Shown: one piece after another, positions 1 to 64,000 of the stretch
Layout: each line of letters starts with the position of its first letter
How positions within the stretch are numbered: position 1 is the first letter of the stretch
NCBI GenBank assembly: GCA_964563315.1
Contig: CAZLWG010000006.1
Location: 5,198-69,197 of the forward strand
From: an uncultured Anaerolinea sp.
GTDB taxonomy: Bacteria; Chloroflexota; Anaerolineae; Anaerolineales; Villigracilaceae
Direction of reading: 5' to 3'
DNA length: 64,000 nucleotides
Program-made: the position numbers and the translations under genes
Notes under the pieces: generated by a model
Told to the model about the DNA's origin: nothing
Database searches by the model: none
The model's input: the letters and a program-made list of their open reading frames with translations, nothing else

Positions 1-135
1 GATGGCAACTCCCAGCGGCTCGATCTGATACATTGACGCATCCGTGGAATATAAAACCCTGGAAGCCGGATCAAGCCGCAGGTCCCCGGTGAAGCGCTTT
101 TTCAATTCGCCGAGAAAATCGGGAGAGAGTGTCAT
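1..135 (-). CDS. FAD-binding oxidoreductase (GlcD/D-lactate dehydrogenase-like), N-terminal part only, runs off the window
   Basis: Manual translation from ATG at 135: MTLSPDFLGELKKRFTGDLRLDPASRVLYSTDASMYQIEPLGVAI; LYSTDASxYQIEPLGV is typical of FAD-linked oxidase N-termini. Not in the ORF track because it is truncated. Confidence 0.75.
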   Translation of the reverse strand, partial: MTLSPDFLGELKKRFTGDLRLDPASRVLYSTDASMYQIEPLGVAI

Positions 136-183
136 GTGGACATATCGCATCAGGTTACGTAATGAATGCCGGAGTCGATGATG

Positions 184-1719
184 TCATTTATGCGAGAAGA
201 GCTTGTTCGCTTCGTCCAGATACAGAAAGAATTCATCCTTCATCAAAGATGCTGTTTTTGCATCTTTGGAATACAGATCGACCAATTCTTCGGGGTCGTT
301 CTCAAGGTCGTACAATTCAAAGTTGTGTCCGGGCATTTCGTAATTGAGATAGACGATAAGTTTATGTTCCCGTTTCCGCATGGCGAAGACCGCCTTTTGA
401 AGCGGGGCAAAAGCAGAGTTCTCCCATCCGATCATCGAGATGATGGGGCGGTCATCGTCAGGCTTGCCGCCAAACCCCGGGAGTATCCTTCCATCCATGT
501 CCGAGGAGGGTTGTTTGTCCGTAAATGATAGGAGGGTCGGTAAAAGATCGATATTGCTCGTCAGGGAACGAACATCCTCGCGGACTCCCTGTCCGGGTGC
601 ATGGATGATCAACGGAATCCGCAGCACTGATTCGTACATAAAATGAGCGCCGTGCCCCAGGAAGCCACGCTCGAACAGCTCTCCATGGTCCGAGGTCAAT
701 ATCAGGTAGCTGTTGTCCAAAACGCCCTCCTCGTCCAATCTCGAAATCAATTTCCCAAACTCGTCATCAACCTGCGCGATCAGCCTGTCGTAAAAGGTTC
801 TTCGAGTCATTAGATATTCATCGTTCAGGCCATATGAAAAAGGATGTGACGGTTTCAAAGGCGATGCATATCCGTCTTCAAAAAGCTTCCGGTAATCATT
901 GTGAGGGTGATAGGGGTCGTGCGGCGAGAACAAATGGACATAGGCAAAAAAAGGGTGGCGCCCCGAGGCAAGCTGAAGCAGTTCCGCACGCACACCCTCG
1001 TACACTTCTTCATTAGTGAAGGGAACGCCGCCCATCAACTCTGTCACGCCTTTTGGATAGCCCTCCACTGTAAGTCCTTCAGAATTATTGAACATACGGC
1101 TCTTATTCAAATACCCAATTATTGGCGAACCGGCGGCAAGGCGGTTTTCCTGCCCATCCATAGAAAGCAGGAAGTCATTTATCGCAATGGACGAAATTGC
1201 CCGATCCTTATCGAACAGCGCCATGACTGGGTTTTCCCTAACGAGGCTGTATGCAATCGGCGAAAGGAAACGGTCGATCTCCCGCGACGATTGCCCCAGC
1301 AGGTGATCTGCCCAAGCGTTCTGGGCAAAACCAAAACGGTGATAATCGGACGCAAGCAGTGCGAAGGGGTTATGTTCAGCAAACTCTGACCTCACCAATC
1401 CGCCGTAATTGATCGCACGATGTTTCCAGGGAAGCATCCCTGTCAACATGGAGGCAGTGCCGGTCGTGGTGAAATTGCCGCAGCTATAGTGGTTGTGATA
1501 GACCGTGGAGCGGTCCGCAAAGGCATCCATATTCGGGGTGGTGAGGCGCGGATACCCATGCAGGGACATGTGGCGGGCCGAGAGGGTATCCATCACGATA
1601 ACGATGATGTTTGGGCGCCCGCTGTCTGCACGGATCGGGGAGAGATGCCTGGAAGCGGCAGCGCCTGCAAGGGTTACCCCTGCGATCTTCAAAAAATCTC
1701 GTCTCGATAGTTTTTTCAT
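184..1719 (-). CDS. Tat-exported sulfatase-like hydrolase/transferase (alkaline phosphatase superfamily)
   Basis: Start moved to MKKLSRRDFLK (twin-arginine signal). Motifs PNIIVIVMDTL, TPNMDAFA, ASMLTG, YVHLFSPHDPY, LILTSDHGE, LRIPLII, ELYDLENDPEE. Confidence 0.85.
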   Translation of the reverse strand: MKKLSRRDFLKIAGVTLAGAAASRHLSPIRADSGRPNIIVIVMDTLSARHMSLHGYPRLTTPNMDAFADRSTVYHNHYSCGNFTTTGTASMLTGMLPWKHRAINYGGLVRSEFAEHNPFALLASDYHRFGFAQNAWADHLLGQSSREIDRFLSPIAYSLVRENPVMALFDKDRAISSIAINDFLLSMDGQENRLAAGSPIIGYLNKSRMFNNSEGLTVEGYPKGVTELMGGVPFTNEEVYEGVRAELLQLASGRHPFFAYVHLFSPHDPYHPHNDYRKLFEDGYASPLKPSHPFSYGLNDEYLMTRRTFYDRLIAQVDDEFGKLISRLDEEGVLDNSYLILTSDHGELFERGFLGHGAHFMYESVLRIPLIIHAPGQGVREDVRSLTSNIDLLPTLLSFTDKQPSSDMDGRILPGFGGKPDDDRPIISMIGWENSAFAPLQKAVFAMRKREHKLIVYLNYEMPGHNFELYDLENDPEELVDLYSKDAKTASLMKDEFFLYLDEANKLFSHK

Positions 1720-1726
1720 ATGGCCT

Positions 1727-2299
1727 TCAGCCCAGATTCCGAAAGAACACAATCAAAAACGAAACGCCGCTCAGGAAAAGATAAACGTACAAGAAGATGG
1801 CAGCCCGCTCCGAAAACGCTTCGATGAAGGCGCGGAGCCGCCCGATCTTGGACAACAAAACCGCAAGAGGAATGCCGACAATTGCAACTGACATCCACCA
1901 AACAAGTTCACTTCTGGTAAATTCAACAGAATCTTCATACCCGCCAAACAGATACAACCGCAGCATGGCGCAAGCCAGAATGATGATCGAGATCAGTATC
2001 GTCCGCGCTTGAAATTCGCCCCGATTCTTGAATGCGAAAAAGATAATAAAGTCCAGAAACAAGACGCTTATCAGCAGAAGAGTACTGTCCGCAAGACATG
2101 AAAGAAAGGCATAGGCATAGATGGACACTATCTGCCCGGCAGACAGATAGAACACCCACGAAGGGAGATTGTAAAAAGAAACAAAAAGCGTCCAGGAATA
2201 CACGGCAAAGACAATCACCGCAAAGACGCTCATGATCTGTTTTATGCCGGGGATGCGATCCAAAAGAATTCTGTTTATACCGGGAGACTGCTCGGACAT
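1727..2299 (-). CDS. hypothetical integral membrane protein
   Basis: 190 aa with several hydrophobic segments, tightly packed between gpmA and the sulfatase-like gene on the same strand. Confidence 0.7.
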   Translation of the reverse strand: MSEQSPGINRILLDRIPGIKQIMSVFAVIVFAVYSWTLFVSFYNLPSWVFYLSAGQIVSIYAYAFLSCLADSTLLLISVLFLDFIIFFAFKNRGEFQARTILISIIILACAMLRLYLFGGYEDSVEFTRSELVWWMSVAIVGIPLAVLLSKIGRLRAFIEAFSERAAIFLYVYLFLSGVSFLIVFFRNLG

Positions 2300-2302
2300 G
2301 CG

Positions 2303-3055
2303 TTAAGCGTTCTTTGCCTTCCCCTGATTCGCCACCGCTGCCGCCTTCCTTGCGGCCTCTTCCGGGTCGCCGAGGTAATATTTATTAAGAGGCTTCAAAT
2401 CTGCATCAAGCTCATAAACGAGCGGCAGTCCTGTTGGGATATTCAACCCGACAATATCCGCCTCGGACATATCGTCGAGATATTTCACCATGGCGCGGAT
2501 CGAGTTGCCGTGCGCAACCACGAGCAGGCGCCTGCCCGATTTGATCTCCAGCGCAAGCGTGGAATTCCAGTAAGGTAGAACCCGCTCCAGGGTAATCTTA
2601 AGCGACTCGGTGGCTGGCAGCTGTCCGGGGGTCAATGAGGCGTAACGGCGGTCGAAACGCGGGTGACGCTCATCCTCCAAATCCAGCGCGGGCGGCGGGA
2701 CATCATAACTGCGCCTCCAGATCTTTACCTGATCTTCCCCGTATTCTCTTGCAGTTTCGGCTTTGTTCAAACCCTGCAATGCGCCATAATGCCGCTCGTT
2801 CAACTGCCAGGCACGGATGACGGGAAGCCAATGCAGGTCCATCGCTTCCTGAATAATGTTCAAGGTCTTGATCGCCCGCTTTAAAACAGAAGTGTATGCG
2901 ATGTCAAAGTCATAGCCTTCATCCTTCAACAACCTGCCCGCATCGGCGGCTTCGGTCATTCCAAGATCGGTCAGGTCTACGTCCGTCCAACCGGTAAAAC
3001 GATTTTCGAGATTCCAAGTGCTTTGTCCATGACGGACAAAAACGAGTTTATGCAT
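2303..3055 (-). CDS. gpmA: 2,3-bisphosphoglycerate-dependent phosphoglycerate mutase
   Basis: [57 protein letters not shown]. Confidence 0.97.
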
Positions 3056-3123
3056 CGTACGCTCCTAAAAACTTTGTCCCACAAATTATAGCTCATGTCA
3101 TTCGCTCATAGTAAAATCAGGGA

Positions 3124-5682
3124 ATGCCCAACGAAGATGTCACCCCTGTTCGCAAACAATATCTGGATATAAAGAAACAACACCCCGATGCGATCGTTCT
3201 ATTCCGCCTCGGCGATTTTTACGAAACCTTCGATGAAGACGCAGAGATCACCGCGCGCGAACTTGATATCGTCCTCACATCACGACCAGTAGGCGGCGGC
3301 GTGAGAGTGCCGCTTGCAGGTATTCCCTACCATGCCGTTGAAAATTATCTCTCGCGCCTGATCGAAAAAGGCTACCATGTTGCCATTGCAGAACAGATCG
3401 GCGAAGTGCCCGCAAAGGGGTTGGTCGAACGCAAAGTAGTGCGCGTGGTAACGCCGGGGACCGTGATAGAACCCGGGCTTTTGCCGGGGGATGCAAATAA
3501 TTATCTCGCTTGCGTGATTTTGGATTCTTCCGCCTCACATTCAGGGACAATTGCTTCTGTCTCTTATACCGACGTCACCACTGGAGAATTCGCCGTCACA
3601 GAAGTACCGCTCGAAGCCCTGCGCGCCGAGTTGACCCGCCTGCATCCCGCCGAGATCATCCACCCTGACAATCAAACCCTGCCCGACGGCATTACGGGCC
3701 ACCTGACTGCCTTGCCCGCATGGAAATTCGAGCCCGGTAAATGCAGCGAGGTTTTATCGACGCAATTCAAAACCTCCACTTTGGATGGATTCGGCTTGAA
3801 AGCACACAGCCTCTCCGTCCGGGCGACAGGCGCCGTCATTCAATACCTCAAAGAGACCCAGCCCGACGCGCTCAACCTGTTGAATTCACTCCGCTCCTAC
3901 AGTCTGAACGAATTCATGACGCTGGATGCGCCCACCCGCCGAAATTTGGAACTGGATGAAACTTTACGGGGTGAGCGCAAAGGTTCCCTGCTGGGCACGC
4001 TCGACGCCACCATCACCCCGATGGGCAAACGCATGATCCACCAGTGGGTCAGCCAGCCTTTGCTTAACGTGGAGAGAATCAACAAACGTCAAAACGGCGT
4101 GGAATATTTCGTCCAAAACGGCATGGCACGGGCGGAATTACGTGAAGCCCTGAAACCCATTGCAGATTTGGAACGCCTTATCAACCGCGTGATTGCAGGG
4201 CAGGCACAGCCTCGGGATCTGGTGGCAATGCGGGCAACCTTCATGGAACTGCCGAAAGTAAAAGAAGTGCTCAATAAGCAGGAGTCAGTAAACAATGATT
4301 GGATTGCCTGCGAAGAAGAACTCTTCTTGCTGCAAAGCTCAATCGATGATGACCCGCCCGCCACACTTCAAAATACGGGTGTTATTCGCACAGGATATTC
4401 ACAGGAACTCGATTCGGTCATGGATGCCTCCAAGTATGCGCGGGATTGGATTGCCAATCTCGAATCGGTGGAGCGCGGGAAGACAGGCATCAAGACCCTC
4501 AAAGTCGGTTACAACAAGGTCTTCGGGTATTACATCGAAATTTCGCGAGGCGCGGCAGATAAAGCTCCTGAAAACTACATCCGCAAACAGACGCTGGTCA
4601 ATGCGGAGCGGTTCATCACGCCGGAGATGAAGGAATACGAAACTCTTGTCTTGAACGCGGAAGAGCGTATCAAAGAAATCGAAACGCGGTTGTTCAGGGA
4701 AGTATGCGCCGATCTTGCGAAGGCAGCAAACAAGATCCTTGCCACGGCCAGAGCCATTGCGGAGTTGGATGTGCTCTCCGCTCTCGGCGAAGTGGCGGCT
4801 TTGAACGGGTACACCAAGCCTGAAGTCCATGAAGGAAGCGGGCTGGAAATTCACGAAGGGCGGCATCCGGTTGTGGAGCAATGGTTAAAGGCGGAGCGTT
4901 ACATCCCCAACGATGTCGTTTTCGAAAAAGGGGAGATCGTGCGCGTCATCACGGGACCGAACATGAGCGGTAAATCCACGTACCTGCGGCAGACCGCGTT
5001 GATCGTGTTGATGGCGCAGATGGGTTCGTTCGTGCCAGCGGCTTCGGCAAAGATCGGAATGGTGGATCGCATCTTCACCCGCATCGGTGCGCAGGATGAA
5101 ATTCACGCGGGGCAATCCACGTTCATGGTGGAGATGGTGGAGGCGGCGAATATTTTGCATCACGCCACTTCTCGCAGTTTGCTGATTTTGGATGAGATTG
5201 GGCGCGGCACTTCGACGTATGACGGGCTTTCGATTGCGTGGGGAATCATCGAGCATGTTCACAATCATCCGCATCTGCGCGCGAAGACCCTGTTTGCCAC
5301 GCACTATCACGAACTGACGCAACTTGCCGATTTGCTGCCCGGCGTGCGCAATTACAACGTGGCGGTCAGCGAAGCGGATAACAAGGTCGTCTTCCTGCAT
5401 AAGATCATCTCCGGCGGCGCGGATCGTTCCTATGGAATCCATGTAGCCCAATTGGCGGGGCTTCCATCTCCAGTCATTCAACGCGCCAATGAGATCATGG
5501 AAGAACTCGAAAGATCGCCGGCGCGCGGCGTGAGCATCAACCCACAGGCGGCGCAACAGGCGGCGTTGTTCCCTGAAACCAGTCCATTATTGGACGACCT
5601 GAAGAGATTGGATGTCAACTCGCTCTCGCCCATCGAAGCGCTGAACAAACTATTCGAATGGCAGAAGAAATTTACGAAATAA
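3124..5682 (+). CDS. mutS: DNA mismatch repair protein MutS
   Basis: TPVRKQYLDIK, FRLGDFYETF, ITGPNMSGKSTYLRQ (Walker A), LILDEIGRGTSTYDG, FATHYHELT, SYGIHVAQLAGLP. Confidence 0.98.
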   Translation: MPNEDVTPVRKQYLDIKKQHPDAIVLFRLGDFYETFDEDAEITARELDIVLTSRPVGGGVRVPLAGIPYHAVENYLSRLIEKGYHVAIAEQIGEVPAKGLVERKVVRVVTPGTVIEPGLLPGDANNYLACVILDSSASHSGTIASVSYTDVTTGEFAVTEVPLEALRAELTRLHPAEIIHPDNQTLPDGITGHLTALPAWKFEPGKCSEVLSTQFKTSTLDGFGLKAHSLSVRATGAVIQYLKETQPDALNLLNSLRSYSLNEFMTLDAPTRRNLELDETLRGERKGSLLGTLDATITPMGKRMIHQWVSQPLLNVERINKRQNGVEYFVQNGMARAELREALKPIADLERLINRVIAGQAQPRDLVAMRATFMELPKVKEVLNKQESVNNDWIACEEELFLLQSSIDDDPPATLQNTGVIRTGYSQELDSVMDASKYARDWIANLESVERGKTGIKTLKVGYNKVFGYYIEISRGAADKAPENYIRKQTLVNAERFITPEMKEYETLVLNAEERIKEIETRLFREVCADLAKAANKILATARAIAELDVLSALGEVAALNGYTKPEVHEGSGLEIHEGRHPVVEQWLKAERYIPNDVVFEKGEIVRVITGPNMSGKSTYLRQTALIVLMAQMGSFVPAASAKIGMVDRIFTRIGAQDEIHAGQSTFMVEMVEAANILHHATSRSLLILDEIGRGTSTYDGLSIAWGIIEHVHNHPHLRAKTLFATHYHELTQLADLLPGVRNYNVAVSEADNKVVFLHKIISGGADRSYGIHVAQLAGLPSPVIQRANEIMEELERSPARGVSINPQAAQQAALFPETSPLLDDLKRLDVNSLSPIEALNKLFEWQKKFTK

Positions 5683-5684
5683 CC

Positions 5685-7241
5685 ATGCAAAAACGAAAAT
5701 TGAATCCCGATAAAGCAAGCATTCTAATTCTTCTTGCGGCGGTCCTTTTCGGCGCTTTATTCCGCCTCATGCCAGCTTGGCTGGCGGGGTTTCCCATCAA
5801 CGACGGCGGGCTCTTTCATTCGATGATTGCGGACATTCAAGCCAACCGATATCTCCCTCCGCTCTTCACCTCCTACAACCACGCACACATCCCCTTTGCA
5901 TACCCGCCGCTTGGGCTTTATCTGGGCGCGCTCATCAGTGATCTATTCAACATCCCAATCACGGAAATTCTGCGATGGCTTCCGGGAATTATCAACAGCT
6001 TGTGCATCCCCGCCCTGTATCTGCTTGCCAGGGAAATCTTAAACAACAAATTGACTGCGTCCGTTTCGGCGCTGGTTTTCGCGCTCGTCCCTCATATGAC
6101 GGATTGGTTCTCCATGGGCGGCGGCATTACGCGCAGCTTGGGCGGCTTGTTCATGCTGTTGACTCTCGTCCATACCCACAGAGTCTTTGCACATGGGGAT
6201 CGCAAAGGCGTTCTCCCTGCTGCAATATTCGGCGGCCTCGCCACGCTCAGCCACACGGAAGCGCCGGTTTACACCATTGCAATTGCAGTGCTCTTCTGGC
6301 TGATGAAATCACGCACCGGGAAAGGGGTTTTCCTGGGAGCGCAAATCGCGCTTGGGGTGTTCATTCTGGCAGGCGGCTGGTTTGCATGGATCATCTATTC
6401 CCATGGCATGGCTCCATTCGAATCCGCATTTCAGACGGGGCTGCATTCAAACACGTCCTTCTTAAGAATCCTGAACATTGATTTTCTCACCGAAGAACAT
6501 TTTGTCGATCTGCTTGGGGTGTTGGGGCTGCTTGGAATTGTTTTTCTCGCCGTTAAAGGTGATTATTTAATTCCCGTCATGCTGCTTGTCATTTTTCTTG
6601 TCCAGCCAAGGAGCGCCCACACTGTCGGAAATATCCCGCTTGCCATCGCCGCCGGATATTTCACAGCAAATATTCTATATCCAGCATTTCAAAACTCAAG
6701 AACAATGCAGTTTGGCGCGCCGGTCATCCTCCTCGTTATTGCCCCATTCATATTCAGCAATTCGGTCTTTCATGGTCTCGTCCTGTCACAAAAACATGCG
6801 CCAAAAGCCGAACGCGACGCCATGGAATGGATCAGGGAAAACACACCGCCCGACGCAACGTTCCTGGTCGTCACCGGCGAGCCAAATCCATTTTGCGACT
6901 CTGTTGGAGAATGGTTTCCCGCTCTGACGAAAAGGAAAAGTATTGCCACCCTGCAGGGGCGCGAATGGACGCTGGGCAACGGATTCAACGACTTCATCCG
7001 AAGCGCCGGCAAAATACAATCATGTCTCGATCTGGGATTGGGATGCCTTGAAAAGGAAGCCGAGATTTTGGGCGGCATTCCCGACTACATTTACGCCTCG
7101 CACAACCCGACAACTGTCCACTGCGAACCGACGGAGTCCACGCCGGATACTATTCGCCTGCTACTATCAGATCTTCAAGCTTCAGCCGAATATACGGACA
7201 TTCACCGGACTGATTCTGCTGTTATCTTCGAAAGAAGGTAA
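5685..7241 (+). CDS. GT-C fold membrane glycosyltransferase (ArnT/PMT-like)
   Basis: Multi-TM N-terminal region with FPINDGGLF acidic loop and YPPLG motif, followed by a soluble C-terminal domain. ATG at 5685, just after the mutS stop, preferred over 5658. Confidence 0.65.
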   Translation: MQKRKLNPDKASILILLAAVLFGALFRLMPAWLAGFPINDGGLFHSMIADIQANRYLPPLFTSYNHAHIPFAYPPLGLYLGALISDLFNIPITEILRWLPGIINSLCIPALYLLAREILNNKLTASVSALVFALVPHMTDWFSMGGGITRSLGGLFMLLTLVHTHRVFAHGDRKGVLPAAIFGGLATLSHTEAPVYTIAIAVLFWLMKSRTGKGVFLGAQIALGVFILAGGWFAWIIYSHGMAPFESAFQTGLHSNTSFLRILNIDFLTEEHFVDLLGVLGLLGIVFLAVKGDYLIPVMLLVIFLVQPRSAHTVGNIPLAIAAGYFTANILYPAFQNSRTMQFGAPVILLVIAPFIFSNSVFHGLVLSQKHAPKAERDAMEWIRENTPPDATFLVVTGEPNPFCDSVGEWFPALTKRKSIATLQGREWTLGNGFNDFIRSAGKIQSCLDLGLGCLEKEAEILGGIPDYIYASHNPTTVHCEPTESTPDTIRLLLSDLQASAEYTDIHRTDSAVIFERR

Positions 7242-7255
7242 CCGGAAAACATATG

Positions 7256-8524
7256 TCATACAACCTCCGTCCTTCCGCTCCTGACCGACGCAAGAATCAC
7301 GAACGTAGTCCAGATTAGCAATTCCGTTTCCATCAATAAACTGAAGCTGAGATTGGCAAAAAACACATAAATCGAAAATATCAAGGGAAACGAAAATAAT
7401 AATCTTCGTTTTTCGATGAACTGTGCCGCCCAACGCACGGACTCCCGTAGGTAGACGGCGAGAAACATTACCAGCCCTGCAACACCGAGGTTTAACAGAA
7501 TATCCAGAAAGCCGTTATCTCCGATCATTACGGGGTATCCCCATTTAACCACCTCCTGGGTCGCCAAACGGAAGGACAACTCCGCCCAGATCGTGCCAAA
7601 GCCATGTCCAACCCATGGCGACTGCACTACCGAAGTTTGAAGCAGGTGAGACCATAAAGGCAGCCGGCCCGTCAGGGTTGGGGTGCGGTTAAACAGCCCA
7701 AATACAAAATCGAGATTAAATAAAACCAATGCCAGCACAAGGAACGAAACGCCTGCCAGAATTAGATAGTGGACGCTTTTCAACCGCGCCGAAAATTTGA
7801 TCCACAGCCATGAAACAAGCAAACATAAATGAAGGATGACCGCAAGAATGTACCCCGCTGCCGAGTCGGTCTTCATCAGCATGAACATGGACACGGCATA
7901 AACGACTGCCGCGCTCAAAATACCCGGCTTGTTTTTTTGCGCCAAGGAATCTGCAAATCCAAGCAAAAACACAACGGAAAAAAGCGGGAGCAAATTGCCG
8001 AGGTGGTTCTTATGCCAGAACAGCCCGCGCCATGCGCCATTGTAGGGAGGGTTCAAGTCCGTACCCAGATGAGGAAACACGGCGATAAACAAACAACTCA
8101 ATCCGACCATGACAACGCCGAGCCGGAACAATATTCTCAGAAAGCCATCCAATGAATAACGCGAACCAACCACGAAGGCTGAAATCGTCGCAAAGACAAA
8201 GATGGATGCTCTATGGAACGTCACAGACTGCGAACTCGACCAGAGAATCGAAGCCGTTGAAAAAACAACAAACACGATAATGAGGGTTTTTTTTTGGATA
8301 CTGGACCAAAACTTTGAAACATCCTGTTGTTTAAAAAGCAAATAAGCCGCCGAAAACAAAACAGGGAACCATAAAACAACCTCCAGCCACGCCACACCAG
8401 TAAACAGCGTTGTGCTGGGATAGAGGGTCCAAAACACAAAAGAGCGCAGGTTTATCAGAAAGAAAAACATGGCCAAAAACACCCCACTGGCAAAACGTTC
8501 AAAGAAATTCGTTTGGCTGTTCAT
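7256..8524 (-). CDS. O-antigen ligase / Wzy polymerase family protein
   Basis: About 12 TM segments; WRGLFWHKNHLG, TLTGRLPLW, PWVGHGFG, DNGFLDILLNLGVAG; last gene of a polysaccharide cluster. Confidence 0.85.
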   Translation of the reverse strand: MNSQTNFFERFASGVFLAMFFFLINLRSFVFWTLYPSTTLFTGVAWLEVVLWFPVLFSAAYLLFKQQDVSKFWSSIQKKTLIIVFVVFSTASILWSSSQSVTFHRASIFVFATISAFVVGSRYSLDGFLRILFRLGVVMVGLSCLFIAVFPHLGTDLNPPYNGAWRGLFWHKNHLGNLLPLFSVVFLLGFADSLAQKNKPGILSAAVVYAVSMFMLMKTDSAAGYILAVILHLCLLVSWLWIKFSARLKSVHYLILAGVSFLVLALVLFNLDFVFGLFNRTPTLTGRLPLWSHLLQTSVVQSPWVGHGFGTIWAELSFRLATQEVVKWGYPVMIGDNGFLDILLNLGVAGLVMFLAVYLRESVRWAAQFIEKRRLLFSFPLIFSIYVFFANLSFSLLMETELLIWTTFVILASVRSGRTEVV

Positions 8525-9934
8525 TTAGTAAGCACCCTTTCCAATAAATACCACCCAGATCGTCCTAAGCAATATTTGTATATCCAAAAATATCGAATAA
8601 TTCTGAATGTAATAAAGATCATCCTCGGTGTGCAGATGCATGGGTTTATCACTGCGCCCATTCACCTGCCACCAACCGGTGATGCCGGGCGGCACTGCAA
8701 AGCGTTTTCTCTGCCATGGCTGATATTTTTCCACGAGCGAAGGCAGTTCCGGACGCGGACCCACCAAACTCATGTCGCCGCGAAGGACGTTAAACAGTTG
8801 AGGCAATTCATCGAGACTTAACCGACGGAGGAAACGCCCGACTCTTGTAACGCGGGAGTCCTCTTTTGATTTGTGTATCACATTGCCAGACTCATCGCGC
8901 TTCGCCACCTGACCTTGAACCTGCTCGGCATCCCTGACCATTGTCCTGAATTTGAGCATTTCGAACAGATGCCCATTCTCCCCCGCCCGCTTTTGGCGAA
9001 ACAGGACAGGAGCACCGTCATCAAGATAAACCAGCAGTGCGGACAACGCCATGAGAGGCAAGGCAGGCAACAGCGCGGCGAGAGCGAAGACCACGTCAAA
9101 GGCGCGTTTTATCATGCGCTGATAGTCGTTGATCGCAGAGGCGCGCAGATCCAACATGGGTATCCCGGCAAAATCTTCGATATCCGTTTTATATAACGCC
9201 AAATCGAAGAAGCCAAGCGCCACCCATACCCTCACGGGGAGGTCTTCGAGTTTTTGCACGATATCGCTCATTTGATGATATTCCGAATGGGGAAGAGCGA
9301 TCACAACCTCATTGATCTGATGCCTGCCGACAAGCTCACGAATGTTCCCACTGTCGCCTATCAATGCCGGAGCGTCTCCGTGCTCAGACGGATTATCCAC
9401 AAAACCGATGCATTCAAGGTTCGGCGCTTCGGCAAGCTTCATATGATCGCGCACGTTCTGCGCCAATGGCCCGGAACCAACGATCAAGATCCGCCGCGGT
9501 TTGTCGGTAAAAACCGTTTGTGTCCTGAAATAATAACGGATGAGCGCGCGCCAGAAAAAATGAAGAACATAAACCAGCAAAACAAACAGAAGAAACTGCG
9601 CACGGGAAACATCGCGATATGAAAAATACAAAACACCCGCAGCGGATACCGACGCGATCGATGCCCCCAGCGTCAAGGCGGTAAATTCATCTACGATGCG
9701 TAAATATTTTCTGCCGTCGTAAATCGACAAAGAAGAATAGACCAGCACCCATATCACAGGAAACACCAGATACAAAGAGGGCGGCACGATAATGGTACCT
9801 GGAATTGGAGTGATGGAGGAGAGGTGATTCAACCATGGGCGCAGCCATGCGGCGAGCCATAGAGAAAATGATACTGTGGCACCATCCAGAAGCATGGAAA
9901 AAAGCGCAAGATTAATCGAGAAACGGCGAAGCAT
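8525..9934 (-). CDS. initiating polyprenyl-phosphate sugar phosphotransferase (WcaJ/WbaP-like)
   Basis: N-terminal TMs plus CoA-binding-like domain; C-terminal KRAFDVV, FRQKRAGENG, KFRTMVRDAE, SLDELPQLFNVLRGDMSLVGPRPE, PGITGWWQVNGRS. Confidence 0.93.
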   Translation of the reverse strand: MLRRFSINLALFSMLLDGATVSFSLWLAAWLRPWLNHLSSITPIPGTIIVPPSLYLVFPVIWVLVYSSLSIYDGRKYLRIVDEFTALTLGASIASVSAAGVLYFSYRDVSRAQFLLFVLLVYVLHFFWRALIRYYFRTQTVFTDKPRRILIVGSGPLAQNVRDHMKLAEAPNLECIGFVDNPSEHGDAPALIGDSGNIRELVGRHQINEVVIALPHSEYHQMSDIVQKLEDLPVRVWVALGFFDLALYKTDIEDFAGIPMLDLRASAINDYQRMIKRAFDVVFALAALLPALPLMALSALLVYLDDGAPVLFRQKRAGENGHLFEMLKFRTMVRDAEQVQGQVAKRDESGNVIHKSKEDSRVTRVGRFLRRLSLDELPQLFNVLRGDMSLVGPRPELPSLVEKYQPWQRKRFAVPPGITGWWQVNGRSDKPMHLHTEDDLYYIQNYSIFLDIQILLRTIWVVFIGKGAY

Positions 9935-9965
9935 AAATTGACAGCAGCAAGATTCTCAAAAGCAC

Positions 9966-10652
9966 TTACAAGGGCGGCAAGGCATCCTTATCCCAACCGC
10001 CATACATGATCAAAGACTTGGTCAAGCCAAAGAGCTTCTCTTCATAAAGCGAAGCTCCTGGAAAAAGCCGGGCAAATTCACTCCTGCTAAGAAGCTGGAT
10101 GCTCTTAACTATCTGGCGCGCCTTTATTCTGTCTTTCGTTTTAGAAAACCACCCCAGGTCAAAATTCACCATCAGCCAGACTCTCAGTGAGATTGGAAGA
10201 AATTGAAAAAGCGGAAATAGAAAATGGGGCTCAAGAGGAAAATACTTATTGGGGGTCTGGATAAAATATACTCGTCCGACACGACGAATTTCTTCTGCCA
10301 TGTGCGCCTGGTCTGAAAACCCTCCAACGTGTTCGATCACTGAATTGGAAAATACCACGTCGAAACTTTTATCGGGATAGCAAAGCTTGCGGGCATCGCC
10401 GACAACACTTACAAAATTTGGGAGTGAGACCGGCAAAACATTCATATTCATCAGTACAATTTTTACACCATTAATGTCGGATAAGCCTGTTAATTGCCAA
10501 TAATTTTCAGTTCCGCCAACGTCAAGTATTCGGATAGGTTTCTCAAGCGTTTCAATCAAATGTTCAAAAAAAGCCGCTCGCTTTTTTCTTAGTTTCGCCG
10601 CGAGGGAATCGCTTCTTCGATTGTCTGCAATGCGTTCAAACAGGGTAGGCAT
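9966..10652 (-). CDS. class I SAM-dependent methyltransferase
   Basis: ILDVGGT, VGDARKL, FDVVFSNSVIEHV. Confidence 0.85.
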   Translation of the reverse strand: MPTLFERIADNRRSDSLAAKLRKKRAAFFEHLIETLEKPIRILDVGGTENYWQLTGLSDINGVKIVLMNMNVLPVSLPNFVSVVGDARKLCYPDKSFDVVFSNSVIEHVGGFSDQAHMAEEIRRVGRVYFIQTPNKYFPLEPHFLFPLFQFLPISLRVWLMVNFDLGWFSKTKDRIKARQIVKSIQLLSRSEFARLFPGASLYEEKLFGLTKSLIMYGGWDKDALPPL

Positions 10653-10686
10653 CTCAGGCGTCTCCTATGCATAATTGATATTCATT

Positions 10687-11427
10687 TTATCGAAGAAATC
10701 CCAACAAATCTGCAACTGCAAGAAAAATAAAGCGTGAATTATGATAGAAATAACGTCTCCACAAGCGGCGTGGTTCGGTCAGAAGGCGGAAGAGCCATTC
10801 CAAACCCAGGTGCTGGATCCAAAGGGGTGCCTGCGATTTCAGCCCAGCATGGAAATCGAAAGCTGCGCCCACGCCAAGCATAACAGCATTGATCCTGTCG
10901 CGGTGCTCCGCCATCCATATCTCCTGCCTGGGGCACCCAAGGCCCACAAAAAGAATCCGCGCGCCCGAACGATTGATGGCATCGATGTGCGCTTCATCCT
11001 CTTCACGGGTTAATGCGCGGAATGGAGGACTATAAGAATACACTATCTTCAGTGCGTCGAAGCGAGCATTCATTTTATCAACGAGGGTGCCTAACACTTG
11101 AGGAGAGCTACCATAAAACCCGACCGGGATGCCTTCTTTCGCCGCAGATTCAAGCACATGCAGCATGAGGGTTGGCCCGTACACACGCTGTTGCCTTTTC
11201 GCGCCTTTCAAGCGCATCATCCATACAAGAGGCATGCCGTCGGGCGTAACGAGGTCGGCGCCATCGACAACTTGGGAAAAACCAAACGAGTCATAAGCTT
11301 CCATTAACATATGAACATTGGCATGACAGATGTAACGGCTTTCTCCAACGTGCGACCAATGAAGCACTTGTCGTGCAACAGATGTGTAATCCACAGGATC
11401 AACCCGAATTTTGATGACCGACATCAC
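10687..11427 (-). CDS. WecB/TagA/CpsF family glycosyltransferase
   Basis: ANVH, LVTPDGMPLVW, RVYGPTLM, LFVGLGCPRQEIW, GVGAAFDF, GLEWLFRLLTEPRRLWRRY. Confidence 0.93.
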   Translation of the reverse strand: MMSVIKIRVDPVDYTSVARQVLHWSHVGESRYICHANVHMLMEAYDSFGFSQVVDGADLVTPDGMPLVWMMRLKGAKRQQRVYGPTLMLHVLESAAKEGIPVGFYGSSPQVLGTLVDKMNARFDALKIVYSYSPPFRALTREEDEAHIDAINRSGARILFVGLGCPRQEIWMAEHRDRINAVMLGVGAAFDFHAGLKSQAPLWIQHLGLEWLFRLLTEPRRLWRRYFYHNSRFIFLAVADLLGFLR

Positions 11428-12599
11428 TACTTCCTTATCAATGCCTTATATGTTCCGGTCAGTATCTTAAAACATTGATCTTGCGTATATTTTTCCTGAC
11501 AAAGATCAAACCCGTTCCTTCCCATCTCTTCCGCTTCAACAGGGTGGTTCCATAACCATGATGCTTTATCTGCAAGGTTTTGGGGGTCTCCTACTTCAAA
11601 AAGCAATCCCGTATGTTTATCAGCCACTAATTCCGGCGCAACTCCAATATCGGATGCAATCACAGGAACACCCCTTGAATACGCTTCGATGATAACCATG
11701 CCAAAAGTCTCGTAATAACCTTCCGAAGGCATGATGAGAAAGCTGGCATCTGCAATCAAGTCAGATAATTCACTTTCGCTCATCTTCTCGACGAATTCAA
11801 CATGTCGCATATTATTTTGGAGAACAAACGTTTTAGCCCATTCCTCCAGTTGCCCGCTGCCGCGGATTTTTAATGGAATATCGACCACTTGCCAAGCTTT
11901 CAGAAGGTTCGCTATCCCCTTCTCAGGAGACAAACGCCCAATGAAGACGGCATAGCTTTTCTTTTTGTAACGATTTTCGCGCACGTCTGTCCGAGCCACA
12001 AAATGAGGCATGACAACAAGCTTATCTTCTGGAAAGCCGGCCTGCAAAAAAAGATCGCGATAAAAAAAAGTCGAGCAAAAGAATATATCAATTTTTGTTT
12101 GCCATGTGCGTAACAAGCGGTGAAGAGTCAACATGGAGGCAACAACAGCGGTATGCAAGTGCGATCCATGATAGCATGCATTCAGAACGCTAGGCAAGGG
12201 GGGGGTTTTACCAATACACTCAAGACATAGTTTTCCATTTCGGTAGAAACTTGCAGCGGGGCAAATCAGCCTTTGATTATCCAGAGTTTGCACAACCGGA
12301 ATGCTCAGATCCTGACACGCATAATATGCAGAAGGGGAAATCAAGGGGAACGTATTGTGAAAGTGGACAAGGTCAGGCTTTACCTCGCGGAGAACATGCT
12401 TCAAACGCTGATAAGATGAATATGACCAAAGTGTTTGAGCGACGACAGACGCCCTATTCATACCGAAAATTTTGTCATTGTATTCAAGATATTCTTCCAC
12501 TTCATAACCCCGCGAACGAAGAAGGGCGGTTTCCGCCAAGAAGACAGTATCCTCCCCGCCTGACTGAGTGTAAAAGTTATGGACTTTTAGTATTCTCAT
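11427..12599 (-). CDS. glycosyltransferase family 4
   Basis: Start at MRILKVHNFYTQSGGED; FIGRLSPEKG, ETFGMVIIEAYSRGVPVIASDIG. Confidence 0.9.
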   Translation of the reverse strand: MRILKVHNFYTQSGGEDTVFLAETALLRSRGYEVEEYLEYNDKIFGMNRASVVAQTLWSYSSYQRLKHVLREVKPDLVHFHNTFPLISPSAYYACQDLSIPVVQTLDNQRLICPAASFYRNGKLCLECIGKTPPLPSVLNACYHGSHLHTAVVASMLTLHRLLRTWQTKIDIFFCSTFFYRDLFLQAGFPEDKLVVMPHFVARTDVRENRYKKKSYAVFIGRLSPEKGIANLLKAWQVVDIPLKIRGSGQLEEWAKTFVLQNNMRHVEFVEKMSESELSDLIADASFLIMPSEGYYETFGMVIIEAYSRGVPVIASDIGVAPELVADKHTGLLFEVGDPQNLADKASWLWNHPVEAEEMGRNGFDLCQEKYTQDQCFKILTGTYKALIRK

Positions 12600-12727
12600 T
12601 AATGATCTATTCTTTCCGTAGAGAGTCCATAGATGGCTTTTCGCTAAATATATTAGAACTTGTGTCAAAATACCTTTGTTAGGCAAAAACCCAAAATTTA
12701 CAAGGAAATTTGCCAATTTGAGGTACT

Positions 12728-14479
12728 TTAACCGTTTTTGAGATGACTTCTAGTCAATCTTGTTTTTTCTCGCTCAGCCGGGTAAATAAAGTCACTACCA
12801 GTCAAGATCCCATTGCAAATTACATCCAGGCCCAATGAGCGGCCAGGCAATAATTCTTCCAGATCTCCTATGCTCAGCCGATAGGGCGGATTTTTTTTTG
12901 TCGGCTCAATGAACTTCAAAGGTATCATTCTTCTAAAGAAGAAGTGGTATGCATACCTGCGTGCGCGTTGTCTTTTTTCTTCGCTCATCTTCTCATTCAT
13001 AGGCATTTGATCAAGAAGGGCAAAGTATTCATCCACAGATGACGCATCAAGTGTGATACCTTTGTTTCTAATCCACGCCTCACCGGCAACCACAACCGGA
13101 ATTCCCATGCTTGTTAATTCCACCCCTGTTTTTGTGCCGTAAATTATGGCGGAATCGCATTGAGACATCGCGGCATATGTGCTGACGTGGCTTTCAGGCG
13201 GAATAACAAAAACATTTTCAGGCAGATCGGGAAAGGCTTTCTTTATTTCCTCTGTTATCGACTGCCTGGCGGGAAACGCGCCGTGAATCTCAGCCGGATG
13301 AGTTCGTATGAGAAGATTTAGTTCAGGGCGGTTGGCAAAATACTTGATCGTCTGCAAAACCCACTCCACCATGTTTGGAAACGCGTTCACTGGATAATGA
13401 AGTTGAGCATCCCAAAGCACATTCGTCAACATTCCAATGCACGGCTTGGAAAAATCAATGCCGATCTCATTTTCGATCTCAGCAAGATCAAAATTGGGTC
13501 GGTCATGAAACCAGATCCAATCCTGTGAACCCTGCCATCGGCTTTTCAAATACACCGCCAATTCATCCTCAATTTTACTGCTCCATTCGATACCCTCCCA
13601 TTTCCCGACAGGTTCCGACATCAAGGTGTGATGATAAGTATCGGTATGACTGAAGATAAAGCACTGCTTTCTATAGGCGGGGTTCCAATTGACCACTCGA
13701 ACATTCTCCCGACGGGCAACCTCGCCAATCAGTCCTTGTGGGACATAAATGCCGTGATGAAAAACTACTGCATGAAAGTTAAACTTTCTTAGGAGGTTAC
13801 GGACAGCAAATGTGGACAACAATGCAGCTTTAAAATATCTCCGCAGAATTTGATTCGCATATGGCTCTCCATCCAAATCACAACGCCCATAGAACCTAAG
13901 CGCACCTGCCCAGGCATGTTCTCCCACAGCACAGCCATCAAATTTGTAACCCAAGATGTGGTCTATAGCCGTCTCCAATGCTATTTTTTCGACTTCCTGG
14001 ATTTCATCTTTCGTCACCAATTCACTGTAACTGTGCAGCATAACGCCGAGTGATTCAAACATATCACGCGCCGGCAGATAACAATGGCGACATACGTCTG
14101 CTTGAGGTCCATCTCTCGCGAACCGCTCTTCCTGAGGATACCATGTATACTCGCAGGCCATACATGCGGTTAGAAAAGAGTCGCAAAGAAGGACATGAAT
14201 CTCCGCACCGCGCAGAGTCAAAGCAGCAGCAAGCATGCTTTCAAGAGTTGTGCCAGAAAAATACTGCCCAATGCTTGTGCCGATCAATATTTTTGGACCC
14301 TGCTTCGAAGAGTTAATTGCCGCATGCCACACCCCGCGGTTTCCTTCGATAATCGAAGCCCAATCCGGGTGTCCGTTCGTTCTCGACGCATACCACTTTT
14401 TAAACAACTTGACCTGTCTGCCGAAATATCTATTTTTATGCTGAAATTTCTTGATTAATGACGCGATTTCGCTCATCAT
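12728..14479 (-). CDS. capsule polysaccharide biosynthesis protein (Capsule_synth, KpsC/KpsS-like GT-B)
   Basis: C-terminal LLIRTHPAE, SAIIYGTKTGVELTSMGIPVVVAGEAWI; located inside the polysaccharide cluster. Confidence 0.65.
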   Translation of the reverse strand: MMSEIASLIKKFQHKNRYFGRQVKLFKKWYASRTNGHPDWASIIEGNRGVWHAAINSSKQGPKILIGTSIGQYFSGTTLESMLAAALTLRGAEIHVLLCDSFLTACMACEYTWYPQEERFARDGPQADVCRHCYLPARDMFESLGVMLHSYSELVTKDEIQEVEKIALETAIDHILGYKFDGCAVGEHAWAGALRFYGRCDLDGEPYANQILRRYFKAALLSTFAVRNLLRKFNFHAVVFHHGIYVPQGLIGEVARRENVRVVNWNPAYRKQCFIFSHTDTYHHTLMSEPVGKWEGIEWSSKIEDELAVYLKSRWQGSQDWIWFHDRPNFDLAEIENEIGIDFSKPCIGMLTNVLWDAQLHYPVNAFPNMVEWVLQTIKYFANRPELNLLIRTHPAEIHGAFPARQSITEEIKKAFPDLPENVFVIPPESHVSTYAAMSQCDSAIIYGTKTGVELTSMGIPVVVAGEAWIRNKGITLDASSVDEYFALLDQMPMNEKMSEEKRQRARRYAYHFFFRRMIPLKFIEPTKKNPPYRLSIGDLEELLPGRSLGLDVICNGILTGSDFIYPAEREKTRLTRSHLKNG

Positions 14480-14531
14480 GAGAGTATTTCCTTATGATAC
14501 GGTTGGTTTCACGCCTGACAAAGGGTATAAA

Positions 14532-16028
14532 TCAGGTTATTTTTAAGAAAAGTCCCCTTGCGGACCTACGGAGCATGGGGTACAGAAAAAGGCATACCAG
14601 AACATAAAGTATTGTGCCTACAAGAATAGCCGAAAAAAGAATAAACGGCGTTCCGAGCATTGGGCTGAGTCTATATATACTTCCATAGATCAGTACACCC
14701 AATAGTAGAAAAGGGAGTGTATCCTGAAATATCCAGACGCGTTTTTCGCCCTTTAGAATGTAACGATGCATAACCTGGGGTACAATCAAATAATAGCATA
14801 CATTAAAAATTGCCCATGCCATACCAGCGCCCGCAATTCCCAAGCGAGAAATAGAATAATACATAAAAGGCAAAAGGATTGCCAAACTAAAAGCATTATT
14901 CCACAAAGCAATCCATGTTACACCGGCTGCAAGTTGTAACATATAAGGGATATGCATCATTAAATTGAACATGGCTGCCAGCGCCAATATCGATAAAGTT
15001 GGGGCGGCATTGGACGCAACGTCCTGAGATCGGGTCCAAATTAACATGATGTCGTATGAAAAAAAGAATAGTATGCTCGTAACCGGCGCAGCAAGGAAGG
15101 AGACACTTTGCGCAAGCCTGTGATAAGTGGCTGCCAGCAGATCCAATTCATTCATTGCCAACAAGGCTGTAAACCGGGGGAAAGCGGCAGACGCAAACGG
15201 TATTGCTAGCATTGATACTGCTGTGTAAATAATGTGTGCCGTTGTGTAATAGCCAACATATTTCAAAAGCAGTAAATTACTTATTAGAAAGCGGTCCAAT
15301 TGCTTTAAAAGCGCTGCCAATAAAGAATTAAGACTGATTGAAACGCTAAACTTCCAAACCTGGCGAAATAAAGAAAAATCGAATCGCGGCTTTTGTGACA
15401 TAATCCCACGCATTACCCTCCAAGCGGCAACTCTGAACACGGCAATTTCGACAATAGCAAATACAAGCAGCCAGAGCAAATAGGCGAGAATGGTGCTGGA
15501 AACAAACACTACAATGACAATTGAGCCGCCAAAACGCATTACAGCCAGAACCACTGACAATATGTTGTAAAGCACCTGATTTTCCGAACCTTGGAGAATG
15601 CCATTATAAAGAGCAAGGGGCCAGCGAATCGCCAGGGTCACACCAAACACTATCACAGCAAATCGAACAGTATTTACCGACAATTCCACTGTCTTAATCC
15701 AATCTGATGCCAGCCAATTCGAGATGAAATATGTTCCAAGAGCAATAAACAGGGAAATTGCTATATAAAGCGCTTCAAAAGTAAGGACAAGATTTCGAGT
15801 TCTCTGGGATTTATCGGCCGTATTCAAGCCAATTGCCACTTCACGATTTGTGGTGGTACTTAACCCCATATCCAAAAAACTGATCATCGCCTGAAGTGAA
15901 ACGAAAAGACCCACCAGCCCATAAGCCTCTACACCCAGGTGCCGAAGTAAAACCGGAACCAGAATTATGCTCAAAATCCCCGGAATAATACGTCCTATAA
16001 AGTTGGCAATGATATTATTCTTCAACAT
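14532..16028 (-). CDS. Wzx-type oligosaccharide flippase
   Basis: Start at MLKNNIIAN; LGVEAYGLVG, LDMGLS, QLDRFLISNLL, VGYYTTA, AAFPRFT; many TM segments. Confidence 0.88.
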   Translation of the reverse strand: MLKNNIIANFIGRIIPGILSIILVPVLLRHLGVEAYGLVGLFVSLQAMISFLDMGLSTTTNREVAIGLNTADKSQRTRNLVLTFEALYIAISLFIALGTYFISNWLASDWIKTVELSVNTVRFAVIVFGVTLAIRWPLALYNGILQGSENQVLYNILSVVLAVMRFGGSIVIVVFVSSTILAYLLWLLVFAIVEIAVFRVAAWRVMRGIMSQKPRFDFSLFRQVWKFSVSISLNSLLAALLKQLDRFLISNLLLLKYVGYYTTAHIIYTAVSMLAIPFASAAFPRFTALLAMNELDLLAATYHRLAQSVSFLAAPVTSILFFFSYDIMLIWTRSQDVASNAAPTLSILALAAMFNLMMHIPYMLQLAAGVTWIALWNNAFSLAILLPFMYYSISRLGIAGAGMAWAIFNVCYYLIVPQVMHRYILKGEKRVWIFQDTLPFLLLGVLIYGSIYRLSPMLGTPFILFSAILVGTILYVLVCLFLYPMLRRSARGLFLKIT

Positions 16029-16035
16029 AAAACAA

Positions 16036-16944
16036 CTACCTACTTCCACGAACAAAAAGGTAATTGGTTGTGAAGTCATCAACGCTGCCATGGCTACGGG
16101 TCATCGAAATGGCAAAGCCACGTTCCTGTAAATATTCAACAATTCGGGTAGAAGTATCAAGACTGGGCTCAACCTCCACCAAAATACTCTTTAGTCCAGG
16201 ACCTTCAAGGGTCCTCTCAGCACCTTTCAAGATCTCCCATTCGATGCCATCAACATCCAGTTTGATGTGGGTTGGTTTTTCTAGTCGAAATAACTCCAGC
16301 AGGTCATCTATACGGTAGCTTGGAATAGGCTGCGTAAAAACAGGAGTAAACGCGCGCCCAAGGTTGTCCACCGAACGCCCTAAAGCATGCAATGCCGCGC
16401 CAGGAGCGAGGTCACTGTAATTCAAAGCGATGATATCTGTTCTATCAGAAAGAGCCACGCAGAGCGGAACAATTCGACCCTGGCACGAATTTAAGAAGAC
16501 GTTCCGAGTCAATTGCGCAAAAGTGGAAAAGCTTGGTTCAAATGCATAGATTTTTACCTCCCCTTTAGTATGCCGATCGGCAACGAGGGAGTACGCGCCT
16601 ACATTCGCGCCAATATCGTAGAATACATCTCCCGGTTTAAAATAGGATTCAATCCACTCGATCGTCTCCGGCTCCTTTTTGCATGAATTCCTTCGAGTTA
16701 TGTATTCCACATGCGAATCAGCGAACAAGTAAACATCATGCGGGCGATAATCCATTTTGACAACAACAGATAGACGTTGCTTGACTTCTACAAGCAATTG
16801 CGTCGAAAAGACCCTTAAAATAGCGACCAAGTAAGTTGCCAACAGAGCCATGGAACGATTCCGCATCTCGAACACGAAACGAGATCCTCGTATCGCAATA
16901 CCCAACAAGGGTCTTGGCAACTTACTTTTAAGATAACTTTTCAT
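16036..16944 (-). CDS. FkbM family methyltransferase
   Basis: FYDIGANVGAYSL, YAFEPS, PTHIKLDVDGIEWEILKGA. Confidence 0.9.
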   Translation of the reverse strand: MKSYLKSKLPRPLLGIAIRGSRFVFEMRNRSMALLATYLVAILRVFSTQLLVEVKQRLSVVVKMDYRPHDVYLFADSHVEYITRRNSCKKEPETIEWIESYFKPGDVFYDIGANVGAYSLVADRHTKGEVKIYAFEPSFSTFAQLTRNVFLNSCQGRIVPLCVALSDRTDIIALNYSDLAPGAALHALGRSVDNLGRAFTPVFTQPIPSYRIDDLLELFRLEKPTHIKLDVDGIEWEILKGAERTLEGPGLKSILVEVEPSLDTSTRIVEYLQERGFAISMTRSHGSVDDFTTNYLFVRGSR

Positions 16945-17061
16945 AGTTTAAGCACAATTAGATAATCTGAGACGCTACCATACTATACAAGAGTCTGAAG
17001 CATTTTATCCTAAAATACTTCTAGGAATACTTCAGAGAATTTGCCCTATTAGTCTAATCAA

Positions 17062-17096
17062 AACCGCCGACCCGCCACAAGGGCGAATCGGCGGTT
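17062..17096 (-). terminator. intrinsic terminator of hppA
   Basis: Inverted repeat AACCGCCGA(17062-17070)/TCGGCGGTT(17088-17096) followed by a T-run on the minus strand, just past the hppA stop. Confidence 0.65.
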
Positions 17097-17120
17097 GTAT
17101 CCATGTGTTCTGCCGTGCCC

Positions 17121-19406
17121 CTACCCGCCTAGCAAGATCATCAACAAACCTTGTCCATTGGCAAACGCCACGATCAAGCCGGCAAAAACCACCGAGACCA
17201 TGGACATGAGTTTAATCAGAATATTAAGCGAAGGGCCGGAGGTATCCTTGAACGGGTCGCCTACTGTGTCGCCGACCACAGCCGCCTTGTGAGCGTTCGA
17301 ACCTTTGCCGCCATAGGCGCCGGCTTCAATATACTTCTTGGCATTGTCCCAAGCACCGCCAGCATTGGACATCATGACCGCCAGCGAGAAACCCGCCGCC
17401 AATGAGCCGACAAGCAAGCCCAACACCCCAGCTACGCCAAACACAGAACCGATCAACACCGGGATGACAATCGCCAGAACCGACGGTCCGATCATTTCGC
17501 GCTGGGCAGCTTTGGTGCTGATCTCCACACAACGGGCGTAATCAGGCTTGGCCTTGCCCGTAAGAATTCCCTTAATCTCGCGAAACTGACGGCGGACTTC
17601 CTCCACCATGCCGCCCGCAGCGCGCCCTACCGCACTCATGGTCAATGCAGAGAAATAGAAGGCTGTGGCAACGCCGCTGAACACCCCCACCAGCACAGCA
17701 GGATTAAGAAGGTTGACGTTGTAATACGCCATAAAGTTTTCAATGGTGACCTGGGCAATCGGGATCATCTCGCCGCCAATGGAAAGTTCCTTAACGCCGC
17801 GCAAATGACCCAATACAAGGCGAATCTCTTCCAGGTAGGCAGCCAGCAAAGCCATGGCTGTCAAGGCGGCAGAACCGATGGCAAAGCCTTTTCCGATTGC
17901 AGCAGTGGTATTGCCAACTGCATCCAGTTGATCGGTTCTTTGCCGGACCTCGGGTTTGAGACCTGACATCTCCGCGTTACCGCCAGCATTATCCGCAATC
18001 GGACCGTAGGCATCGGTGGCAAGCGTGAAGCCAAGTGTAGAGAGCATACTCACAGCCGCCAAGCCCACACCATACAGCCCCATCAGGATGTTTACAGCAC
18101 CGCCGTAAGCATAGAAACTGAGAACAATACCGACCACCACCACGAGCACAGGCGCGCCGCTGGAACGCATACCAAGGGCAATCCCTTCAATCATCGCGGT
18201 AGCGGTGCTGGTGTTCGCCTGTTCAGCAATTCTCTGTGTCGGTTGGAATGCGTGCGAAGTATAGTATTCGGTCAGTTTGCCAATGGCAATACCTACCGCC
18301 AACCCCGTCAAAATCACCACCCAAAGTGCCCACGGATTGGGCATACCCATGTAGATGAACAAAGGCAGGGAGATAATGGCGATACCAGCAGAGCTGATGT
18401 ATAAACCACGGCTGAGCGCGTTGATCAATTCACCTTGCGTGGCTTTTTCGTGCGAGCGCACAAAGAACAGAGCAATGATCGAGAGAAAAACGCCCAACGC
18501 CGCCAGCACGATCGGCACAGAGACGAACAACATGCCTTGACTCAAATCGCCGCCTTGCATACCAATCGCCGCAACACCCAGGGCAGACGTGGCAAGAATA
18601 GAGCCCGCATAGGATTCGTATAAATCCGCACCCATGCCGGCCACATCACCCACGTTATCTCCGACATTGTCTGCAATCGTAGCGGGATTGCGCGGATCAT
18701 CCTCGGGGATGTTTGCCTCGACCTTCCCAACCAGATCTGCGCCGACATCCGCCGCTTTGGTATAAATACCGCCGCCTACACGGGCAAACAAAGCCTGGGT
18801 CGAAGCGCCCATGCCAAAGCTAAGCATGACCGCGGTAATTTCCGGGAGAGGGTTGGCAACGGTCAAAAATTCAAAAGCGGTTGGAAAAGCCGTTGGAAAA
18901 ACGTTATACAGCAGATAGAACCAAGCTGTAATATCCAACAGGGCAAAACCGACCACAACCAAACCCATCACCGCTCCTGCACGCAATGCCACCTGCAAGG
19001 CGCTGTTCAGACTTTTTGTGGCAGCAAAAGTGGTGCGAGCAGATGCGTTGGTCGCTGTCTTCATCCCGATGAAACCGCACAAACCGGAAAACAAACCCCC
19101 GGTAAGGAAGGCATATGGAACGATCGGGTTTTGAAGTTTAAAGAAGGAAAGCAACAGAAATATCACGAATAGAATGGCGAAGATAATCGTCACGACACGA
19201 TACTGACTCCGCAAATAAGCCATCGCTCCTTCACGGACCGCCTGGGCAATCCCTTGCATCTTTTTATTGCCTTCGCTCAACCCCATTAATTGGCGATATA
19301 GATAGAAGGCAAAACCAAGCGCAAGCAGAGCCGCTATAGGGCCCAACCACCACAGCATGGGCAAAGGCGGTCTGCTTGTTGAATCTAGCATTACATCAAA
19401 CTGCAT
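17121..19406 (-). CDS. hppA: K+-dependent membrane-integral pyrophosphatase (Na+ or Na+,H+ translocating)
   Basis: GGGIYTKAADVGADLVGKVE, EDDPRNPATIADNVGDNVGD, DAYGPIADNAGG, GNTTAA, GDTVGDPFKDTSGPS; GGAGGA RBS before the ATG at 19406. Confidence 0.96.
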   Translation of the reverse strand: MQFDVMLDSTSRPPLPMLWWLGPIAALLALGFAFYLYRQLMGLSEGNKKMQGIAQAVREGAMAYLRSQYRVVTIIFAILFVIFLLLSFFKLQNPIVPYAFLTGGLFSGLCGFIGMKTATNASARTTFAATKSLNSALQVALRAGAVMGLVVVGFALLDITAWFYLLYNVFPTAFPTAFEFLTVANPLPEITAVMLSFGMGASTQALFARVGGGIYTKAADVGADLVGKVEANIPEDDPRNPATIADNVGDNVGDVAGMGADLYESYAGSILATSALGVAAIGMQGGDLSQGMLFVSVPIVLAALGVFLSIIALFFVRSHEKATQGELINALSRGLYISSAGIAIISLPLFIYMGMPNPWALWVVILTGLAVGIAIGKLTEYYTSHAFQPTQRIAEQANTSTATAMIEGIALGMRSSGAPVLVVVVGIVLSFYAYGGAVNILMGLYGVGLAAVSMLSTLGFTLATDAYGPIADNAGGNAEMSGLKPEVRQRTDQLDAVGNTTAAIGKGFAIGSAALTAMALLAAYLEEIRLVLGHLRGVKELSIGGEMIPIAQVTIENFMAYYNVNLLNPAVLVGVFSGVATAFYFSALTMSAVGRAAGGMVEEVRRQFREIKGILTGKAKPDYARCVEISTKAAQREMIGPSVLAIVIPVLIGSVFGVAGVLGLLVGSLAAGFSLAVMMSNAGGAWDNAKKYIEAGAYGGKGSNAHKAAVVGDTVGDPFKDTSGPSLNILIKLMSMVSVVFAGLIVAFANGQGLLMILLGG

Positions 19407-19460
19407 CGTATTCCTCCAAGACATAAAGAATATCGGCAAAAGCCGATAAATAGCAGGTGG

Positions 19461-19489
19461 ATTTTACAGGCGCCACTGGAAAGTGTCAA
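19461..19489 (-). promoter_or_regulatory. sigma70-type promoter for hppA
   Basis: Minus strand TTGACA-17 nt-TAAAAT. Confidence 0.7.
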
Positions 19490-19528
19490 GAATATAAGTC
19501 GGAAAGCTGCACAGCCTTACAAACTAAG

Positions 19529-19557
19529 TTGACACTCCCTGAAAAACCTGATAACAT
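19529..19557 (+). promoter_or_regulatory. sigma70-type promoter for iscA/erpA
   Basis: TTGACA-17 nt-TAACAT, divergent from the hppA promoter. Confidence 0.6.
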
Positions 19558-19591
19558 CCATCAAAATTAGATGTATACCAAGGAGAAAACC

Positions 19592-19996
19592 ATGCTCCAG
19601 GAAATCAATACCCAAATTTTCACACTGACTCCCGCCGCTACCAAGGCAATCCAGGACATCATGACAGAGCGTAATCTCGAAGGATACGCCCTGCGTGTCT
19701 ACGTTGCAGGAGGAGGGTGTTGTGGCGTCAATTTTGGTATGGCTCTTGACAATAATTTCCGTGACGTGGATACCACATTCGAAGCCGACGGCGTCAAAGT
19801 TGTTGTAGACGAGGTCTCAATCGAGTATCTCCGCAATGCCACTGTTGACTTCGTCAACGACCCGCAGCGCGGGGCAGGATTCGCTGTGGACAGCCCCCAT
19901 GTCAAAGGACACAGTCATGGCGAAGGCGGATGCGCGTGCGGCAGTGACGGCGGTAGTTCATGTGGTTGCGGCGGCTCATGCAGTTGCAACAACTAG
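19592..19996 (+). CDS. A-type iron-sulfur cluster carrier (HesB/IscA/ErpA family) with Cys/His-rich tail
   Basis: FTLTPAA, LRVYVAGGGCCG, GVKVVVD, ATVDFV; AGGAG RBS before the ATG at 19592. Confidence 0.88.
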   Translation: MLQEINTQIFTLTPAATKAIQDIMTERNLEGYALRVYVAGGGCCGVNFGMALDNNFRDVDTTFEADGVKVVVDEVSIEYLRNATVDFVNDPQRGAGFAVDSPHVKGHSHGEGGCACGSDGGSSCGCGGSCSCNN

Positions 19997-20015
19997 TGTC
20001 CGCAGCATAAAGAAC

Positions 20016-20047
20016 AAAAAGAGACGGCAGGTTGCCCGTCTCTTTTT
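20016..20047. terminator. bidirectional intrinsic terminator
   Basis: AAAAAGAGACGG/CCGTCTCTTTTT inverted repeat between convergent genes. Confidence 0.8.
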
Positions 20048-20078
20048 TATATATATTCTTCTCAAAGTGAAACAAATC

Positions 20079-20699
20079 TTAACGCCCGCGCAGAAATGAA
20101 ATGATTGTGCCGAAAATCCCGATAAACCCAAGCACCAATATTAATAGCCCCATGGGCACACGGCTTATAGTTGAAGAAGCCGGTAAAAAGGTGGGGACGA
20201 CCAAAGGCGCAGAAGGAGTGAATGTAGGCAGGCGGGTCGGAGTGACTGGTGCTATAAACGCCGCCGCCAGGGTGGGGTCAATGGTAGGCGTCGAGGCTGG
20301 CGTAGGCGTGGCGGGAGCGCCTAACACTGGCAACCGCCCCGTCTTTATAATGGTGACATAAGGTCCATAAACCCATGCAAAAGAATCCGGGACGCCCGGG
20401 TAGTAAACCTGAATCCAATTTCCATCCTCGGAAATGCCGAACGCCGGGACTTGCTGCCCTTTCAGCAAAACGCCAATGGCAGGGTAAAGGTACGAACTGG
20501 GTCCCGAGTAAACACTGATCACATCCAAATCAAGATTGACCTGGACGATCATGCCGGATGGAGTACCGGTAACAGTGGGAATTGAGCCGGTTGGCTGCTG
20601 GGCAAACACGCCCGGACGGGAAGACAAAGGCGTAGACATTCCCATTCCAAGGATTAACAGAAGGAGAAAAAATGCAAGCCTTGCTTTAAGGTTCTTCAT
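20079..20699 (-). CDS. SH3b-domain surface protein with Pro/Thr linker and C-terminal TM anchor (paralog 1)
   Basis: Signal peptide, SH3-like VYSGPSSYLYPAIG...GNWIQVYYPG...AWVYGPYV, TPTP-rich linker, C-terminal hydrophobic segment ending RGR. Confidence 0.75.
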   Translation of the reverse strand: MKNLKARLAFFLLLLILGMGMSTPLSSRPGVFAQQPTGSIPTVTGTPSGMIVQVNLDLDVISVYSGPSSYLYPAIGVLLKGQQVPAFGISEDGNWIQVYYPGVPDSFAWVYGPYVTIIKTGRLPVLGAPATPTPASTPTIDPTLAAAFIAPVTPTRLPTFTPSAPLVVPTFLPASSTISRVPMGLLILVLGFIGIFGTIISFLRGR

Positions 20700-20706
20700 G
20701 CCAACA

Positions 20707-21321
20707 CTATCGGCGGATGATAAAGGAAAGTAGGAAACCAATCAGACCCAAAACCGCCAATGCCGCAATGATGACAACAAGGGGTACGGAATCTTTCGTG
20801 TAAAAAGAAGACGGTTGGGTAAATGTTGGCATGATCTCCAAAGTCGGAGGCGGGGTAAACGTCGGCAAACGGGTGTTTGTCGGTTGGACAACGAACTGTG
20901 CAGCAAGCGTCGGGTCAACAGTGGATGTGGATGGAGGGACGGGAGTGGGCGGAGGTTCGACAACCTGCAGCGTACCCGGCGAAAGTTGAACGAGCGGAGA
21001 GTAGACCCAACCCTTTCCACCGGGCGCAGACGGGAATTCGATCTGTATCCAGTCGCCGCCAGGGGACCTGCCCAAAGCCGGAGCAGAAGCGCCAGAGACC
21101 ATCGTACCCACGATCGGATAGATCGTGGAACTCGGGCCCATGCGAATATTTATTTGAGGCTCATCATATAATACCGTGATAAAGATGCCGGCCCCAGGCG
21201 TCGAGTCGGCTGTGGGTTGTTGCGCCAGGGCTGGCGTCGAAGGAGAGGCGGTACATACTCCAATAGCGGAAAAGACAGCCAACAGTGTGGCAATGATGAA
21301 TTGAAACCGGGTTTGTATCAT
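20707..21321 (-). CDS. SH3b-domain surface protein with Pro/Thr linker and C-terminal TM anchor (paralog 2)
   Basis: INIRMGPSSTIYPIVG...GDWIQIEFP...KGWVYSPLV; shares DPTLAAxF and TRLPTFTP with the neighbour; ends in a TM plus RR. Confidence 0.75.
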   Translation of the reverse strand: MIQTRFQFIIATLLAVFSAIGVCTASPSTPALAQQPTADSTPGAGIFITVLYDEPQINIRMGPSSTIYPIVGTMVSGASAPALGRSPGGDWIQIEFPSAPGGKGWVYSPLVQLSPGTLQVVEPPPTPVPPSTSTVDPTLAAQFVVQPTNTRLPTFTPPPTLEIMPTFTQPSSFYTKDSVPLVVIIAALAVLGLIGFLLSFIIRR

Positions 21322-21370
21322 TTCGTATGATCTTCCAAGGAGAATCGCAAAGGCGATTATAATCGAGTTT

Positions 21371-21955
21371 ATGGAGCGACGAATCTTTCACGGCAAGATC
21401 AAACCACTGGACATAGCGCAAGCATTGATCGGCGAGTTCAATCGGGGGAACCTTCGCGCGCAAACCCTCGGACAAAGCGATAAAATCATCATACAAGTGG
21501 GAACACATCCGGGCGCGATGTCCGGCGGGCAAACAGCCATGACCATAACTGTTCAAACACTGGAAGAAGGAATCATGGTGGAAATGGGACAGCAAGCCTG
21601 GCTTGGTGTTGCTGCAAGTCTCGGCGTGAGCGCACTGTCGGCGCTCAAGAATCCGTTCAGCTTGCTGGGGCGGCTGGATGACATCGCCCAGGATATTGAG
21701 AATCTCCAGCTTCGGGAACGCATGTGGCAGGTCGTTTCGAAAGCAGCGAGGGCTGCGGGAGCATCCGCTGAACTTTCTGAAAATCTGAGGCGCACAACCT
21801 GCGAGTATTGCCATGTGGCCAACCCGGTTGGCGCTCCATCCTGTGCCGCATGCGGAGCGCCTCTTGGCGGCGTGCAACCCACCACCTGCAAAAACTGCGG
21901 GTTTGTCGTCCGGAAAGAGGAAAAAACCTGCCCCAATTGCGGGCAGTTAATGTAG
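21371..21955 (+). CDS. double zinc-ribbon domain protein
   Basis: Four C-terminal CxxC pairs (CEYC, CAAC, CKNC, CPNC); N-terminal domain unassigned. Confidence 0.75.
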   Translation: MERRIFHGKIKPLDIAQALIGEFNRGNLRAQTLGQSDKIIIQVGTHPGAMSGGQTAMTITVQTLEEGIMVEMGQQAWLGVAASLGVSALSALKNPFSLLGRLDDIAQDIENLQLRERMWQVVSKAARAAGASAELSENLRRTTCEYCHVANPVGAPSCAACGAPLGGVQPTTCKNCGFVVRKEEKTCPNCGQLM

Positions 21956-22025
21956 CCGCTGCGTGCCCAGCCGTTTCTCTTGCACAATTAATGGGCGCAT
22001 TCTATAATGACCGGGACTGGTGATC

Positions 22026-22847
22026 ATGAATTTAAGAGAACTCGAGGCTCGCCTACAAAACCTGATCGAGATCGATCTGCTGAGTGCCCTGCCGGGCAGG
22101 AAGGTGGAAGACGTCATCATCCAAAAACTGGCGGCGGCGATCCATCAAAATACAATTGTCACTACTGACGGCAAAACAGCGGTCCCCGATGTATATACGC
22201 TCAACATGCATCCAGAAACCTCTGAACGCTGGCGGGACGAGAAGCTGCTTGCCATCCTTCTGCATTCGATCACAACAGTTGCCCAGGAAGCGGGTTTCGA
22301 GTTTACAATATCACCGGCGATCAACATCGTTCCGGATGAAAATGTTCCGGTCAATGACGCCCAAATCGTAGTATCCAACAGAATTGAAACCATGGCAGAG
22401 ACAAACGCATCCCCCTCCCCCCTCGAAACGGGCGACTTGAGTAAAAATGAAAAGATCCCTGAAAACGCGTTCCTGATCGTGGAAGGGGTAAAGGTGTTTC
22501 CGCTTACCGTACCGGTCGTAAACATGGGTCGCAGACTCGACAATCAATTGGTCATAGACGACCCGCGCGTCTCCCGCAATCATGCCCAATTACGGGCCAT
22601 CAAAGGGCGATACGTGCTGTTCGACCTGAACTCGACGGGCGGCACCTTTGTCAACGGACAGCGCACCAGTCAAAGCGTACTCTATCCGGGGGATGTCATC
22701 TCGCTGGCTGGCGTGGCGCTCATCTTCGGGCAGGATACGCCTCCTCCTCACGGTGGAACTGGTTCCGCATCGACATCGAGCGCCGCATCCGACCGCCCAA
22801 CTGCCTTGTTAAAAGACCATTCCACAGCAAAATTAAAGAAAAAATGA
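22026..22847 (+). CDS. fhaA: FhaA-like protein (DUF3662-like N-terminal domain plus FHA domain)
   Basis: N-terminal VPDVYTL domain; FHA motifs MGRRLDNQLVIDDPRVSRNHA, DLNSTGGTFVNG. GTG at 22020 is an alternative start. Confidence 0.8.
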   Translation: MNLRELEARLQNLIEIDLLSALPGRKVEDVIIQKLAAAIHQNTIVTTDGKTAVPDVYTLNMHPETSERWRDEKLLAILLHSITTVAQEAGFEFTISPAINIVPDENVPVNDAQIVVSNRIETMAETNASPSPLETGDLSKNEKIPENAFLIVEGVKVFPLTVPVVNMGRRLDNQLVIDDPRVSRNHAQLRAIKGRYVLFDLNSTGGTFVNGQRTSQSVLYPGDVISLAGVALIFGQDTPPPHGGTGSASTSSAASDRPTALLKDHSTAKLKKK

Positions 22848-23323
22848 GCGGGTCAATCGTATTGGCTTTACGGCTGGTGACGGCGCTGGCATTATATGGT
22901 TTTCTCGGCTGGGCGTTGTATTATCTTTACCGTGAAGTACGTCGGCAAAGCCAGGCGCTAGCCGGACGCCGCACACCAGGAATCAGTTTCACGGTCAGAT
23001 ATGAAGGCGGAGCATCTTCCCTCCTCAAACATTTCGCCCAACCGGAGATCACCCTCGGGCGAGACCCGGGTTGCGACATCCCCCTCATGGATGATACCGT
23101 ATCCACGAGGCACGCGGAATTGACCTACCACCATGGGCAATGGTGGCTGGAAGACCTTTCATCTACAAACGGGACTCTTCTGAACGAAACGCCAATCACC
23201 ATGCCTACCGTCATCACCTCCGGCGATGAAATCCGGTGCGGCTCAACACGGCTGACCATAAACCTGGCGGAAGATGTACTCATAGAACCGACACAAAGAA
23301 TAGGAAAAGATAAAAATGGATAA
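22844..23323 (+). CDS. FhaB-like membrane-anchored FHA domain protein
   Basis: N-terminal TM; LGRDPGCDI, VSTRHAEL, EDLSSTNGTLLN; ATGA overlap with fhaA. Confidence 0.85.
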   Translation: MSGSIVLALRLVTALALYGFLGWALYYLYREVRRQSQALAGRRTPGISFTVRYEGGASSLLKHFAQPEITLGRDPGCDIPLMDDTVSTRHAELTYHHGQWWLEDLSSTNGTLLNETPITMPTVITSGDEIRCGSTRLTINLAEDVLIEPTQRIGKDKNG

Positions 23324-24179
23324 AGCGAAGATCGCGATTATCGGCGGCTCAGGCTTATATCACATGAAAGGACTTGAATCCACGGAAGAACTGGTCGTGG
23401 ACACACCCTTCGGAAAACCTAGCGCACCCATTACTGTCGGCACGCTGGAAGGTAAACGCGTCGCATTTCTAGCCCGTCACGGCATTGGGCATTTCATCAC
23501 TCCCACAGAAGTTCCTTACCGCGCCAACATCTATGCGTTGAAATCGCTTGGAGCGGAACGCATCATCAGCATCAGCGCCTGCGGTTCACTGCGTGAAGAT
23601 TATGCGCCAGGTGACATCGTGATCCCCGATAATATTTTCGATCATACAAAAGACCGCGCGCGTTCGTTTTTTGGCGAAGGGTTGGTCGCTCACATCAGCG
23701 TGGCAGATCCGTTCTGCGAAGATCTATCGGGGCAGTTGGAAACAGCCGTCCGCGAGACAGGAGCGACCGCACATCACGGCGGCGGATTCATCACCATCGA
23801 AGGCCCGCGCTTTTCGACGAAGGCCGAGTCCAATACATATCGCTCATGGGGCATGTCCATCATCGGCATGACCGCTTCTCCCGAGGCATTCCTGGCGCGT
23901 GAAGCGGAAATGTGTTACGCCATCATGGCGCACGTCACCGATTACGACGTCTGGCACGTGAGCGAATCACCTGTGACGGTCGAAATGGTCATCCAAACCC
24001 TCAACAAAAACACCGACGTCGCACAGGAAGCCATCCGAAATCTCCTGCACAGGATAAAACCCGAACGCGCCTGCAGCTGCGAAACCGCTCTGTCTACAGC
24101 CTTGATCACCGATCCAAAGGTCATTCCCGCAAAAACCCGCAAAAAACTGGATCTGCTTGTCAATAAATATTATAAATAA
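23316..24179 (+). CDS. mtnP: S-methyl-5'-thioadenosine phosphorylase
   Basis: IAIIGGSGLY, FLARHG, YRANIYALK, SACGSLRE, IEGPRFSTKAES, VTDYDVW. Confidence 0.92.
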   Translation: MDKAKIAIIGGSGLYHMKGLESTEELVVDTPFGKPSAPITVGTLEGKRVAFLARHGIGHFITPTEVPYRANIYALKSLGAERIISISACGSLREDYAPGDIVIPDNIFDHTKDRARSFFGEGLVAHISVADPFCEDLSGQLETAVRETGATAHHGGGFITIEGPRFSTKAESNTYRSWGMSIIGMTASPEAFLAREAEMCYAIMAHVTDYDVWHVSESPVTVEMVIQTLNKNTDVAQEAIRNLLHRIKPERACSCETALSTALITDPKVIPAKTRKKLDLLVNKYYK

Positions 24180-26599
24180 TGAACGACCAAACACAAAGCC
24201 GCCTGTTAAGGTGGGCGGCTTTATTTCTTTTTCTCCAGTCCGTCATCCTCACCCTTTCACCAGCAGTGCGCGAACGCACCTGGGATGTGGATTACCGGCT
24301 TTCACACTGGATCGGGTTTCTCGCTTGGGGAGGATTGACCTATCTTTCCCACCGCATTTCCATAAAATATCTATCCGACCGTGATCCCTATCTCCTCCCG
24401 GCGGCGACGTTGCTCAGCGGCTGGGGCATGCTCACCATATGGCGACTCGATGAAAATTTTGGCATACGGCAGAGCATCTGGATCGGCGTCAGCGTTCTTG
24501 TTTTCTCCCTCGCTCTTCGTTTCCTTCCAAACCTGACCCTTCTCCGAAGATACAAATACATCATACTAAGCGGCGGCTTATTCATCACCGCGCTGACACT
24601 CATCTTTGGGACCAATCCGCTCGGATTTGGTCCGCGTTTATGGCTGGGGTGCTGCGGGGTTTACTTCCAACCCTCCGAACCGTTGAAAATCCTGTTGGTG
24701 GTTTATCTTTCCGCCTATCTGGCAGACCGCGCCAGCATCAAGTTATTTTCGTTTCCTCTTCTTGTCCCCACACTGGCGCTCACCGGGCTTGCATTGCTCC
24801 TACTTCTTGTTCAGCGTGACCTTGGCACGGCATCCATATTTGTCTGCATTTTTACCGTCATCATCTTCATTGCAACCAGCAAAAGACGGATACTGGCAAG
24901 TTCGATCCTCTTTCTTTTTCTTGTGCTATTACTCGGTTATTTTTTCATAGACATCATTCATGTCCGCGTGGTAGGCTGGCTCAACCCGTGGGATGACCCG
25001 ACCGGCAACTCCTATCAGATCGTTCAATCGTTGCTGGCAGTTTCGAACGGGGGCACCATTGGCAGGGGACTTGGCATTGGCAGCCCCCTGCTTGTGCCGG
25101 TTGCCATTTCTGATTTCATTTTTACGGCGATAGCCGAAGAGACGGGTCTCATCGGATCATTGGGACTGATCGCCATCATCTGGCTGATTCTAGCCCGGGG
25201 CTTGATCATCTCTCTCCACGCTGCAGACAGGTTTCGCCGTTATCTTGCGGCGGGTCTAGTGACCTATCTGGGCGTCCAAAGTCTGCTTATCATTGGCGGC
25301 AACGTGCGGATGCTTCCGCTGACCGGCGTCACGCTTCCGTTTGTTTCCTATGGCGGCTCCTCCCTGCTGACTTCCTTCATTGCCCTTTTTCTTCTGCTCG
25401 TCATCAGCAGCACAGAAGATGAGGAGCCTGCCGAACTGCGCGATCCAAGTCCTTATTCGTTTTTGGCTGGCATGCTCGCCCTAGGGCTGGCCATCAGCGC
25501 CCTAACCACAGCCTGGTGGGCAATCGTCCGCGGGCCTGATCTTCTCACACGGACAGATAACCCGCGCCGCTCCATCGCGGATCGTTACGTTCCTCGCGGA
25601 GAATTGGTGGACAAGAACAATCTGCCCATTAATATTACTGAAGGAAGAAGTGGAACATACACCCGTGTTTATCTATATCCTGAACTAGGCCCAATAACTG
25701 GCTATACGCATCCCGTATACGGACAGGCAGGTTTGGAAGCAAGTTTAGACGATTATCTGCGCGGTTTGCAAGGCAATCCCGCCAGTTTGATCCTTTGGAA
25801 TCAACTGATCTACGGCACTCCTCCCTCCGGGTTGGATGTACGCTTAAGCCTTGACCTGACTCTTCAAACCGTAGCGGACGAACTACTGGGAGGACATCGA
25901 GGCGCGATCGTCCTGCTCAATGCAGACACAGGCGAGATCCTTGTCATGGTGTCTCACCCGACTTACGACCCGAACAAACTAAGCGAGGAAGGCGAAGCTC
26001 TTGCACAAAATCCGCGCTCACCGCTTTTAAACCGCGCCACAATGGGGCTTTACCCAATTGGTACTGCAACCCTGCCAATGATCCGGGCCAGATTTGGAGA
26101 AGCCCAGCCAACCAATGAAGACCTGCGCGCGTACTACGAAAAGCTCGGATTATATAATTCCCCCCTCCTGAATATTCCGACCATATCCGATTCCGGAAAC
26201 CAAGACCCGCAAAAACTGCGGGCAAGCCCATTGCAAATGAGTCTTGCTGTAGCAGCGCTGAGTAACCAGGGAATTGCGCCTGCGCCAAGAATAGCAACGG
26301 CGGTCAACACACTCGAACAGGGATGGGTGGTGCTCCCAGTATTGAGTCAGCCCTTTGAGGCGATCCAACCCAAAGCGGCAGATGAGACGGCGCTGGCTTT
26401 CATCCAGCAAGGAAAGCCGTATTGGAGTCACGTCGGACAGGCCAGTTTGGAGGAAACCATCGTCACCTGGCTGCTGGCAGGCACATTGCCGGATTGGAAA
26501 GGCGCCCCGCTCTCTCTCGTCATCGTGCTGGAAGAGAATAATATTCCACTGGCAAATTTTATTGGAGAAAATCTGCTCAGTGCAGTATCAACTCAATGA
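24179..26599 (+). CDS. SEDS glycosyltransferase (RodA/FtsW) fused to a degenerate penicillin-binding transpeptidase-like domain
   Basis: SEDS motifs RLWLG, FQPSEPLK, QRDLGTA, YQIVQSLLAVSNGG, SDFIFTAIAEETG, LPLTGVTLPFVSYGGSSL; C-terminal PbpA-like RVY, GLEASLDDYL, LSLDLTLQ, GAIVLLNADTGEILVMVSHPTYDPN, LLNRAT. Confidence 0.88.
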   Translation: MNDQTQSRLLRWAALFLFLQSVILTLSPAVRERTWDVDYRLSHWIGFLAWGGLTYLSHRISIKYLSDRDPYLLPAATLLSGWGMLTIWRLDENFGIRQSIWIGVSVLVFSLALRFLPNLTLLRRYKYIILSGGLFITALTLIFGTNPLGFGPRLWLGCCGVYFQPSEPLKILLVVYLSAYLADRASIKLFSFPLLVPTLALTGLALLLLLVQRDLGTASIFVCIFTVIIFIATSKRRILASSILFLFLVLLLGYFFIDIIHVRVVGWLNPWDDPTGNSYQIVQSLLAVSNGGTIGRGLGIGSPLLVPVAISDFIFTAIAEETGLIGSLGLIAIIWLILARGLIISLHAADRFRRYLAAGLVTYLGVQSLLIIGGNVRMLPLTGVTLPFVSYGGSSLLTSFIALFLLLVISSTEDEEPAELRDPSPYSFLAGMLALGLAISALTTAWWAIVRGPDLLTRTDNPRRSIADRYVPRGELVDKNNLPINITEGRSGTYTRVYLYPELGPITGYTHPVYGQAGLEASLDDYLRGLQGNPASLILWNQLIYGTPPSGLDVRLSLDLTLQTVADELLGGHRGAIVLLNADTGEILVMVSHPTYDPNKLSEEGEALAQNPRSPLLNRATMGLYPIGTATLPMIRARFGEAQPTNEDLRAYYEKLGLYNSPLLNIPTISDSGNQDPQKLRASPLQMSLAVAALSNQGIAPAPRIATAVNTLEQGWVVLPVLSQPFEAIQPKAADETALAFIQQGKPYWSHVGQASLEETIVTWLLAGTLPDWKGAPLSLVIVLEENNIPLANFIGENLLSAVSTQ

Positions 26600-26650
26600 G
26601 CAGAATCAAAAAAGGTCAGGCTGATTTGCCTGACCTTTTTTGATTCTGCT
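26599..26650. terminator. bidirectional intrinsic terminator (22-bp perfect inverted repeat)
   Basis: AGCAGAATCAAAAAAGGTCAGG(26599-26620)/CCTGACCTTTTTTGATTCTGCT(26629-26650) between convergent stops. Confidence 0.85.
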
Positions 26651-27063
26651 TACATACCGTCGTCGCTGTCCTTTGCGGAGTAGCCCGGGCCTTCCTTGAA
26701 GAAATCATAATTGGGCTTGATGTCAGGGGTCAGATCAACCACTTCGCCAGCTTCGAGCTGCTTGGTGGTTTCGAGCACAACCTGCTTGCCATGGTGATTG
26801 GTAGCCTCGTAGTGACCAGTGAGTCCCACTTTGCTGATGTATTCACCGCCTTTTGCAGTATAGGCGGAGGGAACTTCGTCTTCCGGGAAGATGGCGGCAA
26901 ACGGGCATTCTGGAACGCACGCGCCGCAGTCAATACAGGTATCGGGGTCGATATAAATCCAGGGCCATTCAGCAACGGGCTGGCCGGGAATCATGCATTC
27001 GACCGGGCATACTTCGATGCAGCCACGGTCGCGGACACAAAGACTGGTAATAATGTGGGTCAT
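26650..27063 (-). CDS. dicluster ferredoxin with C-terminal extension
   Basis: CVRDRGCIEVCP and CIDCGACVPECP; AAGGAG RBS. Confidence 0.88.
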   Translation of the reverse strand: MTHIITSLCVRDRGCIEVCPVECMIPGQPVAEWPWIYIDPDTCIDCGACVPECPFAAIFPEDEVPSAYTAKGGEYISKVGLTGHYEATNHHGKQVVLETTKQLEAGEVVDLTPDIKPNYDFFKEGPGYSAKDSDDGM

Positions 27064-27156
27064 GGGGTTTCTTCTCCTTGTGGGATTATGGACAAACGAA
27101 TGAGGCTATTATAACTTCGTTTATCAGCGTGACAAGGCTTAAAAAATTCCAACCTA

Positions 27157-27172
27157 CATGATTAACATCACA
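27157..27172 (-). promoter_or_regulatory. putative CRP/FNR-family binding site upstream of the ferredoxin promoter
   Basis: Minus strand TGTGA-TGTTAA-TCATG (9/10 to TGTGA-N6-TCACA); promoter TTGTCA-16-TATAAT at 27108-27135. Confidence 0.4.
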
Positions 27173-27237
27173 AATTCAATGCAGCCAAACATAACAAATG
27201 CCCCCGCATGTCTGCAGGGGCTGGGAAAATCTGAGAT

Positions 27238-27843
27238 TTACTTCGCGGAAAATTTCTCGGCAACCGCATCCCAATTGACCACATTCCACCAAGCGGCGAT
27301 GTAATCGGGACGGCGGTTCTGGTAGTTTAGGTAATAGGCATGCTCCCAGACGTCAATACCGAGGATGGGAGTCAGTCCGTCAGAAAGGGGCGAATCCTGA
27401 TTAGCGGTGGAGACCACAGCCAGTCCGCTGCCTTTTTTGACAAGCCAAGCCCAACCAGAACCGAAACGGGTCGCAGCGGCATTGTTGAATTCCGCCTTGA
27501 AATCATCAAAGGACTTAAAGGAAGCCTCGATAGCCTTCATCAAGTCACCTTTTGGCGCGCCCCCTGCCTTGGGTCCCATGATCTCCCAGAACAGGTTATG
27601 GTTGTATGTGCCGCCACCGTGATTGCGAACAACCCCGCGCACGCCTTCGGGAACCGCGTTCAAGTCGCTGAGCAATTCCACGAGGGATTTGCCTGCCAAT
27701 TCGGGCGTTTTTTCTATGGCGCCGTTCAAATTGGTGATATACGCCTGATGGTGTTTGGTATGATGGATCTCCATTGTGCGCGCATCAATATGCGGCTCGA
27801 GGGCATCATACGAATAATTAAGTTTGGGAAGATCAAAAGCCAT
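27238..27843 (-). CDS. sodA: superoxide dismutase, Mn-type signature
   Basis: [41 protein letters not shown]. Confidence 0.93.
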
Positions 27844-28012
27844 GAGAGTCTCTCCTTAGGTTGGTTTATACAGACTGCCCGGCAAAGGACATTGTCACAT
27901 CAAATTGCAGGGCGTTTTTCAATGGGTATAATTCGATTTTACCTTGTTCCCTGCAAGCTCGCAAGTTTTTGGACAATTTTTATACAAAAATCATATAAAT
28001 TGAGGCGACCGA

Positions 28013-28939
28013 ATGACTGACGCGCGTGCGCGACTCCTGCTCCCTTTTGCGATCACCATCGCCATACTCGCGGTTTCGACCGCGAGCATTTTTATCCGCT
28101 TCGCACAAAACGACGGCGCCCCCTCGCTTGTCATAGCCGCATTACGACTGACATTTGCCACATTGTTGTTAACGCCGATCACCCTCACGCGCCATCGCGA
28201 GGAAATTCGTCGCTTCACGCGGACTGAAATCCTGCTCGGCGTTTTCTCGGGCATTTTTCTCGCCGTTCACTTCGCCACATGGATCAGCTCACTCGAGTAC
28301 ACCAGCGTAGCGAGTTCGGTGGTATTCGTGAGCACGGGTCCGCTTTGGGTGGCTTTGTTGTCACCTCTTCTATTAAAGGAACATATTTCACGCACAGCTA
28401 TAATCGGTTTGGCGTTGGCTTTGGTCGGCGGGACAGTCATCGGGTTGTCTGATGCGTGCTCCTGGGTCAATGGACTCACCTGCCCCACGCTGGCAGATAT
28501 TCTGCAAGGGCGCGCCATGTGGGGGAACTTCCTTGCACTGGCTGGCGCATGGGCTGTCACCGGTTACCTCATCATCGGCAGAAAACTGCGGGCGGGTATG
28601 TCGTTGATGCCTTACATATTTTTGGTGTACGGCATGGCAGCAGTCGCACTGATCGTCATGATGCTGGTTGCAGGGAAATCTTCTTTTGGCTTCGCTCCAC
28701 AAACCTACGGCTGGATCTTCCTTCTGGCGGCGCTGCCTCAATTGGTTGGTCACTCGACATATAATTGGGCGTTGAAATACCTTCCTGCTGCACTTGTGGC
28801 TGTGACCACGTTGGGCGAACCAATCGGGTCTGCAATTCTGGCCTTCTTTATATTGAACGAAGTTCCAACCATTACAGTGGTCATCGGCGGTGTTTTAATT
28901 TTGGCGGGAATTTACCTTGCATCGAGGAGAAATGCATGA
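28013..28939 (+). CDS. DMT/EamA family transporter
   Basis: About 10 TMs; FLAVHFATWISSLEYTSVASS, GHSTYNWALKY, LGEPIGSAILA. Confidence 0.9.
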   Translation: MTDARARLLLPFAITIAILAVSTASIFIRFAQNDGAPSLVIAALRLTFATLLLTPITLTRHREEIRRFTRTEILLGVFSGIFLAVHFATWISSLEYTSVASSVVFVSTGPLWVALLSPLLLKEHISRTAIIGLALALVGGTVIGLSDACSWVNGLTCPTLADILQGRAMWGNFLALAGAWAVTGYLIIGRKLRAGMSLMPYIFLVYGMAAVALIVMMLVAGKSSFGFAPQTYGWIFLLAALPQLVGHSTYNWALKYLPAALVAVTTLGEPIGSAILAFFILNEVPTITVVIGGVLILAGIYLASRRNA

Positions 28940-29412
28940 AACTTCAAGCTCATCTGCATCTTGAAAAACATAATATCCCCTACGAAGCCCGCAGTTTTTC
29001 ACCGGAAACCGAAAAGGGAGCGGCAAACGTCGCAAAGGTCTTGGGCTTTCCCGAACGGCAGGCGGTAAAGACCCTTATCTTCCGTGTAGTGGATACAGGG
29101 GAATGTGTGTTGATCATGCTCGGCGGCGATCAAAACGCGATCTCGGGAAACTTGAAGCGTGCAATCGGCTCACGGAATATCCAAATGGCTCCGCCTGAAG
29201 CGGTCAAGGAAGTGACGGGGTATATCATCGGCTCGATCCCCGCCTTTGGCTGGCAACCGGAGGGATTCCGCACCTTCCTCGAAGCGACATTAATGGACGA
29301 GCCGATCCTTGGTACGGGAGCAGGTCAGTGGGGCGAGGAGATCATGATCACCCCGGAAAATTTGGTGAAGGCAAGTAACGCAGTTATAGCAAATTTGACG
29401 AAGAAAATATAA
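28936..29412 (+). CDS. YbaK/EbsC family aminoacyl-tRNA deacylase
   Basis: Start MKLQAHL overlapping the DMT stop; QAVKTLIF, VTGYIIGSIPAFG, GAGQWG. Confidence 0.85.
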   Translation: MKLQAHLHLEKHNIPYEARSFSPETEKGAANVAKVLGFPERQAVKTLIFRVVDTGECVLIMLGGDQNAISGNLKRAIGSRNIQMAPPEAVKEVTGYIIGSIPAFGWQPEGFRTFLEATLMDEPILGTGAGQWGEEIMITPENLVKASNAVIANLTKKI

Positions 29413-29589
29413 GGTTGCTGTTTTTCAGCGTATTTATTGTTGGCATGAAAAGGATTGGCAGTAGATGACTGGTTTCTTTGATTTCAGAAATATCAGAATA
29501 GACTTATTCTTTTTCATTAGCGTCTTCGACAAGCATTTTCCGCACCTTGGCTGTGTTCATCAAAATCTTCTGAGGCAAAAAGAAAGTTC

Positions 29590-30468
29590 ATGGATTCCAT
29601 AAATACAACCATCTTAAGTATTTTGGTGGGAGTTGGCGGCATGTTTGGATGGGGGCTATACGATTTCCTAGGCGGCGTATTCGCCAAACAGATCGGGGCA
29701 TTCAAGTCTTTATTTTGGTCGCAAGCGGCTGGCTTGGTTTCCATTCTTGTTCTTGCCGTCGTTTTCAGATCGAGCTTCAACGTTCCCGTTCTGGCTGTCA
29801 TCCTGCTCCCCATTGCTGCGGTTCTTTATTCTGCCGGGTATTTGTTTTTCTTCAAAGGTTTTGAGTCGGGCAATGTGTCGATCATTGCCGCAGCCATGAA
29901 TCTGTGGGCTGTCTTTACCATGGCATTTGCTTTCATATTTATGGGACAGCGTCTTTCTGCCGTACAAACTCTAGGTGTGGCGATGATTATCTCCGGCGCT
30001 GTATTAGCATCCTTGGATTGGAGGAACATTGAAAGCCAAAAACTCCAGCTTTCAGCGGGCGTCAGAGAGACGCTCGTAGGGGCTTTTTTCTTTGGCATTT
30101 TTTGGAATGTTAGCGAGATTATTTCCGAAAAAATCGGGTGGTTGCTAACGACCTTGTATGTAAAATTTGGGATTATTTTATTTCTATTTATCTTTTCCCT
30201 TCTCGTGAAACAAGAGAGCAGACTCACTCGGGCTTCCACGAAAACAAAATACATGGTTTCAATAATGGGCATCATTGAGGCTGGCGCTGTGGCACTTGTT
30301 AATTACGGGTTGACATTCGGGGATGCAATATTGATCACGCCCATCGCCTCCGCCTTGTCGGTAGTAACCATCCTGCTGGCTGTCATTTTCCTGAGAGATA
30401 AAATCACAATAATTCAGGGGCTTGGAATCATCACTGCAATTATCGGTATAATCTTAACTGCGTTCTAA
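29590..30468 (+). CDS. DMT/EamA family transporter
   Basis: MFGWGLYDF, GNVSIIA, ITPIASALSVVTILLAVIFLRDKI; about 10 TMs. Confidence 0.85.
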   Translation: MDSINTTILSILVGVGGMFGWGLYDFLGGVFAKQIGAFKSLFWSQAAGLVSILVLAVVFRSSFNVPVLAVILLPIAAVLYSAGYLFFFKGFESGNVSIIAAAMNLWAVFTMAFAFIFMGQRLSAVQTLGVAMIISGAVLASLDWRNIESQKLQLSAGVRETLVGAFFFGIFWNVSEIISEKIGWLLTTLYVKFGIILFLFIFSLLVKQESRLTRASTKTKYMVSIMGIIEAGAVALVNYGLTFGDAILITPIASALSVVTILLAVIFLRDKITIIQGLGIITAIIGIILTAF

Positions 30469-30602
30469 ATTCCCGCCCAACCTTCTTGGGCGTGTTTTAC
30501 AACCCACGAGTCTTGCATTTACAAAACGCTCCCGGCGAGGAAGCCGCCGATATCCCCACCATTGCTCAAGGAAGAATCTTGTCAAACAGGGAAATAAAAT
30601 AC

Positions 30603-30941
30603 ATGCGAATCTCTAAAATCAATTGGCCGGTTTGGATTATCGTTGGATCGAGCCTTCCAATCGCGTTGATCCTCATAGGAGTCATCAAGGTCTGGATGTC
30701 GGAAAGCCAAGGTATCGTCGACACAACGACCGAAAAAGCTGTATTCTTTGGAGTGCTCTATGCAGCGCCGCCTTGCGGTTTGCTAAGCATCATGACCGGA
30801 ATCAAAATCATGTCGAAGGGTTCGGTGAATAAGAAAGCCGCCGTCGCGGGAATCATCCTTGGTGTTCTTAGTGCCTTGATGGGGCTTATCTCATGGATTT
30901 GGTTTTTCATGATTTCAGCGTTTACAGCAGCTTATTCGTAA
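30603..30941 (+). CDS. small hypothetical membrane protein
   Basis: ATG at 30603; three hydrophobic segments; no recognisable motif. Confidence 0.55.
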   Translation: MRISKINWPVWIIVGSSLPIALILIGVIKVWMSESQGIVDTTTEKAVFFGVLYAAPPCGLLSIMTGIKIMSKGSVNKKAAVAGIILGVLSALMGLISWIWFFMISAFTAAYS

Positions 30942-31029
30942 TTTGCTGGGCTGAGGGGAGACCGCCTTTGTCGGCGCAGGCAATGATGGCAGGACAATTT
31001 CAAGGCAGCCGTTTCGGCCGTCTTTTGTT

Positions 31030-32850
31030 TTATTGCCACAGATCTTTTGCCGCATCCACCAAGCCTAATTCAATCAGTTTCTCGCGCGTAGGTTTGCCGG
31101 TTTCCATATCCCAGCCGCGGACTTTGTAGTAGGCATCGAGCATGCTCTGCAGGTCCGGTGCGAATCCCTCTGAGCCGCCGTCAGGGAAAGGCACAAGCAG
31201 GGCTTTGGGCAGCGTATCATTCTCAGCAGTCAACCCAAGGCGGTTGTTGATCGCGCGTTTGAGGTTCCAACTCCGCTCCCCTGCCTTCATCATGTCGTTA
31301 ACCGTCCATTCTAATCCGCAGGCGGCATTAATCAAATCCACCTGTTCTTGCGGATCCACGTTCGCAAAAATGCACATCACCATCGCATTGAACATCGTAC
31401 GCCAGTCCTGATGCTTGGCGACATTCCCCGCTTTTTCTGCCTGGTCGTGGCGTGAGAAGAATTCGATCCCTAATTTCTCGTGAGTGTGCCCCCAATCCAC
31501 AAAAAAATAATCCGATTGGTTATGACACGCCCCGCGCGGGCTGGTAGCATATGAAAGCGCCATGCCCGAAACCCCGCGTGGATCGTGGTACGCCACTTCG
31601 AGTCCGTTCACCTGCACAGCTTCCTTCTCCATACCGAAATGAGAGGCAAAACGCCGCGAACCCAATGCCAGCACATTACCAATACCCTCGCGCGCTCCGA
31701 TCAGGCGTACAAGTCCTTCGATGACATCCACATCGCCCCAATTCAACTCGATGCCGCCCGTATCCTCTTTTGTAATGACCCCTTTCTCATACAAATGAAA
31801 TGCCAGCCCAATGGTATTGCTTGCACTGATGGTGTCCATGCCGTAACGGTCGCACAACTCGCCCAGATCCACGATGGCTTCGAGATTCGAATTCATCAGG
31901 TTTGCGCCAAACCCCACCATCGTTTCATACTCGGGGCCTTTTCGCTTCATCTTGTCGTCTGGAAGTTTCACCACCCGCCCGCATGCGATTACGCAACCCT
32001 GGCATGCGCTTCGCCCTGTCAAGATCGTTTCCGCCATTTTTGCACCGGAAATTTCATCCACCTGCTCAAACGATCCGCGCGAATAATATTTCGCTGGCAT
32101 CGCGCCAAGGTATTCCGAATAATTCGCCGCGCCGCCTGTGCCAACTTCCCGAAGCACCTTGGTCTCGTTATCTTCTTTCAACCTGCGGTTCGCCTCGGAC
32201 CGCAGCGCTTTGTACCGTGGCAGATTAAAAACAGGGATTTCATTCACCCCATGCACTGCGATCGCTTTAAGATTCTTGGATCCCATCACAGCCCCTAGTC
32301 CGGTTCGCCCCGCCATGCGTCCATGATCGCACATGATCGAAGCGAACATGACCTGTTTTTCTCCGGCAGGCCCGATGACGCACACCCTTGCAGTCTTCTC
32401 GCCGATTTCCTCTTTGACTTTTTCCTGCGCTGTATAAGTGTTCATCCCCCACAAATGCGCCGCACTTCGGACCTCGAACCTGCTCCCGTTTAACCAGAGG
32501 AAAACCGGCTCTGCCGCCTTTCCCATGATCCATAAGCCGTCATACCCCGCCTTGCGAAGTTCGGGTCCCCAAAAGCCTCCAATGTTGGATTCTGCCCATA
32601 GACCGGTGGCAGGCCCCTTTCCGCAAATGACGAAGCGTCCGGTGGTCGGGCCTGAGGTGCCGGTCATGGGTCCCATCAGAAAAAGAAGAGGGGCATGTTC
32701 AGAGAAGGCATCCAGTTCCGGGGTCAACGCATCATATAAAAGCCGTGCCGCAAGTGATGCGCCGCCTAGAAAATCGCGTTCCCATTCTTTGGGCATGGAA
32801 AATTGCTCCGTTTTGCCGGATGTAAGGTTAATTTTGAGGATGGGCTGCAT
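31030..32850 (-). CDS. aor: aldehyde:ferredoxin oxidoreductase (tungstopterin WOR/AOR family)
   Basis: FLGGASLA, AGRTGLGAVMGSKNLKAIAV, CQGCVIAC, GPEYET, DPRG, RGACH; GGAGG RBS. Confidence 0.92.
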   Translation of the reverse strand: MQPILKINLTSGKTEQFSMPKEWERDFLGGASLAARLLYDALTPELDAFSEHAPLLFLMGPMTGTSGPTTGRFVICGKGPATGLWAESNIGGFWGPELRKAGYDGLWIMGKAAEPVFLWLNGSRFEVRSAAHLWGMNTYTAQEKVKEEIGEKTARVCVIGPAGEKQVMFASIMCDHGRMAGRTGLGAVMGSKNLKAIAVHGVNEIPVFNLPRYKALRSEANRRLKEDNETKVLREVGTGGAANYSEYLGAMPAKYYSRGSFEQVDEISGAKMAETILTGRSACQGCVIACGRVVKLPDDKMKRKGPEYETMVGFGANLMNSNLEAIVDLGELCDRYGMDTISASNTIGLAFHLYEKGVITKEDTGGIELNWGDVDVIEGLVRLIGAREGIGNVLALGSRRFASHFGMEKEAVQVNGLEVAYHDPRGVSGMALSYATSPRGACHNQSDYFFVDWGHTHEKLGIEFFSRHDQAEKAGNVAKHQDWRTMFNAMVMCIFANVDPQEQVDLINAACGLEWTVNDMMKAGERSWNLKRAINNRLGLTAENDTLPKALLVPFPDGGSEGFAPDLQSMLDAYYKVRGWDMETGKPTREKLIELGLVDAAKDLWQ

Positions 32851-32860
32851 TGGAGGATGG

Positions 32861-33271
32861 TTATTTGATCTCGGTAGTTACTTCCTGCGCGCAACGGACA
32901 AAGTCCAGCACGGTGGGGACGTTTCGCATCATATACGCCATGCTTCCATTGACCTTCAATCTCATGGTCATCATGGCTGTCATTGGGTTTAATTTCCCTG
33001 AAAGCACTGCAGTGATATTGTCATACGATGCGGTCAGAGTAAAAGCAGGGTTGGGGTAAGCGGTGGGATCGGGGTTGTAGTCCACTTTTCGGCATGTGCC
33101 ATGCCACAGGTCCAGATAGAACGTGAGGCGTTCCTTGAGGTTCCCCTCCGGTTCGATGAAAAAGAACAGATCACCCTCCCAATTCCTGGCGATTTCGTTG
33201 TACTTCCCGTCCGAATTCAATTTTATTTCCAGCCCCTGTAACCATTCCGCGCTTGGAAATATCGCAGGCAT
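32861..33271 (-). CDS. SCP2 sterol/lipid-binding domain protein
   Basis: FPSAEWL, LSGKLNPMTAMMTMRLKVNG; GGAGG RBS before the ATG at 33271. Confidence 0.85.
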   Translation of the reverse strand: MPAIFPSAEWLQGLEIKLNSDGKYNEIARNWEGDLFFFIEPEGNLKERLTFYLDLWHGTCRKVDYNPDPTAYPNPAFTLTASYDNITAVLSGKLNPMTAMMTMRLKVNGSMAYMMRNVPTVLDFVRCAQEVTTEIK

Positions 33272-33381
33272 ATAACCGACCTCCAATTTTTATTCAATTG
33301 TACCATCGAGGCATCGCCGGATTAATCCTTGCGGAATTGAAAAAAATGGTCTATGCTTAATGGACAGGATAAACCGTCCTG

Positions 33382-33397
33382 TGACAGGATACTGTCA
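33382..33397. promoter_or_regulatory. palindromic putative operator upstream of the ABC operon
   Basis: TGACAG-GATA-CTGTCA palindrome; GACAGGATA occurs as a direct repeat at 33363 and 33383. Confidence 0.4.
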
Positions 33398-33420
33398 ATC
33401 CAAATTTTCTGGAGGAGAAA

Positions 33421-34332
33421 ATGAAAAAACTGTATTCACTGGCAAGCATCCTTGTGCTTGCCGCCGTTGTTCTCGCGGCTTGTGGAGGCGGGGGCAGTTC
33501 AGCCGGTGCCAGCGACCTGTTGGGCGCCATCAAGGAACGCGGCTACATCCTCGTTTCTACCGACCCGAACTACGAACCTCAGTCCTTCCTCAATACGGCT
33601 GGCTCGCGCCCCGCTGACACCAAGTGCCCGTCCGATGCCCTGACGACCGCCGAAATGCAGGGCTTCGATGTGGATGTCGCCATTGCCATTGGTAATGGCA
33701 TCGGTGTGGAAACCTGCTTTGCCACCCCGGATTGGGACATCATCACCGCAGGCAGCTGGGCAGACAAATGGGACCTCAGTGTCGGTTCGATGACCATCAC
33801 CACCGCCCGCCAGCAAATTCTCGATTTCAGCACTCCCTATTACTACACCCCTGCTGTGATCGCTGTCCGCGCTGATTCCGGGCTCTCCACCCTTGCGGAT
33901 CTTGAAGGTCAGGCTTTGTGCGTAGGCAGCGCAACCACCTACGATCAATGGTTGAACGGCGATATTGAAGGTCTTGGCCTGCCCGAGTCCTCCATTTACG
34001 CCCAACCGCCCGCCAACGTGACTGTCGTTCCGCTTCCAACTGACCAGGAATGCGCCCAGGCGATAGCGGCCGGACGCGAGGACTTTGTCGGCTATGTGAC
34101 TTCTGACACCGTCGTCAATGCCAATATTGCGGCCGGCTTCCCGGTCGTCAAACTCGGCTCAGCGGTCTATTCAGAAGACCTTGCTGCAGCGGTTGACAAG
34201 AGTTCCACCCTGCCGACTGCCACCCTGCTTGCGGAAGTCAACAGGATCATCGGTCAGATGCACAGCGACGGGACACTTTCCGGCCTTTCCAACCAATGGT
34301 TTGGTGAAGATTTAACCCAGGCTCCCAACTAA
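33421..34332 (+). CDS. polar amino acid ABC transporter substrate-binding lipoprotein
   Basis: Lipobox VLAAC; YEPQSF, GFDVDVA, WDLSVGSMTITTARQQILDFSTPYY. Confidence 0.92.
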   Translation: MKKLYSLASILVLAAVVLAACGGGGSSAGASDLLGAIKERGYILVSTDPNYEPQSFLNTAGSRPADTKCPSDALTTAEMQGFDVDVAIAIGNGIGVETCFATPDWDIITAGSWADKWDLSVGSMTITTARQQILDFSTPYYYTPAVIAVRADSGLSTLADLEGQALCVGSATTYDQWLNGDIEGLGLPESSIYAQPPANVTVVPLPTDQECAQAIAAGREDFVGYVTSDTVVNANIAAGFPVVKLGSAVYSEDLAAAVDKSSTLPTATLLAEVNRIIGQMHSDGTLSGLSNQWFGEDLTQAPN

Positions 34333-34342
34333 TTTGCATTAC

Positions 34343-34389
34343 AATGGAGGAAGGCGGTAGCGTCCAAGTGCCGTCTTCCTCCATTTTTT
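34343..34389 (+). terminator. intra-operonic hairpin/terminator after the binding-protein gene
   Basis: 15-bp stem AATGGAGGAAGGCGG/CCGTCTTCCTCCATT (one G-U pair) followed by a T-run. Confidence 0.6.
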
Positions 34390-34411
34390 CGATACAGGAA
34401 GGTCACACGAG

Positions 34412-35251
34412 ATGAGCGCACTTGACCATGGCAAAACAGGCGCGGCAAAGACACAAGGCGACCTGTTATTCGAATCCCAACTACGGGAAAAGAGCAGGTT
34501 CAAGCGGAATGTGGGGGTTTCATGGGGTATTCTATTTCTTATCATCGTATATTTTTTCAGCGGGCAAAATTTCCTGGGAATTAAAACCATCGAGTTGAAT
34601 ACCGATTTCATTGTCGCGCAAATCGGTTTCATTGCACAGGGTTTGCCGCAGACCCTGCTGGTATCCATCCTTGCGATCACACTTGCCATGATCCTGGCGC
34701 TGTTGGCAGCATTGGGGCGGCTTTCCACCGTCCCGCCGCTCTACGCGCTCAGCACGTTCTATGTTTCGCTCATTCGCGGGACGCCGCTGTATCTCCAGAT
34801 CTTTTTCTTCTTCCTTGCGCTTCCCCAGCTCGGCATCGTGCTGACCGGTCTGTTCGCGGGCGTGCTGGCGCTTGGGCTCAACTACGGCGCATACATGAGC
34901 GAGATATTTCGCGCCGGGCTGGCATCTGTCGGCAAGGGTCAGAGGGAAGCCGCCATTGCGCTCGGCATGACCCCCACGCAAACCATGCGCCGCATCGTCC
35001 TTCCGCAAGCGCTTCGGTTCGCCATTCCGCCAGTCGGCAATGAATTCATTGCCATGACAAAGGACTCGGCACTCGTCTCTGCAACGGGATTTGTCCATGA
35101 GATCATGTGGCGCGCCACCAGAGTGGGACGCGCTCAATTCAACAATCTCGAAGCGCTCATCATGGCGGCGGTGTTCTACTGGGTAATGACCCTTCTTCTT
35201 ACCTATGTACAAAGCATCATCGAAGCACGCCTTTCCAAAGGAGACCGATAA
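34412..35251 (+). CDS. polar amino acid ABC transporter permease
   Basis: [39 protein letters not shown] (EAA motif), KDSALV. Confidence 0.95.
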
Positions 35252-35253
35252 TC

Positions 35254-36015
35254 ATGGTCCCCATCGTAAAAATCAACAATCTCGATAAATATTTTGGACG
35301 CCTGCATGTCCTAAAAGACATCGATCTTGAAGTCGGGGAACGGGAAGTCGTCTGCTTGATCGGTCGCAGCGGTTCCGGTAAAAGCACCCTGCTGCGCTGC
35401 ATCAATTTTCTCGAAGAACCGTCTCATGGAATCATCGAAGTGGATGGAGTGCAGGTCAAAGCAGGGGAAAAAGGAAAAGCCCGCCGCCAGCTTGTCCATG
35501 ACGTGCGTTTGAAAACCGGCATGGTCTTTCAGGAATTCAACCTCTTCCCGCACATGTCAGTGCTGGAAAACGTCATCGAAGGGCCGGTCACCGTCAAGGG
35601 TATGGACCGCAAAACAGCAATCGAACTCGCCGAACAGAATCTCGACAGTGTTGGTCTATTGTTCAAAAAGGACGAATACCCCAACCGCCTCTCCGGCGGA
35701 CAAAAACAGCGCGTTGCCATTGCGCGCGCCCTGACGATGGAACCGCGCGTCATGCTCTTCGACGAACCTACTTCCGCGCTCGACCCCGAACTCATCGGCG
35801 AGGTGCTGAACGTGATGAAAAAGGTTGCGCTGGAAGGCATGACCATGATCGTGGTTACGCATGAGATGGGCTTTGCCCGCGAAGTGGCAGACCGCGTCAT
35901 CGTCATGGCAGACGGTGAACTCATCGAAGATAACAAACCGGAAGAAATTTTCAACGCACCCAAAGACCCGCGTACCGAGGCGCTCATCGTTCGTTACCGC
36001 ACCGGCGGAGCTTAA
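35254..36015 (+). CDS. polar amino acid ABC transporter ATP-binding protein
   Basis: [52 protein letters not shown]; AAGGAG RBS. Confidence 0.96.
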
Positions 36016-36776
36016 TGCCTGTTGCGATCACCCGCAAAGTCAGTTCGCGCTGCAACGAATGCGAGATCACTCACATCCGCCGTGTACCGATAGATCTGAT
36101 CACTGCCCAGGCGCAGCATGATGGATATACACAAGCCCTGAAATATCTGGGCTGCCAGGTCGTAGAGTTACCTGAAGAGCCCGACCTGCCCGACTCTGTC
36201 TTCGTAGAGGATACAGCCTTCATTCTGCCGGAAGTCGCGGTCATCACCAGACCCGGCGCAGACTCCCGCAAACCCGAAACAAAGTCGATGGTCGAGGTGC
36301 TTTCGCACTACCGCCCGCTCCTGCATATCGCCGGCCCCGTAACCGTGGATGGCGGCGATGTTCTGGTGCTTGGAAAAAACATCTTTATCGGGTTATCCAC
36401 GCGGAGCAACCTTTACGCTGTTCAGCAGATCAAGAACATGCTGGAGAGCTATGGCTACTCGGCAGCCGGCGTTGCATTGAAAGGCTGCCTCCACCTTAAA
36501 TCAGCCGTCACGCGCGTGGATGACAGGACTCTGCTCATAAACAAAAACTGGGTGGACGCATCCCCCTTCGATGGTTATGACCTCATCGAAACGGACGCTT
36601 CGGAACCTTACGCCGCAAACTGTCTGCCCGTCAATGGGCACATCATCTACCCGACAACCTTCCCCAAGACCCAGCACAAACTCGAAGAAAAAGGTTACAG
36701 CGTGGCCAATGTCGAATTGGGCGAATTGGCGAAAGCGGAGGGTGCGGTCACGTGTTGCAGCCTGATCGTTTCGTGA
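36015..36776 (+). CDS. dimethylarginine dimethylaminohydrolase family amidinohydrolase
   Basis: AQHDGY, PDSVFVEDTA, SRKPE, VDGGDV, LHLKS, EGAVTCCS; TAATG overlap with the ATPase gene. Confidence 0.88.
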   Translation: MPVAITRKVSSRCNECEITHIRRVPIDLITAQAQHDGYTQALKYLGCQVVELPEEPDLPDSVFVEDTAFILPEVAVITRPGADSRKPETKSMVEVLSHYRPLLHIAGPVTVDGGDVLVLGKNIFIGLSTRSNLYAVQQIKNMLESYGYSAAGVALKGCLHLKSAVTRVDDRTLLINKNWVDASPFDGYDLIETDASEPYAANCLPVNGHIIYPTTFPKTQHKLEEKGYSVANVELGELAKAEGAVTCCSLIVS

Positions 36777-36819
36777 AGCAGGCTTGAGATTGGGGATGAA
36801 GCGGGTATAATCCCCAGCC

Positions 36820-37506
36820 ATGAAGAATCCAAAATCCGAATCTGCAAAGTATTGGGAAGACCATCTAAAAAGTTGGGAAGCCGGCGCGTATTTCAAGGAG
36901 GGTCAACAAAACGCGAACTGGTGGGACCGTCTTTCCAGTGTGTTCCGCGGCGACGCCATGTATGTGCGCATGAATACCGCTTTGGAACTGATCGCGCCGC
37001 ATATCAAAGGCGCGGTTGTGCTGGACGTGGGTTGCGCCTCGGGGCGTTTTGCATTCCAAATGCTCGAAGCCGGCGCTCAAAAAGTATACGGCACGGATAT
37101 ATCCACCGAGGCATTGGAATTTGCAAAAACGCGCAGCAGCGAGTTACGGCTTCAAGATAAGACCGAGTTTTCGATGATGGATGTTGTCCAGCCCAATTCG
37201 CCGCTTCCACGGGTCGATCTCGTGACAGCGCTGGGTGTTGTCGAATATTTCGACGCGAAGGATATGTCCGCCTTTCTCGGCAATTTGCGGACGAAATATT
37301 TTCTGCTCGATTTTCCCGATCATGGGCGCAAAAAGGAATTCCCCACCTGGATCCTGCGGCAGGTATACATCCGCGTGAACCGCCTGCCCGGTGTGTACCT
37401 GTATTCGCTGGACGAGTTTTCAAACATCGCCGAGCCATTCGGCTTTGCAAATCTGCGCGTGATCGAACGGAATAATTTCTATTACGTCACCAATCTGCCT
37501 GTATGA
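36820..37506 (+). CDS. class I SAM-dependent methyltransferase
   Basis: VLDVGCASGRF, YGTDIS, LGVVEYF. Confidence 0.85.
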   Translation: MKNPKSESAKYWEDHLKSWEAGAYFKEGQQNANWWDRLSSVFRGDAMYVRMNTALELIAPHIKGAVVLDVGCASGRFAFQMLEAGAQKVYGTDISTEALEFAKTRSSELRLQDKTEFSMMDVVQPNSPLPRVDLVTALGVVEYFDAKDMSAFLGNLRTKYFLLDFPDHGRKKEFPTWILRQVYIRVNRLPGVYLYSLDEFSNIAEPFGFANLRVIERNNFYYVTNLPV

Positions 37507-38351
37507 GCAAACTTGCCTGCGTCACACTGGATATGGAGCCGGATTATGGCGATCCTGAAAAGCGGATTCGCCTGCTCGAAAACCCGGAGTTTTTTGAGCG
37601 TTATGTTTCCATCGTAAAAAAGTACGGCGCTAAAGTGACCATGTTTACGGTCACGAGTTTGTTCGAGAAGTACGGAGGCGGGTTCCATGAATTGGCTGCG
37701 CGCATACCGTTGGAATTTTCCGTCCATTCCCACACGCATGATCCGCGCAGAGCCTGTTCACTGGATGAAGTCCGCGCTTCACAGGAAGCTTACAAAAAAT
37801 TCACGGGGATCAAACCGCTTGGGTACCGCGCCCCTATCGGACGGATTGACAAGCAAGGCTTAAATCACCTGCTCGATCATAATTTTGAGTATGATGCCAG
37901 CGTGTATCCCTCCATTCGCCCGGGAGAGTTCGGTTACTTCAATTTACACATGCCAAACATCCCCTTCCGTGTGGTACGCAAGGACGGCAAGTCGCTGGTG
38001 GAGTTTCCATTCACTGCAATTGAAAGGATCCGCATTGTATTTGCCTTGAGTTATGCCAAACTGCTTGGCTGGGGAATGTATTCAATGCTGCTGAAGGTTT
38101 TCGGGCTGCCGAAATCAACCCTCTTGCTTTCACACCCGCATGATTTTTATTTCGCTTCGATTACAAACAATACAACCAAGGGCTTGGAGCGGGCGGCGCT
38201 TGCAAGAAATTCAAATCGCGCATTCGACTATTTCGAAAACATGCTAAAGGGGCTCAAATCTCAAGGGTATGAGTTCGCCTTTATCAGTGAACTGTACGGG
38301 CAAATAAAAACATCGAATCTGCAGGAGTTTGCATGGGAGGAATGGAAATAA
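37503..38351 (+). CDS. polysaccharide deacetylase family protein
   Basis: VTLDMEPD, TMFTV, HSHTH, GYRAP, YDASV, HPHDF. Confidence 0.85.
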   Translation: MSKLACVTLDMEPDYGDPEKRIRLLENPEFFERYVSIVKKYGAKVTMFTVTSLFEKYGGGFHELAARIPLEFSVHSHTHDPRRACSLDEVRASQEAYKKFTGIKPLGYRAPIGRIDKQGLNHLLDHNFEYDASVYPSIRPGEFGYFNLHMPNIPFRVVRKDGKSLVEFPFTAIERIRIVFALSYAKLLGWGMYSMLLKVFGLPKSTLLLSHPHDFYFASITNNTTKGLERAALARNSNRAFDYFENMLKGLKSQGYEFAFISELYGQIKTSNLQEFAWEEWK

Positions 38352-38354
38352 ATA

Positions 38355-38377
38355 ATCCCCGAATTGAATTCGGGGAT
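38355..38377. terminator. hairpin between the convergent deacetylase gene and tRNA-Leu
   Basis: ATCCCCGAATT/AATTCGGGGAT inverted repeat. Confidence 0.55.
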
Positions 38378-38385
38378 CTGTCCAG

Positions 38386-38467
38386 TGCGCTGGAGAGGAC
38401 TTGAACCTCCACGTCTTGCGACACATGGCCCTCAACCATGCCTGTCTGCCAATTCCAGCACCAGCGC
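38386..38467 (-). tRNA. tRNA-Leu (anticodon GAG)
   Basis: Cloverleaf: acceptor GCGCTGG/CCAGCGC plus A discriminator, D-loop GAATTGGCAGAC, anticodon stem CATGG/CCATG with loop TTGAGGG, long variable arm, T-loop TTCAAGT; CCA not encoded. Confidence 0.96.
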
Positions 38468-38480
38468 GCGGGCAGGCAGT

Positions 38481-38508
38481 ATTATAATCGGCTTGCCTTT
38501 CTTGTCAA
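38481..38508 (-). promoter_or_regulatory. sigma70 promoter of tRNA-Leu
   Basis: Minus strand TTGACA-16 nt-TATAAT; the -10 region ATTATAAT also reads TATAAT on the plus strand toward plsX. Confidence 0.7.
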
Positions 38509-38534
38509 GCACATGGAATCACAGGAGAAAAGAC

Positions 38535-39551
38535 ATGGCTCGAATCGTTGTAGACGCAATGGGAAGCGATGACCATCCCACGCCGGATGTCGTTGGCGCA
38601 GTACAGGCAGCGCGTGAATACGGAGCAGAGATCATTCTTGTCGGAGATGAATCGAAGATAAAACCCGTTCTCGACGCACAAAACACACAAGGGTTGAACG
38701 TCCGTATTGTTCATGCTCCCGAGATGTTGACCATGGATGACAAGGGCGAGGAATTGGTTCTGAAAGCCCGCGCAAAGGATTCGCAGAATTCGATGGCAGT
38801 CGGCATGGATCTGATAAAAAGTGGCGAAGCGGATGCATTCGTTTCCGCAGGAAACACCGGTGCAGGCATGGTCACCGCTCTGTTCCGCCTCGGACGCATC
38901 CGTGGAGTTGATCGTCCAGCCTTGGCCCCCGTCTTCCCGACAGCGACAGGCTCGTGCGTTGTGCTCGATATCGGCGCCAATCCCGATTGCAAACCAGAGA
39001 ATCTTATGCAATTCGGCATCCTCGGCAGCATTTACGCTGAAAAAGTACGCGGCGTGAAAAATCCGAAAGTGGGTTTGATATCCAACGGTGAAGAGGAGGG
39101 TAAAGGCAACGAACTGGTAAAAGCCACCACGCCGCTGTTCAAATCATCCGGCTTGAATTATTTCGGCAATGTCGAAGGGAAGGAAGTCATCGGCGGCAAA
39201 GTGGATGTAGCCGTAACAGACGGCTTTACAGGCAATGTCATGCTCAAATCATCCGAAGCGGTTGCCAAGCTCATCACGGACAAGATCAAGGAGATCATCA
39301 AGAATGCCGGCATCCTGACCAAGATCGGCGGTCTGCTAGTGAAACCCGCTCTGGGTGAGATCAAAAAACTGCTCGATCCGAACGAACACGGCGCAGCTCC
39401 GCTGCTCGGCGTGAACGGACTTGTCTTTATCGCGCATGGGCGCTCGGATGCGAACGCCATCAAGAACGCGGTCCGCGTGGCAAAGAACGCCGTGGAAGTG
39501 AAAGTGCTCGATGCAATGAAATCAGCCATTGAAGAAAGTTTAAAGAAATAA
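38535..39551 (+). CDS. plsX: phosphate acyltransferase PlsX
   Basis: IVVDAMGSD, FVSAGNTGA, RPALA, LDIGANPD, NGEEEGKGN, TDGFTGNVMLK, GAAPLLGVNG, AHGRS; AGGAG RBS before the ATG at 38535. Confidence 0.96.
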   Translation: MARIVVDAMGSDDHPTPDVVGAVQAAREYGAEIILVGDESKIKPVLDAQNTQGLNVRIVHAPEMLTMDDKGEELVLKARAKDSQNSMAVGMDLIKSGEADAFVSAGNTGAGMVTALFRLGRIRGVDRPALAPVFPTATGSCVVLDIGANPDCKPENLMQFGILGSIYAEKVRGVKNPKVGLISNGEEEGKGNELVKATTPLFKSSGLNYFGNVEGKEVIGGKVDVAVTDGFTGNVMLKSSEAVAKLITDKIKEIIKNAGILTKIGGLLVKPALGEIKKLLDPNEHGAAPLLGVNGLVFIAHGRSDANAIKNAVRVAKNAVEVKVLDAMKSAIEESLKK

Positions 39552-39552
39552 A

Positions 39553-40248
39553 ATGAAGATCATCAAAAACGAAAAACTCATCAATCGGAACGGGAAAATC
39601 GGTCAATGGATGAGTCTTGGGGCGCTGGTCGTCCTCGGACTGGGCATGTACATTTCCTTTACCAAGCCTGAATTATTCACCTATTCGCTGATCTGTCTCG
39701 CTGTCGGATTTATCATGACCCAAGTGGGCATGTACATGGGAACCCGTTACGGGCGCTCCCCCCGTCCCGACGAAAAGCTGGATGCGGGGCTAAAAGGCAC
39801 ACACAGCGAATTCAGCATCTATCATTATTCATCGCCGGCACCTCACTTGTTAGTGGGGCCAGCCGGCGTTTTGGTCGTTCATCCCATTCACCAGGGCGGC
39901 CGGATCTATTATGAAAAAAACCGCTGGAAAGCAAAAGGCGGCGGTTTCATGCAATCCTACATGCGGGTTTTTGGTCAGGAAGGGCTTGGGCGCCCGGACA
40001 TTGAAGCGGAAGGCGAAGTCCAGGCGGTGAGAAGATTCCTCGAAAAAAAGGTGGAAGGCACAAACGTCCCTGAGGTAAAGCCTATTTTAGTGTTCACAAA
40101 TGACCAGGTCGAGTTGGAGGCGGGAGCCTCACCCCTGCCTGCGATGAAACTCAAACAGTTCAAGGAATTCCTGCGGCAGGAAGCAAAGAAGCGCTTTTTG
40201 TCCACCAGCCAGATCTCGGAAATCACTAAAGTTTTGGTTAAAGAATGA
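39553..40248 (+). CDS. membrane-anchored hypothetical protein (NERD-like C-terminal domain)
   Basis: Two N-terminal TMs, then HLLVGPAGVLVV...KPILVFTN, resembling NERD nuclease-related domains. Confidence 0.55.
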   Translation: MKIIKNEKLINRNGKIGQWMSLGALVVLGLGMYISFTKPELFTYSLICLAVGFIMTQVGMYMGTRYGRSPRPDEKLDAGLKGTHSEFSIYHYSSPAPHLLVGPAGVLVVHPIHQGGRIYYEKNRWKAKGGGFMQSYMRVFGQEGLGRPDIEAEGEVQAVRRFLEKKVEGTNVPEVKPILVFTNDQVELEAGASPLPAMKLKQFKEFLRQEAKKRFLSTSQISEITKVLVKE

Positions 40249-41627
40249 AGTTCAAAAACATCCTGCAAAATATTCATGAAATTGGATTAAAGCTGCAAAT
40301 CCATAAATATTCCCTGGCAGTCCTTGGAATTATCCTGTTTGGCATTATGTTGCGCATCAATTTATATGGAGATCCACGCCTTTCCATCGCTGGGAATGAT
40401 ACTCAAAGCTATGTGGACGCATCCCAAGCGCCGTTATTCTCAAAGGAAATCATGACGGGCAGGCGGCTGCTCACGACAAACCTTGTGTATAAAATCTTCG
40501 AGCCGGAGGAAGGCTACCAGATTACTGTCAATGGCTCCATCGAAACGACAAGACGGGCAATACAACCGGGATTCGACCGGATCACGATCTTTCAGCTCAT
40601 CATATCCGTTGTTGGATGGGGCGCTCTGGCATTTGTGACTGCAGAGTTTCTTAAAGACCCGCTCATGAAAATCTTGGGGTCGGTTTTCGTATTGATGTTT
40701 GCCTTCACGCCGCAAATGGCGGACTGGGATAGCATCCTCATGTCGGAATCTTTGACATTTTCCCTATTTGCGCTTCAACTTGCTTTTGCAATCAAAATAG
40801 TCTTTTCGCTGTACAGAAACCCCAATGCTGATATAAGACCGTGGTTCATCAGTTGGGCTGTTGTTTTCTTTTTCTGGGTGTTCCTGCGCGACTCGAACTT
40901 GCTGGCTGCCATTGCCACAATATTTGTCCTTTCAGGATCCCTAGTTTTTCAAAATTATCGAAAGAACAAATACATATACACCGGTATAATTTTACTAGTG
41001 ATTATAACCGCTCTTGGGATAGCAACTTCAACCAATAGCATACGTTCGCAAGTACAAATCGCCAACATTTACAAAGATGACATTTTTTCCGATAGAGGAC
41101 TTATATCTATCTTCAAGGATCTTGGAATGCCGCAGCCGGATTCTGCCGAGTATCGGGCATGGTTCAAGAAAAATGGAGCGAGAACACTGTTTCGCTTCAT
41201 GCTCTCTCACCCGGGGTATTCAATAACGAAAATCATCCGTGATTTTCCTCAAACTTTCACTGAAATCAAACAAACTTATTTCAAGGTGCCTGAGTTGGGA
41301 AAGGCCCGCGAATCCCTGTCACTCATCGGTGATGCTCTTCATCCAGAAGAAACAACACCATTTCTGATAGGAGGGCTCCTTTTAGCAGGAATTTCATATC
41401 TTGCAATCCCGAATACGGATTTCCTTATCCGCCCTTGGACATGGATTGCCATCTGGCTTTTCCTCACTGCGAGCGCCACAATGATTCCAACCATTCTTGG
41501 CGATACCTGGGCGCTTAACCGTCACGCTCTTTTTTCCACCATGATCTATCGCCTTTGCATGTGGCTGTTCCCTATTATCATCCTGGATATAGCAGTGGAA
41601 CGAACTTCTGCTGCAAATAACCCGTAG
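40245..41627 (+). CDS. multi-TM hypothetical protein, GT-C-like (paralog 1)
   Basis: GNDTQSY loop after TM1, WDSILMSESL, LRDSN; about 11 TMs. Confidence 0.6.
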   Translation: MKFKNILQNIHEIGLKLQIHKYSLAVLGIILFGIMLRINLYGDPRLSIAGNDTQSYVDASQAPLFSKEIMTGRRLLTTNLVYKIFEPEEGYQITVNGSIETTRRAIQPGFDRITIFQLIISVVGWGALAFVTAEFLKDPLMKILGSVFVLMFAFTPQMADWDSILMSESLTFSLFALQLAFAIKIVFSLYRNPNADIRPWFISWAVVFFFWVFLRDSNLLAAIATIFVLSGSLVFQNYRKNKYIYTGIILLVIITALGIATSTNSIRSQVQIANIYKDDIFSDRGLISIFKDLGMPQPDSAEYRAWFKKNGARTLFRFMLSHPGYSITKIIRDFPQTFTEIKQTYFKVPELGKARESLSLIGDALHPEETTPFLIGGLLLAGISYLAIPNTDFLIRPWTWIAIWLFLTASATMIPTILGDTWALNRHALFSTMIYRLCMWLFPIIILDIAVERTSAANNP

Positions 41628-41634
41628 AGCAATA

Positions 41635-43014
41635 ATGAAGTTTATTAAGAATGGTTGGGCTGCAAACCTTGTAATCATATTGATACTAGTGACCGGCTCG
41701 TGGCTGCGCGCAAGCTGGTACGGCGATCTGCGCCTTTCCATCGCCAATGCCGAAACAGATAGTTACATCAACTCATCGAGGGCGCCGGTGTTTTCATGGC
41801 AGATCTTTGCAGGGCAGCGGCTGTTTACCACAAACTTGATTTTCAAAATGGCCAACGATGCAGCCGATTGTCCCATCACTTCCTACGGGCAACCCGGGCT
41901 TGGAAAGGAGGACTTTCGCAGGGTTCAGCCATGTTTCGACAAGATCGCCCTGCTTCAAAATTTCCTTTCGATAATCGGATGGGCATTTCTGGCGTGGATG
42001 GTTGCCAAACAATTGAAAAATCCCCTGATAAAGATCATTGCCGCATCTGTCATCATCATTTTTGGTTTTACACCGCAAATCGCCGAATGGGACAGCGTGC
42101 TCAGTCCTGAGTCGCTTTCGCTTTCGATGTTTGCAATTACGCTGGGAATCGCGCTGGAACTTGTCCTTCACGCCGCAAATTCCGAAACACCGCTGAGAAC
42201 AGGGCGGGAAAAACTCCTGCTTGCGGCCCTGATCGTCTTCTTCCTGCTATGGGTGTTTGTGAGGGATGTGCATCTATACGCCATCCCGGTCATACTGGTT
42301 CTGCTTGTCCCGCTCTTCTTTATAAATAAAATACGTGAATCAAAAACACTTCCTATTGTATTTGCCGTCTTGCTATTCTTTTTCGTGATCGGATACACTT
42401 CTGCCCGCGACAGCCTCCGCGCAACACGCTTTCCATTAATGAATTCATTGGATGAGTACATTTGGCCCCATCCAGCACGCGTGGACTTTTTCAAACAATA
42501 TGGTATGCCCGAAAAAGACGACCCGGATTATAAAAAGGCACCGATATATCAAGCCTGGGCAGATGAACACGCCGCAAAAGCGTACGCAATGTTCCTTGTC
42601 ACCCACCCTGGGTTCGTTGTGACAACTCTCTGGGAAAACCTGGACCAGATCAGTTCCGATTTCGTTCAACCCTATTTTTTCACACCGGAAGTAAAGAACA
42701 GGGAATTTCTTCTTAATATTGGCACAATACTCCACCCCGAGACACCATCCGTTTACCTCATCGGTTCCTTTTTACTTCTTGCATTTATCATTCATTCCAT
42801 CCAGCTTCGCACACCAGCAATCTCCGCCTGGGCATGGTTGGCAGTATTTGTAGTTGGTACTGCATCGGCAACCCTCTTCATCAGCTACTTCGGAGACATT
42901 GCCGGGCTGCGCAGGCATATCATGCCGTCCGTGGAAATGTTCCGGCTTTTTATTTGGATTTTCATGATGCCCTTCCTTGATCTGTCTCATAAGCAAAAAG
43001 AACAAGCAAATTAA
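41635..43014 (+). CDS. multi-TM hypothetical protein, GT-C-like (paralog 2)
   Basis: NAETDSY loop, WDSVLSPESL, VRDVH; same architecture as the upstream gene. Confidence 0.6.
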   Translation: MKFIKNGWAANLVIILILVTGSWLRASWYGDLRLSIANAETDSYINSSRAPVFSWQIFAGQRLFTTNLIFKMANDAADCPITSYGQPGLGKEDFRRVQPCFDKIALLQNFLSIIGWAFLAWMVAKQLKNPLIKIIAASVIIIFGFTPQIAEWDSVLSPESLSLSMFAITLGIALELVLHAANSETPLRTGREKLLLAALIVFFLLWVFVRDVHLYAIPVILVLLVPLFFINKIRESKTLPIVFAVLLFFFVIGYTSARDSLRATRFPLMNSLDEYIWPHPARVDFFKQYGMPEKDDPDYKKAPIYQAWADEHAAKAYAMFLVTHPGFVVTTLWENLDQISSDFVQPYFFTPEVKNREFLLNIGTILHPETPSVYLIGSFLLLAFIIHSIQLRTPAISAWAWLAVFVVGTASATLFISYFGDIAGLRRHIMPSVEMFRLFIWIFMMPFLDLSHKQKEQAN

Positions 43015-43038
43015 CATTAATGGTACACTTGTTCTAAC

Positions 43039-45837
43039 ATGACAACCATCGTATCGCTCGACATCGAATCCACCGGTCTGGATGAAAACCGCGAAGCCAT
43101 CATTGAGATTGCCGCCGTCAAATTCAACGGGCGGCGCGTGGAAGATGAATTCAACACCCTTATCAATCCCGGAAAACACATACCCGATTTCATCACAGGG
43201 CTGACAGGCATCGATGATGCGATGGTGCGTCAGGCGCCCCGCCTGCGCGACATCGCCCACGAACTTACTGCTTTCGTAGGCGATGCACCCATCCTTGGGC
43301 ATAACGTCAAATTCGATATCGGATTCCTGCGCAAGGCGGGACTATTCGAATTCCAACAAACCCTCGACACGTACGAACTTGCATCCGTCTTGCTCCCCGC
43401 TGCCAGCCGTTACAACCTCGGCGCGCTCGGGCAGCAACTGGGCATACCGCTTCCCGCTACACACCGCGCACTCGACGACGCCCGCGTCACGCATGCCTGC
43501 TATGTGCGTCTGCTCGACTTGGCTCGCGAACTCCCGCTCGAAACCCTGCAGGAGATCGTCGAGCTTGGCAATTATGTGGATTGGGATGCAGGGTGGGCAT
43601 TCGAACAAGCCTTGCATGCCCGCGTAAAGGAAGGAATCAAACCCAAGCGGACATCCCGCGCTTCCACCCACAAGCCTGCACTTGACCCAACGGCCCAAAG
43701 AGACTCCCCGCCGATACAACGCACCGAAGAGCCGCTTCCGCTTGACCCCGAAGAAGTCGCTTCCATCCTGGAGTACGGCGGACCTTTCTCTGAATATTTT
43801 GAATCCTATGAGCACCGCACCGAACAGGTGGAAATGCTCAAGGCAGTTACAGATGCCTTATCCACAGGCGGTCATTTAATGGTGGAAGCGGGAACAGGGG
43901 TGGGAAAATCCTTCGCCTATCTTGTGCCGGCCGCGTTGTTTGCCTACAACAACAATACGCGCGTGGTGGTTTCCACAAATACCATCAACCTGCAGGATCA
44001 ACTCATCAAAAAAGATATTCCCGACCTGCAAGCCGCTCTCCAATTGAGAGTGCGCGCCGCCGTGATGAAGGGACGCGTCAACTACCTCTGTCCGCGCAAG
44101 GTTGGTTACATGCGTTCGCATGGGCCCGCCAACGCCAACGAGATGCGCGTTCTGGCAAAGATCATCGTTTGGCAGTTGGAGAACACCAGCGGCGACCGGA
44201 ACGAACTAAATCTCACAGGACCCATCGAACGCGAGGTCTGGTCAAGGCTGTCAGCGGAGGATGATGCCTGCACAACAGAAACCTGCCTCGGTCGAATGGG
44301 AGGCGTTTGTCCGTTCCATCGAGCAAAACAGGCGGCGCAAAATTCCCATCTGCTGATCGTAAACCATGCCCTGCTTCTTTCCGATGTTTCGACCGGCAGC
44401 AAAGTTCTACCGGAATACGATTACGTCATCATCGACGAAGCGCATCACATGGAGTCGGCAGTGACAAATGCGCTTTCATTCCGCATGACTCAAAACGACC
44501 TGGATCGCATGTTGAAGGAGTTGGGCGGATCATCGGCGGGATTGCTCGGCAGAATGCTGACAGACACGCACGACGCGCTTCGCCCTTCGGACTTCGGGTT
44601 GCTCCAACAAAAATCAAAGCGAGCCACCGACCAGGCATTTCGGCTCGATCAACTCTCGAAGGAATTTTTCAGTTATCTGGGCGAATTCATCGCTGTGCAG
44701 CGCGAGGGGCAGCAACAGAATAACTATGCCTGGCAAATGCGCATCACCCCTGCCGCGCGGACACTGCAGGGTTGGGACGACCTCGAAATGTTATGGGGGC
44801 AGGTCAGTGAAACAATGACCCATCTGCTGAAAACGCTCGACGAGATTTACAAGTCTCTCGGCGAACTGTATAACGATGGTCATGACAACGTGGAAGATGT
44901 AATGGGCAGCATTGGCACACTCGTCCGCCGTATGACGGAGGCAGAGACCGCCGCCTCCGGGATGATGCATAAACCATCGAATGAGTTGATCTATTGGATC
45001 GAAGTCAATCCGCGCGGGGAGAAATTATCTCTAAACGCCGCGCCGTTGCGGGTGGGTCCGTTGGTACAAAAGCATCTTTGGTACGAAAAAGCCAGCGTCA
45101 TCATGGCGTCCGCCACGATGACCACGCACGGCGACTTCGGCTACGCCCGCCGCACGCTCGCCGCCGATGAAGTGGACGTACTTTCGCTCGGTTCGCCTTT
45201 TGATTACGAATCCAGCACTTTGCTTTACGTCGCCAACGACATGCCCGAACCGAACAATTTCAATTATCAACAGGCTCTCGACCGCGCCATCATCTCCACC
45301 GCCAAAGCCACCGGCGGACGGATGCTTGTGCTGTTCACGTCCTATTCCGCTTTAAAAAAGACCGCGCAAGCCATCACAGGTCCTCTGGCGCGCGAGGATA
45401 TTTTCGTCTATGAACAGGGTGAAGGGGCATCGCCGAATGCCCTGCTGGAGTCGTTCAAAACAACAGAAAGAGCAGTTCTGCTCGGCACACGTTCATTCTG
45501 GGAAGGGGTGGACGTGCCGGGCAATGCGCTCTCGGTGGTCGTCATTACCAAACTGCCTTTTGACGTGCCCTCCGACCCGATCATCTCGGCTCGTTCCGAA
45601 CTGTACGAAGATTCATTCAACGAATATTATCTCCCTGAAGCGATTCTGAAATTCCGACAAGGTTTTGGGCGCCTGATTCGCACTGCGTCCGACAGGGGCG
45701 TGGTTGCCATCCTGGACCGCCGTGTGCTGACCAAGCAATACGGCAGGCTCTTCCTCGAATCCCTGCCGCCGTGTACTGCGCGCCAAGGCCCTGTATCGGG
45801 GTTGGCAAAGGTGGCTGGCGATTGGCTGGGAGTGTAG
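43039..45837 (+). CDS. dinG: DEDDh 3'-5' exonuclease fused to a DinG-family Fe-S helicase
   Basis: LDIESTG, GHNVKFD, HRALDDA; EAGTGVGKS, IIDEAHH, Fe-S cysteines (YLCP, DAC, ETC, VCP), SFWEGVDVPG, QGFGRLIR. Confidence 0.92.
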   Translation: MTTIVSLDIESTGLDENREAIIEIAAVKFNGRRVEDEFNTLINPGKHIPDFITGLTGIDDAMVRQAPRLRDIAHELTAFVGDAPILGHNVKFDIGFLRKAGLFEFQQTLDTYELASVLLPAASRYNLGALGQQLGIPLPATHRALDDARVTHACYVRLLDLARELPLETLQEIVELGNYVDWDAGWAFEQALHARVKEGIKPKRTSRASTHKPALDPTAQRDSPPIQRTEEPLPLDPEEVASILEYGGPFSEYFESYEHRTEQVEMLKAVTDALSTGGHLMVEAGTGVGKSFAYLVPAALFAYNNNTRVVVSTNTINLQDQLIKKDIPDLQAALQLRVRAAVMKGRVNYLCPRKVGYMRSHGPANANEMRVLAKIIVWQLENTSGDRNELNLTGPIEREVWSRLSAEDDACTTETCLGRMGGVCPFHRAKQAAQNSHLLIVNHALLLSDVSTGSKVLPEYDYVIIDEAHHMESAVTNALSFRMTQNDLDRMLKELGGSSAGLLGRMLTDTHDALRPSDFGLLQQKSKRATDQAFRLDQLSKEFFSYLGEFIAVQREGQQQNNYAWQMRITPAARTLQGWDDLEMLWGQVSETMTHLLKTLDEIYKSLGELYNDGHDNVEDVMGSIGTLVRRMTEAETAASGMMHKPSNELIYWIEVNPRGEKLSLNAAPLRVGPLVQKHLWYEKASVIMASATMTTHGDFGYARRTLAADEVDVLSLGSPFDYESSTLLYVANDMPEPNNFNYQQALDRAIISTAKATGGRMLVLFTSYSALKKTAQAITGPLAREDIFVYEQGEGASPNALLESFKTTERAVLLGTRSFWEGVDVPGNALSVVVITKLPFDVPSDPIISARSELYEDSFNEYYLPEAILKFRQGFGRLIRTASDRGVVAILDRRVLTKQYGRLFLESLPPCTARQGPVSGLAKVAGDWLGV

Positions 45838-46128
45838 CAATAGATAAATTTTGATCGCCACTTAAATCAGGCGCACCACCCCAAATTTAAAGAACGCGAG
45901 GAGTGAGGTTGAACATCGAGCCAAGTAAAGAAAGAACAATGCGAAGACAATAGATGCTTGAAACGATTTTGTGTGTCTCCATATTGCGACTTGCTAGTTT
46001 TTTTCTACTCTGCTTGTACCCTTATCCATGAACAGACCTCCGGTCTAGTTCGTGTTTCTCACAAAAAACCTAACCGGAAGGTCTGCTTCTTATCGGGCTG
46101 CCCTATTTCTTAGTTAATCATCTTTTTA

Positions 46129-47409
46129 TTATTCTGTTTCGCGGGTGATGTGGGCGCCGAGCAAGCGTAGTTTTTCGTCAACTTTTTCGTATCCCCTCTC
46201 GATTTGTACAATATTTCTTATCGTCGATGTCCCTTCGGCTGCCAATGCGGCGAGAAGCAACGCCATGCCTGCCCGTATGTCGGGGCTTTCCAACTTCTCT
46301 GCATAAAGTTGGGTGGGACCCTGGACAAGGCACCTGTAAGGATCGCATAAGATGATCCGCGCACCCATGCCCACCAATTTATCGGTAAAGTACATTCTTC
46401 CGGAAAACATCCAGTCATGAAAGAGTACCGAGCCGGATATCTGAGTGGCAACGGTGATGGCAATACTTGTCAGATCGGTGGGGAAAGCAGGCCAAACATT
46501 TGTTTTGATCTCCGGCACAGCTCCATCGAGATCAGGGAGAACTTTCAAGGATTGTTCCGATGGAACAAAGATATCCTCTCCTTCAACATCCCAGTGGACT
46601 CCGAGGCGATGAAAAACCTGCTTCACCATTTCAAGATGCGGCACGCCTGCGTTCCGGACGCGGATACTCCCGCGCGTGACAACAGCGGCGCCGATGTAAC
46701 TGACCACTTCCAATAGATCAGGTCCGATCGCATATTCACCGCCATGAAGGTGATCCACGCCCTTGATCCGCAGCGTATTCGAACCGATTCCATCGATTCG
46801 CGCGCCAAGCAGATTTAGAAAATTGCACAATTCCTGTACGTGCGGTTCGGATGCGGCATTGCGAATAAGCGTTTCGCCTTTCGCCAACACGGCCGCCATC
46901 ACAGCGTTTTCAGAGGCAGTGACACTTGCCTCATCCAAAAGAATATTCGCGCCATGCAGTCCATTCGATCGGATATCAAACTCGCGGTTGTAAGAGATGT
47001 CCGCCCCCAATCCGCGCAGGGCAAGAATATGCGTATCCAACCGGCGGCGGCCAATTACATCTCCGCCCGGAGGAGGGAGGCGGATCTCACCTGCCCGGGC
47101 GACGACGGGGCCCGCAATGAGAATCGAAGCCCGAATACGGCGGCACAGGTCCGGGTCCAAGTGAGAGGCGGAGAGGTCGCGGGTTGTAATCCGCCAGGTC
47201 GTGGCATCCATCTCCTCCACGACGGCGCCCAGGTTCTCGATCAGTTTTCGCATTGCAAGAACATCCCGAATCTGGGGGATGTTGTGAAGAATAACTGGTT
47301 CCGCAGTCAACAGACATGCGGCAAGCAGGGGCAACGCGGCATTTTTATTTCCCGAAGGGGTAATCTCGCCCTTCAGTGGAATCCCCCCCTTAATGACAAA
47401 TTCTTCCAT
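46129..47409 (-). CDS. murA: UDP-N-acetylglucosamine 1-carboxyvinyltransferase, Cys-to-Asp active-site variant
   Basis: GNKNAALPLLAA, RASILIAGP, PGGDVIGRRRLDTH, ASVTASEN, EPHV, FPTD, SPDIRAG, RGYE; GAGGAG RBS. Confidence 0.95.
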   Translation of the reverse strand: MEEFVIKGGIPLKGEITPSGNKNAALPLLAACLLTAEPVILHNIPQIRDVLAMRKLIENLGAVVEEMDATTWRITTRDLSASHLDPDLCRRIRASILIAGPVVARAGEIRLPPPGGDVIGRRRLDTHILALRGLGADISYNREFDIRSNGLHGANILLDEASVTASENAVMAAVLAKGETLIRNAASEPHVQELCNFLNLLGARIDGIGSNTLRIKGVDHLHGGEYAIGPDLLEVVSYIGAAVVTRGSIRVRNAGVPHLEMVKQVFHRLGVHWDVEGEDIFVPSEQSLKVLPDLDGAVPEIKTNVWPAFPTDLTSIAITVATQISGSVLFHDWMFSGRMYFTDKLVGMGARIILCDPYRCLVQGPTQLYAEKLESPDIRAGMALLLAALAAEGTSTIRNIVQIERGYEKVDEKLRLLGAHITRETE

Positions 47410-47535
47410 TTGTGTTCTCCTCGACAACAATCAGGATTGTAAGGTGGTTTCATTAATCCGTCAAAAACATTACAGTTGGCTTACACACCAAAAGACGAAT
47501 TGCACTACATTTCAATCGGATTATAATCAAACTGA

Positions 47536-48324
47536 ATGGATGTGTCTTTGTTGGTTCCTCTGTTAATGGGATGGTGCGCCGGTTTGATGGCTAACTATCT
47601 TGCGGATGTGCTGCCCATCACAAGGAGTTTCAGCCAGCCTGCCTGCCCGCAGTGCAATACACCTTTTTCGTGGAAGACCTACCTGCTCCTCCGCCCGTGC
47701 AATAACGGACACGCGCGCAAGATGCGGGTATGGATTACCCAATTCATCATCACCGCATTCAGCATCTATATCTGGATTCAACCACCTTTGAACCTTGGGT
47801 ACTGGCTTGGACTTCTGGTACTTGCATATTTTGGAATGGTTTTTGTGATCGACATGGAACATCGCCTGATCCTCCATCCGACCAGTATGTTCGGCTCTGT
47901 ACTTGGACTTGGAGTTGGCCTGATTTCTCACGGGCTACTACCCACCCTTCTCGGCGGGTTGGGCGGCTTCGTCATCATGCTGATCTTTTACTATATGGGA
48001 GTCTTCTTTTCCCGCCTTCGGGCAAGACGAATGCGTGCCCAGGGACGGGAAGCCGATGACGAAGAGGCGCTTGGAGCCGGAGACGTCATCCTTGCCGCAA
48101 TCTTAGGCTTGATGCTCGGATGGCCCCTGATCTGGTTTTGTCTGTTATTGGGAATCCTGCTCGGCGGAATTTCCGGCGCAATACTGGTATTATTCATGCT
48201 CGTCGTTAGAAAGTACAAGGAAAACGTACTTATGGTGTTCATGCCGTATGGTCCCTTTTTCATTACAAGCGCATTTCTTATCCTCTTTTTGCCGAATCTA
48301 ATCGCAGCCATAGTCCCAAAGTAA
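47536..48324 (+). CDS. prepilin peptidase (A24 family)
   Basis: CPQC zinc motif, VIDMEHRLI and LGAGDVIL catalytic aspartate motifs, MPYGPFF. Confidence 0.88.
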   Translation: MDVSLLVPLLMGWCAGLMANYLADVLPITRSFSQPACPQCNTPFSWKTYLLLRPCNNGHARKMRVWITQFIITAFSIYIWIQPPLNLGYWLGLLVLAYFGMVFVIDMEHRLILHPTSMFGSVLGLGVGLISHGLLPTLLGGLGGFVIMLIFYYMGVFFSRLRARRMRAQGREADDEEALGAGDVILAAILGLMLGWPLIWFCLLLGILLGGISGAILVLFMLVVRKYKENVLMVFMPYGPFFITSAFLILFLPNLIAAIVPK

Positions 48325-48384
48325 GATTACTTGAAATCATCCTTTATGGTAATAAAGCACATGAGACCTGAACAGGAAAATCGT

Positions 48385-50865
48385 ATGATTACCCGAAAAT
48401 CCCCAGACAAGCGAAAAAGCCGCGCACAGGCAATGGTGGAATTCGCCCTTGCGCTGCCCGTCCTGCTTACTCTTTTGTACGGTGTATTAGAAACCGGGCG
48501 TCTGCTATTCATTTATGCGTCCACCGTCACTGCCGCACGTCAGGCGGTTCGTTACGGGTCAGCCACAGGCGACGGTCCCAACGGGGTACCGTACTATCAG
48601 GATTGTGCAGGAATCGAATCTGCGGCACACAGCGTGGGGTTCATAAATGTATTCGATAATATCGACATCGAGTACGACGATGGTCCGGGAACGGCCGTTT
48701 TCGATCAATGCCCGCCTTCCAATACCATCAGCAACAACGACCGCATCAAGGTTACCGTCAGCACGCAATGGGTGCCCATTGTTCCGATCGTTCCGCTCGA
48801 ACCCTTTACCATAGAATCCGAAAGCGCCCGAACCATCCTTGCATCGGTTTCCATCGCCGTGACGGCTCCTGCTGTCGGCTTTCCGGGGAGTGGAACTGGC
48901 GTTCTCGAAATAGATAAATCCGGTTCGCCAACCACGTACTCAAGCGCCGGACAAACGATTACATATACCTACACGCTGGCAAACACTGGCTCGGGCGATC
49001 TTGCAGCTCCATTTTCCGTTTCAGACGACAAAGTAGCAAGCGTAAATTGCGGCAGTGCGCCGGGAACCCTTGCTCCGGGCAATTCATTTACCTGTACCGG
49101 GAGTTATCAAATCACGCAAAACGATCTGGACGCAGGCTCTGTGACGAACACGGCATCCGCCTCTTCGAGCAACGGACCGTCAGCAAACAATGATTCATTC
49201 ACGGTAACGGCAATTCAATCTCCCGGACTGACACTCACCAAAAGCGCATCACCAACTGCCGCGTCCACCGTTGGCGCCACGATTACCTACACGTACACAT
49301 TGGAAAATACGGGAAATGTCACTCTTAACTCGCCGTTCATTGTGAGCGATAACAAAATCGCAAATGTCAGTTGTTCGGATGCCAACCCGCTACCTCCAAA
49401 TGGAACGAAAACCTGCATTGCAACCTACCAACTCACAAACGCGGATATCAATAATGGTTCTGTCACCAATCAGGCAGTTGCGACCGCGACATTTAATTCC
49501 ACTGTAGTAACGTCCAATACCGCGAGCGCCATGGTGACTACAATCCCTCTGGCGCTTGCCATCAGCCCGTCACCGGCAACGGCATCCATTCCAAATCAAG
49601 TCATCACCTATACCTATACCGTTAGGAACGTCACCGGTAACACTGCAAACTCCTTAAGTATTACAAGCTCGAATACTTCTCCGGTAAACTGCCCAAGTAC
49701 AACAATTCCAGCAGGAGGAACTGTTACCTGTACCAGTACATATACAGTTACGCAGGCGAATCTTGACGCTGGAGGCATGATCACCAACACGGCTACTGCC
49801 ACAGCAAATAATGGGTCGCCAGTTTCATCGAACACCGTAACAAACACCATCGCCATCGTCCAAACCCCCCAACTTTCTGCAAGTGTATCCGCGTCTCCTT
49901 CGCAGCCTGTAGCGCCTGCCACATCGCTCCCCGCCGGAACCGTCGTCACCTACACCTATACCCTATCCAACAACGGAAACGTAACTCTTGTGTCGCCTTT
50001 TTCCGTCTCGGACGACAAGACAACCATTACCTGCGGCAACCAGTCCAACCTCGCACCCGGCGCAACAAAAACCTGCACTGGGACTTATACGATTGCAGCC
50101 AACGATGTAGCCGCTGGATCCATCACCAACACCGGGACGGCATCTGCCAAATTCGGGTCACAAACGGTGACATCCAGCCCTGCAAGTGCGACAGTAATTA
50201 CTTATTCCGGCGCAAGGTTCAGCATGGCAATCAGTGCAAACCCCGCGACGATCACCCAATCCGGAACATCCGTTGTTTTCACCTATACGATCACAAATAC
50301 AGGCGGCAAATCACTGACATCACCCTACTCAATTACATCCAGCCTGGCGGGGACGTTCACTTGCGCGGGCACATCCCCGCTTGCCCCGGGCCAATCCACA
50401 TCCTGTCAGAATTCTTACACAACTTCGAATACCATTACAAATTCGATCACGGCAGCCACAGCAAAAGATGGAGCCGCTACCGTCTCCTCGTCCAACCTGC
50501 CATCCATCACGGTTCCATCGACCATTTGTACTACCGGAACCCTGACCCTGAGCGCGCCGGTAATGTCAGGAAACACCGCTACCTGGACGATCTCCAATAA
50601 TATTGGAACCACCCTGCATATCAATTCGATCACGGTAACCTGGAGCACTTCCGGAAATCGTTATCTTGCCGAGGTGCAACTCCCGGCGGGTACATCCATC
50701 TGGACGGGCAGTGATAAGGATGGGTTCGCTATTTTCAATGGGCTATGGACTATTAACGTCGGAAACACCCAACTTGTAATGCTCTTTACCAAATCCAGCA
50801 CGACCATCACAGACATGAATTTGACGTTCGACGAAAACGGATGCGGACCGCTGAACAACCCATAG
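48385..50865 (+). CDS. TadE-like minor pilin fused to five DUF11/DUF7507-like Ig repeats (pilus-borne adhesin)
   Basis: RAQAMVEFAL-TM-ETGR...AARQAVRYG TadE motif, then five ~105-aa repeats and a C-terminal beta domain. Start uncertain (48331, 48361 or 48385). Confidence 0.82.
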   Translation: MITRKSPDKRKSRAQAMVEFALALPVLLTLLYGVLETGRLLFIYASTVTAARQAVRYGSATGDGPNGVPYYQDCAGIESAAHSVGFINVFDNIDIEYDDGPGTAVFDQCPPSNTISNNDRIKVTVSTQWVPIVPIVPLEPFTIESESARTILASVSIAVTAPAVGFPGSGTGVLEIDKSGSPTTYSSAGQTITYTYTLANTGSGDLAAPFSVSDDKVASVNCGSAPGTLAPGNSFTCTGSYQITQNDLDAGSVTNTASASSSNGPSANNDSFTVTAIQSPGLTLTKSASPTAASTVGATITYTYTLENTGNVTLNSPFIVSDNKIANVSCSDANPLPPNGTKTCIATYQLTNADINNGSVTNQAVATATFNSTVVTSNTASAMVTTIPLALAISPSPATASIPNQVITYTYTVRNVTGNTANSLSITSSNTSPVNCPSTTIPAGGTVTCTSTYTVTQANLDAGGMITNTATATANNGSPVSSNTVTNTIAIVQTPQLSASVSASPSQPVAPATSLPAGTVVTYTYTLSNNGNVTLVSPFSVSDDKTTITCGNQSNLAPGATKTCTGTYTIAANDVAAGSITNTGTASAKFGSQTVTSSPASATVITYSGARFSMAISANPATITQSGTSVVFTYTITNTGGKSLTSPYSITSSLAGTFTCAGTSPLAPGQSTSCQNSYTTSNTITNSITAATAKDGAATVSSSNLPSITVPSTICTTGTLTLSAPVMSGNTATWTISNNIGTTLHINSITVTWSTSGNRYLAEVQLPAGTSIWTGSDKDGFAIFNGLWTINVGNTQLVMLFTKSSTTITDMNLTFDENGCGPLNNP
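48901..50514 (+). repeat. five tandem ~105-aa Ig-like protein repeats
   Basis: Recurring ITYTYTLxNxG...PFxVSD...C...L(A/P)PG...TC...Y...(S/M)(V/I)TN motif, two Cys per repeat. Confidence 0.85.
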
Positions 50866-50872
50866 GTCAAAG

Positions 50873-51325
50873 ATGAAAAATGTAACGAAACCGATTTTAA
50901 AAAACGAATCAGGTCAGAGTTTAGTGGAACTTGCCATCAGTCTTATCGTCATTCTACTCCTTCTCCTTGGCGCGATTGAGTTCAGCCTGGCGTTATTTCA
51001 ATATGTGACCATCCGCGATGCTGCACAGGAAGGCGCCTTATTCGGCTCGATCAATCCGGAGGATGAAGCTGGTATGAAAGCGCGTGCAATGGATGCAGCA
51101 TCAGATGTAGTAGCCTTGACCACTGGAGATGTAACTGTAAGCTGGAATAATCCGGCAAAAAAATGCGAGGGCTTGACCAGCAGCGTACCCCACGCCGTCA
51201 CGGTAACGATCACATTTAACCACCCCATTACTTTTCCACTAATTGGCCCTGCAATCGGTTCAAACACGATTCCTTTGACCGCCAGCGTTACCGATACGAT
51301 CCTATTCCCATCCTGCGATCCATAG
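50873..51325 (+). CDS. TadE/TadG family minor pilin
   Basis: SGQSLVELAI-TM, DAAQEGALFG. Confidence 0.88.
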   Translation: MKNVTKPILKNESGQSLVELAISLIVILLLLLGAIEFSLALFQYVTIRDAAQEGALFGSINPEDEAGMKARAMDAASDVVALTTGDVTVSWNNPAKKCEGLTSSVPHAVTVTITFNHPITFPLIGPAIGSNTIPLTASVTDTILFPSCDP

Positions 51326-51369
51326 AACGTTTCAAATCAGTTCGCTAGTAGCTAGCAGAAAGAGGCATC

Positions 51370-52740
51370 ATGAAAAGGAAAAATAATCCTGAAAGCGGGC
51401 AGGCGATTATTCTGATCGTTTTTGCGATCGTGGGATTAATCGGCCTGACTGCCCTGACTGTTGACGGCGGCATGGCATATTCAAACCGCCGTCATGCCCA
51501 AAACGCTTCGGATACCGCCGCTCTTGCCGCTGCACGCGCCAAGGTACGGCAGGAACCATGGAAGGGCGCCGCGTTGGTTATCGCGTCTGAAAACGGATTC
51601 ACAGACCTGTTTGCAGACGACAACTCAAGCGATGACTTGATAAATGTCGAAGTGTATGGATGTGAGGAAGCTGCCTCAACCTGCGGCGTTTATGCCGGCA
51701 ATCCCGAGTACTTGCAAGTTAGGATTACATCCATCGTCGATACGTTTTTTGCCCGTGTAATCGGCGTTCAACAGGTTACCAATCGGGTCAATTCGGTTGT
51801 GCAGGCAAAACCAGCAACCAACGACCCCACTCTATTGGGCAATGCCATGGTCTCATTGATGTGCGGGTGTAAAAACGAGCATGGCTGGAACATGGACCCT
51901 TTCACAATCAGCGGCAATTCCGTGTCCATCGTGGGAGGATCGGGCGTATTTGTTAATTCTGACTGCGCAAACGCATTTACTCAAAACGGCAGCGCGTCCA
52001 TGGAATCCGAATACGGAGTTTGCGTTGTAGGGTCAAGTAATTACGCTCCCGGTTCAGTGGACCCTCCTCCCACATCATCATGCGGCACACAACTAAGTTG
52101 TCCGCCGCCGATCATATTCCCGAATCCTACTTGCGACAACAACGGTAACGGGACAATTGAACCTTCAGAGAGAGGCTCAATTACTCAAATCTCCTCCACC
52201 CCAAGGGTTTACAAAGCCACGCCAGGGTATTACAACGGTGACTTTCCCAGTACTTCGCCATCCGGAAAACTGATCCTTCAAAAGGGAATCTACTGCATAG
52301 ACGATGACTTTATCCTTAATAACACTTGGGTAATTACGACAGATGTAAATGACAACAACACACATGACACGGCAACGGAAGGCGTCCTCATCATGGTCGA
52401 AAACGGAGGAATCAGACTAAACGGCACGTCATTCCTGGACTTGCACGCAATGAATGATCCAAACCTTGATGAAGATATACAAAATCTGCTCTTCTATATC
52501 CCGCCCGGGAACACTTCACCACTGAACATGAACGGCTCTGCGGGCTCCACCTTTACAGGGTCCATTTGGGCACCGACATCGCACTGCTCGCTGGAAGGTA
52601 CAAATACATCGTATGATGTCAACAGCCAGTTGATGTGCTTTACGATATCCCTTTCAGGCAGCGCGAATATTGACATCACCTACAACCAGAACGAAAACCA
52701 GATCATCACCGTCCCGCCTTCTGTGGAGTTGACCGAATAA
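51370..52740 (+). CDS. TadG-like pilus tip protein (paralog 1)
   Basis: SGQAIILIVF-TM-VDGG, AQNASDTAALAAA; Cys- and Gly/Ser/Asn-rich beta C-terminal region. Confidence 0.85.
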   Translation: MKRKNNPESGQAIILIVFAIVGLIGLTALTVDGGMAYSNRRHAQNASDTAALAAARAKVRQEPWKGAALVIASENGFTDLFADDNSSDDLINVEVYGCEEAASTCGVYAGNPEYLQVRITSIVDTFFARVIGVQQVTNRVNSVVQAKPATNDPTLLGNAMVSLMCGCKNEHGWNMDPFTISGNSVSIVGGSGVFVNSDCANAFTQNGSASMESEYGVCVVGSSNYAPGSVDPPPTSSCGTQLSCPPPIIFPNPTCDNNGNGTIEPSERGSITQISSTPRVYKATPGYYNGDFPSTSPSGKLILQKGIYCIDDDFILNNTWVITTDVNDNNTHDTATEGVLIMVENGGIRLNGTSFLDLHAMNDPNLDEDIQNLLFYIPPGNTSPLNMNGSAGSTFTGSIWAPTSHCSLEGTNTSYDVNSQLMCFTISLSGSANIDITYNQNENQIITVPPSVELTE

Positions 52741-54003
52741 ATGGTCGGACATGGTTCTCGGAACAAAAGGGGAACAAAAAAGGATGAGCGCGGGCAGGCG
52801 CTCATCCTTATCGTTTTTACCATCATCGGATTGGTGGGTATTACAGCACTGGCGGTGGATGGCGGCAATGCTTTTCTCGAACGACGGCGGGCGCAGAACG
52901 CCGCCGACATTACAGCGCTTGGCGGTGCATTGGCGAGAATTAAAGGCACCGGTTGGGTCAACGAGACCTTTAAAATTGCAAAGGGAAACGGCTACGATAA
53001 CAATGGCAACACCAATTTCGTACAGGTCTTCAGCCCGCCCGCCACAGGCGTATATGCAGGCGATATCGAATACATCCAGGTTCGGATTACTTCGCACGTA
53101 TCCACATTTTTTGCAAGAGCAATCGGCATCCCGCAAATCACGGTCTCTGCGGAGGCAGTCTCTCGAACAAAGAAATCGGAGATCAAGGAAATCCTTGACG
53201 GCAATGCGATCATCAGCCTTGCCCCTACGAGCGACTGCAACAACGAGCGCGCCTTCTGGGTTCACGGAGAATCAACACTCGATATAAGCGGAGGCGGGGT
53301 CTTTATCAACTCGAACCACCCTGAATGCGCCCTTTACACCAACGGAAGCGGAAGCATTCGTATTGATGGCGGCGAAATATCGATTGTCGGCGGAGCGACG
53401 ATCCAAAAACCTCAATTGATCACACCTTTCCCGCCAAAAACAAAATCCATGCCCATCACCTACCCTCCCCCGTTTTTCATGCCCGAGATCGGATGCGGGA
53501 GTAAAATGGCGCAAGTGCTGGAAGACGGCGTAACCATGTCCCCCGGCTCATACGACGAAGACGTATTCCCGCCGGAAGGCGTTCACTTCCTCGAAGCGGG
53601 CGTCTATTGCATCAACGGCGATTTCCTGCTGGGAGGCACCTCTCTCGAGGGCGGCGGCGTCACTTTCAAAATGGAACACGGGAAAGTGAAATGGAGCGGC
53701 AATTCATACGTCAATTTAGGCGCACCCTTGACTGGGGAACGCGCCGGTTTGCTCTTTTTCGCCCCCATCGAAAACAAGAACAGAATGGTATTTACCAGCA
53801 ATATCGAGTCGGAATTAAAAGGAACGGTTCTGATGCCAGGCGCGGAAATACACCTCAACGGCGGCGACTCGCCGATCGGATATCACAGCCAATTCATCGG
53901 CTACCGCATCGAATCCAACGGTCAGAGCAACATCGTCATCAAGTATAAGGATGACCAGAATTACGACACCTACACCATGCCAGAAATCCAACTAATCAAG
54001 TAA
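52741..54003 (+). CDS. TadG-like pilus tip protein (paralog 2)
   Basis: RGQALILIVF-TM-VDGG, AQNAADITALGGA; shares YxQVRITSxVxTFFARxIG with paralog 1. Confidence 0.85.
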   Translation: MVGHGSRNKRGTKKDERGQALILIVFTIIGLVGITALAVDGGNAFLERRRAQNAADITALGGALARIKGTGWVNETFKIAKGNGYDNNGNTNFVQVFSPPATGVYAGDIEYIQVRITSHVSTFFARAIGIPQITVSAEAVSRTKKSEIKEILDGNAIISLAPTSDCNNERAFWVHGESTLDISGGGVFINSNHPECALYTNGSGSIRIDGGEISIVGGATIQKPQLITPFPPKTKSMPITYPPPFFMPEIGCGSKMAQVLEDGVTMSPGSYDEDVFPPEGVHFLEAGVYCINGDFLLGGTSLEGGGVTFKMEHGKVKWSGNSYVNLGAPLTGERAGLLFFAPIENKNRMVFTSNIESELKGTVLMPGAEIHLNGGDSPIGYHSQFIGYRIESNGQSNIVIKYKDDQNYDTYTMPEIQLIK

Positions 54004-54027
54004 TGCGTTTCTTCCCTCTTGCACGCT

Positions 54028-54059
54028 TCAGGCTGGACCCCTCAGCCTGATTCTGTTTA
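54028..54059 (+). terminator. probable terminator of the Tad cassette
   Basis: TCAGGCTG/CAGCCTGA stem followed by TTCTGTTT. Confidence 0.55.
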
Positions 54060-54128
54060 ATGAGTTATAATCCTCCCCCGACATCGGTAAAAATGGAGGT
54101 GAACACAAAAATCATATACGGGAAAGAC

Positions 54129-54350
54129 AGCGCATGGACTTTGACTTGCAACGAACAGCCAAAGTTGACGAGGATGAGGGTTCTCCATTGCAAAATGGAG
54201 CCAATGTTCCCATAACTGCGGAACAGAAAATCGAAGGATCAGCGGAAGCCCTCCGGGTACGCCATGACCCGTCATTCTTTCCCTCCAGAAGCAACCCCAA
54301 CCAGAAACACCCGTGAGCGATCACAGGAGCAAAAGGGCTGGGGAATGGCA
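54129..54350 (+). ncRNA. glmS ribozyme (GlcN6P-activated self-cleaving riboswitch), expanded variant
   Basis: A|GCGCATGGACT at 54129, P1 ACTTTG/CAAAGT, GACGAGG at 54167, GAGGG/CCCTC pairing, ATCGAAG...AGCGGA, distal GCGA (GNRA) tetraloop hairpin; directly upstream of glmS. The 3' boundary is approximate. Confidence 0.9.
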
Positions 54351-54440
54351 ACACAAAGAGGACGGTGCCCGGGCATTCAGGCAAGGCCTATCAGCCTGGG
54401 TTTTGACGTCCAAATCTATTAACTTGGAGGATCCCCTACC

Positions 54441-56282
54441 ATGTGTGGAATCGTCGGTTATGTCGGCGCGCGAGACGCGACGCCGATCATACTCAATGGT
54501 TTGAAAAGGCTCGAATACCGCGGATATGATTCGGCGGGTGTTGCCGTCATTAACAGCAACCAGATCGAGGTCCGGAGAGATGCGGGCAAGTTGTCGCAAT
54601 TGGTTGACCTGGTCGGCAAAAGCCCTCTTAAAGGCGCCCCTGGAATCGGTCATACCCGCTGGGCAACGCACGGCGCGCCGTCGGCAAGGAATGCACATCC
54701 GCATGTCGGGAATTCGGGCAAGGTCGTTGTGGTTCACAACGGTATCGTCGAAAATTTTCTTGAACTGAAGGACGAATTGACCAGCGAAGGCGTGACGTTC
54801 AACTCGGAGACCGACACTGAAACCATCGTCCATCTTGCCGAGCATCTCAAAGCCGGGGGAAACAATCTTGAAGATGCCGCGCGAAAAACATTCAATCAGA
54901 TCGAAGGCGCAAACGTGGTGGTGATGATGTCTCCCGATGAGCCGGATAAGATCGTGACCGCCAGGATCGGGAATGCCGGCGGCGTGGTGATCGGGCTGGG
55001 TGAAAACGAGAATTTCATCGCGTCGGATATTCCTGCCATTCTCGAACATACGCGCAAGGTGATATTCCTTGAGTCGCGGCAGATGGCAGTGGTGACACGT
55101 GACAGTGTGCGCGTGCAGACGCTCGATGGAATTGAAATAGATCCCGAAATCCATACCATCGCATGGGATGCTGTTTCTGCAGAAAAAGGCGAGTACCGCC
55201 ATTTTATGCAGAAAGAAATTCACGAACAGGTGCGCGCATTGACCGACACTCTGGCCGGACGTATCGATTTTCAAGAGGGGCGCATCCGCCTGCCGGAACT
55301 CAAACTCACGCCCGAAATCGCTAAACGCATCCAGCGCATGTACATCACAGCCTGCGGCACGGCGGCCTATGCGGGCATGGTCGGCAAATATCTCATTGAA
55401 AAGATCGCCCGAATTCCAGTCGAAGTAGTGATCGGTTCGGAGTTTCGTTACAGCGACCCGATCATCGATGCGAACACAGTCGTGCTTGCCATCTCTCAAT
55501 CCGGCGAAACAGCAGACACTCTCGCTGCCATGGAGGAAGGCAAGCGAAAAGGCGGCATTGTGTGGAGCATTGTCAACGCCATTGGGTCGCAAGCCATGCG
55601 CGTTGCCGACGGCTTCATCTCCATGCAAACCGGACCCGAGGTGGGAGTGGCATCCACGAAAGCATTCACCGCCCCGCTCGTGAACCAATACATGCTCGCC
55701 ATTCTACTGGCAGATTTGCGCGGAACGATGGATGAAGAAACACGCAAATCGCTTGTCTCTGATCTGCGCCTTGTACCAGACCTGGCGGGCCGGGTATTGG
55801 ACACCGAGCCGAATATCGAAGAAGTTGCTTACGTTCTGAAAGACATCCGAAACTGTCTGTATTTGGGGCGCGGCATAAACATGCCTATCGCCTATGAGGG
55901 CGCGTTAAAACTCAAGGAAATCTCATACATCCACGCAGAAGGCTACCCTGCCGGCGAAATGAAGCACGGGCCCATTGCGCTGATCGACGAAGAAATGCCC
56001 GTGCTTTGTATTGCCCCCAAAGACCCCTGGCACGAGAAAATGATCTCACAGATCCAGCAGGCAAAGGCGCGGGGCGGAATTGTCGTTGCTGTGGCAACCG
56101 AGGGTGATGAACTGGTCGGAGGCATGGCAGACCATGTCCTGTGGATTCCTGAAGCACCGTGGATGCTCTCGCCGGTCGTGACCGTCCTTCCCCTGCAATT
56201 GCTTGCCTATCACATCGCCGCGATCCGCGGATTGGATGTAGACCAACCGCGCAACCTGGCAAAAAGTGTGACAGTGGAATAA
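54441..56282 (+). CDS. glmS: glutamine--fructose-6-phosphate aminotransferase (isomerizing)
   Basis: MCGIVG, LEYRGYDSAG, GHTRWATHG, HNGIVEN, SQSGETADT, LKLKEISYIHAEG, DQPRNLAKSVTVE. Confidence 0.99.
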   Translation: MCGIVGYVGARDATPIILNGLKRLEYRGYDSAGVAVINSNQIEVRRDAGKLSQLVDLVGKSPLKGAPGIGHTRWATHGAPSARNAHPHVGNSGKVVVVHNGIVENFLELKDELTSEGVTFNSETDTETIVHLAEHLKAGGNNLEDAARKTFNQIEGANVVVMMSPDEPDKIVTARIGNAGGVVIGLGENENFIASDIPAILEHTRKVIFLESRQMAVVTRDSVRVQTLDGIEIDPEIHTIAWDAVSAEKGEYRHFMQKEIHEQVRALTDTLAGRIDFQEGRIRLPELKLTPEIAKRIQRMYITACGTAAYAGMVGKYLIEKIARIPVEVVIGSEFRYSDPIIDANTVVLAISQSGETADTLAAMEEGKRKGGIVWSIVNAIGSQAMRVADGFISMQTGPEVGVASTKAFTAPLVNQYMLAILLADLRGTMDEETRKSLVSDLRLVPDLAGRVLDTEPNIEEVAYVLKDIRNCLYLGRGINMPIAYEGALKLKEISYIHAEGYPAGEMKHGPIALIDEEMPVLCIAPKDPWHEKMISQIQQAKARGGIVVAVATEGDELVGGMADHVLWIPEAPWMLSPVVTVLPLQLLAYHIAAIRGLDVDQPRNLAKSVTVE

Positions 56283-56468
56283 CACCAATATGGAGCGGGC
56301 TATCGGCTTGATGAAGCCGTATTCTTATTCCACATATAGCTTCATCATCCGGCGTTTTCAACATAACTACGGGACAGAATGAAAATGTCCATTTTGAGAA
56401 TGCTCCGCCTCAGTCCAACCCGGCATCTGGTTCAATTAAAGAAGATATAATCTCCCTGAAACCTTTCC

Positions 56469-57200
56469 ATGACAAACCAAACCACGACCATAAAACATAA
56501 TACAAAGCATATCCTGATCGCCTTGATCGCCGTTGTCGCAGCGCTGGTCGCTCTAAGCATCTGGGGACAGCACATCCGCTTCTTCGGCGTGGCAGACATA
56601 CGCGGATATTGGCACGAATTTCTGCTCGATCTGCTCATGTCAGCATTCTATTTGGATTCCGAGGGAAATGTCCCAACGTTTGCCAATGCGCTGCTGTTAT
56701 TCATCCCTTCCTTGTTGCTGGCGTTCATCGCTGCATGGAAGAATTCGATAAAGGATAAATTCCGCCTCCATTGGTTCGGGCTGGCATTGATCTTCCTTTA
56801 CCTTTCCTTCGATGAAGCCGCCGTCCTGCATGAACGATTGATCAAACCCATGCGGGCCATCTCGGATGCCGGAGGCGTATTCCATTTCGCCTGGGTCATT
56901 CCCGGAATGATCGGTGTCGTACTCTTCGGGTTGGTGTTTTTGATGTTCTTCCTGCACCTGGAAAAGAAGTTCAAGATCCTTTTCTTCCTGTCGCTGGCTG
57001 TATATATATCGGGTGTGATAGGCGGAGAAATGGTCAGCGGATATTTTGCCGCCAATCTCGGTCAAAAGAACTATACTTATGCGGTGGTGGCAAGTCTCGA
57101 GGAATCAGTCGAGATGTTCGGCTGCACCTTCATCATCTATTCCCTGCTGGAATACATCAAGCACTATCTCCCTGAGGGGATGACGCTGAAAGTTACTTGA
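56469..57200 (+). CDS. hypothetical multi-TM membrane protein
   Basis: About 7 TMs; EGNVPT, SFDEAAVLHE, EESVEMFG. Confidence 0.7.
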   Translation: MTNQTTTIKHNTKHILIALIAVVAALVALSIWGQHIRFFGVADIRGYWHEFLLDLLMSAFYLDSEGNVPTFANALLLFIPSLLLAFIAAWKNSIKDKFRLHWFGLALIFLYLSFDEAAVLHERLIKPMRAISDAGGVFHFAWVIPGMIGVVLFGLVFLMFFLHLEKKFKILFFLSLAVYISGVIGGEMVSGYFAANLGQKNYTYAVVASLEESVEMFGCTFIIYSLLEYIKHYLPEGMTLKVT

Positions 57201-57457
57201 TGCCTTCCATAATTGTCCCGCTGGCAGAACTAAGACGCAATACCGGCCAGCGCGGCACACGTAAATTTGTGGCGCTCAACGGCATCGTATATGATGTGAC
57301 TGATTGCCCGAAATGGCGGCTGGAGATGCACGAAAATCTCCATTTCCCCGGGCAGGATTTGAGCAGCGAACTGCCCGAGGCGCCGCATAACGAAGAAGTC
57401 TTTGCGCGTCCATGCGTGAAAGTTATCGGCAGACTCGAAGAAAACGAAAATGCCTGA
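57200..57457 (+). CDS. cytochrome b5-like heme/steroid-binding protein
   Basis: ELRRNTG, VALNGIVYDVT, WxxxxH, GQDLS, APH (two His heme ligands). Confidence 0.85.
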   Translation: MPSIIVPLAELRRNTGQRGTRKFVALNGIVYDVTDCPKWRLEMHENLHFPGQDLSSELPEAPHNEEVFARPCVKVIGRLEENENA

Positions 57458-57671
57458 GATGCAATTCCCCACACAAAAGTCCCAACGCAGATTCGTCACT
57501 TTGTGCGGGCGCATATTCCGCAACGCCGATCCGCAATATTTCCCCTCCGCTGTTCACCATGGGCGAATCATCCGCTTTTGCACAGATGCCTGTCTGGGCG
57601 CTTACCTCGCCGACCCGGATACATTTTACAAAGTACACAGAAACTCTGAGAGCAATGTGGAAATATGGTGA
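57450..57671 (+). CDS. YHS-domain-like small protein
   Basis: TLCGR...HGRIIRFCTDACLGAYLADPDTFY matches the YHS pattern; overlaps both neighbours. Confidence 0.7.
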   Translation: MPEMQFPTQKSQRRFVTLCGRIFRNADPQYFPSAVHHGRIIRFCTDACLGAYLADPDTFYKVHRNSESNVEIW

Positions 57672-58275
57672 TGTAATTGCATGGAGGGAGATCTTTCGGG
57701 GGCGTGTTTGGCATGCTTTGGCAGCGATTGTCGTCAAGGATTCTCCACAGGAAATCGTCCTTGCTGTGTTGCCTGGTGCAGAGCGTTTAACAGAAGAACA
57801 TTATCCACAAGGCAAAAACAATGGAAGACGCCGCTGGGATTTCAGGAGTGAAGACTGGTGTCTCGAAAATTTTCCATGGCATACAACTCGAGCACTGCAG
57901 ATACTCGAGCCCGCCAAGTTTTTCTCGACAATTTATTTTTGGGATAATACCAGCGGCGAATTTCTATGCTATTACATTAATTTTCAAACCCCGTTTAAGA
58001 AAAAAGGGCAAATACTTGATACGCTGGATCTGGATCTCGATTTGATCATCCGCCCCGATTATTCGTTTGAATGGAAAGATTTGGATGATTATCAAAAAGC
58101 CATCGAAGTTGGGATGATCTTGCCTGAATGGATTCATAAGGTCGAAACTACAAAAGAAGAGATATTTGGTAGGCTTGAAAGACGGGAATACCCACTCGAT
58201 GGGTCCTGGATAAATTGGAAACCGGATTTAAAGTGGCTCGCTTCAAAGCTTCCTGAGGATTGGAACAAAATTTAG
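57655..58275 (+). CDS. DUF402 domain protein
   Basis: Start MWKYGD; CYYINFQTP, DTLDLDLDLII, WKDLDDY. Confidence 0.75.
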   Translation: MWKYGDVIAWREIFRGRVWHALAAIVVKDSPQEIVLAVLPGAERLTEEHYPQGKNNGRRRWDFRSEDWCLENFPWHTTRALQILEPAKFFSTIYFWDNTSGEFLCYYINFQTPFKKKGQILDTLDLDLDLIIRPDYSFEWKDLDDYQKAIEVGMILPEWIHKVETTKEEIFGRLERREYPLDGSWINWKPDLKWLASKLPEDWNKI

Positions 58276-58286
58276 AGGTACAAGAC

Positions 58287-59060
58287 ATGATACTCCCGCA
58301 AAAAACCATCGAATATGAAAGATTTGAATTCAAAAAATGGGAGCATTTCAACTCCGAGACCATTGTCGAAATGCCCGTCTCTCTAACCGTCAACGGTCAG
58401 GTGTGGATCTCGTTCATGTGTACGCCTGTGGATCTGGAGGCGCTGGCTGTGGGCTTCCTTTACAATGAAGAGATCATCGAAAGCATGGACGACGTCGCGG
58501 ATGTGCGCGTGTGCGAACACGGCGACAATGTGGACGTTTGGCTAAATCAGGCGGTGGAACAACCGGCAAATTGGCGCAGGACTTCCGGCTGTACCGGCGG
58601 CGTGACAGCTGTTGACCTCCTGGCGAAACCAAATGTCTCGTTTGCAGAGAGCAGGCTTGAGGTCGAACCGGAGGCGATTTGCGATCTCGTGGAGCGCCTG
58701 TTCCAATCCCAATTGCTTTACCGCGAAACGGGCGGCGTCCATACATCCGCTTTGAGCGATGGAGAGAAAGTCATCCTTGTGGCGGAAGACATCGGCCGGC
58801 ATAACACGCTGGACAAGATCGCAGGCTTGGTCCTGATGAAAAACATCCAGCCGAAGAACCGCATCCTCATTACAACCGGACGCATCAGTTCTGAGATGCT
58901 GCAAAAAGCCGCGCGTATTCAAGCGCCAATTCTGATCTCGCGCACCTCCCCATCATCGCTTTCGATCGAGATGGCGGAGCGATATGGAATTACTCTGATC
59001 GGTTATGCGCGAAAACATCGCTTCAACGTGTACTCAAATTCCTGGCGCGTGGGTTTGTGA
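58287..59060 (+). CDS. fdhD: formate dehydrogenase accessory sulfurtransferase FdhD
   Basis: EMPVSLTVNG, MCTPVDLEALAVGFL, TSGCTGG, TGGVHTSAL, EDIGRHNTLDK, TGRISSEM. Confidence 0.95.
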   Translation: MILPQKTIEYERFEFKKWEHFNSETIVEMPVSLTVNGQVWISFMCTPVDLEALAVGFLYNEEIIESMDDVADVRVCEHGDNVDVWLNQAVEQPANWRRTSGCTGGVTAVDLLAKPNVSFAESRLEVEPEAICDLVERLFQSQLLYRETGGVHTSALSDGEKVILVAEDIGRHNTLDKIAGLVLMKNIQPKNRILITTGRISSEMLQKAARIQAPILISRTSPSSLSIEMAERYGITLIGYARKHRFNVYSNSWRVGL

Positions 59061-59067
59061 TTATAAA

Positions 59068-59092
59068 AGCGGCTCAGAGCCGCTCTTTTTTT
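59068..59092 (+). terminator. intrinsic terminator after fdhD
   Basis: AGCGGCT/AGCCGCT stem followed by seven T. Confidence 0.75.
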
Positions 59093-59094
59093 GT

Positions 59095-59120
59095 TATAAT
59101 TGATTGTGAAAATTATCACA
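59095..59120 (+). promoter_or_regulatory. extended -10 promoter with a perfect TGTGA-N6-TCACA operator just downstream
   Basis: TGT-TATAAT (59092-59100), then TGTGA-AAATTA-TCACA (59105-59120), which also resembles the Rex box TTGTGAA-N4-TTCACAA. Confidence 0.6.
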
Positions 59121-59209
59121 TTACAAAGGGACAAATGTCGCACTGAGGTATGAGAAATGAAACTTACCTAAATTGACACAACAAGGAATAATTGCAATGG
59201 AGCAAAAGC

Positions 59210-60952
59210 ATGACCCACAAACTAATTGTTCATAAACCGATTTCGCCCGAAATACAGGAATTCGCGCGCAAGCATGGGAATGACCGCGAAGCTGCGCTGG
59301 AGGTGTTGAAGGAGATTCAAACGCATCACTCCACGCTGACAACGGGCGCTGTCACCGAGGCCGCCCGCGCGCTGAACCTTCCTCCCCGCCACCTGTACGG
59401 CATGGCAACATTTTATTCCATGTTGTCCTTTGAAGAACGGAAGAAAGTATTGCGGGTATGCGACGGCCCGGTGTGCTGGCTTAAGAGGGTAGATGACAAA
59501 TTACCTGCAAGCAACGACCAGCTGATCCAGGAGTGGCAGAATAAAATTGGCGAAGAATTCAGCGTGGAACGAACTTCGTGTTTGGGATTGTGCGACCGAG
59601 CTCCTGCGGCACTTGTTGAAGATCAGCAAGCCGGTCCCATTGACACTGGCGACGCAGCAAAAGTCTGTGATGGTTGGCGGAGCACACCAACCGATTACAG
59701 CAAACCGCGTAAAGGCGAAATTCGTGTGATGATGTCACTGGCAGGGAAGATCGATCCCGATTCGATAGCCGATGCTTTATCAAATCACATCTACGATGGA
59801 TTGAAGAAAGCACTTCAGCTCCCCGCCGAAACCGTTCTATCAGAAGTGGAATCCTCCGGATTGCAGGGGCGCGGCGGCGCGGGCTTTCCTGTCGGGCGAA
59901 AGTGGCGTTTTGTTGCCAGCGAAAAGCGGACACCGCGCTACATCATTTGCAACGCGGACGAATCCGAGCCGCTGATCTTCAAAGACCGCGTGCTGATCGA
60001 CACGAATCCGCATCAAGTGATCGAAGGAATGACGATCGCAGGATACGCCTGCGGCGCATCCGAGGCGTGGATCTATATCCGGGGTGAATACGAACATCAA
60101 GCCCGGCGGCTGGAGAATGCCATCGAACAGGCAAAGTCCAAAAATCTTTTAGGCGAAAATATTTTGGGAAGCGGTTTCTCGTTCAATATTCATGTCCATC
60201 GCGGCGCGGGCGCCTACATTTGCGGCGAAGAGACGGCGCTGATCGAATCGCTTGAAGGCAAGCGCGGCGAACCGAGGTTGCGTCCGCCCTACCCGCCCCA
60301 GTTCGGTTTTCGTGGACAACCAACAGCGGTAAACAACGTCGAATCATTTTGCGCTGTTCCGCACATCATAAAAAACGGTGCAGAGTGGTGGAAATCTCTT
60401 TCGGAATATAAAACACCCGGCACGAAAATGTACATGGTGTTGGGGCATGTAAAGAAACCCGGTTTATTTGAAGCCCCATTCGGGTTGACTCTCCGCGAGA
60501 TCATGAAAGAATTCGGAGGCGGAATGCCCAAGGGCTCAAAATTCAAATTCGCCTTGTGCGGCGGCGCAGCGGGGACAATTGTCAGCGAGGCCATGCTCGA
60601 TGTGCCCATTGACTTTACCTCGGCGCAGCAAGGGATATCGCTGGGCGCCGGCGCATTTTTAATTTGCGATCAAAGTGTTTCGATAGCGGCTATGTTGCGC
60701 GAATTGGTGCATTTCTTCGCGGCGGAATCCTGCGGAAAATGCACGCCCTGCCGCGTGGGGACCTGGCGCGCATTGGAGATTCTCGATCGGATGGCTTCAG
60801 GTAAGGGTTGCAAAGGGGACGTAAAAGAATTGGAATCTCTTGCCAATTTGATGCAAGACTCATCGTTTTGCGGGCTGGGGCAGAGCGCTTCAATACCGAT
60901 CAAATCGGCATTGACTCATTTTAGTTCGGAATTCGAAAAGGCAGAGAGTTAA
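59210..60952 (+). CDS. fused NuoE/NuoF-like NAD(H)-binding diaphorase subunit of formate dehydrogenase
   Basis: NuoE-type VCDGPVC...CLGLC; NuoF-type GRGGAGFP, NADESEP, GAYICGEETAL, SCGKCTPCR, FCGLG; GGAG RBS before the ATG at 59210. Confidence 0.9.
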   Translation: MTHKLIVHKPISPEIQEFARKHGNDREAALEVLKEIQTHHSTLTTGAVTEAARALNLPPRHLYGMATFYSMLSFEERKKVLRVCDGPVCWLKRVDDKLPASNDQLIQEWQNKIGEEFSVERTSCLGLCDRAPAALVEDQQAGPIDTGDAAKVCDGWRSTPTDYSKPRKGEIRVMMSLAGKIDPDSIADALSNHIYDGLKKALQLPAETVLSEVESSGLQGRGGAGFPVGRKWRFVASEKRTPRYIICNADESEPLIFKDRVLIDTNPHQVIEGMTIAGYACGASEAWIYIRGEYEHQARRLENAIEQAKSKNLLGENILGSGFSFNIHVHRGAGAYICGEETALIESLEGKRGEPRLRPPYPPQFGFRGQPTAVNNVESFCAVPHIIKNGAEWWKSLSEYKTPGTKMYMVLGHVKKPGLFEAPFGLTLREIMKEFGGGMPKGSKFKFALCGGAAGTIVSEAMLDVPIDFTSAQQGISLGAGAFLICDQSVSIAAMLRELVHFFAAESCGKCTPCRVGTWRALEILDRMASGKGCKGDVKELESLANLMQDSSFCGLGQSASIPIKSALTHFSSEFEKAES

Positions 60953-60960
60953 GGTGAAAC

Positions 60961-63729
60961 ATGATCAACCTGAAAATTAATGGTCAAGAAATACAAGCCG
61001 AAACCGGAAAAACTGTGTTACAGGTGGCAAGAGAACATGGCATCCGCATTCCTACTCTTTGCTACCATAAGGATTTGAACCCAACAGGCAATTGCCGTAT
61101 GTGCTTGGTCGAAGTGAAAGGTGGAAGGTTTTTACAGGCGGCATGTGTTACTCCGGTTTGGGAAGGCATGGAAATAGAGACCGGCACCGAAAAGGTGATG
61201 AACGATCGTAAGTTGACACTTGAACTCATGCTCGCCAATCACCCGCAGGACTGTCTGACCTGCGATGTAGCGGGCGAATGCGAATTGCAGGATTTGGCAT
61301 ACGAATACAAGGTCGAGGTTCCAACATGGGGAGCGAAAGGTGCGCGTTACCAAGTGGACAGCGACCCGAATCCCTTTATCCGCGTGGATATGAACAAATG
61401 CATTCTTTGCCGCAGGTGTGAATCGGCATGCGCAGAAATTCAAGTCCGCGATGTGTGGGGGGTGGCAAATCGTGGGTTCAGTGAAGTCATGGCGGCGGGA
61501 GCAGGCGTCCCGATGTTGGAAGCGCGGTGCGAGTCATGCGGTCAATGTGTGGCATATTGTCCGACAGGCGCTTTATCCAACAAGATGAATTACGGCGTCG
61601 CGCGCGCGCATCAAGTAAGGAAAGTGACAACAACCTGTTCATATTGCGGCGTGGGCTGTCAATTCGACCTGCTTGTAAAAGATAATAAGGTGATCGGTGT
61701 GGGGTCGAACCCGAACGCGCCCGTGAATGGAATGGCATTGTGCGTGAAGGGACGTTATGGATACGATTACATACATCATCCAGACAGACTGGTAAAACCG
61801 AAAGTTAGAAAGTATTTATTGGAAGGACAGGAAAAGACAAGGGAAGGCGGCGGATGGGAATGGGTGGATGTCGAATGGGATACAGCCCTTAATCTCGTCG
61901 CCGATAAATTTGCAGAAACACGCGCAAATTTTGGCGCGGACACACTGGGCTTCCTCACATCGGCGAAGTGCTTGAACGAAGAAAATTATTTGATGAACAA
62001 ACTGGCGCGGCAGGTCATTGGAACGAATAACATTGACCACTGCGCCCGTCTCTGACACTCCAGCACGGTGGCCGGTCTGGCTGCCTCCTTCGGCTCGGGC
62101 GCGATGTCCAATTCGATGGACGATGTCTCAAAGCACGCGCAGGCGTTTTTCATCATTGGCTCCAATACCACTGAACAGCATCCCGTCTTCGGGACGATGA
62201 TCCGACGAGCGGTGAAATTCCGCGGCGCGAAATTGATCGTTGCAGACCCGCGCAAAATCGACATCACCGAGTTTGCCACCCTGCATTTGCGTCAGCGCCC
62301 CGGCACGGATATTGCCCTCCTCAACGGTTTGATGCACATCATCCTTGAAAAGGGCTGGCACGATCAATCCTTCATTGACGAGCGCACGGAAGGCTTCGAT
62401 GAATTCAAGCAATCTGTGATGCAATATCCACCGGACAAAGCTGCTGAAATTACAAATGTACCTGTCGAGAAGTTATACGAAGCAGCGGAGATTCTCGCCT
62501 CATCCAAGCCGACGGCTGTTCTGTGGGCAATGGGCATTACCCAACACATAGTCGGAGTCCGCAATGTGATGTCGCTTGCCAACCTACAAATGCTCCTGGG
62601 TAATATGGGAAAACCAGGCGGCGGAGTTAATCCCTTGCGAGGACAGAATAATGTGCAGGGCGCATGTGACATGGGCGGTCTGCCGAACGTCTATCCGGCG
62701 TATCAACCGGTGACGAGTGAAGAAGCGCATGAGAAATTTACAAAAGCATGGGGCGCTACGAGCAGCACAAATGTCGGTCTCACCATCACAGAGATGATTC
62801 CCGGGATTCCCGAAGGCAAGATCAAATCGCTTTATATTCTCGGCGAAGACCCGGTGATGTCGGACCCGGACACAAATCACATCCGGCATTGCCTTGAAGA
62901 ATTGGATTTCCTTGTATTGCAGGAGATCTTCCCATCCGAGACGGCGGCGTATGCGGATATATTACTTCCCGGGGCGTCCTTTGCGGAAAAGACAGGCACG
63001 TTCACGAACACAGAACGACGCGTGCAGATGGTCCATCAAGCCATTGAGCCGATCGGCGAGTCAAAGCCGGATTGGTGGATCACGTCTGAAATTGCAAAAA
63101 GGTTGATGGGCAGGATCAGTGATCGGGTCTGGGGTGAGGCGCCGCATGGAAAATGGGAATACAAAGACGCAGCGGAGATCATGTCCGAGATCAATGCAGT
63201 TGCTCCATCCTACGGCGGAATCACTCATCCAAGATTGGAAGCAGGAGAGCGCCTGCAGTGGCCATGCCTGAATGCGGAGCATCCGGGGACGCCGATCTTG
63301 CATGGCAAACAATTTACGCGCGGTAAAGGCAAGTTCATGCCGATTGACCACGTGCCGCCGGCAGAACGTCCCGATGACGACTACCCGATGGTGATGAGCA
63401 CGGGACGAGTGCTGTATCACTGGCATGGCGGGCAGATGACACGGCGTTCTGAGGGAATCATGCAGGTGTACGGCGAGGCGTTGGTGGAAGTGAACCCTGA
63501 TGATGCAAACAAACTTGGACTGAATGGAAAGAATATCGTGCGGATCACGTCGAGACGCGGCTCAATCAAAGCCCAAGCCTGGGTGACGGAACGCGTGCCG
63601 CCTGGCATGGTGTATGCGAATTTTCACTTCCCGGAAGCGTCTGCGAACGAGCTAACCCATGCTTCGCTCGACCCCGTTGCGAAAATTCCTGAATACAAAA
63701 TTACGGCCGTAAAGGTTGAATTGGCGTAA
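60961..63729 (+). CDS. fdhF: selenocysteine-containing formate dehydrogenase alpha subunit with N-terminal [2Fe-2S]/[4Fe-4S] domains (922 aa)
   Basis: Track ORFs 60961-62055 and 62068-63729 are in the same frame, joined by a single TGA at 62053 in DHCARL-U-HSSTVAGL, the FDH active-site motif; SECIS follows; NVQGACDMG and STGRVLYHWH present. Confidence 0.93.
62056..62085 (+). promoter_or_regulatory. bacterial SECIS element
   Basis: Stem GGTGGCC/GGCTGCC with loop GGTCT starting 18 nt after the UGA, the same spacing and GGUCU core as recalled for E. coli fdhF. Confidence 0.85.
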
Positions 63730-63767
63730 GCCAGGTTGTACAATACATTATCCAAAGGAGATGAATT

Positions 63768-64000
63768 ATGACTACTGTCCGCAAATTACTCGAAGCCAAA
63801 AAACACGCAGAAAATTTTTCGGTGGAATCCACAGCCAGTGTGATGGAGGCGCTCAAGGTCATGGCGGAGGCAAACATCGGGGCTGTGCTGGTCACTGAAA
63901 AGGAAAAAATCGTCGGCATCTATACTGAGCGTGATTACCTGCGAAAAGGTGAATTGGAGGGGCGTGTGGCAATAGATACTGTCATCAAAGATGTGATGAT
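63768..64000 (+). CDS. CBS domain protein (partial, runs off the window)
   Basis: Manual translation MTTVRKLLEAK...EALKVMAEANIGAVLVTEKEKIVGIYTERDY; AAGGAG RBS. Confidence 0.85.
   Translation, partial: MTTVRKLLEAKKHAENFSVESTASVMEALKVMAEANIGAVLVTEKEKIVGIYTERDYLRKGELEGRVAIDTVIKDVM

Follow-up and report, generated by a model that had tools for sequence, protein, structure and literature searches.

A polar amino-acid ABC importer and a DDAH-family hydrolase encoded in one operon of Candidatus Villigracilis: a candidate route for methylarginine salvage

The window, that is the whole stretch of 64,000 nucleotides of DNA that we analysed, comes from a 3.5 Mb genome (97.6% complete) of the genus Ca. 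Villigracilis (Anaerolineales); its host is filamentous and lives in sludge and groundwater. Positions 33421-36776 hold four co-directional open reading frames, which encode a binding lipoprotein, a permease, an ATPase and a hydrolase of the dimethylarginine dimethylaminohydrolase (DDAH, EC 3.5.3.18) family. The first product is a family-3 (PAAT) substrate-binding lipoprotein of 303 aa (33421..34332, + strand; PF00497), the second a single PAAT permease of 279 aa (34412..35251, +; PF00528, TIGR01726), the third a PAAT ATPase of 253 aa (35254..36015, +; PF00005; best NCBIfam match TcyN), and the last the hydrolase, also of 253 aa (36015..36776, +), which phmmer matches to P. aeruginosa DDAH (3rhy) with an E-value of 1.5e-43. 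No regulator gene adjoins the operon. As the original prediction had it, the ATPase stop codon and the DDAH start codon have one base in common (CTTAATGCC, TAATG). We rejected this overlap as a special sign of coupling, because stop/start overlaps of 1 or 4 bases join about 22% of the co-directional ORF pairs of the host genome (478 of 2155, a rough count) and the exact form is not conserved: in relatives the two genes mostly lie -4 to +12 nt apart, and 6 of 65 loci have a STAS gene between them.

A conserved motif before the first gene is promoter-like and resembles sigma70 sites (33328..33358, +), with a -35 element TTGCGG at 33329-33334, a spacer of 17 nt and a -10 element TATGCT at 33352-33357. 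The 42 loci printed show it 5' of the gene for the binding protein; a strict form of the pattern occurs in 57 of 80 loci and has a single match in the host genome. Behind it lies a short structured 5' leader (33360..33403, +; one or two hairpins, fold z-score -3.1), comparable in relatives in that stems are kept while loops vary and the sequence is not kept; it probably stabilises the mRNA. A riboswitch in the leader was considered and rejected, since comparison with Rfam gave no credible match and the loops vary where the stems do not. Between the binding-protein and permease genes is a strong stem-loop with a U-run after it (34344..34384, +; -29.5 kcal/mol, z -5.8), a candidate partial terminator or 3' stabiliser that has an equivalent in 42 of 42 loci printed. 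Finally, a promoter-like site downstream of the hydrolase gene (36784..36811, +; 11/12 match to consensus) precedes the next unit, which encodes a methyltransferase and a polysaccharide deacetylase, and likely marks the 3' end of the operon; this pair is absent from most related loci, where plsX comes after the DDAH gene. Thus the conserved promoter motif before the first gene, the hairpin after it and the separate promoter-like site after the DDAH gene lead us to read the four genes as one unit.

Judged by its residues, the hydrolase is a genuine DDAH-family enzyme of predicted activity. It is of the same fold family as P. aeruginosa DDAH (1h70, 3rhy) and has the same active-site residues; that enzyme and human DDAH1 are its nearest solved structures, and its identity to P. 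aeruginosa-type enzymes is only about 38%. The contexts of the catalytic Asp, His and Cys, earlier described as intact, are so: C247, H160 and D112 align with P. aeruginosa C249, H162 and E114, and this triad is invariant wherever aligned in the 65 operon copies, the acid being Asp as in human DDAH1 (Glu in P. aeruginosa). D60, F63, E65, D66, R85 and R130 are all present and correspond to D60, F63, E65, D66, R85 and R132 of P. aeruginosa DDAH, its substrate-binding residues. Together with D112, H160, K162 and C247 they are near-invariant among the 65 copies. The roles of the P. aeruginosa substrate-binding residues are treated in PMC11659421, as is the C249S mutation of PDB 1h70; His160 and Cys247 align with positions at which chains 3bpb and 1h70 differ from 3rhy. 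A Lys two residues past the catalytic His marks DDAH and an Asp there marks arginine deiminase (ADI) (PMC11659421), and the hydrolase has the Lys (LHLKS, K162). It is 253 aa long with FVED and HLK motifs, against about 410 aa, FTRD and H-x-D in ADI. Its best-scoring family is the Streptomyces-type dimethylargininase NF045660 (203 bits over the full length, cut-off 340), followed by NF045658 (183 bits, cut-off 450), and both of these cut-offs, which it does not reach, are lineage-specific; unlike the Streptomyces type, the enzyme belongs to a Chloroflexota-wide clade. The dimethylargininase scores lie far above those for ADI or ArgZ, arginine deiminase (arcA) models giving 32-35 bits.

The other three genes have the composition of a PAAT importer, with an SBP_bac_3 protein, an HEQRo-type permease and a GlnQ/TcyN-type ATPase in one operon. 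All three subunits score higher against TcyJLN than against Arg/His systems: the permease gives 152 bits with E. coli TcyL and 64-99 bits with HisQ, HisM, ArtQ and ArtM, the ATPase is 52% identical to E. coli TcyN, and the best NCBIfam match of the binding protein is the cystine SBP model, at 89 bits far under its cut-off (312). E. coli TcyJLN and Thermus TTC0807 (PDB 3vv5), the latter a Lys/Orn/AEC-type binder, give the highest scores and have the same single-permease layout. The binding protein is about 27% identical to TcyJ/TTC0807 and shares the Y122 and D143 positions with them; it differs from them in its lost Asp161, in being a lipoprotein and in a 16-residue insertion that is probably stapled by a disulfide. 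Its AlphaFold model has a pLDDT of 97.5; the nearest solved structures are cluster-F amino-acid binders of 18-27% identity, and the top structural neighbours are mostly Arg/Lys/Orn binders. The ESM Atlas returned only generic SBP_bac_3 clusters, and the homologues from rhizobia (37-39%) are part of flavin-monooxygenase clusters and have a different pocket; the gene context of distant homologues was read mostly on short contigs. The subfamily occurs in 65 of 351 sampled Anaerolineae.

The cysteine-containing insertion TKCPSDALT noticed earlier in the binding protein was confirmed: the motif starts at residue 67 within the 16-residue insertion and carries Cys69, and further cysteines lie at 21, 99, 167 and 211. 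Cys99 is present in 15 of 16 distant homologues that have the insertion cysteine and was not seen where that cysteine is missing, and Cys167 covaries with Cys211 among the homologues. The Cys69-Cys99 and Cys167-Cys211 pairs are best read as structural disulfides, and Cys21, the lipobox residue, as a lipid anchor. Such pairwise covariation is typical of disulfides, and we rejected the insertion as a ligand or metal site; the cysteines are uninformative on the ligand.

In proteins of the LAO/ArtJ type, Arg77 and Ser/Thr72 serve the ligand's alpha-carboxylate and amine, an acid at 11 and aromatics at 14 and 52 serve its side chain, and Asp161 forms a salt bridge to its alpha-amino group. When the pocket was mapped on E. 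coli references, the binding protein was found to have R130, T125, D48, Y51 and W105 at the first five of these positions. Compared with LAO/ArgT, HisJ and ArtJ (18-27% identity), it keeps D11, Y14, S18, an aromatic at 52, S70, T72, R77 and T121 of LAO and has Gly in place of LAO S69 and L117 (S69G, L117G). Where 6 of 6 reference proteins have Asp161, it has Ser228, and this Ser is conserved in close homologues. NocT likewise has Ser there (Ser207) and OccJ has Asn, and for OccJ the missing ionic contact has been connected with a lower affinity for arginine (PMC5740067); the difference here is that no opine oxidase genes lie near the operon. G117, Y122 and D143 are common to the binding protein and cystine-binding TcyJ; TcyJ's E11, N69, Q70, N121 and D161 are absent, the residues there being D, G, S, T and S. 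The binding protein lies nearer to TcyJ of the cystine type than to LAO or ArtJ. Its added pocket acids E52, D208 and E252 make a ligand with a cationic side chain likely, and the sequence cannot choose among arginine, methylarginines and N-substituted compounds.

We compared the locus in related Anaerolineales genomes, named Ca. Villigracilis species among them; the DDAH of G036, a genome listed under this genus, does not differ from that of Ca. V. adiacens. In close relatives the DDAH gene comes after the transporter in 65 of 72 informative genome loci and in 71 of 74 informative metagenome loci, and the adjacency is confined to seven genera of a wider draw of 151 genomes of the family. In that draw, counted from coordinates, 64 genomes have the transporter. 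The DDAH gene adjoins it in 24 of these, lies on another contig in 25, is ambiguous in 1 and was not found in 14; DDAH was found in 96 of the 151, and in 46 of these 96 the transporter was not found. The survey upheld the predicted pairing in close relatives, whereas in most of the family the parts lie apart. In other families the transporter, its pocket near-identical, precedes plsX and no DDAH orthologue accompanies it, and other Chloroflexota have their DDAHs on their own. Within the lineage chance alone does not account for the conserved gene order, and the transporter and DDAH are not an obligate pair. Together, the residues of the enzyme and the conserved pairing support the core of the original prediction, namely that a genuine DDAH-family enzyme shares an operon with an ABC importer for polar amino acids. 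Two arrangements point to a functional link beyond position. In G673 and G634, which belong to another family, a DDAH from another clade (E65Q, K162L) is encoded two genes downstream of the orthologous transporter, and in G006 a divergent paralogue of the binding protein lies immediately before DDAH, with the main transporter elsewhere in the genome. The simplest history would be an importer operon that is the older part and that acquired DDAH in one Villigracilaceae subclade.

Neither argG nor argH was found in the host genome, and argG was likewise not found in the closed genome G009, so that citrulline would not be recyclable to arginine and the cell would need arginine from outside. An ADI-like gene (414 aa, contig C2) is carried separately from the hydrolase, the OTC gene adjoins rocD (ornithine aminotransferase), and a carbamate kinase gene lies in a different cluster, beside other carbamoyltransferases; with argG and argH not found, the presence of these genes argues that citrulline is probably catabolised. 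Citrulline made by the DDAH would probably enter the same catabolic route as arginine. Asking whether argG loss goes with retention of the transporter, we found it kept in 6 of 6 high-quality argG-negative genomes and in 15 of 17 argG-positive ones. MttB members without pyrrolysine act on quaternary amines, and the host has five full-length MttB-family genes. MtbB, MtmB and GmaS were not found in its genome; we therefore rejected the cell's own use of the amines by these enzymes, and the amine may leave the cell. Methylamine release, with cross-feeding at most, is plausible. The syntrophic partners first proposed as recipients find no support: the genome encodes heme-copper oxidase subunits and Ca. 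Villigracilis has been described as a facultatively anaerobic heterotroph (PMC10746286).

Starting from what can be read directly (the operon, the DDAH residues, their conservation, and which downstream genes are present or absent), we favour, with moderate confidence, a broad importer of basic or guanidino amino acids to which a genuine DDAH has been appended for methylarginine salvage. The importer, widespread in Anaerolineae, would take up such amino acids, with arginine and N-methylarginines freed by protein decay as the likeliest substrates. The DDAH would hydrolyse ADMA or L-NMMA to citrulline and dimethylamine or methylamine via a covalent intermediate at Cys247; citrulline would probably pass through OTC, running in the catabolic direction, to ornithine and carbamoyl phosphate, from which carbamate kinase could make ATP while RocD moved ornithine toward glutamate, and the amine would probably be excreted. 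In favour of this model are the complete DDAH residues, the conserved adjacency, the G673/G634 and G006 associations, the LAO-like acidic pocket with its Arg/Lys/Orn structural neighbours, the presence of the arginine-catabolism genes and the fact that argG and argH were not found. It is weakened by the TcyJLN-leaning scores, the change of Asp161 to Ser, the separation of the parts in most of the family, the unreached NCBIfam cut-offs and the placing of carbamate kinase in a different cluster.

In a rival reading the transporter carries an unrelated ligand, either cystine- or diaminopimelate-like or an N-alpha-substituted amino acid, and the DDAH gene is a passenger that landed between the ATPase gene and plsX, where it uses the promoter; the enzyme would draw its methylarginines from imported peptides or protein turnover. 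We regard this as rather unlikely. It agrees with the TcyJ-like W105, G169, Y174 and D208, with the lack of Asp161, which NocT and OccJ, both opine binders, lack too (PMC5740067), and with several features of the synteny. Other families have the transporter ahead of plsX without DDAH; the site that DDAH occupies also takes up STAS, methyltransferase-deacetylase and other genes; the block is detached from both usual flanks in only 1 of 42 well-flanked loci; and DDAH survives where the transporter has gone from the locus (G002, G015, G017, G031). However, tight spacing is held across the seven genera, the binding-protein family has separately re-associated with DDAH-like genes twice, a cationic side chain would fit the acidic distal part of the pocket, and the binding protein departs from TcyJ at N69, Q70 and N121.

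Conversely, the importer might be dedicated to methylarginines, as was first proposed, the binding protein preferring ADMA, L-NMMA or SDMA over arginine and feeding the DDAH. The Gly residues at LAO Ser69 and Leu117 could leave space near the guanidinium, genomes with the transporter carry DDAH more often than those without it (50 of 64 against 46 of 87, relatives not being independent), and the host might obtain arginine by other means, since it has three APC-family permeases and a further ABC system for polar amino acids. We nevertheless doubt this reading more strongly. DDAH was not found in G038, G039, G055, G442, G479 and G542, though their binding-protein pocket is near-identical; Gly117 is also a TcyJ feature; and two other families have the binding-protein domain joined in one protein with family-5 domains that bind peptides, an arrangement suggestive of a general nutrient. 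The same pocket in genomes without detectable DDAH, and the scattering of the parts across the family, tell against the word "dedicated". Weak DDAH matches in G038, G039, G045, G055 and G060 were rejected as orthologues; those read through, the G055 ORF not among them, are short ADI-like proteins of about 290 aa that end in GGPTCLTRP. A related and equally doubtful proposal makes this the first family-3 subfamily to select N-methylated or N-substituted arginine, with a pocket that lacks the alpha-amino Asp. Very improbable is a hydrolase acting mainly on arginine or another guanidino alpha-amino acid (e.g. homoarginine or canavanine), for which its modest identity to P. aeruginosa-type enzymes, its scores under both equivalog cut-offs, the clade-specific residues Cys16, Cys158 and His20 near the substrate entry, and the lack of an assay on any Chloroflexota member in the literature searched might speak, but against which stand its FVED (not FTRD) and LHLK (not MHLD) motifs and the separate ADI-like gene and two arginase-family genes already in the genome.

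The layout of a DDAH beside a basic amino-acid transporter has already been annotated. A Photobacterium plasmid has a sigma54 regulator, a dimethylargininase (over the NF045658 cut-off) and a basic amino acid/polyamine antiporter side by side, and in Phaeobacter genes of the arginine transaminase pathway and an LAO-type ABC system accompany a DDAH-like gene. What sets the present case apart is the TcyJ-like, uncharacterised binding-protein subfamily without Asp161. A paper title cited in PMC8657755 gives DdaR (PA1196) as the regulator of P. aeruginosa DDAH for methylarginine metabolism; unlike that system, the present one has an ABC importer, no adjacent regulator, a promoter of sigma70-like appearance and a catalytic Asp. 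In Mycoplasma hominis, DDAH was proposed to feed the arginine deiminase pathway from the side, its energy role being unproven and 0.5 mM ADMA not supporting growth (PMC2751442). The host resembles M. hominis in that a single genome combines DDAH with ADI, OTC and carbamate kinase and differs in that the pathway genes are scattered and respiratory oxidases are also encoded.

Bacterial methylarginine uptake is little studied, and no characterised methylarginine binding protein was found in the literature searched, whose coverage was incomplete. The operon offers a soluble lipoprotein, well folded in its AlphaFold model, and a small enzyme, and so makes methylarginine uptake testable in vitro; the identity of the ligand would annotate the subfamily throughout the Anaerolineae that carry it. 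If the ligand is simply arginine, this is a routine catabolic operon. If N-methylarginine selection were true, an abundant sludge and groundwater genus would be a specialised methylarginine sink and the binding protein a scaffold for an ADMA sensor.

Upstream of the four-gene operon, on the complementary strand and divergent from it, lie a gene with an SCP2 sterol-carrier domain and then one for an aldehyde:ferredoxin oxidoreductase (window positions 31030-33286), and in the related loci that we compared these two genes are what usually lies upstream of the operon. At the other end, two genes that have a promoter-like site of their own, one for a SAM methyltransferase and one for a polysaccharide deacetylase (36820-38351), lie between the DDAH gene and the tRNA-Leu(GAG) gene (38385-38467, complementary strand) that stands immediately 5' of plsX; only a minority of the relatives compared carry this pair there. 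We infer that the tRNA gene may account for recurrent gene insertion at the site before plsX. Within the operon itself, a gene of about 125 codons, identified by eye as STAS-like (anti-sigma antagonist type), separates the ATPase and DDAH genes in some relatives (loci L007, L009, L013, L016, L017, L019, L114 and L143).

The DDAH-like proteins of two further loci (L210:6471-7229 and L211:4486-5232) have E65Q, at a substrate-binding residue, together with K162L, two residues after the catalytic His, and they may act on a different substrate.

The binding domain is also found in other settings. Elsewhere in the Anaerolineae it is fused to family-5 peptide-binding domains (L222:4434-6998 and L226:4712-8587), one of these fusions being a triple protein of 1292 amino acids (SBP_bac_8, SBP_bac_3 and SBP_bac_5). 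Genome G016 encodes a 67% identical paralogue with T125G and E252D, and since its gene is flanked, within L066:2244-8478, by those for an MttB-family methyltransferase and a dimethylglycine-dehydrogenase-like protein, there is a hint that the ligand of this copy is an N-methylated amino acid. In another family a creatininase/MftE-family amidohydrolase gene (L062:1445-2269, genome G039) lies directly 5' of the orthologous transporter, and L063 (genome G055) is arranged similarly. Distant homologues on rhizobial plasmids (L198-L200; 37-39% identity) likewise lack Asp161, the LAO residue that contacts the ligand alpha-amino group, and lie within a conserved cluster encoding an LLM flavin monooxygenase, a flavin reductase, an aldehyde dehydrogenase and an alpha/beta hydrolase.

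Elsewhere in the host genome, four MttB-family methyltransferase genes form a cluster (contig C1:14942-23722) that also holds a probable corrinoid protein gene, a peptidase-like gene and one for a regulator of GntR-like type. A divergent ADI-like gene (414 amino acids) lies, with its two neighbours, at C2:119630-124256; the neighbours, named by eye, are probably an arginyl-tRNA synthetase on one side and a GTPase on the other.

Follow-up and report, generated by a model that had tools for sequence, protein, structure and literature searches.

A glmS ribozyme in the leader of glmS

The window, a 64,000-nt stretch of a contig from an uncultured Anaerolinea sp., carries on its forward strand an open reading frame for a 613-aa protein with the N-terminus MCGIVGYVG. 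We assign this frame to GlmS because its product contains a glutamine amidotransferase (GATase) domain and two SIS stretches (Pfam). The protein is up to 83% identical to proteins of Chloroflexota metagenome-assembled genomes (MAGs) in a search of one genome per species, and its closest relatives all belong to Chloroflexota MAGs, mostly labelled Anaerolineae or Anaerolineales. Metagenomes from activated sludge and biofilm contain near-identical DNA, and both the leader and glmS are covered by metatranscriptome contigs, one of them beginning at 54091; the contig breaks track strain variation, and so these contigs are uninformative on 5' ends or cleavage.

Further upstream (48331-54003) lie four Tad/Flp-pilus-like genes with TadE- and TadG-like N-termini, one of them encoding an 844-aa protein with four DUF7507 repeats, and a terminator-like hairpin at 54028-54050 follows the end of this group at 54003. 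The leader itself has a likely -10 box, and in relatives TAnAAT boxes are concentrated 58-64 nt before the cleavage site; a promoter scan of the leader returned no full -35/-10 match.

The element in this 5' UTR is a glmS ribozyme, as the original prediction had proposed: a covariance-model search aligns Rfam family RF00234 to 54118-54352 on the forward strand, directly upstream of glmS, at 43.5 bits (E 7.5e-07), which is only 6.5 bits above the gathering score of 37 bits. The full model (positions 1-167) is covered and all upper-case consensus nucleotides match, with two places of excess length in which 56 nt of the window stand against 10 of the model and 36 nt against 16. From the 3' end of the match to the glmS ATG is 89 nt, within which 54353-54420 forms a structured spacer between ribozyme and Shine-Dalgarno (SD) region, with a stem CCCGGGC..GCCUGGG followed by UUUU and a sequence that is unconserved in relatives. 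The claim that all catalytic-core motifs are present also stands: A↓GCG (54129-54133, the arrow marking the cleavage site), GACGAGG (54167-54173), GGUU (54179-54182), AUCGA (54230-54234) and GCGGA (54242-54246) were all found, and each is invariant across 50 relatives. The gene, the promoter element and the core of the ribozyme are as follows.

54066-54071, + strand: TATAAT, likely -10 box of the glmS leader promoter (sequence reading)
54129-54130, + strand: predicted self-cleavage site A↓G, aligned to A↓GCGCC of the Rfam glmS model
54131-54136, + strand: P2.2 5' strand CGCAUG, pairing with 54240-54244 (CAGCG) by complementarity and the register of Andreasson et al. 2020
54137-54166, + strand: P1 hairpin, stem 54137-54143 with 54160-54166 (Rfam alignment)
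54167-54173, + strand: GACGAGG, with the P2.1 5' strand C54169-A54171 and the general-base G54170; invariant in alignment A1 (below)
54176-54180, + strand: P2 5' strand GAGGG, pairing with 54249-54253 (RNAalifold)
54240-54248, + strand: P2.2 3' strand CAGCG, then the linker GAAG
54249-54253, + strand: P2 3' strand CCCUC (RNAalifold and covariation)
54441-56282, + strand: glmS coding sequence, 613 aa (open reading frame list)

We placed the core on the crystal-based numbering of the Thermoanaerobacter tengcongensis ribozyme (Andreasson et al. 2020, PMC7125110), in which P2.2 runs from C2-G56 to C5-G53 and, past a bulged A6, to G7-C52, P2.1 pairs residues 28-30 (CGA of GACGAGG) with 43-45 (UCG of AUCGA), and residues 39-42 and 57-60 are the linkers on either side of P2. 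In the window P2.1 joins CGA (54169-54171) to UCG (54231-54233), and P2.2 consists of C-G, G-C and C-G pairs (CGC 54131-54133 with GCG 54242-54244), an A•A mismatch, a bulged U and a final G-C pair (G54136 with C54240). Complementarity, the published register and covariation in P2 together place the double pseudoknot of P2.1 and P2.2 around P2 in this RNA. The A•A mismatch occupies the 5-53 position; single mutants at C5 or G53 of the T. tengcongensis core lose activity about 1000-fold, and the C5-G53 pair is poorly conserved in nature (PMC7125110). A compensatory change from A-U to C-G is found in P2.1 of one relative (L019:148-281), which has GACGCGG with AAGCGA and not GACGAGG with AAUCGA. 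The 'P2a' of the nested Rfam drawing is the P2.1 strand together with the P2.1-P2.2 loop; a hairpin AUC-GNRA-GAU considered as P2a was superseded, UCG belonging to P2.1.

The two-hairpin insert and its relatives

The larger of the differences from the Rfam model is an insert of 47 nt (54183-54229) between GGUU and AUCGA, for which the original prediction had given coordinates that are correct throughout: GAGGGTT at 54176-54182, CTCCAT/ATGGAG at 54183-54188 and 54195-54200, TGTTCC/GGAACA at 54205-54210 and 54220-54225, and ATCGAAG from 54230 are all present in the sequence. Read against the published register, the insert replaces the 4-nt P2-P2.1 linker, residues 39-42, which is UUUA in canonical ribozymes, with UU, a hairpin A, CCAA (YUAA in the subclass), a hairpin B and GAAA(A), in that order.

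54183-54200, + strand: insert hairpin A, a perfect 7-bp stem with a GCAA tetraloop; compensatory changes
54201-54204, + strand: junction strand CCAA (consensus YUAA), both A's at least 90% conserved in A1
54205-54225, + strand: insert hairpin B, a variable arm; five basal pairs with compensatory changes
54226-54234, + strand: junction strand GAAA, then AUCGA, of which U54231-G54233 are the P2.1 3' strand and part of the cofactor pocket

Relatives were taken from a genome set of the closest GlmS loci, comprising Chloroflexota and 49 non-Chloroflexota loci, and from a metagenome scan with the pattern ATCGANNNWTCAGCGGAWGCC, which lies outside the insert and yielded at least 120 contigs, at least about 100 of them glmS leaders with the insert. 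Within the 20 nearest genome loci, the Rfam search at its gathering score picks up six whose insert, 46-85 nt long, occupies the same site; a simple search anchored on GACGAGG and CGGAWGCC reveals the insert in many more. The Rfam model is below threshold for 10 of the 16 insert-bearing loci among these first 20 and passes the other 6: L003, L009, L002, L008, L007 and L044 score 35.3, 33.0, 31.6, 27.8, 21.3 and 20.7 bits, respectively, and L011 and L016 have no RF00234 match at E <= 1. L020, a canonical ribozyme among the same 20, reaches 89.2 bits, about twice the score of the window.

Alignment A1 holds 50 relatives, and a covariance model built from it (R1) gives the window 110.5 bits. R1 detects the insert in 19 Chloroflexota genome loci (77-115 bits), scores two Chloroflexota ribozymes with a canonical core at 54 and 44 bits, and found none in the 49 loci from other phyla; its matches in the combined genome and metagenome set number 101. 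Where metagenome members carried enough glmS sequence, the best GlmS match was a Chloroflexota locus in 59 of 60 cases, at 60-99% identity. Anaerolineae were encountered in metagenomes of activated sludge, biofilm and sediment. Within the loci examined, then, the insert-bearing subclass appears to occur almost only in Anaerolineae (Chloroflexota).

Both insert hairpins form in the minimum free energy (MFE) and centroid structures of the window (RNAfold). The folding-energy z-score of the element is only -1.5; thermodynamics alone therefore proves nothing, and the support is comparative. When 114 distinct inserts were folded independently, 108 gave two hairpins in their MFE structures. Given a plain MAFFT alignment, RNAalifold recovers P2, hairpin A and the basal part of hairpin B, with compensatory changes in 15 of 17 pairs; pairing holds in 94.1% of cells, and covariation scores 0.737 against 0.277 when shuffled (0/500) and 0.09-0.20 with slid partners. 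The 101-sequence alignment was fitted to the structure by the model, and the MAFFT result is concordant with it: 95.8% of its cells are paired and covariation is 0.728 against 0.250 shuffled, slid partners scoring 0.05-0.20 over both alignments. By helix, the 101 sequences show changes on both sides in five of five basal pairs of P1, 99.6% of cells paired and double changes in three pairs of P2, changes on both sides in all seven pairs of hairpin A (96% of cells paired), and compensatory changes in all five basal pairs of hairpin B. The check for covariation across relatives that the original prediction had proposed thus returns compensatory changes for both hairpins in about 100 relatives, and the 'structural variant' it had suspected is a real, conserved insert in the core region.

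The unpaired nucleotides around the hairpins are also conserved. ATCGA is invariant in A1 and the three A's directly before it are at least 90% conserved; residues 43-45, which this strand contains, have a role in the cofactor pocket (PMC7125110). Around the P2.2 3' strand, TCAGCGGA is invariant in A1, the metagenome members of which were picked by a pattern containing TCAGCGGA.

The two hairpins differ in how far they vary. In 112 inserts that could be parsed, the stem of hairpin A is 7 bp long in 76, and its loop is GCGA in 38, GCAA in 19, GCAG in 11, GCGC in 6 and GCGG in 4; about 40% of the loops are non-GNRA. A search for a tetraloop receptor, comparing the third nucleotide of this loop with every column of the 5' half, gave no covariation signal. 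Hairpin B ranges in relatives from 4 bp to more than 100 nt, strain differences among the RNA contigs concentrate within it (54209-54221), and it is absent in L090, L121 and L152, in which a single hairpin sits at the position of hairpin A. Three low-G+C contigs (L167, L178, L184) share the CAGCGG strand, and in these the insert is absent.

Hairpin B often carries G+C-rich palindromes that occur elsewhere too. One of these, CCCUCUCC(C)..GGGAGAGGG, often nested in CCCUCACCCC..GGGGUGAGGG, recurs within hairpin B (L002:213, L099:8498, L127:600, L158:293, L198:1456) as well as at unrelated sites (L103:1913, L146:2231, L163:2059), which suggests a small dispersed palindromic repeat landing in hairpin B. 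Two further loci have unusual arrangements. In L105 (3731-3879 and 4698-4812, reverse strand) the ribozyme is split or partly duplicated: a 5' half reaching to hairpin A is followed, about 0.9 kb downstream, by a second copy that begins with GACGAGG and has no cleavage site. Either an insertion into hairpin B or a chimeric assembly could account for this. In L025 (173-364) a divergent insert-bearing glmS-like element, at 55 bits with R1 and with no clear AGCGC cleavage site, stands in front of genes for a DegT-family aminotransferase and a GFO/IDH/MocA oxidoreductase, both of which precede glmS.

Peripheral domain, P3-P4 linker and leader

Downstream of the core the original prediction had described an enlarged P4 domain. 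P3, P4, the A-rich internal loop and P4.1 instead align to Rfam without large insertions. The long 3' region that it noted is real in that some 20 extra nt are present, and these sit in the P3-P4 linker (54272-54295) and not in P4; the CGGGT/ACCCG stem and the GCGA-capped hairpin likewise exist, and they are the ordinary P3 (54254-54271) and P4.1. What had been missed is that the extra length pairs with the leader, in a helix we call P0, and holds a stretch complementary to the Shine-Dalgarno region (anti-SD).

54094-54102, + strand: leader Shine-Dalgarno-like element UGGAGGUGA, about 34 nt upstream of the cleavage site, start codon absent behind it
54120-54127, + strand: P0 5' strand GGGAAAGA, pairing with 54276-54283 (MFE and centroid)
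54254-54271, + strand: P3 hairpin, loop GCCAU (54261-54265) pairing with 54345-54349 as P3.1 (Rfam alignment)
54276-54283, + strand: P0 3' strand UCUUUCCC in the long P3-P4 linker (MFE and centroid)
54282-54288, + strand: anti-SD stretch CCUCCAG, complementary to 54424-54430 and overlapping the P0 strand by two C's
54296-54342, + strand: P4, A-rich internal loop and P4.1, aligned to Rfam model positions 111-157
54345-54349, + strand: P3.1 3' strand AUGGC (loop-tail covariation)
54424-54430, + strand: glmS Shine-Dalgarno region UUGGAGG, 11 nt before the ATG (sequence reading)

P4 pairs 54296-54302 with 54336-54342, and P4.1 pairs 54310-54316 with 54321-54327 around its GCGA loop. P3.1 covaries as a loop NCCAY with a tail RUGGN, in which C occurs only with G (32 members) and U only with A (11 members), and a variant pair of ACCAC with GUGGU is also found. 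Four relatives of the 'Anaerolinea sp.' type (L007:2730-2910, L008:2764-2940, L009:2782-2961, L044:2580-2790) keep the insert and P0 and seem to be without P3.1, P4 and P4.1; L009 has 11 nt against the 26 of the model in this domain, and the four score 21-33 bits with RF00234, below the threshold of 37. A heuristic relating the presence of P4/P4.1 to loop type proved unreliable, failing on the P4.1 of the window itself, and was dropped. L009 also has a glycine riboswitch (RF00504, 57 bits; L009:597-686, reverse strand), about 2 kb ahead of its glmS leader.

The 5' strand of P0 is 8 nt long and ends two bases before the cleavage site. Relatives pair GCAGGUG with CACCUGC, GCAUGG with CCAUGC, UUGGGAU with AUCCCAA and GAAGGAAG with CUUCCUUC at these positions, and in a permutation test the mean best helix was 6.62 with own partners against 5.91±0.09 with permuted partners (0/1000). 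P0 also occurs in the canonical-core Chloroflexota ribozymes L020 and L022. Flanks of the anti-SD and SD covary as well (CCUCCGAAAUA/UAUUUCGGAGG, CCUCCUG/CAGGAGG, AUCCCCUCCUG/CAGGAGGGGAU), with a score of 7.39 against 6.92±0.12 (0/500). Folded with RNAfold, the 3' cleavage product is predicted to have its anti-SD paired with the glmS SD (MFE and centroid), whereas in the uncleaved leader the predicted partner of the anti-SD is UGGAGG at 54094-54099 (MFE).

This leader element is itself recurrent: GGAGG occurs 22-50 nt before the cleavage site in 63 of 105 relatives, against 3 of 105 in a control window, with the consensus AAGGAGGUG, and a start codon follows within 3-10 nt in only 5 of the 63. 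Pairing between the leader element and the linker shows no excess over permuted controls (7.20 against 7.10±0.11), and for this reason the idea of a decoy comes from a single MFE prediction; instead of a decoy, the element may be a 5' stabiliser that binds ribosomes. We hypothesize that cleavage would also remove this 5' element and so let the linker sequester the ribosome-binding site, a proposal that draws on modest covariation and one folding comparison.

A proposed role for the insert and its place among glmS ribozymes

We consider it likely that the element is a functional GlcN6P-dependent glmS ribozyme of an Anaerolineae subclass, in which hairpin A braces the P2/P2.1 core and hairpin B is a permissive arm. 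GlcN6P would bind a preformed pocket and the RNA would be expected, from its sequence, to cleave at A54129↓G54130, after which the downstream glmS mRNA would be shut down, as has been established for the family (PMC6765202). The replaced linker lies on a quasi-continuous strand at the P2/P2.1 junction of an H-type pseudoknot, and for this reason we picture the insert bulging outward at the junction of two stacked core helices, a placement derived from topology in which the catalytic and cofactor-contacting nucleotides would stay where they are. Hairpin A and the adenosines of the junction strands would then form an extra peripheral brace of the P2/P2.1 core, and hairpin B a solvent-facing arm free to grow, shrink or vanish. 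Bracing, the most likely role of hairpin A, would be analogous to what is seen in canonical ribozymes, in which purines of the P4 internal loop pack on P2.1; as a partner for loop A was not found, we derive it from how differently the two hairpins are constrained.

The insert could, alternatively, be a neutral expansion at a permissive core loop, inherited in Anaerolineae and with no role in folding or catalysis, a reading that seems to us improbable for the insert as a whole and weaker for hairpin A than for hairpin B. It would explain readily why hairpin B can be as short as 4 bp or exceed 100 nt, hosts dispersed palindromes, differs between strains and is lost in L090, L121 and L152, and it fits with the insert-free forms that have the CAGCGG strand (L167, L178, L184), with the failure to detect a tertiary partner for the hairpin-A loop, and with a core ribozyme that tolerates insertions better than deletions. 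Hairpin A behaves otherwise: its stem is held at 7 bp in 76 of 112 inserts and its loop is mostly GCNN, while the stem sequence has turned over fully (7/7 pairs). Conservation of the junction adenosines is at least 90%, and the pattern spans GlmS identities of 60-99%. Those same adenosines bear on the suggestion, made in the original prediction, that the insert binds a second ligand or recruits a protein. About ten conserved unpaired nucleotides lie beside the two hairpins and adjoin the cofactor-pocket strand AUCGA, as might be expected of an aptamer for another metabolite or of a protein-binding site that tunes cleavage; they are, however, mostly A's, typical of A-minor packing. We found no support for such a second sensor, and think it very unlikely because conserved internal loops or bulges are absent, one arm is hypervariable or missing altogether, and no other Rfam family matches over the variant. 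Least probable is that the element is a decayed, non-catalytic relic of a glmS ribozyme, to which the low Rfam score and the A•A mismatch in P2.2 might point: core nucleotides are invariant in about 100 members, every helix shows compensatory evolution, and the element always stands in front of glmS.

An extended form of the bracing model takes in the leader as well, and we regard it as a possible but unlikely account. The Anaerolineae subclass would combine a two-hairpin brace, which may replace P4/P4.1 where these are absent, with a P0 clamp across the cleavage site and a three-part expression platform made up of the leader SD-like element, the P3-P4 linker's anti-SD and the SD of glmS itself, so that cleavage is coupled to translational shut-off. 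Self-cleavage would take away the 5' element, be it stabiliser or decoy, and release the anti-SD, which would sequester the ribosome-binding site of glmS, and shut-off would then be translational and not only a matter of RNase-mediated decay. We know of no leader/linker helix, anti-SD or leader SD-like platform described for glmS ribozymes. In Firmicutes, Shine-Dalgarno-like sequences near the 5' end (STAB-SD) stabilise mRNAs; the leader AAGGAGGUG, near the 5' end and with the start codon absent, has a resemblance only to these, and would here be detached by cleavage.

The window shares with the canonical RF00234 ribozymes of Bacillus and T. tengcongensis the motifs A↓GCGC, GACGAGG, GGUU, AUCGA and GCGGA, the helices P1, P2, P2.1, P2.2, P3, P3.1, P4 and P4.1 with its GNRA loop, and a location in the glmS 5' UTR. 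It differs in having the 47-nt two-hairpin module in place of the 4-nt P2-P2.1 linker, GCGCAUG and CAGCGG in P2.2 instead of GCGCC and CGGCGG, a P3-P4 linker of about 23 nt against about 4 nt that pairs with the leader (P0) and the SD, and an RF00234 score half that of the canonical Chloroflexota ribozyme L020 (43.5 against 89.2 bits). L022 (Chloroflexota, 2723-2829) shares the P0-type leader/linker complementarity and also has an extra core hairpin; that hairpin lies in the P2.1-P2.2 loop, 3' of AUCGA (the P2a loop of Rfam), and GCGCC and CGGCGG are kept. McCown, Roth and Breaker reportedly described in 2011 glmS variants of Deinococcus-Thermus that have extra stems in the catalytic core and altered core-supporting substructures. 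Compared by abstract only, and in a different phylum, these resemble the present subclass in kind through their extra core stems, and L007-L009 and L044 through their altered periphery; among the matches listed from a plasmid collection there was no Deinococcus or Thermus glmS. There is a real chance, if the lesser one, that the same insertion site has already been documented in another phylum. We classify the insert-bearing element as a known kind of ribozyme in a structurally new form, the comparison with the Deinococcus-Thermus core stems being by abstract only, because full-text literature searches, which also took in Thermus, turned up nothing on glmS variants of this sort from Anaerolineae or Chloroflexota, Rfam 15 gives them no family of their own, and the Rfam model under-scores them.

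For the Anaerolineae one consequence is that glmS riboswitch control is under-called, as the Rfam model misses many members (10 of 16 genome loci fall short of the threshold); with R1 such loci score 77-118 bits. Two helices, one constrained and one free to vary, both set in the strand that leads to the cofactor pocket, offer a test of how the periphery supports a catalytic core, and hairpin B marks a permissive site for engineering. Finally, these ribozymes may be joined to an expression platform, to judge from the helix between leader and linker, the anti-SD and the SD-like element of the leader.

What the first reader, a model, noticed from the sequence alone, without database searches (positions are those of the whole stretch)
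62041..62085. Selenocysteine recoding: in-frame UGA plus an E. coli-like SECIS joins two apparent ORFs
Seen: TGC GCC CGT CTC TGA CAC (C-A-R-L-U-H) with the frame continuing to 63729, and a 7-bp stem with a GGUCU loop 18 nt downstream. Known: this is the Mo/W-ligand position of FDH. Automated annotation would call it split or a pseudogene. It predicts selA, selB, selC and selD elsewhere in the genome.
Basis: partly seen in the sequence, partly recalled or inferred. Interest (0 to 1): 0.65.

Follow-up and report, generated by a model that had tools for sequence, protein, structure and literature searches.

The report
Selenocysteine codon in formate dehydrogenase gene
The two apparent ORFs are one ordinary 922-residue formate dehydrogenase gene of an uncultured Anaerolineae (Chloroflexota) bacterium, whose in-frame UGA is read as selenocysteine with the help of a conserved hairpin just downstream; this is a well-supported textbook case, not a new mechanism.

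Summary
Observation confirmed. TGA 62053-62055 joins ORFs 60961-62055 and 62068-63729 in one frame. The joined 922-aa protein matches formate dehydrogenase alpha (TIGR01591, 828 bits) in one stretch across the TGA. The TGA aligns with Sec140 of E. coli FdhH, with the catalytic His and Arg in place. A 7-bp hairpin (62067-62085) has its GGUCU loop 18 nt after the UGA, as in E. coli fdhF.

Among 81 orthologues (80 related Anaerolineae genomes plus the window):
- 73 have TGA and 8 have Cys codons.
- Every TGA gene keeps an intact downstream frame of 545-587 codons.
- dN/dS downstream of the UGA is about 0.05-0.13.
- The hairpin shows compensatory changes at four pairs.
- Synonymous variation in the TGA genes is lowest exactly at codons 361-378.
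- The hairpin decays in the Cys genes.

TGA is a normal stop elsewhere in the window. It is present in four DNA metagenome runs and in an RNA contig.

None of these genes lies in the window or in the relatives' flanks.

Selenocysteine formate dehydrogenases in Anaerolineales are already published (PMC4959059). Low interest.

The parts
58260..59060 (+). fdhD, formate dehydrogenase accessory sulfurtransferase; first gene of the fdhD-fdhB-fdhA string
   Evidence: TIGR00129 at 188.6 bits against a cut-off of 140.9. PF02634 on the called gene in L001.
59192..60952 (+). fdhB, the NAD(H)/FMN diaphorase subunit: a NuoE-like 2Fe-2S domain fused to a NuoF-like domain. The start may be 59210, giving the 580-aa gene call.
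   Evidence: NuoF family at 503 bits over residues 190-583 and NuoE-like over 18-157. Residues 19-582 align with the beta subunit of tungsten-containing formate dehydrogenase 7e5z_B.
60961..63729 (+). fdhA, formate dehydrogenase alpha subunit. One 922-codon gene with a NuoG-like Fe-S N-terminus and a Mo/W-bisPGD catalytic domain, containing selenocysteine 365.
   Evidence: TIGR01591 at 827.7 bits (cut-off 666.25), in one stretch over residues 224-919. Solved formate dehydrogenases match at E about 1e-219 over residues 2-919. 38% identity to E. coli FdhH.
62053..62055 (+). In-frame UGA, codon 365, read as selenocysteine (the Mo/W ligand)
   Evidence: Aligns with UGA140 of E. coli fdhF. TGA in 73 of 81 orthologues and Cys codons in 8. 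No variant at this codon in 4 DNA runs.
62067..62085 (+). SECIS apical hairpin: arms 62067-62073 and 62079-62085, loop GGUCU 62074-62078
   Evidence: Compensatory changes at 4 of 7 pairs, 95.6% of cells paired, 0 of 500 shuffles as high. Loop invariant in 74 of 74 TGA sequences. Rfam SECIS_3 at E = 4.5e-4, below the gathering score. Same loop and spacing as E. coli fdhF.
62038..62094 (+). Codons 360-378: zone of suppressed synonymous variation around the UGA and hairpin, seen in the Sec-type orthologues only
   Evidence: The lowest 12-codon windows of third-position entropy in the whole gene fall here: 0.42-0.51 bits against a gene mean of 1.24. The Cys-type orthologues show 0.5-1.9 bits at the same codons.

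Best explanation
fdhA (60961-63729) is a single gene for the catalytic subunit of a cytoplasmic, two-subunit NAD(P)-linked Mo/W formate dehydrogenase (FdhAB type). It is co-transcribed with fdhD and fdhB.

Codon 365 (UGA, 62053-62055) is recoded as selenocysteine, the residue that ligates Mo or W.

Inferred mechanism, from the established bacterial pathway:
- The hairpin at 62067-62085 presents its GGUCU loop 18 nt past the UGA.
- SelB carrying GTP and Sec-tRNA(Sec) binds that loop as the ribosome approaches, and delivers Sec to the A-site UGA in competition with release factor 2.
- Translation then continues for 557 more codons.

Shown here:
- The single reading frame and the position of the UGA.
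- Purifying selection on the part downstream of the UGA.
- Covariation and Sec-specific conservation of the hairpin.
- Use of TGA as an ordinary stop elsewhere in the window.

Inferred, not shown: SelB binding, Sec insertion itself, and the presence of selA, selB, selC and selD in this genome.
For: Position and active site:
- One continuous TIGR01591 match spans the TGA.
- U365, H366 and R560 align with U140, H141 and R333 of E. coli FdhH. The CxxCxxxC...C 4Fe-4S motif is also conserved.

Orthologues:
- 73 of 81 Anaerolineae orthologues carry TGA.
- All 74 TGA-bearing genes, including one paralogue, have an open downstream frame of 545-587 codons.
- dN/dS between the window and relatives downstream of the UGA has a median of 0.078 and a maximum of 0.13, the same as upstream.
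- On the FdhA tree, Sec is the common state, with at least 5 changes to Cys. The window sits in a 17-member clade that is all Sec.

Hairpin:
- Pair 21-33 occurs as G-C, A-U, C-G and G-U. Pairs 22-32 and 24-30 each switch once to A-U. 0 of 500 shuffles reach the observed covariation.
- The synonymous-site minimum of the whole gene lies at codons 361-378, in Sec genes only.
- Hairpin free energy has a median of -12.5 kcal/mol in TGA genes. In Cys genes it is -7.9 to +0.6, except for one apparently recent convert at -10.6.
- The loop sequence and its 18-nt spacing are identical to E. coli fdhF. This fits the general description of a 6-8 bp stem with a conserved loop G about 20 nt after the UGA (PMC4605307).

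Code and sequence quality:
- TGA ends 12 of 45 long ORFs in the window, so the code is not reassigned.
- TGA is present without variants in 4 DNA metagenome runs.
- A metatranscriptome contig reads the TGA without any difference (61981-62069), and RNA contigs cover both sides of it.

Literature: Sec-containing formate dehydrogenases and SelB genes have been reported in Anaerolineales single-cell genomes (PMC4959059).
Against:
- No selA, selB, selD or tRNA-Sec was found in the 64-kb window or in about 1.5 Mb of relatives' flanks.
- The hairpin alone is not thermodynamically unusual (z = +1.64).
- The Rfam SECIS_3 score is below its gathering threshold.
- dS is saturated (above 1), so the dN/dS values are rough.
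- There is no protein-level evidence.
Confidence: 0.93

Rival explanations
1. Pseudogene: a Cys codon (TGC or TGT) mutated to TGA, leaving a truncated 364-residue protein and a decaying 3' remnant.
For: TGC to TGA is a single-base change. Gene callers split the gene here. The Sec machinery of this genome is unverified.
Against: The same TGA occurs in 73 of 81 orthologues. All have intact downstream frames. dN/dS downstream is about 0.05-0.13. A covarying hairpin is conserved only in the TGA genes.
Confidence: 0.03
2. Two separate genes: an Fe-S N-terminal protein ending at the TGA, and a catalytic protein re-initiated at GTG 62068.
For: A GTG lies 12 nt after the TGA, and the ORF list shows a 553-aa ORF from it.
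Against: The break falls inside the catalytic domain. It removes the metal ligand and the conserved His366 from the second product. The four intervening codons HSST are conserved as protein. GTG 62068 is the Val370 codon inside the hairpin arm. All solved homologues are single chains across this point.
Confidence: 0.01
3. Sequencing or assembly error, or a genome-wide reassignment of TGA (for example to Trp or Gly).
For: The window comes from a metagenome-assembled genome, and Logan contigs break exactly at 62052.
Against: The contig breaks come from k-mers shared among formate dehydrogenase genes of co-resident organisms: depth is 100-200 there against 14-25 in the flanks. Contigs with zero differences span the TGA in all 4 runs and in RNA. 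TGA terminates 12 of 45 long ORFs in the window.
Confidence: 0.01

Closest known systems
E. coli formate dehydrogenase H (fdhF, Sec140; PDB 1AA6/1FDO) and its fdhF SECIS
   Same: UGA at the aligned active-site position, followed by the catalytic His, with the catalytic Arg conserved. 38% identity over the catalytic domain. The GGUCU apical loop begins 18 nt after the UGA, encoded by the same V-A-G-L codons.
   Different: The window's protein has an additional NuoG-like Fe-S N-terminus of about 220 residues and a partner FdhB. The hairpin is a regular 7-bp stem with a U-G or U-A pair where E. coli has a bulged U. The lower helix is not supported by covariation.
Two-subunit NAD(P)-linked W/Mo formate dehydrogenases: Methylobacterium extorquens tungsten FoDH1 (PDB 7E5Z/7VW6), and the Sec-containing NADP-dependent FdhAB of Moorella thermoacetica
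   Same: FdhA matches 7vw6_A and 7e5z_A at E about 1e-219 over residues 4-919. FdhB matches 7e5z_B over residues 19-582, with the same fused NuoE+NuoF layout. PMC5736913 describes this FdhAB type in Chloroflexi and relates it to the Sec-containing Moorella enzyme.
   Different: The solved alpha-subunit chains were not checked at this position here; that the M. extorquens and R. capsulatus enzymes carry Cys rather than Sec is my own knowledge. Whether the metal here is W or Mo, and whether the cofactor is NAD or NADP, cannot be told from sequence. That the Moorella fdhA SECIS is a perfect hairpin with a GGUCU loop is my recollection and was not checked here.
Sec-containing formate dehydrogenases of Anaerolineales single-cell genomes (An-B22, An-B16, An-K11)
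   Same: Same order, the same NAD-FdhAB type, and annotated with selenocysteine in the active site. SelB genes were found in An-B04, An-B22 and Anaerolinea thermophila (PMC4959059; PMC5736913).
   Different: Those sequences were not compared directly here. The window's nearest genomes in the collection are 82-83% identical Anaerolineales / Candidatus Villigracilaceae MAGs.
Rfam SECIS_3 (RF01989)
   Same: Full-length match to the model over 62050-62108, E = 4.5e-4 for the stretch searched. The apical stem and loop agree.
   Different: The score of 26.6 bits is far below the gathering score of 63. The model's lower helix is mostly mismatched in the window.

Membership tests
Formate dehydrogenase alpha subunit, Mo/W-bisPGD (TIGR01591 Fdh-alpha) | Whole-protein score above the curated cut-off, as one collinear match | tested here: met
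   827.7 bits against a cut-off of 666.25; residues 224-919 match profile positions 1-672
Formate dehydrogenase alpha subunit, Mo/W-bisPGD (TIGR01591 Fdh-alpha) | Sec or Cys metal ligand followed by the catalytic His, plus the catalytic Arg (U140, H141, R333 in E. coli FdhH) | tested here: met
   U365, H366 and R560 align with them
Formate dehydrogenase alpha subunit, Mo/W-bisPGD (TIGR01591 Fdh-alpha) | N-terminal CxxCxxxC...C 4Fe-4S motif of the catalytic domain | tested here: met
   TCSYCGVGC...LCVKG aligns with VCPYCASGC...LCLKG of FdhH
Bacterial SECIS element | Hairpin of 6-8 bp directly 3' of the UGA, with a conserved loop G about 20 nt after it (PMC4605307) | tested here: met
   7-bp stem at 62067-62085. 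The loop Gs are the 19th and 20th nt after the UGA.
Bacterial SECIS element | Structure maintained by evolution, and only where the codon is UGA | tested here: met
   4 pairs with compensatory change and 0 of 500 shuffles as high. Synonymous-site minimum in Sec genes only. Hairpin energy decays in Cys genes.
Bacterial SECIS element | E. coli-type details: bulged U in the upper stem and a lower helix that includes the UGA | tested here: not met
   No bulge: the U is paired as U-G or U-A. The lower helix shows no covariation, and one pair is broken in 23 of 61 sequences.
Bacterial SECIS element | Reaches the gathering score of an Rfam SECIS family | tested here: not met
   SECIS_3 at 26.6 bits against 63; nothing at the gathering threshold
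Bacterial SECIS element | Binds SelB and directs Sec insertion | not testable with these tools
   Needs a binding or reporter assay
Sec-decoding trait (selA, selB, selC, selD) | The genome encodes SelA, SelB, SelD and tRNA-Sec | not testable with these tools
These genes are absent from the window and from 80 relatives' loci, which says only that they are not linked to fdh.
Two-subunit NAD(P)-linked FdhAB | Alpha subunit with a NuoG-like Fe-S N-terminus, a beta subunit that is a NuoE+NuoF fusion, and adjacent genes | tested here: met
   fdhB ends at 60952, 8 nt before the fdhA start at 60961.

The most novel reading that the evidence does not exclude
The Anaerolineae fdhA recoding signal may be a lineage-specific SECIS variant that is more than the apical hairpin.
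- In Sec-type genes only, synonymous constraint begins about 5 codons upstream of the UGA (codons 360-364) and runs to about 13 codons downstream.
- There is no bulged U and no supported lower helix.
- About 45 nt are nearly invariant across genomes whose synonymous sites are otherwise saturated.

This could reflect an extended SelB or ribosome contact, or an upstream-context requirement, that differs from the E. coli model.
Probability: 0.12. Interest if true: 0.3.

Novelty: already known. Interest (0 to 1): 0.12.

Why it matters
The main value is for annotation. The gene should be called as one 922-residue selenoprotein, not as two ORFs or a pseudogene. The organism, an activated-sludge Anaerolineae bacterium, should be scored as a selenium user with a soluble NAD(P)-linked formate dehydrogenase.

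The comparative set also illustrates two known points cleanly:
- A SECIS constrains synonymous sites only while the codon is UGA.
- Sec-to-Cys replacement is recurrent (at least 5 times here).

None of this changes current understanding.

Tried and rejected

**Substitutes that gave nothing**
- ARAGORN on the window and on 83 loci found no tRNA-Sec.
- Motif scans found no sel genes, and tblastn with E. coli SelA, SelB and SelD (taken from NC_000913.3) found no hit at E <= 1e-3 against the window plus 80 relatives' loci.
- NCBIfam on 10 large window ORFs found no sel gene.
- A scan of the window for other UGA-joined ORF pairs found only fdhA to be plausible.
- Earlier notes of this scan hold nothing on this genome's Sec genes.

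**The genome-contig scan** did not return the window's own genome; the best match was 83% identical.

**Single-sequence folding** does not support the hairpin.

**A longer SECIS with a lower helix** was tested and is not supported. RNAalifold on wider windows gave alternative pairings without evidence.

**Contig breaks at 62052.** I considered whether they signalled a Sec/Cys polymorphism. They do not. They reflect k-mers shared among different organisms' FDH genes.

**Searching the big protein databases with E. coli Sel proteins.** I did not do this. The hits carry no genome identity, so they could not answer whether this genome has the genes.

Full report
**1. The observation**

- TGC GCC CGT CTC TGA CAC lies at 62041-62058, with the TGA at 62053-62055.
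- Under table 11 the region splits into ORF 60961-62055 (364 aa) and ORF 62068-63729 (553 aa), which share a frame.
- Reading TGA as U gives a single 922-residue product that ends at TAA 63727-63729.
- The hairpin is GGUGGCC (62067-62073), loop GGUCU (62074-62078), GGCUGCC (62079-62085). It has seven pairs, two of them G-U.
- The stem starts 11 nt after the UGA and the loop 18 nt after it.
- On its own the hairpin is not remarkable. The 58 nt from the UGA fold no better than shuffled sequence (z = +1.64). The case has to rest on comparison.

**2. What the gene is**

The joined protein matches NCBIfam TIGR01591 (formate dehydrogenase subunit alpha) at 827.7 bits against a cut-off of 666.25. The match is one stretch, residues 224-919, running straight across the TGA.

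The N-terminal 220 residues are NuoG/HoxU-like Fe-S domains. The best solved relatives are NAD-linked formate dehydrogenase alpha subunits, all at E about 1e-216 to 1e-219 over nearly the whole length:
- 9wxb_B
- the tungsten enzyme 7vw6/7e5z
- 6tg9

I took E. coli fdhF from NC_000913.3 and aligned it with the window's protein.
- The window's U365 falls on U140 of FdhH, H366 on H141 and R560 on R333.
- The CxxCxxxC...C cluster motif is conserved.

Upstream lie fdhD (58260-59060) and fdhB (59192-60952).
- fdhD matches TIGR00129 above its cut-off.
- fdhB is a NuoE-like domain fused to a NuoF-like domain. It aligns over residues 19-582 with the beta subunit of the tungsten formate dehydrogenase 7e5z_B.
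- fdhB ends 8 nt before the fdhA start.

This is therefore a soluble two-subunit FdhAB enzyme with its maturation factor.

**3. Is the TGA real?**

A look-up of the 364-aa fragment found three Logan contigs that all end exactly at 62052. That looked like a possible polymorphism.

Laying the contigs of four DNA metagenome runs on the site shows otherwise.
- Summed depth rises from 14-25 to 100-200 over 62023-62081. These roughly 60 nt are shared by the formate dehydrogenase genes of several co-resident organisms, which tangles the assembly graph.
- Short contigs with zero differences span the TGA in all four runs.
- No variant is listed at 62053-62055.
- A loose end from another organism also reads ...TTG TGA CAC....

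Metatranscriptome contigs of a strain at least 97% identical (the likeness threshold used) cover most of fdhD, fdhB and fdhA.
- One contig of 89 nt (61981-62069) spans the TGA with no differences.
- One contig of 1362 nt spans 61856-63217.

TGA terminates 12 of 45 long ORFs in the window, so there is no genome-wide reassignment.

**4. Relatives**

Nearly all are titled as Anaerolineae or other Chloroflexota MAGs, and they are 66-83% identical to the query. The window's own genome was not among them. The nearest are Anaerolineales and Candidatus Villigracilaceae MAGs.

- At the aligned codon, 73 of 81 orthologues (the window included) have TGA and 8 have TGC or TGT. Two loci hold a second paralogue, one with TGA and one with TGT.
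- All 74 TGA-bearing genes keep an open frame of 545-587 codons after the TGA.
- Between the window and its relatives, dN/dS downstream of the UGA has a median of 0.078 and a maximum of 0.13. Upstream the median is 0.061. dS is above 1, so synonymous sites are saturated.
- The downstream 557 codons are thus maintained as protein, which excludes a pseudogene or a truncated product as the normal state.
- On a FastTree of FdhA, the Cys state needs at least 5 changes and is scattered among Sec genes. The window sits in a 17-member clade that is all Sec.

**5. The SECIS**

In the 74 TGA sequences the loop GGUCU is invariant. The 63-nt block around the UGA is 93% identical on average, even though synonymous sites elsewhere are saturated.

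Counting the 7-bp helix on this alignment gave the following:

| Measure | Result |
|---|---|
| Cells paired | 95.6% |
| Pairs with changes on both sides | 4 |
| Pair 21-33 states | G-C 46, A-U 10, C-G 3, G-U 2 |
| Pairs 22-32 and 24-30 | each switch once to A-U |
| Pair 20-34 | alternates U-G and U-A |
| Shuffles reaching the observed values | 0 of 500 |
| Cells paired after sliding the 3' partners by 1-3 columns | 16-61% |

These compensatory changes sit at synonymous third positions of the Val and Ala codons.

The window itself has the G-U intermediate at pair 21-33.

Third-position entropy over conserved degenerate codons averages 1.24 bits across the gene. The lowest 12-codon windows of the whole gene are codons 361-373 to 366-379, at 0.42-0.51 bits. 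In the eight Cys orthologues the same codons show 0.5-1.9 bits.

The free energy of the fixed 7-bp hairpin has a median of -12.5 kcal/mol in TGA genes. In Cys genes it is -7.9 to +0.6. The exception is L039 at -10.6, which still has the hairpin and looks like a recent convert.

Compared with E. coli fdhF, the loop sequence and its 18-nt distance from the UGA are identical. The E. coli bulged U is absent, however. A candidate lower helix has no covariation, and one of its pairs is broken in 23 of 61 sequences.

Rfam SECIS_3 matches 62050-62108 full length at E = 4.5e-4, but at 26.6 bits against a gathering score of 63. Mismatches lie in its lower helix. Nothing reached a gathering score.

The element fits the general definition quoted in PMC4605307: a 6-8 bp stem with a conserved loop G about 20 nt after the UGA.

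**6. Sec machinery**

What I could check:
- No tRNA-Sec in the window or in any locus.
- No SelA, SelB or SelD by motif scan, or by tblastn with the E. coli proteins, in the window or in about 1.5 Mb of relatives' flanks.
- No further plausible UGA-joined gene in the window.

This shows only that the sel genes are not linked to fdh in this lineage.

The literature reports Sec-annotated formate dehydrogenases in Anaerolineales single-cell genomes. It also reports SelB genes in An-B04, An-B22 and Anaerolinea thermophila (PMC4959059). The FdhAB type is discussed in PMC5736913.

The presence of the machinery in this genome is therefore a strong inference from the conserved, selected and structured state of the gene. 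It is not a result.

**7. Mechanism**

Shown:
- One frame.
- The UGA at the ligand position.
- Selection on the downstream part.
- A hairpin that covaries and is constrained only when the codon is UGA.

Inferred from the established bacterial pathway:
- SelB carrying GTP and Sec-tRNA(Sec) binds the GGUCU loop through its C-terminal winged-helix domains.
- It decodes the UGA as Sec.
- The Sec ligates Mo or W in an enzyme that exchanges electrons with NAD(P) through FdhB.

The metal and the nicotinamide cofactor cannot be told from sequence.

**8. Comparison and novelty**

This is the same kind of thing as E. coli fdhF and its SECIS, and as the Sec-containing FdhAB of Moorella thermoacetica. It is an orthologue of Anaerolineales genes already described as Sec-containing.

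Earlier notes of this scan on look-alike stretches in other Anaerolineae genomes reached the same reading. They are not independent support.

The only mildly unusual points are two:
- The synonymous constraint extends about five codons upstream of the UGA.
- The hairpin is simple, with no bulge.

**9. Verdict**

The genomic Sec machinery remains untested. The case is already known and of low interest, apart from correcting the annotation.

Noticed in passing
window 54118-54352 (+), upstream of ORF 54441-56282: glmS ribozyme (RF00234) at 43.5 bits against a gathering score of 37. It sits directly 5' of a 613-aa ORF that is presumably glmS. This is the only Rfam match at gathering threshold in the window.
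   Followed up: no
window 62023-62081: Logan contigs of four metagenome runs break at 62052. The SECIS-bearing stretch of about 60 nt is shared by the formate dehydrogenase genes of several co-resident organisms (summed depth 100-200 against 14-25). A conserved SECIS can therefore fragment de Bruijn assemblies exactly at the Sec codon.
   Followed up: yes
loci L039, L041, L070, L073, L075, L076, L079, L083: At least 5 independent Sec-to-Cys replacements on the FdhA tree. L039 (TGC) still carries a nearly intact hairpin, so its switch looks recent. The others have lost the hairpin.
   Followed up: partly
window 62038-62052 (codons 360-364): In Sec-type orthologues, synonymous variation is also suppressed in the five codons upstream of the UGA (0.25-1.24 bits against 0.95-1.9 in Cys-type genes). 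No pairing partner for this stretch was established.
   Followed up: partly
L061 about 3671 and L041 about 3638: Two relatives carry a second formate-dehydrogenase-like paralogue about 7.4 kb upstream of the orthologue. One has TGA with the same GGUCU hairpin and the other has TGT.
   Followed up: no
window 60561-60649 (inside fdhB): One metatranscriptome contig (run X14) skips 87 nt, which is in frame (29 codons), inside fdhB. It is seen in one run only and may be a strain variant or an assembly artefact.
   Followed up: no
window 31030-32850 (-): A 606-aa ORF whose first 234 residues match aldehyde ferredoxin oxidoreductase, a tungsten enzyme family, at 190 bits, far below the equivalog cut-off.
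   Followed up: no
window 43039-45837 (+): A 932-aa DnaQ-exonuclease/DinG-helicase fusion (PRK08074, 713 bits), the Gram-positive type of DinG.
   Followed up: no
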